A stretch of DNA of 28,554 nt from Burkholderiaceae bacterium (GTDB lineage Bacteria > Pseudomonadota > Gammaproteobacteria > Burkholderiales > Burkholderiaceae_B): assembly GCA_035302965.1 (NCBI GenBank), contig DATGSD010000116.1, positions 1-28,554 on the forward strand, read 5' to 3'. Shown here in pieces: positions 1 to 28,554 of this stretch. Numbering within the stretch: position 1 is the first letter of the stretch; every line of letters starts with the position of its first letter. Under the pieces are notes generated by a model. It worked only from the letters and a program-made list of their open reading frames with translations, had not been told where the DNA came from and did no database searches. The position numbers were made by a program, and so were the translations under genes.

Positions 1-76
1 TGCTCATTAACAAACCCGCCGAAAGCATCGCGCAAGCGGACACAACAACGGGTAGGCGTAAGTAAACCGAAGGCAT
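1..76 (-). CDS. 5' end of a gene running off the left edge; N-terminus resembles a signal peptide (exported protein, function unknown)
   Basis: ATG at 76-74 with GGAG Shine-Dalgarno upstream (TTGGAGACAGTGTTATG); reads MPSVYLRLPVVVSACAMLSAGLLMS, open to the window edge. Not in the ORF track. Confidence 0.6.
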   Translation of the reverse strand, partial: MPSVYLRLPVVVSACAMLSAGLLMS

Positions 77-379
77 AACACTGTCTCCAAAAAAGTGTAA
101 GGCTTTAGTTGTCTGACAGCATAGGGGTGTTGCCTTCAGGGGCGTTAAGCAATTTGTCCATAAAAATCGTCAGTTTGTCTCTTGGTGTTTTTAACATTTG
201 TTTTGTGATTAATTAAAAAACAAGGCTGTTGCTTGTGCCCCGATTTGTTAGACTGGGTGTCGACCAATTACAAATTACCTTGATGGGGGTTGGTAGCGTT
301 GGCTGTGATGCCTGGGCTGGCGGCATAGTTTGTGCACCCCAAAAGCCTCTGTCCTTTTGAACGCAGGAGTCTGGCATTC

Positions 380-1570
380 GTGGATAGTTTTCAAACACAA
401 CTCAGCGAGTTTTGGAAAGTCACCAAAGAAGTCTGGGATACGGGTCTCTTTGGTGCATCGATAGGCGATGTGCTTGTGGCCATCGTCATTTTTTTAATTT
501 TTTATGTTTTGCGTGGGTGGTTTCGGCGCCTTATTACAGCCATTATCGAGCGTTGGTTTGCGCGTCGCGAAGGGGCTAGGTCGACTCAGTTGGGGGGCAT
601 CATCAGCCATGCCTTGTCTGGGCCGCTACAGCTTTTATTTGTCACCTTTGGTATCTTTTTTGCCCTGCAATATTTAGGGCCTGAAGGCAAAATCGGGCTG
701 TTTGGCGACCGCATCGTCCGTACCTTGGTAGCCATCGCGATTTTCTGGGCGGTTTACGACATTGTTCAGCCATTGGGGGCGTTGTTTAAACGCTTCGATA
801 AGGTTTTAACCCACGACATGATCGACTGGCTGTTACGCGGCATCCATTGGGCCGTGTTTTTTGTTGCCGCCGCCACAATTTTGCAGTTATGGGGTATTCA
901 GGTTGCGCCAATTATTGCCGGTTTAGGCTTATTTGGTGTTGCCGTTGCTTTAGGGGCTCAAGAGCTTTTCCGTAACTTAATTGGTGGCCTGTGCATTTTA
1001 ATTGAAAAACAATTCCGTAAAGGTGAATGGATCGCCGTCGATGGCGTTGCCGAAGGTACGGTCGAGCGCATTGGTTTTCGCTCAACATTAATTCGACGCT
1101 TCGATGCGGCGCCCGTTTCGGTACCCAATATGAAATTGTCCGATGCCGCGGTAACTAATTTTTCGCGCATGCAAGCACGGCGTATCTCATGGAAGATTTC
1201 ATTGCGCTACGACTCTACTATTGAGCAACTCGAATCGATTCGTAGCAAAATCGAGGCGTTTCTAAAAAATGATCAGGCGTTTGTGAAACCGCCACAAGCG
1301 TCGTTGTTTGTGCGTATCGATGCTATTGCCGATTCCTCTATCGATATCATGTTGTATACATTTACGGTAACAACCGTTTGGGGCGAATGGCTCGAACATA
1401 AAGAGCGCTTATTGCTCTTTATCAAAGAAGTTGTCGAAGAATCGGGTACCGACTTTGCCTACCCAACCCAGTCGATTGTTGTCGAATCCGACATGCCTGA
1501 CGTTCCCGCACCTTTTGTGGGTAGAACTGAAGCGGGTAAGGCCGACGGTGGGGCAGCGGCGGCTTCTTAA
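380..1570 (+). CDS. mscS: Small-conductance mechanosensitive channel, MscS family (YnaI-like size)
   Basis: Several N-terminal TM helices, AGLGLFGVAVALGAQELFRNLIGG TM3 motif, GEWI..GTVERIGFRST beta domain, VPN. ORF track starts at 332; GTG at 380 is preferred because AGGAG lies at 365-369. Confidence 0.92.
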   Translation: MDSFQTQLSEFWKVTKEVWDTGLFGASIGDVLVAIVIFLIFYVLRGWFRRLITAIIERWFARREGARSTQLGGIISHALSGPLQLLFVTFGIFFALQYLGPEGKIGLFGDRIVRTLVAIAIFWAVYDIVQPLGALFKRFDKVLTHDMIDWLLRGIHWAVFFVAAATILQLWGIQVAPIIAGLGLFGVAVALGAQELFRNLIGGLCILIEKQFRKGEWIAVDGVAEGTVERIGFRSTLIRRFDAAPVSVPNMKLSDAAVTNFSRMQARRISWKISLRYDSTIEQLESIRSKIEAFLKNDQAFVKPPQASLFVRIDAIADSSIDIMLYTFTVTTVWGEWLEHKERLLLFIKEVVEESGTDFAYPTQSIVVESDMPDVPAPFVGRTEAGKADGGAAAAS

Positions 1571-1596
1571 GGCTTTATAGCTAATAATTAATTTAT

Positions 1597-1637
1597 AAAA
1601 AAACCGCTTGGCAGCGTAGGCAGCTTAGCGGTTTTTG
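1597..1637. terminator. Bidirectional intrinsic terminator between convergent mscS and methyltransferase
   Basis: AAAAAAACCGCT...AGCGGTTTTT inverted repeat with an A-run on the left and a T-run on the right. Confidence 0.8.
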
Positions 1638-1640
1638 CAA

Positions 1641-1721
1641 TTTACAGCGGATTTACGGCAAATCTACGCCACATCTACGGCGAATTGACGGTATAGATTT
1701 TACGGCAAATTTTATGGCATT
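1641..1721. repeat. Degenerate 11-bp tandem repeat, 7 units, consensus TYTACGGCRAA
   Basis: Units at 1641 TTTACAGCGGA, 1652 TTTACGGCAAA, 1663 TCTACGCCACA, 1674 TCTACGGCGAA, 1685 TTGACGGTATA, 1699 TTTACGGCAAA, 1711 TTTATGGCATT. Confidence 0.75.
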
Positions 1722-2490
1722 AAGTGGTGTCGTAAATTGTGTCGAGTTCTTTATCTTCAAAAATTAGGGTAAAGCGTTTTCTGGAAGTTGTTGTACTTCC
1801 TTGAAGCTCAATTCTGAGCGTATTACCCGTAAGCGTTGCGCGTTTTAAGTCGCGCTCGTCGTCGCCTTCCCAAACCCGCCCCTTAACCATTTGGTAGCGC
1901 TGGGTTAATTCGAGATGGTAGGGCGTGCCATCGAGGCCTTCCCATTCCCATTGGCCAGCAACTTGAGCCGGTATAATCCACTTATATAGGCGGGTGCCGC
2001 TTAATTCGCGGCGTTCGTCGGCTTGCCAGTCGCCCATATCGAAGGCGTGCGAAATAACGCGTGTGCCAGGCCGCAACTCGCTTAATAATTTGCTGCGTAG
2101 TTTGACGTTAACCGATTGCAATAAGTACAGGGTAACAATGGTCGCTTCGCCAATTTCGGCGGTAAAAATATCGTCTTCAATAAAATCAACAAGGTGTTCA
2201 ACCCGAGAAAGTGCAGCGTACTCCATTGCTTCGGCTACGCGAAGTGGGTCGAGCTCGATACCTACGCTGCGAATATGACGCTGCAAAGCGGCCTCGACCA
2301 CGATGCGTCCATCGCCCGAACCCAAATCGTAAAGCACGTCTCGGCGCCCCACTTCAGCCAGTTTCAGCATGGCTTCAACCATGGCTTCATCGGTAGGAAC
2401 AAAAGGCACATCGAGATGGATATCAGCGGGTTCTTGTTGAGCCGGATCATCGAATAAATCGTTAAAGTACGAAGAGTCCAAAGACAGCAC
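1720..2490 (-). CDS. Class I SAM-dependent methyltransferase, substrate unknown
   Basis: DVPFVPT, LYDLGSGDGRIV (motif I), GIELD (motif II), VTLYLL, VISHAFDMGDW; extra C-terminal beta-rich domain. The GTG start is uncertain. Confidence 0.88.
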   Translation of the reverse strand: MLSLDSSYFNDLFDDPAQQEPADIHLDVPFVPTDEAMVEAMLKLAEVGRRDVLYDLGSGDGRIVVEAALQRHIRSVGIELDPLRVAEAMEYAALSRVEHLVDFIEDDIFTAEIGEATIVTLYLLQSVNVKLRSKLLSELRPGTRVISHAFDMGDWQADERRELSGTRLYKWIIPAQVAGQWEWEGLDGTPYHLELTQRYQMVKGRVWEGDDERDLKRATLTGNTLRIELQGSTTTSRKRFTLIFEDKELDTIYDTT

Positions 2491-2595
2491 CTATAAAATA
2501 AGAGGTTGCAGATAGGCGGAAACCGCTCCCGCCATAGTACCAAACATCATAAGCCGCAAAATACTGTGTGGTTTTAACTTTATAGGAGACGACAA

Positions 2596-3573
2596 ATGGG
2601 GCTATTAGTTGATGGCCAATGGCACGACGAATGGTACGACACCGATGCTAGTGGCGGGCGTTTTATTCGTAGCGATTCACAATTCCGAAACTGGGTGACG
2701 CCCGACGGCCAGCCTGGACCGAGTGGCGAGGGTGGCTTTAAAGCCGAAGCTGGCCGCTACCATTTATATGTATCGCTAGCCTGCCCCTGGGCGCATCGGG
2801 TGCTGATTATGCGGGCCTTAAAAGGTTTAGAAGACCTTATTAGCGTTTCGGTGGTTAACCCCTATATGGGCGAGCATGGCTGGACGTTTCAAGCGGGCTC
2901 GGGTGTTATTGCCGACCCAGTGCAACAATCGCGCTATTTATACCAGCTATACACCAAGGCCCAACACGATTACTCGGGGCGTGTAACCGTACCCATGCTT
3001 TGGGATCTTAAGCAAAATACCATCGTTAACAACGAATCATCCGAGCTTTTGCGCATGCTAAATTCGGCCTTTGATGGGCTAGGTGCCAAAGAAGGTGATT
3101 ACACCCCCGCTCATTTACTCGACGATATCGATGCAATTAATGCCGTTGTTTACGATCGCGTTAATAATGGCGTGTATAAAGCGGGCTTTGCCACGTCGCA
3201 AAACGTTTATGAAGAAGAAGTTAAGCGTTTATTTACTGCGCTTGATGAACTTGAAGCGCGTTTAAGCAAGCAGCCGTATTTAGTCGGAAACGACATTACC
3301 GAGGCCGATTGGCGCTTATTTACGACCTTAATCCGCTTCGATTCTGTTTATTTTGGCCATTTTAAATGCAACCTTAAGCCCTTAAGCCAGTATAAAAATC
3401 TCTGGAGCTATACGCGCGAGCTTTACCAATGGCCCGGTGTTGCTGCTACGGTTAACTTTCAGCATATTAAGCAACATTATTACACCAGCCACCCAACCAT
3501 TAACCCCAATCGAATCGTTCCCGTAGGGCCAGAGCTAAACCTTTTGCAAGCTCCCGACCGTGTGTTTCATTAA
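2596..3573 (+). CDS. yqjG: Glutathionyl-hydroquinone reductase (omega/Xi-class glutathione transferase, YqjG-like)
   Basis: MGLLVDGQW start, YHLYVSLACPWAHR catalytic motif, TVPMLWD, NNESSE, NNGVYKAGFA, HIKQHYYTSH, NPNRIVP; AGGAG SD. Confidence 0.93.
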   Translation: MGLLVDGQWHDEWYDTDASGGRFIRSDSQFRNWVTPDGQPGPSGEGGFKAEAGRYHLYVSLACPWAHRVLIMRALKGLEDLISVSVVNPYMGEHGWTFQAGSGVIADPVQQSRYLYQLYTKAQHDYSGRVTVPMLWDLKQNTIVNNESSELLRMLNSAFDGLGAKEGDYTPAHLLDDIDAINAVVYDRVNNGVYKAGFATSQNVYEEEVKRLFTALDELEARLSKQPYLVGNDITEADWRLFTTLIRFDSVYFGHFKCNLKPLSQYKNLWSYTRELYQWPGVAATVNFQHIKQHYYTSHPTINPNRIVPVGPELNLLQAPDRVFH

Positions 3574-3879
3574 TTTACCAGTGCTGGTTTGCGCGTAAAA
3601 AGTGTTTTTGTACAACAGCATTTATTACGTATTCAGAATCTTTCTTTTTTCTAAACGCAGCCTTTGCTAGGCAAAGCCAATAAACCGTAGGCTTTTGCTG
3701 CAGTGCAAGGTATAAAATGGGCTTATTCGCGCATTGGCATAAGCTAATAAGATTTTCTTCGTTCCTTTTCAGGGTGTAACTAACTACTATTTTTACTAAG
3801 GCTAAGCAAAAGGCTTTGTTTTTCAACACCGATGGCTTAGCACCTGTTTTAGTTAGACACTCTTTAAAGGAAAGCAGAA

Positions 3880-4806
3880 ATGTCATGGAAAAAATGGCTG
3901 CTACAGACGGCGTCTGTATTAGCAATTTCAGCAAGCAGCGCTTGGGCAGCAAGCTCTAGCCCTTACTTAGTTAGCACCGATTGGCTAGAAGAAAACCTTA
4001 ACAACGACAAAGTTCGCGTGGTCGAAGTTAGCGTCAACCCTGGCGTGTTCGAGCGTGGTCACATCCCTGGTGCCGTAAATTTTAATTGGCACACCGATTT
4101 GGTTAATACTGTCGAGCGCGATATTGCCGATAAAGACAGTTTCCAACAACTCCTACGCGACAGTGGCATTAGCGACGACACCACTACCGTGCTGTATGGC
4201 GACACCAATAACTGGTTTGCTGCCTGGGGCGCATGGGTGTTCGATATTTACGGTGTCGACAACGTTAAATTACTTGACGGTGGCCGAGTTAAATGGGAAG
4301 CCGAAGGCCGGCCCCTATCGGTAGAAGCTGCTCAGCCAGCAGCCGGAAACATCACACTTAACGATGCCGACCCCAACCTACGAGCCTATTTAAGCGATGT
4401 TGTTGCTGCCGCTCGTGGAGAAACCGATGTGGCCATCGTCGACATTCGCTCAGCTGACGAATATAACGGCAAAATTTTTGCGCCTGATGGTGTTCCCGAG
4501 CTATCGATTCGTGCTGGTCACGTACCTGGTGCAGTAAACGTTGTTTGGAGCGAGTTGGTAGCCGAAGACGGCACATTCAAGCCGGTTGACGAAATTAAAG
4601 CAATTTATGCCAATGTTGGCATTGACGGCAGCAAGCCCATTATTACCTACTGCCGTATTGGCGAGCGCTCCAGCCACTCGTGGTTTGCTCTAAACAAGCT
4701 TTTAGGCTACGACACTAAAAACTACGACGGCTCCTGGACCGAATACGGCAATGCAGTCGGTGTTCCTATCAACAACCCAGCTGGCACAGTTTGGGGCAAC
4801 ATCTAA
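3880..4806 (+). CDS. Tandem-domain rhodanese/thiosulfate sulfurtransferase with a predicted Sec signal peptide
   Basis: GHIPGAV, LLDGG, GHVPGAVN, active-site YCRIGERS, NYDGSWTEY; N-terminal MSWKKWLLQTASVLAISASSAWA with an AxA cleavage site. Confidence 0.93.
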   Translation: MSWKKWLLQTASVLAISASSAWAASSSPYLVSTDWLEENLNNDKVRVVEVSVNPGVFERGHIPGAVNFNWHTDLVNTVERDIADKDSFQQLLRDSGISDDTTTVLYGDTNNWFAAWGAWVFDIYGVDNVKLLDGGRVKWEAEGRPLSVEAAQPAAGNITLNDADPNLRAYLSDVVAAARGETDVAIVDIRSADEYNGKIFAPDGVPELSIRAGHVPGAVNVVWSELVAEDGTFKPVDEIKAIYANVGIDGSKPIITYCRIGERSSHSWFALNKLLGYDTKNYDGSWTEYGNAVGVPINNPAGTVWGNI

Positions 4807-4818
4807 ATTAGGAATACT

Positions 4819-6024
4819 GTGACGGCTTGGTTTCGTTATAGTACAGCCATCGCATTGGCGGTGGCTGTCTTGCTTTCGGCTTGGGCCGTTACCGACCTTC
4901 CTCAAGAAGGGCGTGTATTGGCCTTTTCTATTTTGTCAGGCGCGGCCTTTGGCTTTGTTTTGCAACGTTCCCGCTTTTGCTTTTATTGCATTGCACGCGA
5001 TTACTTCGAATTTCGCGACGCCAATGGCTTGCTAGGGCTGCTACTAGCACTCGGGGTAGGCTTAGTCGGTTATTACGTATTATTTAGCGTTTTTTCACCG
5101 ACACCGGTTGCGGGGCGTTTGCCGGCTGGGGCACACATCGGACCGGTCAGCTGGGTGCTAGCCGTTGGAGCGGCCACGTTCGGTTTTGGAATGGCGTTGG
5201 CGGGCTCATGCATTAGCGCGCATCTATACCGTTTAGGCGAAGGTTCGTTGGCGTCTATTGTGGCACTATTGGGCGCTATTATTGGTTTCGGTTTGGGTTT
5301 TGCGTCTTGGAACCCTTTGTATTTAGCCACCATTCACGATGCGCCCATTGTTTGGTTGCCGCACCGCTTGGGCTACGGCTGGTCGTTATTAATACAGCTG
5401 GTTGTGTTGTTTGCCCTGGCTGCCGTGTTGTTAAGGGGCCATCGAGCACCTAACAATTCAAACAAACCGTCACCCCTTATGTCGGCCGAGCCTAATTTTC
5501 GCCGCCTTGGTCATGTATTGTTCGCTCAGCGTTGGCCAACCTATGTTGGCGGCTTATTAGTGGCAGTCATCGGCGTCATGGCTTTTTTGCGCAGTGGTGC
5601 TTTGGGAGTCACCGCCGAACTGGGTAGTATCGCGCGTACAACCGCGGCTAATTTCGATTTATTACCAGCTCGCTTGTTCGGCTTAGATGGTTTTGCGGGT
5701 TGTGCCACGGTGGTAAAACAAACCTTGTTGTCGCGCAACGGCTTATTTGTTGTGTTTCTAATAGCGGGTTCGTGGTGTAGTGCCCTTTTGGCAAACGAAT
5801 TCCGCCTGCAGTGGCCATCGGGCACCGCTTTGTTGCGCAATTTCGCCGGCGGCGTACTAATGGGCTGGGGCGGTATGCTGGCCTTAGGCTGTACAGTGGG
5901 TACCTTGCTGTCTGGCATTATGGCCGGCGCCTTATCGGGGTGGTTATTTGCAGTTTTTTGTTTTCTTGGTGCTTGGCTAGGCTGGAAGCTTAGAAAAACT
6001 GGTCTAAATAAATTTGTTAATTAA
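4819..6024 (+). CDS. yeeE: YeeE/YedE-family sulfur-compound (thiosulfate) transporter
   Basis: Polytopic, Gly-rich; RSRFCF, GMALAGSCISAHLYRLGEGS and GGMLALGCTVG motifs carry the family's three Cys positions. GTG start 12 nt after the rhodanese stop. Confidence 0.88.
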   Translation: MTAWFRYSTAIALAVAVLLSAWAVTDLPQEGRVLAFSILSGAAFGFVLQRSRFCFYCIARDYFEFRDANGLLGLLLALGVGLVGYYVLFSVFSPTPVAGRLPAGAHIGPVSWVLAVGAATFGFGMALAGSCISAHLYRLGEGSLASIVALLGAIIGFGLGFASWNPLYLATIHDAPIVWLPHRLGYGWSLLIQLVVLFALAAVLLRGHRAPNNSNKPSPLMSAEPNFRRLGHVLFAQRWPTYVGGLLVAVIGVMAFLRSGALGVTAELGSIARTTAANFDLLPARLFGLDGFAGCATVVKQTLLSRNGLFVVFLIAGSWCSALLANEFRLQWPSGTALLRNFAGGVLMGWGGMLALGCTVGTLLSGIMAGALSGWLFAVFCFLGAWLGWKLRKTGLNKFVN

Positions 6025-6054
6025 GGGTGGTTGTTTGTAAACAGCCGCTCTTAC
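6025..6054 (+). terminator. Possible terminator hairpin after yeeE
   Basis: GGGTGGTTGTT-TGTA-AACAGCCGCTC stem with G-U pairs; the U-tail is weak. Confidence 0.4.
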
Positions 6055-6107
6055 TATAGTTGAATGACTTACCCGTTAGGGGCATTTAGTATTGGGGCTG
6101 GTGGGCT

Positions 6108-6356
6108 ATGTTAATGGGCAATGTTTTAATCTTGCTTGGCCTATACTGCGTCTGCTTTACCTTGTTTTCTATCGTTTCGATTCTCGAAGCAGGTACCTCA
6201 AAATAGGCGGCTAAGTCGGCTTAATTAAAACGGGTAGCTGTACTTGGCAGCATAGTCTGCCCACCCTTGTTGTTGGCCTTTATTCCAACAATTTTGGATC
6301 GCGCCATGCATCGCATCAGGGTTAAGCGGGTTTATCGCGAGCAAAGAGTAATGTAA
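6108..6356 (+). pseudogene. Probable pseudogene of a small two-TM membrane protein with two in-frame stops
   Basis: One frame reads MLMGNVLILLGLYCVCFTLFSIVSILEAGTSK*AAKSA*LKRVAVLGSIVCPPLLLAFIPTILDRAMHRIRVKRVYREQRVM*, with stops TAG 6204-6206 and TAA 6222-6224. Confidence 0.4.
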
Positions 6357-6662
6357 GTGATTGTGTTTTTGGGTTCAATTAGCTACGCCTAAATAGACCA
6401 GAGCTTACTAGACACATTTTTGCCCTATAAACTGAGCGCTCGCGGCTATATTGCTTGTGGAGCAATTCGGGGTGCCCCCGCTAGCAGCCAGCGCTTAGCA
6501 GATTTTTCTGGCCGCACTTGGCTGGCGGTGGACGACGCGGTACAAGCTTACGATACGCTCTCATCGCAAGGAATCGACAAAGCACTTAAAAGGGGCAGTC
6601 ATTCTGGCAGCGCCGACAAACCGCACCACATACGACGCCTTCGCCGGTTAGGTCGCTCAAAC

Positions 6663-6690
6663 AAAAACGCCCAACCAAGACGGTTAGGCG
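6663..6690 (-). terminator. Intrinsic terminator of tRNA-Phe
   Basis: Minus strand CGCCTAACC-GTCTT-GGTTGGGCG-TTTTT, 8 nt past the tRNA CCA end. Confidence 0.8.
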
Positions 6691-6698
6691 ATATAAGT

Positions 6699-6774
<76 letters not shown>

Positions 6775-6896
6775 CAAAAAAAGTTAATCATACACGATTT
6801 TTTACTTCTGTGCATGGTTTTGGTCAGGAGGTTTATAATAGGCGGTGATGCTGCATTTTATCTATGCTAAGTTCGGGCTTTACTGCTCGCAAAAAA

Positions 6897-8177
6897 ATGT
6901 CTGTTGATGTCTTAACGTTTGGGCTTAATCATGTTTCGGCACCGCTAGCGGTGCGCGAGCGGGTGTCGCTGCCCGTCGATCTTTTACGCCCGGCGCTCGA
7001 TGGTTTGCGCAGTGCGTTTGGTTCGTCGGTGCGCGAAGCGGCCATTTTGTCCACCTGCAACCGCACCGAGGTTTATTGCGCGGCCGAGCCCCATATTGCC
7101 GACCAGCTGCCGGCCTGGATGGCCGATTTTAATCGGCTCGAGTCGGTTAGTTTGCAGCCCCATTTGTATCGTTATCAACACAACGAGGCGGTGCGCCACG
7201 CGTTTCGGGTGGCTAGTGGGCTCGATTCGATGGTGGTTGGCGAGCCCCAAATTCTTGGGCAAATGAAAGATGCCGTGCGAGCCGCTACCGAGGCAGGCTC
7301 GCTCGGAACTCTGCTGCATCAGTTGTTTCAGCGTACATTTTCAGTGGCCAAAGAAGTTCGTTCACATACGGCTATTGGCGCGCATTCCGTGTCTATGGCC
7401 GCTGCTGCTGTGCGTTTAGCCGAGCGCGTTTTCGACGACCTTAGCCAAGCCAATGTTTTATTTATTGGCGCCGGCGAAATGATCGAGCTTTGCGCTACCC
7501 ATTTTGCTGCACGTCAGCCTGCAAGAATGGCGGTTGCTAACCGTACAGCCGAAAGGGCCCAAGTGTTGGCCTCGCGTTTTAATGCCGATACCTTGCGCCT
7601 TGCCCAATTATCAGAAAGCTTGGCCGACTTCGACGTTGTGGTGTCGTGTACGGCAAGTACGTTACCCATTTTAGGCTTGGGCATGCTCGAGCGCATAACG
7701 CGTCTGCGTCGCCACCGCCCCATTGTTATGGTCGATCTGGCCGTGCCGCGCGATATCGAAGCCGAAGTCGGTCGCTTGCCCGACATTTACCTTTACACGG
7801 TCGACGATCTTGGTCGCATGGTGCAAAGTGGGTCGGAGGCGCGTCAAGCAGCGGTTGTGCAGGCCGAAGCCATTATCGATGCCCGTGTTAAAAACTTTAT
7901 GCACTGGCTAGAAAACCGCGAAATCGTTCCTACCCTAGTTGATATGCAAGAAACAGCCGAGCAACTTAGTGCGGCCGAGGTCGAAAAAGCCCAACGCTTG
8001 TTGGCTCGTGGGGTAGAACCTAGCGAAGCTTTGCGGTATTTGGCGCGCAACCTAACACAAAAATACATGCACGGCCCTTTGTCTGAACTTAATCAAAGTA
8101 GCCCTGCCCAACGCGAACAATTATTACAGCTGTTGCCGCGGCTTTTGCCCGACCCTAACGCACCCCGTCGGCGCTAA
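6897..8177 (+). CDS. hemA: Glutamyl-tRNA reductase
   Basis: [57 protein letters not shown]. Start placed at ATG 6897 by family N-terminus; the ORF track gives 6864. Confidence 0.97.
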
Positions 8178-8225
8178 AGCGGCTTACTATTCATGTTTTT
8201 GTTTCAATTTTCAGCCTAAATACTT

Positions 8226-9302
8226 ATGAAAAGCTCTATGCGCAGTCGCCTCGAGCAGTTATCGCATCGGCTTGCCGAGATCGATGCCATGCTGGCCGAG
8301 CCCGAAATTGCAACCGATATGGATCGCTTTCGCCAGTTAAGTCGCGAGCGCTCCGAAATCGACCCGGTGGTAGGGGTGTTCCACCAATACACCGAGGCCG
8401 AGCAAGCGATGCGCGAGGCGCAAGAGCTAATGAGCGACCCCGAAATGAAGGCCTTGGCCGAAGACGAATACCAAGAAAACCGTCAAGCCATCGAAAAGCT
8501 CGAAGACGAGCTGCAAATCTTGCTGTTGCCACGCGACCCAGACGATAAACGCAATGTGTTTTTAGAAATTCGTGCCGGTACGGGGGGCGATGAAAGCGCT
8601 TTGTTTGCTGGCGACTTGCTGCGTATGTATACGCGCTACGCTGAAAACCGCGGTTGGCGTGTCGAGCTTATGTCAGAAAGTCCGTCCGAGCTTGGCGGCT
8701 ATAAAGAAGTCATTGCTTTTATCGAGGGTGCCGATGTTTACGGCCGCTTAAAGTTTGAATCGGGCGCCCACCGCGTCCAGCGAGTACCCGAAACCGAAAC
8801 GCAGGGACGGGTGCATACGTCGGCGTGTACGGTTGCCGTATTACCCGAGGCCGATGAGGCTACCGACATCATTATCAACCCCGCCGATTTGCGCATCGAT
8901 ACCTTCCGTGCTAGCGGTGCTGGGGGTCAGCACGTTAACAAAACCGATTCGGCGGTTCGTATTACCCACCTACCCACAGGCACGGTTGTCGAATGCCAAG
9001 ACGACCGCTCGCAGCATCGCAACCGCGACAAAGCTATGCAGGTGTTAGCCGCACGTTTGCGCGACCAACAGCAGCAAGAGCTGCAGGCCCAAGAGGCCCA
9101 AGAGCGTAAAAGCTTAATCGGAACTGGCGATCGCTCTGAGCGCATTCGCACCTATAACTATCCGCAAGGGCGTGTCACCGATCACCGCATCAACCTCACG
9201 CTTTACAAGCTTCAGGCCATTATGGAAGGCGAGCTCGACGAGCTTACCGACACCTTGCTTGCCGAGCACCAGGCCGAATTGTTGGCCAGCATGGCCGAAT
9301 AA
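8226..9302 (+). CDS. prfA: Peptide chain release factor 1
   Basis: [24 protein letters not shown] (PxT), [32 protein letters not shown]. Confidence 0.98.
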
Positions 9303-9313
9303 GCGGCCAATTG

Positions 9314-9355
9314 CCAGCCGTTATTTTTTGCGGGGTATCTAACGGCTGGTTTTTT
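9314..9355 (+). terminator. Intrinsic-terminator-like hairpin between prfA and prmC
   Basis: CCAGCCGTTA-(16 nt)-TAACGGCTGG followed by TTTTTT. Confidence 0.6.
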
Positions 9356-9366
9356 CGGAGCATGTA

Positions 9367-10263
9367 ATGACAAGCCAACCCCATGACGCGCCGTCGACAC
9401 AGCTTGCTGATTTAATCAAACACTCGCCCTTGTCGCGCCTTGAAACCCAAGTGCTGTTGGCGCACATACTTGGGGTTAACAGAAGCTGGCTAATTGCACA
9501 CGACGACTATATTTTGTCGTCCAAGCAGCTTGAGCAGTTTCAAAAAAGTGTTGCCGCCCGTCAAGAGGGCTGGCCAATTGCGTATTTAACCGGCCAGCGC
9601 GAATTTGGGCCCCATGTATTTGCCGTTACGCCATCAGTATTAATCCCACGGCCCGAAACCGAATTGCTGCTTGAAACCGCCCTTCAAACCTTGGCGCCAT
9701 TTGACGTGGCCGGCGGTTCGTGTAACCATGCGCACGATGGGTCTACACCTTCGTGCGCACCCGATACGGCAGTGCTCGACTTAGGTACGGGCAGCGGTAT
9801 TATTGCAATTTCGATTGCGTTAGCCTGCCCAAGCGCTCGTGTGGTAGCCAGCGACGCTTCGGCCGATGCTTTGCAGTTGGCCCAGCAAAACGCCAAAACC
9901 CTTGGGGCTGTTGTCGAGTTTTTGCACGGGCACTGGTACGATGCGCTCACGGTGCCTATAGCTTTTGATCTCATTGTGTCTAACCCGCCGTATATTGCTG
10001 CTTCCGACCCGCACTTGCAACAGGGCGATTTACGCTTCGAGCCGCTTATGGCTCTGCGCAGTGGCCCCGATGGTTTGCAGGCAATCCGCCAAATTATTGC
10101 GCAAGCGCCTGCCTTCTTAAAGCCCAAAGGAGCCTTATGGTTAGAACACGGTTTTGATCAGGGCGATGCGGTGCGGCAACTTTTACGCCAGTCGGGCTTC
10201 CAACAAATTACTACCCGGCAAGATTTGGCCGGTATCGACCGTGTAACAGGCGGTCATTTATAA
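9367..10263 (+). CDS. prmC: Release factor glutamine methyltransferase PrmC/HemK
   Basis: PIAYLTG, VLIPRPETE, LDLGTGSG, IVSNPPYI, LEHG; follows prfA. Confidence 0.97.
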   Translation: MTSQPHDAPSTQLADLIKHSPLSRLETQVLLAHILGVNRSWLIAHDDYILSSKQLEQFQKSVAARQEGWPIAYLTGQREFGPHVFAVTPSVLIPRPETELLLETALQTLAPFDVAGGSCNHAHDGSTPSCAPDTAVLDLGTGSGIIAISIALACPSARVVASDASADALQLAQQNAKTLGAVVEFLHGHWYDALTVPIAFDLIVSNPPYIAASDPHLQQGDLRFEPLMALRSGPDGLQAIRQIIAQAPAFLKPKGALWLEHGFDQGDAVRQLLRQSGFQQITTRQDLAGIDRVTGGHL

Positions 10264-10291
10264 TTAAATTTCTATTATTCTGAGGTGTACG

Positions 10292-10618
10292 ATGAGTGAC
10301 GTTCAAGATTTCATTCGCGAAACAGTTACAGAAAACCCAGTGGTTTTATTCATGAAAGGCACGGCGCAAGCGCCACAATGTGGTTTCTCTGCTCGGGCCA
10401 TTCAGGTATTACAAGGTTCTGGGGTGGGTACATTAGTTACCGTTAATGTTCTCGATGACGAAGAAGTGCGCGAAGGCATTAAAGTTTTTGCGAACTGGCC
10501 AACTATTCCGCAGCTTTATATAGGCGGCGAATTCATCGGTGGCTCCGACATCATGATGGAAATGTTCCAGAATGGCGAGCTTGCCGATGTTCTCAAAGAG
10601 GCTGGCGTCATTGAATAA
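10292..10618 (+). CDS. grxD: Monothiol glutaredoxin Grx4
   Basis: LFMKG..PQCGFS, WPTIPQLY, GGSDI. Confidence 0.97.
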   Translation: MSDVQDFIRETVTENPVVLFMKGTAQAPQCGFSARAIQVLQGSGVGTLVTVNVLDDEEVREGIKVFANWPTIPQLYIGGEFIGGSDIMMEMFQNGELADVLKEAGVIE

Positions 10619-11201
10619 TTCAAGTAGCCCCCAACGCCGTTTGGTTGTTGGGGTTACTGGTGCAACAGGCGCCATTTATGCTGTGCGCTTGTTGCAACTG
10701 CTGCGTAGCCACACCACCGTCGAAACCCATTTAGTGGTTTCGCCGCCTGGCGTTTTAAATATTAAGTACGAGCTGGGACTTAATCGGGCCGATGTGCATC
10801 AACTGGCCGATGTGGTTTACAGTTTTCGTGATATTGGCGCCGCGCTAGCTAGCGGTGGCTTTGATACATCAGCAATGGTAGTTGTGCCATGTTCGATGCG
10901 CACCTTGGCTGCCGTGGCGCATGGCTTTTCTGACAACCTAATTACCCGAGCCGCCGACGTTACCCTTAAAGAGCGTCGTCGGCTTGTTTTAATGGTGCGC
11001 GAAACGCCATTTAATCTAGCGCATTTGCGCAATATGACTGCGGTAAGCGAAATGGGCGGTATTATTTTTCCACCATTGCCGGCGTTTTATCATCACCCCA
11101 AAACCATCGACGAAATGGTTGACCACACCTTGGCGCGTTTGCTCGAATTGGTCGATATTCAAATACCTGGCCCCGAGTGGCTGGGCACCAAGCCCGAGTA
11201 A
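10611..11201 (+). CDS. ubiX: Flavin prenyltransferase UbiX
   Basis: VGVTGATGA, VPCSMRTLAAVA, RAADVTLKERR, RETP, PPLPAFY. TTG at 10611 (AGAGG upstream, overlapping the grxD stop) is preferred over ATG 10572. Confidence 0.95.
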   Translation: MNNSSSPQRRLVVGVTGATGAIYAVRLLQLLRSHTTVETHLVVSPPGVLNIKYELGLNRADVHQLADVVYSFRDIGAALASGGFDTSAMVVVPCSMRTLAAVAHGFSDNLITRAADVTLKERRRLVLMVRETPFNLAHLRNMTAVSEMGGIIFPPLPAFYHHPKTIDEMVDHTLARLLELVDIQIPGPEWLGTKPE

Positions 11202-11211
11202 GTCGTTTTTG

Positions 11212-11577
11212 TTAGTTGGCGCGTTTGCGCTCAAGTTGGATGCCCACGCTGGCGCAATCCGAAAAAGCGCTGGGCTTAGCCATGCGCAGCTTAATAAAGA
11301 CAATTTCAGGAAAGTCGTTAAAAAGTCGCTGAACCACGCGTTCGGTTAGGGTTTCAAGCAAATTGACATGGGCTTGCGTGCATTCTTCAACAATAGCGTT
11401 GCGTACCAAGCGATAGTCAAGTACGGTTTCGATGTTTTGGTCATCAACCGCTGCAGTAATGGTTACGTCCATTTCGACGTCGATATGTAGCGGTTGTGTA
11501 GCACGTAGCTCGTGCTCAAGAATGCCAATACGGGCATCGAGGGCAAGTTGTGAGAAAAAAATACGGCGGGTGGCCAT
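11212..11577 (-). CDS. folB: Dihydroneopterin aldolase
   Basis: ARIGILEHE, LDYR, VNLLETL, catalytic Lys in MAKPSA; 121 aa. Confidence 0.88.
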   Translation of the reverse strand: MATRRIFFSQLALDARIGILEHELRATQPLHIDVEMDVTITAAVDDQNIETVLDYRLVRNAIVEECTQAHVNLLETLTERVVQRLFNDFPEIVFIKLRMAKPSAFSDCASVGIQLERKRAN

Positions 11578-11630
11578 TTAATTGCTCATCCGTTAAAAAT
11601 GAATGCTTATTGTAGTGTGAAGCCGTTGTC

Positions 11631-12542
11631 ATGAGTAAATCTACCTCAAGTCTAACCCCACAAACATACGATGCCGCCATTGTAGGCGGTGGGCCAGCGG
11701 GTATTTCTTGCGCCGTTTGGCTAGCTTTATTTGGTTTTCGTCCGATTGTTCTAGAAGCCGCTGAGCGTGTCGGAGGTTTGTGCCGAGGCAACCCCTATGC
11801 CGACCCTTGGACGGTTTGTTTACCGTATACCGCCACTGGCAATGATATTGCCAACCATCTCGAAATAAATATTCAGCAAGCGGGTGTGCCCGTGCATAAC
11901 AATTTCAGGGTTGAGCGCATTACGCCCGAGTCTGAGAAATTTGTTTTGCAGGCAGAAGATGGGCGATCAGTGCGCGCATCTTATGTGGTTATTGCGAGTG
12001 GGGTGCGGTTTCGGGGTCTCGATTCTTCGGCTGCCAACACGGCTACAACCGAAGGAGTAATTGTGGGGCCGGGCGCGCAAGTGGTGGCGCAAAACTTTAG
12101 TGGTTTGCGGGTTGCCGTATTAGGTGGGGGCGACAATGCCTTCGAAAACGCCCTTTATGTGCGTAGCAAAGGGGCTAAGCAAGTAGACCTTTACGCCCGT
12201 ACAGTACGAGCCCAAAAGCAATTTGTTAACAAAATGCCAGCTGCTGATGTCTACCGCGGTTCCTACGAAGTCGATGTGCAGGGTCGTCAGGTAAACGGTC
12301 GCCAATACGACTTACTCATGGTGTTTTACGGTTTCGAGCCCATCGACGAATTTACCGCAGGCTTAGCTTTAAAGCGTACCCGCGAAGGTTTTTTATATGC
12401 CGACCCACAAACCACCGAAACCAGTCAGCCAGGTGTGTACGCCATTGGCGAGGTTACCCAGCGCCTACACCCTTGTGTGGTAACGGCGCTGGCCGATGGT
12501 GTGTTGGCCGCCAAAGCCATTCAAGCGCGGCTTGAGGCTTAG
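11631..12542 (+). CDS. Thioredoxin-reductase-fold NAD(P)/FAD-dependent oxidoreductase without CxxC
   Basis: IVGGGPAG FAD motif, IASG, VLGGGDNAFE NAD(P) motif, TSQPGVYAIGE. Confidence 0.85.
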   Translation: MSKSTSSLTPQTYDAAIVGGGPAGISCAVWLALFGFRPIVLEAAERVGGLCRGNPYADPWTVCLPYTATGNDIANHLEINIQQAGVPVHNNFRVERITPESEKFVLQAEDGRSVRASYVVIASGVRFRGLDSSAANTATTEGVIVGPGAQVVAQNFSGLRVAVLGGGDNAFENALYVRSKGAKQVDLYARTVRAQKQFVNKMPAADVYRGSYEVDVQGRQVNGRQYDLLMVFYGFEPIDEFTAGLALKRTREGFLYADPQTTETSQPGVYAIGEVTQRLHPCVVTALADGVLAAKAIQARLEA

Positions 12543-14314
12543 TTTTTAATTTTGTCTAAGTGGCATTCGGTGGCAGGCGGCGCTAGTTTTACCTTAAATT
12601 CGCGCAGCTCATCACGCCTAAAAACATGCACGGGCATTTTTTGTTCGGGACGACAAGTAAGCAGGGCGCGTTCAAAGGTTTGTTGATCATGAACTCGCAG
12701 GCCATTAATGGCAACTAGGCGGTCGCCACCAGAAAGGCCGGCTTGGTGAGCAACGCCGCCGTTATAAACGGTGGCTAAGCGCAGGCCTTCGGCATCGGCC
12801 TGTGTTCGCACATCCATTGAAGGGGTTTTTTGGCTGGCCTTCCAGTGTAAGCGGATGTTTTGCGATTTAAATAAATCGGCAAGCGGTAGGTCGTCGCAAC
12901 CATAAACATAGCGTTCGATAAACGGTGCGGCATCTACTTGCGTGGCTTCCCGAATTAGGCGCGGCATTTCGTCTTCAGCAACGCCTTGGTTTTGAGCTCC
13001 CCGATAAAACGTTTTGCCATAGCGTGTCCACATCAAACGCATCACATCGTCTAAAGAATATGTATTGTTCGATTCTTGACGTAGGTATAAGTCGAGGGCC
13101 AGGCCTATTAACGCGCCTTTGGTGTAGTAATTAACCAGGGCGTTTGGCGAATTTTCATTCGACATATACAAGCCCGTCCAGGTGCTAAACGAACTATCAG
13201 CAACCGATTGCAAATGGCGCCCCGGGCCACGCCAGACATTGGTAATGACTTTGGCTTGGCGTTTAAGGTAGGTTTGTTCTGAAATGGCACCCGATCGCCA
13301 AAGCATTAGCTCGTCGTAATACGAGGTAAAGCCTTCGAATACCCACAGCAAACGGGTGTGGTTTTCGTTGAAAAGCTGGTAAGGCGCAAATACAGCGGGT
13401 TTGATGCGCTTCACATTCCAGGTATGGAAATATTCGTGGCTAATTAAACCAAGAAAGTCGTGGTAATCGTTGCCGGGTTCTTGGCCAATAACGGGTAGCG
13501 CATGGCGGCCAATCATGAGGGCGGTGCTCGAGCGGTGTTCTAGGCCGCCATAATCGTTGCCCGTAACCATGGTTAAGAAAACGTATCGATCGGCCGAATC
13601 CAAAAAGGGTACCTCGTGGCTATCGGGCTCGAATAGGGCAATTTGTGCTTCACAAATTTTTTTTGTGTCGGCAATTAATCGTTCGTAATCGATGTTGGGT
13701 AGCACACCGGTAAACACCATTTCGTGTTCGGCGCCAAAAGCCTCGAAGCTAACCACTTCGGGGTTACCCATTTCGACCGGATGGTCGATTAAGGCATCGT
13801 AATTGGGCGCTTCATAAAGCCCAAAGCCGTGCCGTTTAGCGGCGCCCTCACGAGACTGGGCTTCAGGCAAGCTGGTATAAACCTTCCAGTCGTTGGTGTG
13901 CGGCGGAGGGTTAAGCTGCACCAGGCAAGGGTGTTGCTCGTAGCCCAATGGTAAAAGGAAGACGCTAGTGCCGTTAAAAAAGGCATGGCTTTCGTCAAAA
14001 TGGGCGCCGCGTACTGACAAATCCCAGGCGTAAACGCGGTATTTAATCGTGAGCGGGCCATTGCAGGGTGCGCATTGCCATTCGTGGTTGCTAATTTTTT
14101 CTGTGGCTATTTCTACGCCGTCCTTGCCGCAATAGGCCTGTAGGCGGATAATGTGACGCGCAAAGTCACGCAACATATAACTGCCGGGAATCCACGCTGG
14201 TAGGCCTAAAACCTGACCATCGCGGTTCGGCTCAGAGATTTTTAAAACAAGGTCAAAATAATGCCCAGCCGGGTCGGCAGGCGTTACGGTGTACTGTAGT
14301 GGCTGTTTATTCAT
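12539..14314 (-). CDS. M61 family glycyl aminopeptidase with C-terminal PDZ domain
   Basis: WIPGSY, GGLEHRSS, HEYFHTWNVKRIKP (HExxH), WVFEGFTSYY, YYTKG, PDZ AGLSGGDRLVAING. Confidence 0.93.
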   Translation of the reverse strand: MNKQPLQYTVTPADPAGHYFDLVLKISEPNRDGQVLGLPAWIPGSYMLRDFARHIIRLQAYCGKDGVEIATEKISNHEWQCAPCNGPLTIKYRVYAWDLSVRGAHFDESHAFFNGTSVFLLPLGYEQHPCLVQLNPPPHTNDWKVYTSLPEAQSREGAAKRHGFGLYEAPNYDALIDHPVEMGNPEVVSFEAFGAEHEMVFTGVLPNIDYERLIADTKKICEAQIALFEPDSHEVPFLDSADRYVFLTMVTGNDYGGLEHRSSTALMIGRHALPVIGQEPGNDYHDFLGLISHEYFHTWNVKRIKPAVFAPYQLFNENHTRLLWVFEGFTSYYDELMLWRSGAISEQTYLKRQAKVITNVWRGPGRHLQSVADSSFSTWTGLYMSNENSPNALVNYYTKGALIGLALDLYLRQESNNTYSLDDVMRLMWTRYGKTFYRGAQNQGVAEDEMPRLIREATQVDAAPFIERYVYGCDDLPLADLFKSQNIRLHWKASQKTPSMDVRTQADAEGLRLATVYNGGVAHQAGLSGGDRLVAINGLRVHDQQTFERALLTCRPEQKMPVHVFRRDELREFKVKLAPPATECHLDKIKN

Positions 14315-14343
14315 TCGTTATCGCAATGTGCTAAGGAGATGCA

Positions 14344-15120
14344 ATGAGTGCTAACTTAATTAAAACAGAGGTTAAAGATCGGGTAGCGTTAATTACCTTA
14401 AACCGCCCCGAAGTGTTAAATGCACTAAACGATGCCATGATAGACGAGTTGGCCGAGGCTATGCGCGCCTTTGACGCCGACGACGATGTCGGCGTGATGG
14501 TGTTAACCGGCAGTGAAAAAGCCTTTGCTGCTGGCGCAGACATTGCTGCCATGAAAGATTGGTCGTATACCGACGTTTATAAGCAAGACTACCTTGGCCA
14601 TAACTGGGAAGCCTTGCGCCGCATTCGTAAGCCGGTAATTGCCGCGGTGGCCGGCTATGCCTTAGGGGGCGGCTGCGAACTAGCCATGTTGTGCGACTTT
14701 ATCGTAGCAGCTGATACTGCTCAGTTTGGTCAACCCGAAATTAATTTGGCGATTATGCCCGGCTTTGGCGGTACGCAACGGCTGCCGCGCGCCATAGGCA
14801 AAGCCAAGGCCATGGATATGATTTTAACGGGTCGCATGATGAAGGCCGATGAGGCCGAGCAAGCGGGCTTGGTAGCAAGGGTAATTAGTGCCGATAAGCT
14901 GCTTGAAGAAACTCTGGGTATTGCGCGTAGCATCGCGTCGCGTTCTTTGCCTTCGTTAATGATGGCCAAAGAAAGTGTTAACCGTGCTTACGAAACTGGC
15001 CTTAATGAAGGCTTGTTATTTGAGCGGCGCAACTTCCATGCCTTGTTTTCAACCAACGACCAGAAAGAAGGCATGAATGCCTTTATTGATAAGCGTAAGC
15101 CTAACTTTAGCCACGATTAA
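14344..15120 (+). CDS. Enoyl-CoA hydratase (crotonase family, PaaF/EchA8-like)
   Basis: LNRPEVLNAL, FAAGADI, GGGCE and FGQPE (both catalytic Glu), GGTQRL; AAGGAG SD. Confidence 0.95.
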   Translation: MSANLIKTEVKDRVALITLNRPEVLNALNDAMIDELAEAMRAFDADDDVGVMVLTGSEKAFAAGADIAAMKDWSYTDVYKQDYLGHNWEALRRIRKPVIAAVAGYALGGGCELAMLCDFIVAADTAQFGQPEINLAIMPGFGGTQRLPRAIGKAKAMDMILTGRMMKADEAEQAGLVARVISADKLLEETLGIARSIASRSLPSLMMAKESVNRAYETGLNEGLLFERRNFHALFSTNDQKEGMNAFIDKRKPNFSHD

Positions 15121-15228
15121 CGACACGAATCGGCCTATACGAATGTGGCTCTGTCGCTTGAGGCGTTTGCCATCGCATTGGTGTTTTTAGGCCGAAGTGT
15201 TTGTCGCTTAACTAAGTTTTGCTATTTT

Positions 15229-15262
15229 AAAAGCCGCTCTTGTAGTGGCTTTTGCGTTTTTT
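15229..15262 (+). terminator. Probable terminator after the enoyl-CoA hydratase gene
   Basis: AAAAGCCGCT-CTTGT-AGTGGCTTTT followed by GCG and a T-run. Confidence 0.55.
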
Positions 15263-15335
15263 TACTTAGTGGTTTTCCTGATAGCGTTTTTTAGGCTATG
15301 ATGGCGGTCGTCGTCTGGCGGGCTTTTCGTAGAAT

Positions 15336-15365
15336 TTGCCAGCATTTTGCAAATTTAGTTATACT
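15336..15365 (+). promoter_or_regulatory. Candidate sigma70 promoter of the atp operon
   Basis: TTGCCA (15336-15341), 18-nt spacer, TATACT (15360-15365), about 30 nt before the atpI ATG. Confidence 0.55.
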
Positions 15366-15395
15366 TTATTGGTTTATCGCCAGATAGGCAAACAC

Positions 15396-15902
15396 ATGCA
15401 AAAGCCGACTTTAGCCGGTTTTGCCGCGAGCAAAACATTGTACGAGGCCTCTAATGGGTCTAGCACAAGTAGGGGCGCTTACGCTGATGAAAAACCAATC
15501 CAGCTAAGCGATTCTGAAAGGGCGGTTATCCACCGCAATGCCGTACGGGGTCTTGTTCGGGTGTTGCTGGCACAGGCGTTAATGGCTGTTTTTGCGGGCC
15601 TTGTGTCATGGGCCGTCGCAGGTGTTGCGGCCGGGGCCTCGGCACTTTTGGGTGCAGGGGCTTATTTTGTGCCTAACGCTTTGTTTGCCATGCGTTTGTT
15701 GCTTGGCTACAGCGGCCTTAAACCAGTTGCAGCGCAGGGCTTTTTAGCCGGCGAGCTTATTAAATTAGCCAGCGCCACCTTGCTGTTGCTGGCCGTCGCT
15801 TTGCTTGCTAAGGCGTGGCTGGTGTGGCCCGCTTTGTTGTTTGGCTTGGTATGTGTATTAAAGGGTTATGTTCTGTTATTAATGTTTCAAAGGCTGCCGT
15901 AG
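15396..15902 (+). CDS. atpI: ATP synthase protein I
   Basis: Four hydrophobic segments, PNALFAMRL, GELIKL; first gene before atpB. Start at ATG 15396 is a best guess (track gives TTG 15336). Confidence 0.85.
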   Translation: MQKPTLAGFAASKTLYEASNGSSTSRGAYADEKPIQLSDSERAVIHRNAVRGLVRVLLAQALMAVFAGLVSWAVAGVAAGASALLGAGAYFVPNALFAMRLLLGYSGLKPVAAQGFLAGELIKLASATLLLLAVALLAKAWLVWPALLFGLVCVLKGYVLLLMFQRLP

Positions 15903-15995
15903 TGTTTGCTGCGGTTAGTTTAAAAACACTAAGTTCCCCGGCCTGTCGGTACTCCGGCAGGTAACTACGTTACGAATTATCAGGGTAGGGTTTCC

Positions 15996-16877
15996 ATGGC
16001 TGCAGCCAGCACTAATTCGCCTCAATCCGACTATATCCAACACCATCTGGTTCATCTCAATAGTATCGGAGACAAGCAAGAGGTCATCGCCGATTTTAGT
16101 GTGATCAATTTCGACTCTCTGTTTTGGTCGCTCTTAATGGGCATTATCGTGCTTTTCTTTTTGTGGCGCGCTGCCCGCTCGGCAACTTCGGGAGTGCCAG
16201 GTCGTTTTCAAATGGCCGTCGAAGTTTTAGTTGGCATGGTCGACAACGAATCCAAAACCATTATTCCCGACGAGAAAACCCGTCTGTATGCTGCACCGCT
16301 AGCACTTACTATATTTTTGTGGGTTATTCTCATGAATGCTCTCGACTTGCTGCCTGTCGACTTAGCCCCATGGCTTTTCCAGGTTACGGGCCTTGGTGCG
16401 GCAGTAGGCGACCCACTTTATTATCATCGTATTTTGCCTACTGCCGACTTAAACGTTCCTATGGGCATGGCGCTGGGCGTGTTGCTACTGACGCTCTACT
16501 ACGGTATTAAGGTTAAGCGGCCCGGTGGGTTTGTAAAAAGTTTGTTTGTTACGCCATTTAATGCCACAGGAATCGGCGGCGTACTCCTAATGCCGTTTAA
16601 CTTGCTGCTTAATTTAATGGAGTACGCGGCAAAAACTGTGTCGCTAGGTATGCGGTTATTCGGCAATATGTTTGCTGGCGAGCTCGTTTTTATGCTTATT
16701 GCCCTCTTGGGTGGCGCATGGACGGGTATGAATCTCGCAAGTCTTGGCCTTGGGTTTGGCCATGTGCTAGCAGGGGCTGTGTGGGCTATTTTCCACATTC
16801 TTATCGTTATTTTGCAAGCATATATCTTCATGATGCTTTCCCTGGTTTATATCGGGTTGGCCCACGAAGAACACTAA
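15996..16877 (+). CDS. atpB: F0 subunit a
   Basis: [22 protein letters not shown] with the essential Arg, LQAYIFMML. Confidence 0.98.
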
Positions 16878-16958
16878 ATTTCCGCGCTGGGCCAGTTCGC
16901 TGGCCGTAGGTGGAGGCGCAAGGTTTCTTGCACTGGTTTTTACTTTTCAATTATTTGA

Positions 16959-17231
<273 letters not shown>

Positions 17232-17374
17232 GTAAATCGTGCCCGCTTGCAGGCCTTAACGTCTTTGGGCGGGTCAACCTTCGTTTGCGGTGCCGTTAGC
17301 GCCGTTAGCGATTCGGACATCGGTAGGTCGGGTTGCCAGTCAACCCGCCGCTACAGGTAACAAGGGAAACGACC

Positions 17375-17845
17375 GTGAATTTAAACGCGACGCTCTTTTT
17401 TCAGATGATCGTGTTTTTCGTTCTGGCGTGGTTCACGATGAAATTCATCTGGCCACCCGTTACGAGAGCACTCGATGACCGCCGCCAAAAGATTGCGGAT
17501 GGTCTAGCTGCAGCCGAGAAAGGCAAAGCCGATCTGGCTCAAGCACAGGCGCGGGTTAGCCTCATCGAAGCTTCGGCTAAAGCTGACGGCCAAACGAGGC
17601 TTGCCGAGGCAGAAAGGCAGGCGGCAGCCATAATCGATGCCGCTCGCCGCGAAGCCGAGGAAGAAAAGGCTCGTATCATCGATTCTGCCCACCAAGAAGC
17701 CACTCAAGAAGTGCAGCGCGCACGCGATGCACTACGCAACGAGGTGGCTACCTTAGCGGTGCAGGGCGCCTCACAAATACTGAAGCGCGAAGTCGATGCC
17801 AAAGCACATGCCGATTTGCTCGACGAGCTTAAGGCGCAACTTTAA
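17375..17845 (+). CDS. atpF: F0 subunit b
   Basis: GTG start giving [26 protein letters not shown], coiled coil. The track start at 17333 overshoots. Confidence 0.96.
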
Positions 17846-17859
17846 TTACGGGTCCTGTT

Positions 17860-18399
17860 ATGGCTGAACTATCGACAATTGCACGACCATACGCTGAAGC
17901 CGTTTTCGAGCTGGCTGGCGACAACAAAGAAGCTCTTAGTCAGTGGTCTGACCTACTCGACGAGATGGCCGCGATTGCGGCGCTCCCCGATGTCGCCGCT
18001 GCATTAAGCGATCCTCGGCTTAATAATCAGCAACGCGCCGAGCTATTTGTTGCGCTATTAAAAACCCCGTTAAGCACCGAGGCAAGTAATTTCGTCCAAA
18101 TGTTGGTCGATAACGAACGTTTATTGGTTTTGTCGCATATCGCGCAGCAGTTCGAGTATTTAAAGAATAAGGCCGAGGGAATCGCCCGTGCCGATATTTA
18201 CACTGCTTACCCGCTCGACGATAAGCAACTCGCCGATTTGCTTGCCGTGCTGCAGGGTAAATTTGGTTTAACGTTAACCCCCGTCGTTACGGTCAAGCCC
18301 GAGCTTATTGGTGGGGTGCGCGTCATTGTCGGCGACCAAGTGCTCGATACTTCCGTGCAAGCACAATTAACTCGTATGCGCGACACGCTGGCCGCGTAA
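17860..18399 (+). CDS. atpH: F1 subunit delta
   Basis: [32 protein letters not shown]. Confidence 0.97.
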
Positions 18400-18433
18400 A
18401 GCAGCCGCAACACAGGATTCCAGGAGTCTGAAC

Positions 18434-19975
18434 ATGCAATTAAACCCGTCAGAGATTAGCGAGCTGCTAAAAAGCCGCATCGAAGGGCTAAGCGCGTCGA
18501 CCGACGTGCGAACCGAAGGTACGGTAGTGTCCGTAACCGACGGCATTACACGCATCCACGGTCTGTCCGATGTGATGCAGGGCGAAATGCTCGAATTTCC
18601 CAACAATATTTATGGTTTAGCCCTAAACCTCGAGCGTGATTCGGTTGGTGCCGTTATTTTGGGTGATTACACCCAAGTATCCGAAGGCGATTCCGTAAAA
18701 ACTACGGGTCGCATTCTCGAAGTGCCAGTCGGCCCCGAGTTGCGCGGTCGTGTTGTCGATGCTTTGGGTAACCCCATCGACGGCAAAGGCCCCATTAATG
18801 CCAAAGAAACCGACGTCATTGAAAAGGTTGCGCCCGGTGTTATTGCTCGTCAATCGGTCGACGAGCCCCTATTAACCGGTATTAAAGCCATCGACTCGAT
18901 GGTGCCAATTGGCCGTGGTCAACGCGAATTAATTATCGGCGACCGCCAAACCGGTAAAACCGCCGTCGCTATCGACACAATTATTAGTCAGCGTGGCCAA
19001 GACGTTACTTGTGTTTATGTGGCTATTGGTCAAAAAGCCTCAACCATTAACAACGTTGTTCGTCGCCTCGAAGAACACGGCGCACTCGAGTACACCATTA
19101 TCGTTGCGGCTGCGGCGTCCGATTCGGCCGCTATGCAATACCTCGCCGCTTATTCCGGTTGTACGATGGGTGAGTACTTCCGCGACCGCGGCGAAGATGC
19201 CTTAATTATTTACGACGACCTTACTAAGCAAGCGTGGGCCTATCGCCAAGTGTCGCTCTTGCTGCGCCGTCCGCCAGGCCGTGAAGCCTATCCCGGTGAC
19301 GTTTTCTATTTGCACTCGCGCCTGCTCGAGCGTTCCGCCCGAGTTAACGCTGAGTACGTCGAAAACTTCACCAAGGGCGAGGTTAAAGGCAAAACAGGTT
19401 CGTTAACGGCACTGCCTATTATCGAAACGCAGGCGGGTGACGTCTCTGCGTTCGTCCCCACCAACGTTATTTCGATTACCGACGGGCAAATTTTCCTCGA
19501 AACCGACTTGTTTAACGCCGGGGTGCGACCAGCCATTAACGCCGGAATTTCAGTTTCGCGTGTTGGGGGCTCAGCCCAAACCCGAGTTATTCGTCGCTTG
19601 TCGGGTGGTATCCGAACCGACTTGGCGCAATACCGCGAACTTGCCGCGTTTGCACAGTTTGCTTCCGATCTCGACGAGGCAACCCGCCGTCAGCTTGAGC
19701 GCGGAGAGCGTGTTGTCGAATTGCTTAAGCAGCCACAATATCAGCCGCTTAAGGTATGGGAATTAGCGGTTACCTTGTTTACGGTTAACCGTGGTTACCT
19801 CGACGACATTGAAGTCAGCAAGATTCTTCCCTTCGAGAAGGCGCTTAAAGATGCCCTTAAAGCCGAACACGCCGAGCTGGTTCAGCGTATCGAAGATACA
19901 AAAGATCTTAGCGAAGACGACGAGAAGGCTTTGGCAGAAGCTATCGAAGCCTTTAAAAAGCACGGCACGTATTAA
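18434..19975 (+). CDS. atpA: F1 subunit alpha
   Basis: GDRQTGKT P-loop, [23 protein letters not shown]. Confidence 0.99.
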
Positions 19976-20073
19976 TACTTTTCGAGATGGCGGGGTTTAT
20001 TTTGCTAGTAAACACCGCCATTCCATGCAGTAAACCTTAGGTTTGCTGCGTCATTGCTCCGACAGGAAATGCG

Positions 20074-20988
20074 ATGGCCGGAACAAGAGAAATTCGATCT
20101 AAAATTCGTAGCGTACAAAATACGCGGAAAATCACCAAAGCCATGGAAATGGTTGCGGCATCCAAAATGCGTCGCGCCCAAGAGCGCATGCGTGCTGGCC
20201 GCCCCTACGCTACTAAAGTGCGCGAAATTGCTTCGCATCTGATGCAGGCGCACCCAGAATATCATCACCCCTACATGCTCGAGCGCGATTCTGCTAAAGC
20301 GGTAGGCATTATTCTTATCACAACCGACAAAGGCCTTTGTGGTGGCTTAAACACCAATATTACCCGTCTGGTTTTGTCCCGAATTCGCGAGTTCGACGAA
20401 AAAGGGCTGGCCGTTCAAACAACCGGTTTGGGTAACAAAGGGGTGGGCTTTTTAACCCGCATTGGGTCCAACCTGGTTTCGCGTGAAGTCGACCTCGGCG
20501 ACGAGCCAAACCTCGAGCGCTTGATTGGGGCAGTCAAAGTACAACTCGATGCGTTTATCGACGGTAAAATCGATGCCGTGTACATCGCCACTAATCGCTT
20601 TATTAATACTATGCGGCAAGAGCCTAGCTTTATTCGCTTACTGCCGTTGCCCGATCGTAGGTTGCAAGACCCGTTCCAAACCCAAGAGTCCGACGACGAG
20701 GAAAATGGCCAAGCCATTACCTCCGACCACGGCTGGGATTATATCTACGAGCCCGACGCGCAAAGCGTTATCGACGACCTTTTGTTGCGTTATGTAGAAG
20801 GTTTGGTGTATCAGGCGGTGGCTGAAAACATGGCGTCCGAGCAATCGGCGCGCATGGTAGCCATGAAAGCTGCTTCTGATAACGCCGAAGAAATCATCAA
20901 CGACCTCGAGTTGGAGTACAACAAAACTCGTCAGGCCGCCATTACCAAAGAAATTTCAGAAATCGTTGGGGGCGCTGCCGCTGTTTAG
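20074..20988 (+). CDS. atpG: F1 subunit gamma
   Basis: [48 protein letters not shown]. Confidence 0.99.
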
Positions 20989-20994
20989 TTGTAA

Positions 20995-22455
<1,461 letters not shown>

Positions 22456-22464
22456 GGATTTTTT

Positions 22465-22887
22465 ATGGCGAACTTGCTTGTTGATGTTGTCAGTGCCGAA
22501 GAGTCGATTTTTTCAGGCGAGGCTAAATTCGTAGTCTTGCCCGGAGAATCGGGCGAGCTGGGTATTCTGCCCGGTCATACGCCTTTAATTTCGCGTATTC
22601 GCCCTGGCACCGTCAAAATCGAATTAGCCGACGGTTCTGGCGAAATAAATATCTTTGTTGCCGGCGGTATTCTCGAGGTTCAGCCGGGTGGTGTTACGGT
22701 GTTATCCGATACAGCCATTCGGGCTGAAGACCTCGACGAAGAAAAAGCTTTGGCCGCTCGTCAAAAAGCCGAAGAGGCCTTAGCCAAGGCTTCAGACCCC
22801 GACGATATGGCGGTGGTCGAAGCCGAGCTAGCCATGCTTGCGGCACAGGCAGCTGCCGCTCGTAAGTTTAGTAATGTGCGACGTTAG
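22465..22887 (+). CDS. atpC: F1 subunit epsilon
   Basis: [30 protein letters not shown]-terminal helices. Confidence 0.97.
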
Positions 22888-22897
22888 CCTGCCCTAG

Positions 22898-22925
22898 CAG
22901 CGGCCCTTCGGGGCCGTTGTTTTTT
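22898..22925 (+). terminator. Intrinsic terminator of the atp operon
   Basis: CAGCGGCCC-TTCG-GGGCCGTTG-TTTTTT (cUUCGg tetraloop). Confidence 0.92.
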
Positions 22926-22992
22926 CTAGGTAAAGCTTGCGTGGGCCACGTTTGATTTTAAGACGAGTCGTTAAATTATCGTACTTACCGAT

Positions 22993-23018
22993 TTGACAGA
23001 AGTCCGAATTGTTACGAT
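22993..23018 (+). promoter_or_regulatory. Candidate extended -10 promoter for the regulator-hemE unit
   Basis: TG-T-TACGAT at 23010-23018; a perfect TTGACA at 22993-22998 sits at a non-canonical 14-nt spacing. Confidence 0.35.
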
Positions 23019-23084
23019 TTCTGTCTATCGCTAACCTGGGCGTTTTCTTAACGGGCCACAGGCTCAATGTTACGGAGAACTCCC

Positions 23085-23906
23085 ATGAGACCAAGCTTCG
23101 ATTGCGCTGTCATCAATACCAATGTTACCCACGATTGGGCACGCCAAGCGCTGGCTGCAATAGCGCCTAGCAGTCGTGTTCATTTAAAGTGGTCGTTGCC
23201 GCTCATCGATTGCGATGCGCCTAATTCGTCTCAGGCGCTATGTCAAGCTTCAATGCAATTGCGCAGTTTTGACGCCTGTTTATTGCCAGTGGTGCAACAT
23301 AACCTGCCTTGGGTGCGTACTGCATTGCTAGCGGCAAGAGGCCGTTTACATACGCCGGTAATTGCCTTGGTAAACGATTTGGCCGCAGTCGCGATTAACG
23401 ATTTGTTTCGTCTTGGTTTAGCCGATTTTATTCGGACGCCGATTACCTCAGACGATTTGCGCATACGTATTCAGCGCTTATTTGTAAGTCCGCAAGAAAC
23501 CGTTGTCCAGCCACTAACCGACAGCGGTTTCCAAGTGGCAGAACCGAGTTTGGTAAGCGGTTATAGTAACGATGATGCATTCACGGGAGACCCCCTGATC
23601 GACCGCTTGTTTTCATCTAGCGGTATTGCCCTAAACGCTTTGGCTATGGCCGCGGTTTCAGAAAGCGTGCATTATCAGCAGTCATTTCGTGAACTAAAAG
23701 GTAAAATCGTCGAAGCCTTCGAGCGTACGTATATTCGCGCCTTGCTAAAACGCCATTCAGGCAATATAGCGATGGCGGCTCGCACTGCCCAAAAGCATCG
23801 CCGAGCATTTTGGGCGCAAATGCGAAAATACGACATCGATGCTGCCGTTTTCCGAAATCATAAACCGTGTGCCCCGTACGAATCTGAAGATCGGGGCTTA
23901 AACTAA
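23085..23906 (+). CDS. Atypical regulator: degenerate receiver-like domain plus C-terminal Fis-type HTH, no AAA+ domain
   Basis: DACLLPV / TPVIAL / GLADFIRTP follow the receiver beta3-beta5 pattern; C-terminal [32 protein letters not shown] is an NtrC/Fis-type HTH. ATG 23085 has GGAG 7 nt upstream. Confidence 0.75.
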
Positions 23907-23914
23907 GGATTATC

Positions 23915-24994
23915 GTGTCAACTAGTGCCTTAAAAAATGATGTCTTTATTCGGGCGCTTAAACGCCAGCCTGTTCCGTATACCCCGGTTTGGGTTATGCG
24001 CCAGGCCGGACGCTATTTGCCCGAATATCGCGAAACCCGTGCACGCGCGGGCTCGTTTCTGCAGCTAGCGCAAAACCCCGACTATGCTTGCGAAGTTACT
24101 TTGCAACCGCTAGAGCGCTTCCGACTCGATGCTGCCATTTTATTTTCTGATATTTTAACCATCCCACATGCCATGGGCTTGGGGCTCGATTTTGTTGCAG
24201 GTGAAGGCCCACAATTCGATTATCCGGTACGTACAGAAGACGATGTGCGCAACCTAAGCGTTCCCGATATGGCTAAACTGCAATACGTGTTTGATGCCGT
24301 TAAGCTTATTCGCCGCGAGCTCGATGGTCGTGTACCTTTAATTGGTTTTGCCGGCAGCCCCTGGACGGTTGCTTGCTATATGGTCGAGGGGCAGGGCAGC
24401 CGCGACTACCAACATATTAAAACCATGTTGTATGCGCGCCCCGACTTGCTCCATCGCGTGTTAGCCGTTACCACCGAAGCGACCATTCAGTACCTAAATG
24501 CCCAAATCGATGCGGGTGCGCAAGCTATTATGGTTTTTGATAGTTGGGGTGGTGTTTTGGCCGATGGGCTTTTCCAAGAGTTTTCTTTGGCTTACATTCG
24601 CCAAGTTTTGGCCGGCTTACGCCGCGAACACAACGGCGAAACCGTGCCTCTTATTGTCTTTACTAAGGGCGGCGGTATGTGGCTAGAAGATATCGCCGAT
24701 TGTGGTGCCGATGCCATGGGCGTCGATTGGACCGTTAACTTAAGTCAAGCCCGTCAACGGGTTCAAGATAAAGTGGCTTTGCAAGGCAACCTCGACCCGA
24801 TGGCCTTGTTCGGTAACGAGGGCAGCTTACGTGCACAAGTACGTCGTGTTATCGACGATTTTGGCCCCGTTGGCAAGGGCGGTCATGTCTTTAATTTGGG
24901 CCATGGCATTTCGCGCTTTACCAAGCCCGAAGCGATGGAAATTTTAGTTGACGAAGTACACAGCTATAGTCGCCACAAGCACGAAACCGCGTAA
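23915..24994 (+). CDS. hemE: Uroporphyrinogen decarboxylase
   Basis: [52 protein letters not shown]. Confidence 0.98.
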
Positions 24995-25087
24995 CCCCAT
25001 GGCCGGCAAGGCTTTTACGCTTTAATCGATTTAAATTTGTGCGCTGACCACGTCTATTTTGCTGCAGCGCACGGCATTTAAGCGTGG

Positions 25088-25285
25088 TTTTGCACAGGCT
25101 TGGCATAAGTATTACTTAGAAGCTTTATTTAAAATCTACTTTCATACAGCTGCATAAGCTATTGATTTTAAATAATAAATTGCGTGGTTTTGGCTGCTTT
25201 TGTACATAGGGCGTGTTTTCGACTGAATTTTCCCCAACTTGTTCAAGCAGTTCTCCCCAAAGTTATCCACAGGCCTTGTGGGTTA
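25088..25285. promoter_or_regulatory. DnaA-box cluster with AT-rich tract (candidate oriC, datA/DARS-like element or DnaA operator)
   Basis: TTTTGCACA 25088-25096 and TTATCCACA 25263-25271 match TTWTNCACA; degenerate boxes at 25228, 25239 and 25251; inverted box TGTGGGTTA 25277-25285. Confidence 0.75.
25155..25167 (-). promoter_or_regulatory. IHF binding site
   Basis: Minus strand AATCAATAGCTTA is an exact match to WATCAANNNNTTR, with an A/T tract on its 5' side (25168-25180). Confidence 0.65.
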
Positions 25286-25340
25286 TTCGGCCAAAGCTAT
25301 AAGGAGTAAGGCTTTGGGGTGTTTTTAGAGCAAAATTTTT

Positions 25341-27542
25341 ATGACTTTGAGTGCCTCTACCGATGTTTCGTCAACTAATTACTGGTTGCGAGTTGCGCTC
25401 AATGTCCCTTTAAGAGGTTTGTTCGATTATCGGTCTGAGCAGGCCGTTGCAGTAGGGCAGCGGGTTATTGTTCCTTTTGGTCGGCGCAAATTAATTGGTG
25501 TGGTTATTGAAACCCCCGATCAACCCCATTTTCCGCCCGAACAAATCAAGGCGGTCGATCAGGTTTTAGACGATTTACCGCCTTTCTCAGACGATTGGAT
25601 GCGTTTGGCGCGCTTTGCAGCCACTTATTACCACCGTTCGCTTGGCGAGGTTATTCTCCCGTCCTTGCCAACCCACCTGCGGCGTGTCGGAAGTTATCAA
25701 GGTAAGCGTTCTGGGGCTGGTCCGGTTGCACGCTACGACAAACGACAGCAAGCGGCTGACGCGAAAGAACAGGAAGCTGAACAGGCAAGGGAGGCAGAAG
25801 AAACAACGGAGGTAAAGGAAGCAAGGGCGGCGGAAAAAACGAGTGGAACGAAAGAAGTAAAGGGCTCGATTTCAGACTTCGTCAAGAGCGCTAACGTGGA
25901 CGAGGCCCACTTAAATAGCGAACAGGAATATGCGGTGGAACAGGTGCGAGAGTCGCAGGGCTTTGCACCATTTTTGCTTTACGGAATTACTGGTAGCGGT
26001 AAAACCGAGGTGTATCTACGTCTTGCACGCCACTATTTAGCGCTGGGCAAGCAAGTTCTGTTTATGACGCCCGAAATTAACCTGACGCCACAGCTTCAGC
26101 TGTTATTACACAAGCGCTTTGCCGACTTAGCGCAAAATCAGCAGCTAGCGGTTTTGCATAGTGGCTTAAGCGATGGCCAGCGTTTAGATGCTTGGTTACG
26201 AACCTCGCGAGGTGAAGCCAAGGTGCTTTTGGGCACCCGCTTAAGTATTTTCACGCCTATGCCCGATTTGGGCTTAATTATTGTCGATGAAGAGCACGAC
26301 GCTTCGTATAAACAACAAGAAAGTCTGCGTTATTCAGCGCGCGATTTAGCGATCTGGCGCGCTCACGATTTAAAAATTCCCGTTGTCTTGGGTTCAGCCA
26401 CGCCCTCTTTAGAAACCTGGCGTCACGCTCAGCGTGGGCACTACCAACAGCTAACCTTAAGTAAACGAGCGCGGCCGGTTAGCTTGCCGTCCATCCGTTT
26501 ACTCGATATACGTCGCGAAAAGCTCGAACAAGGCTTTTCACCTAGGTTGCTACAAGCTATTCAAGAGCGCTTAGACAAAAACGAACAAAGCTTAATATTT
26601 TTGAACCGTCGTGGCTTTGCTCCCGTATTGCGTTGCCATTCTTGTGCCTGGGTGTCACGTTGCGTGCGTTGTACGACGTTTGTCGTTATGCACCAAGCAG
26701 GCAGTTGTAATTATCTGCAATGCCACCATTGTGGTTATCAGAGCCGCGTTCCGCCAGCTTGCCCCGATTGTGGCGACCAAGATTTACAACCCATGGGGCG
26801 CGGAACACAGCGGGTAGAAGATTTTCTGGCGCAGACTTTTCCGCAGGCGCGTGTCTTGCGCATTGACGCTGACAGTACGCGGCGCAAAGGTCAGGCTGAA
26901 GCCTTGTTTGCCAAAGTCTATTCTGGCGAAGTCGACATTTTGGTGGGCACACAAATGGTGGCTAAAGGTCACGATTTTGCCAACCTAGGCTTGGTAGGTA
27001 TTTTAAATACCGATGCCATGTTGTTTTCGCAAGATTTTCGTGCGCCCGAACGCTTATTCGCTCAGCTAGTTCAGGTGGCTGGGCGAGCAGGCCGCCACAC
27101 CGAGGCTGCCGATGTGTTGGTGCAAACCGAGTATCCCGACCAAGCGGTTTACCAAGCGTTGTGCCAGCACGATTACCCGGGTTTTGCGAATTATGCGCTT
27201 GAAGAACGCAAAGCGGTTGGCTTACCCCCTTATGCGTATCAAGCACTGCTAAGTGCGCAGGCTAGAGCCTTAAAGCAAACGCTAGAGTTTCTAAGCTTGG
27301 CTCGCGATCTTCCGCTTGAGCAGCCTGATAATTACCCAAGCTTTGATGCCATTTTTATTTACGACCCCGTGCCATTGCGCATTGTTCGCGTGGCCAATAT
27401 CGAACGTGCTCAGCTTTTGGTAGAAAGTGCCAACCGCGCAGCCCTGCAAAGCTTTTTAAACCAGTGGTTGCCGCAGCTCGAGCCTTTGGCTAAAAAGACA
27501 CGGGTGCGTTATTACCTTGAAGTTGATCCGCTCGAAATTTAA
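25341..27542 (+). CDS. priA: Primosomal protein N' (replication restart helicase PriA)
   Basis: VIVPFG 3'-binding domain, GITGSGKTEVY, PEINLTPQ, DEEHDASYKQ, GSATPSLE, four CxxC pairs, GTQMVAKGHDF, QVAGRAGR. Confidence 0.98.
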   Translation: MTLSASTDVSSTNYWLRVALNVPLRGLFDYRSEQAVAVGQRVIVPFGRRKLIGVVIETPDQPHFPPEQIKAVDQVLDDLPPFSDDWMRLARFAATYYHRSLGEVILPSLPTHLRRVGSYQGKRSGAGPVARYDKRQQAADAKEQEAEQAREAEETTEVKEARAAEKTSGTKEVKGSISDFVKSANVDEAHLNSEQEYAVEQVRESQGFAPFLLYGITGSGKTEVYLRLARHYLALGKQVLFMTPEINLTPQLQLLLHKRFADLAQNQQLAVLHSGLSDGQRLDAWLRTSRGEAKVLLGTRLSIFTPMPDLGLIIVDEEHDASYKQQESLRYSARDLAIWRAHDLKIPVVLGSATPSLETWRHAQRGHYQQLTLSKRARPVSLPSIRLLDIRREKLEQGFSPRLLQAIQERLDKNEQSLIFLNRRGFAPVLRCHSCAWVSRCVRCTTFVVMHQAGSCNYLQCHHCGYQSRVPPACPDCGDQDLQPMGRGTQRVEDFLAQTFPQARVLRIDADSTRRKGQAEALFAKVYSGEVDILVGTQMVAKGHDFANLGLVGILNTDAMLFSQDFRAPERLFAQLVQVAGRAGRHTEAADVLVQTEYPDQAVYQALCQHDYPGFANYALEERKAVGLPPYAYQALLSAQARALKQTLEFLSLARDLPLEQPDNYPSFDAIFIYDPVPLRIVRVANIERAQLLVESANRAALQSFLNQWLPQLEPLAKKTRVRYYLEVDPLEI

Positions 27543-28554
27543 TGAATGCTGAAAATACTGGTGTCGGCCATAGCTTGGCGTCTGATTTAAATGTACGCCA
27601 ACGTGAAGCCGTGCTCTACCTCGATGGCCCATGCTTAGTGTTAGCAGGGGCGGGTAGTGGCAAAACACGGGTAATTACCCAAAAAATTGCGTATTTGCTT
27701 CGCGAATGTGCCTTCCCTGCCAACCGAATAGTCGCATTAACGTTTACTAATAAGGCCGCCCGAGAGATGCGCGAACGGGTGTTGGCCTTGGTGCCGGGCA
27801 AGCAGGCAAAAGGTTTAACCATTAGCACCTTTCATGCTTTGGGCCTGCGGTTTTTACGTCAAGAGGCGGCACATTTCGAGTTGAAGCCAGACTTTTCGAT
27901 TATGGATGCAACCGACAGTTTGGCCGTTATCCAAGAACTCTTAGCCACTACCGATAAGGCGCGTTTACGTGCTGTGCAACAAGCCATCTCGTTGTGGAAA
28001 AATGCCCTGCTTGGGCCGGATCAGGCTGCTGCACAAGCGCAAAACCCCTTAGAGCAAGAAGCCGCCAGTATTTACAAGTACTACGAGGCCACGCTTAAGG
28101 CCTACCAAGCTGTTGATTTTGACGATTTAATCCGTCTGCCTGCTCGTTTACTAAAAAACAACGACGAGGTACGGCAGCGTTGGCAAAACCAAGTGCATTA
28201 TTTGTTGGTCGACGAGTATCAAGACACTAACGAATGCCAGTATTCAATGGTGCGTTCATTAACGGGCTCGAAATCTCGGTTTACTGTGGTTGGTGATGAT
28301 GACCAAGCCATTTATGCCTGGCGCGGAGCCACCCTCGAAAACTTAGGGCGTTTAACCACTGACTACCCGCACTTAAAGCTGATTAAACTTGAACAAAACT
28401 ACCGCTCTGTGCAAAGTGTTTTACGGGCGGCTAACCGCGTTATCGCGAATAACACCAGCCTGTTTGAAAAAGAACTGTGGTCTGAATTGGGTGCGGGCGA
28501 GAGTATTCGCGTAACCGCCATGGACAACCACGAAATTGAGGCCGAGTCGATTGG
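27542..28554 (+). CDS. rep: SF1A DNA helicase Rep (UvrD/Rep family), truncated by the window edge
   Basis: ATG 27542 overlaps the priA stop (TAATG); VLAGAGSGKTRVIT, TFTNKAAREM, STFHALG, VDEYQDTN, VGDDDQAIYAWRGA, LEQNYRS. Not in the ORF track. Rep rather than UvrD is my reading of the sequence style and is less certain than the family. Confidence 0.88.
   Translation, partial: MNAENTGVGHSLASDLNVRQREAVLYLDGPCLVLAGAGSGKTRVITQKIAYLLRECAFPANRIVALTFTNKAAREMRERVLALVPGKQAKGLTISTFHALGLRFLRQEAAHFELKPDFSIMDATDSLAVIQELLATTDKARLRAVQQAISLWKNALLGPDQAAAQAQNPLEQEAASIYKYYEATLKAYQAVDFDDLIRLPARLLKNNDEVRQRWQNQVHYLLVDEYQDTNECQYSMVRSLTGSKSRFTVVGDDDQAIYAWRGATLENLGRLTTDYPHLKLIKLEQNYRSVQSVLRAANRVIANNTSLFEKELWSELGAGESIRVTAMDNHEIEAESI

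Follow-up and report, generated by a model that had tools for sequence, protein, structure and literature searches.

Few parts of the E. coli cell cycle are understood as well as the control of the initiator's nucleotide state by non-coding DNA sites. The sites are datA, the locus of datA-dependent DnaA-ATP hydrolysis (DDAH) in the glyVXY–queG gap, and the DnaA-reactivating sequences DARS1 and DARS2, in the bioD–uvrB and rppH–mutH gaps, respectively. Gln208 of E. coli DnaA is the residue specifically needed for DARS-dependent ADP release, through a head-to-head contact. The function of datA is reported to depend on the spacing around its IHF site (PMC10380432), and the head-to-head boxes I and II of DARS, 5 bp apart, are reported to be essential (PMC6868365). 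A double DnaA box is occupied by E. coli DnaA in vivo at polA, nrdA, purH, uvrB, datA and DARS (Stringer, Fitzgerald and Wade 2024, PMC11317965). In the literature that we found, datA/DARS control is documented for E. coli and its near relatives only, and conservation of DARS2 is reported only for E. coli-proximal species (PMC4245941, PMC8682772, PMC5742627). Our literature search found no description of DnaA boxes upstream of priA in beta-proteobacteria, nor of datA/DARS-like sites in beta-proteobacteria or elsewhere outside the relatives of E. coli.

Here we analysed the gap between hemE and priA in a member of the Burkholderiales. With moderate confidence we read it as an extra-origin DnaA–IHF element of the datA/DARS kind, leaning towards datA in its likely action. 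An earlier note on this DNA had offered two alternatives, an oriC located away from dnaA or a datA/DARS-like control locus; the first is refuted by the data below, whereas the second is favoured by a geometry that is conserved across genera, families and orders.

The hemE–priA gap and its conservation

The window analysed is an entire contig of 28.5 kb, taken from a fragmented assembly (376 contigs, 1.94 Mb, GC 0.50, 89% complete). It carries the atp operon, a gene for a 279-aa Fis-type helix-turn-helix protein, hemE, a gap of 346 bp, priA and rep, all on the + strand. The 279-aa protein (window 23067–23906) has a weak C-terminal Fis-type helix-turn-helix (HTH_8, 20.8 bits), and its gene lies directly 5′ of hemE in at least three relatives. 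The features of the gap and its flanks are as follows, with distances counted from the start of box II.

23915–24994, + strand: hemE (uroporphyrinogen decarboxylase), the upstream neighbour; TIGR01464, 436.8 bits
25088–25096, + strand: upstream DnaA box U, TTTTGCACA; two mismatches to TTATCCACA; −175
25155–25167, − strand: predicted IHF site AATCAATAGCTTA; exact match to the consensus WATCAANNNNTTR; −108
25228–25236, + strand: weak DnaA box TTTTCCCCA; two mismatches; −35
25239–25247, + strand: in-phase site TTGTTCAAG; four mismatches, by sequence no box; −24
25251–25259, + strand: DnaA box III, TTCTCCCCA, the upstream half of a double DnaA box; two mismatches; −12
25263–25271, + strand: DnaA box II, perfect TTATCCACA, the anchor of the module; position 0
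25277–25285, − strand: inverted DnaA box I, TAACCCACA (the + strand reads TGTGGGTTA); two mismatches; +14
25341–27542, + strand: priA (primosomal protein N′), the downstream gene; NF004067, 932 bits; start codon uncertain by about 10 codons
25344–25350, + strand: ACTTTGA, the local version of motif GAGAATYYACTTTAAGT near the priA start, conserved in relatives

The module spans about 200 bp (25088–25285), with 3 bp between box III and box II and exactly 5 bp between box II and inverted box I. Direct reading and a scan placed boxes at 25088, 25228, 25251, 25263 and, inverted, at 25277, just where the earlier note had put them, and its exact IHF consensus at 25155–25167 was borne out on the minus strand. 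One of its descriptions stood only in part. Of four same-strand boxes said to lie at 11–12-bp steps, those at 25228, 25251 and 25263 are boxes whereas TTGTTCAAG at 25239 is not; despite its four mismatches, this position is conserved (GTTGTT) and in phase among relatives. The gap is AT-rich as described (GC 0.39–0.43, against about 0.52 in the flanks), and GATC is absent from 23889 to 25518, which agrees with the claim that the gap has none. The AT-rich tract surrounds the IHF site; the suggestion that its stretch at about 25105–25180 is weakly DnaA-trio-like gained no support. An 11-mer, GCGTGGTTTTG, occurs twice (25083–25093 and 25183–25193), exactly 100 bp apart and flanking the IHF site, with its first copy overlapping the upstream box. 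A scan of 24900–25450 against Rfam, at E up to 1, returned no RNA family.

The motifs are more frequent than expected. The gap holds five boxes with at most two mismatches, against about 0.9 expected, and perfect DnaA boxes number only 13 in the assembly. The IHF consensus WATCAANNNNTTR has three matches in the window, against 1.1 expected. Across the assembly, the spacing of box pairs peaks at 5 bp for converging and at 3 bp for tandem boxes.

Synteny of hemE and priA is conserved family-wide. A check of conservation across Burkholderiales, which the earlier note had proposed, found the module in this gap in 16 of 20 relatives, which belong to different genera, with boxes and IHF site kept at fixed geometry. 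The perfect TTATCCACA is present on the priA strand of the gap in 18 of the 20, and in 16 it is surrounded by a nearly invariant 23-mer, TT(T/C)TCCCCA-AAG-TTATCCACA-GG, of which box III, TT(T/C)TCCCCA, and the AAG spacer are invariant. Box U (TTRTNCACA) is found on the same strand at −174 to −178 in 16 of 20, and the opposite strand carries the IHF consensus between −108 and −110, with an exact match here and in six relatives. Of the weaker sites, a box-like sequence at −34 to −36 occurs in several relatives and GTTGTT at −26 to −19 is conserved in at least half of the 16, whereas the DNA between the sites of the module is unconserved. Inverted box I behaves differently: it is absent from the other 15 hemE–priA gaps checked in the family of this genome, which keep the rest of the module, and is present at the priA copies of five families (four besides this genome's). 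In one complete relative of 2.0 Mb the hemE–priA gap is reduced to 59 bp, without any box.

DNA nearly identical to window positions 24300–26300 was present in public runs of soil, compost and manure metagenomes from 12 studies. A metatranscriptome contig of another organism carries the identical double-box 21-mer at the same distance after its hemE.

Copies of the module at other loci

To survey the order we searched 401 genomes for the double-box 21-mer with one mismatch allowed, using the reversed sequence as a control. Matches were found in 25 genomes, against none for the control. They lie upstream of priA, whether hemE is present or absent, and by exbB/xseA, lpxK/xseA, metG, minC, a parA-like gene, comM, dnaA and gidA. 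The full layout was found at priA in five families and at the unrelated loci exbB/xseA, lpxK/xseA, metG, minC, the parA-like gene, comM and three unidentified loci. Except for the dnaA and gidA sites, where the double boxes have no IHF site at about −109, the copies share one frame, in which U falls between −174 and −189, the IHF site near −109 (range −99 to −111), box III at −12 and box II at 0, often with an inverted box at +14. Exact IHF matches in copies away from hemE–priA fall at −107 to −111. In other copies box U is more distant by one or two helical turns (about −188 or −198); positions of −176, −188 and −198 step by helical turns, which fits what a looped complex would require.

At class level (beta- plus gamma-proteobacteria in the genome taxonomy used), we searched for a perfect box II separated by 94–98 bp from the exact IHF consensus in the given orientation, with the reversed pattern as control. 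This exact-match search hit 120 of 401 genomes (about 30%), against one control match. Among 11 copies that were fetched, nine have the whole module (U, IHF, III, II and I) and two are partial. Three of the 11 precede priA; two of these come from other orders, and the other, a hemE–priA copy, comes from a different family of this genome's order.

Within the assembly the arrangement box, 3 bp, box, 5 bp, inverted box (9-3-9-5-9) occurs four times, and it did not occur in any of 20 shuffles. One of these cores is that of hemE–priA; the others are:

Contig C214, 1628–1865: second full module, between sodB and exbB-exbD-lpxK; U at −198, exact IHF site at −110; core CTATCCACA-TAA-TTATCCACA-GCTTC-TGTGGATAC
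Contig C228, near 1524 and near 5235: two bare cores, 3.7 kb apart, without an IHF site at −109

In three complete relatives the xseA/exbB gap, about 80% along the replichore, contains the orthologue of the C214 copy, and each of the three has both a priA copy and an exbB–lpxK copy; the chromosomal position of the priA copy in relatives ranges from 18 to 45% of the replichore. The 2.0-Mb relative that lacks the priA copy retains the lpxK copy. The bare cores lie between an ORF and a TetR-family gene and between the genes for malonyl-CoA synthase and galE, respectively, and have about 35 bp in common with each other. A dispersed or mobile repeat was considered and rejected: in a blastn comparison of three module regions with the assembly only the box cores were in common, and the copies are therefore not a mobile repeat.

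Two further arrangements were observed. In another family of the order, two identical TTTTCCGCAAAGTTATCCACA copies 189 bp apart lie upstream of priA, so that the module's right arm is duplicated where the upstream box would be. In contig C13 of this assembly (7208–7391) an AT-rich gap that lacks DnaA boxes carries three exact matches to the IHF consensus, all on one strand and spaced by about 85 bp, and one of them has an 18-mer in common with the IHF site of hemE–priA.

Comparison with E. coli elements and competing explanations

We measured the datA, DARS1 and DARS2 layouts on the E. coli sequence NC_000913.3; the names of the datA boxes (7, 2, 3 and 4) were inferred from review text. In datA as in the hemE–priA module, DnaA boxes of one orientation flank a single IHF site, whose consensus reads on the other strand, and both loci combine a double box with an accessory inverted box. 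Counted start to start, the perfect box of datA is 65 bp from the IHF site and the IHF site 97 bp from the next box; the equivalent distances are 67 and 96 bp here and 67–68 and 97–98 bp in relatives, with the same relative orientations. Both loci also lie in the origin-proximal half of the chromosome, datA at about 20% of the E. coli replichore and the priA copy of relatives within the range given above. They differ in that datA has its perfect double box on the far side of the IHF site and a head-to-head pair 3 bp apart on the near side, whereas here the perfect double box is gene-proximal and followed by the inverted box at 5 bp. E. coli has one copy of datA, against several copies of the module per genome here. 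The likeness concerns the sites, beyond which there is no sequence homology.

The right-hand end of the module resembles DARS. The DARS1 core, TAATACACA, 3 bp, TTATCCACA, 5 bp and inverted AGTGGATAA, is identical in layout to 25251–25285, and the cores of DARS1 and DARS2 (NC_000913.3 813107–813141 and 2969135–2969169) both follow the same 9-3-9-5-9 rule. In all of them the middle box is perfect or near-perfect, the tandem box weak and the third box inverted; the three boxes here have 2, 0 and 2 mismatches. DARS2, too, carries its IHF-like site on the side of box III and has a core directed at the start of a gene close by (rppH there, priA here), but the site here is one helical turn further out (−108, against about −99), and an upstream same-strand box stands in place of the Fis sites and box V of DARS2. 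Taken as a whole, the module looks like a hybrid with a datA-like left arm and a DARS-core-like right arm, although the two loci to which the arms are likened have opposite effects in E. coli. A spacing that matches datA and a core that matches DARS1 and DARS2 point to the datA/DARS-like locus that the note had proposed.

A purely regulatory role is a possible, if less likely, reading. On this account DnaA and the IHF bend would repress or activate a priA(-rep) promoter, with no catalytic effect on DnaA beyond ordinary titration, and replication-restart capacity would then follow initiator status. The unit TT(T/C)TCCCCA-AAG-TTATCCACA-G is the one found at the DnaA-regulated polA, nrdA, purH and uvrB of E. 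coli, where the polA, nrdA and purH double boxes use an AAG or GAG spacer (PMC11317965). As in those double boxes, 3 bp separate the two 9-mers, of which the downstream one is perfect and followed by G (PMC11317965); the spacer, AAG, is that of polA and nrdA, and the position is 5′ of a replication or repair gene, although priA is not listed among the E. coli targets in that study. The module also follows priA where hemE is missing, other orders included, and its core lies always 70–130 bp before a gene start and aims at that gene. Here box II starts 78 bp before the priA ATG. In 11 genomes the GAGAATYYACTTTAAGT motif is 61, 62, 72 (in six of them), 73, 74 or 81 bp from box II; the distance is phased in steps of about one helical turn (61/72/81 bp), which fits a plain operator at least as well as the reading that we prefer. 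In these 11 genomes GAGAATYYACTTTAAGT itself lies just before the called priA start or overlaps it, with no obvious ribosome-binding site.

RNA contigs from a compost metatranscriptome, which cannot show transcript starts, cover hemE to 25032 and priA from 25292 and leave the module uncovered, a pattern that would be weak evidence for an operator; the depth is a shallow 5–9, and there is a second hole inside priA. Against a role as operator only, a consensus scan of 24850–25500 found no sigma-70 promoter. The same spacing over about 200 bp precedes genes unrelated to replication, such as exbB-exbD-lpxK and metG, and bare cores lie near a tetR-family gene and galE, which have no replication link. 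Unlike the E. coli double boxes, the one here is set in a larger fixed frame, and the distal box and IHF site at fixed distance are traits of datA and DARS2 rather than of the DnaA-regulated promoters of PMC11317965. Terminator-like matches in 24850–25500 fell only inside hemE and priA. A hairpin at 25292–25319 followed by a T-run was rejected as a terminator or attenuator, its folding energy being no better than that of shuffles (z −0.48).

A DARS-type reactivator, which would be a variant nested within our preferred reading, seems unlikely. Here ADP-DnaA on the head-to-head boxes I and II, assisted by box III and IHF, would release ADP and be recharged with ATP, promoting initiation. The exact DARS1/DARS2 layout of weak box, 3 bp, perfect box, 5 bp and inverted box speaks for it, as do the IHF site on the box III side (at −108 rather than about −99), the presence of box I in nine of the 11 class-level copies and upstream of priA in five families, and a gene for a small Fis-type protein in the genome. 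Yet box I, essential in E. coli DARS, has been lost at hemE–priA in most close relatives, being missing from all 15 other gaps checked in the family, and has two mismatches here. In the DnaA protein, Arg285, Phe239, Lys243 and Leu290 are kept, but Gln208 is not conserved: it is Ala in this genome and Ser or Ala in six relatives. The change at Gln208 and the loss of box I in close relatives lead us to lean towards a datA-like rather than a DARS-like element.

The hemE–priA gap is not oriC, and that it could be the chromosomal origin or a second origin is very improbable. Its anchored box array, IHF site and AT-rich tract do recall the left half of E. coli oriC (R1, IHF, R5M-tau2-I1-I2), in which a box and an IHF site are likewise followed by weak sites of the same orientation at 11–12-bp steps, and no dnaA is nearby, as in some bacteria with an origin distant from dnaA. 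With 376 contigs the assembly is too fragmented for whole-genome skew, and the evidence comes from complete relatives, in five of which dnaA lies 0.3–0.75 Mb from hemE–priA. We sampled GC skew in 20-kb windows in two of the complete relatives (3.85 and 3.19 Mb). The 3.85-Mb relative has hemE–priA at 495 kb, inside a stretch of positive skew that reaches from 0 to 1.02 Mb; the skew turns negative only before 3.78 Mb, and the switch is near 3.83 Mb. In the 3.19-Mb relative hemE–priA is at 15 kb, within a stretch of negative skew that extends from 3.0 Mb, past position 0, to 720 kb; the switch there is at 735–740 kb. The switch is thus 0.5 and 0.72 Mb from hemE–priA, and in both relatives the densest clusters of near-perfect boxes are at the switch, 16–20 kb from dnaA. 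With the skew switch and the densest boxes near dnaA and 0.5–0.7 Mb from hemE–priA, the earlier proposal of an oriC away from dnaA falls.

Other observations agree. On this contig the skew does not switch at the gap, with +0.035 on its left and +0.038 on its right; the flanking genes are all on one strand, so that gene orientation does not switch across the site either, a point that the note had itself held against oriC. The gap ranks only about eighth among the DnaA-box clusters of the assembly, the top cluster being on the dnaA contig. Unlike an origin, the module is not unique, several copies being present per genome, and the boxless 59-bp gap of the 2.0-Mb relative makes it dispensable there. 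The module accompanies priA even without hemE as a neighbour, and the link that had been drawn to alphaproteobacterial origins adjoining hemE is rejected on that ground. An AT-rich gap of 692 bp that follows mnmE, at a distance of 4.6 kb from dnaA, contains the strongest cluster of the assembly (contig C194, 9444–10135), with two perfect and three one-mismatch boxes. This cluster is a candidate origin, but GC skew does not switch over its 13-kb contig. It has the 12-mers ATAAGCTATTGA and TTATCCACAGGC in common with the hemE–priA gap.

Last, that degenerate motifs have clustered in an AT-rich gap by chance is the least credible explanation and already refuted by conservation: although only one of the five boxes is perfect, the other four having two mismatches, and the assembly contains as many as 4822 such 9-mers, the sites are conserved position for position in at least 16 genera, the core layout was seen in 0 of 20 shuffles and the class-wide pattern gave 120 matches against one in the control. 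The motifs of the gap are real, not chance.

A possible mechanism and its meaning

On our preferred reading of the gap as a datA-leaning element, DnaA bound first at the perfect box II would recruit more of the protein to inverted box I, box III and the weak in-phase sites at −24 and −35. The same-strand weak sites at 11–12-bp steps suit a head-to-tail oligomer of ATP-DnaA. IHF would bend the DNA sharply at 25155–25167, which would bring DnaA bound at box U against the DnaA oligomer at the core, and the looped complex would act on the cell's DnaA pool, like datA and DARS in E. coli. We favour the datA direction, in which the complex may capture ATP-DnaA and stimulate hydrolysis of its ATP, restraining re-initiation. 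Since the core is some 80 bp upstream of priA, the complex would probably also couple expression of this gene to DnaA status. In favour of the reading as a whole, the genome encodes IHF alpha, Hda and a small Fis-type protein, and its DnaA has conserved Arg399 as well as Arg285, the arginine finger that ATP-DnaA oligomers would use at a datA-like site. The same 200-bp frame before genes without a replication link argues for an autonomous nucleoprotein complex.

A wider reading, which we offer tentatively and hold to be rather improbable, is that the module represents an ancient, multi-copy, class-wide DnaA–IHF switch of beta- and gamma-proteobacteria, with E. coli datA and DARS2 as its diverged descendants, and that the two copies of this family divide labour. 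The priA copy (18–45% of the replichore), in which box I is mostly lost, would be an off-switch, and the exbB–lpxK copy (about 80% of the replichore), in which box I is kept, an on-switch. If this were so, replication of each copy would time the DnaA cycle.

Clusters of DnaA boxes with an IHF site do not by themselves identify origins, and this site probably misleads prediction software too. The role of the module is directly testable in cultured Burkholderiales, and its geometry would supply a simple sequence rule for finding such sites. Kept across beta-proteobacteria and in about 30% of the class genomes sampled, it would mean that the datA/DARS principle is general.
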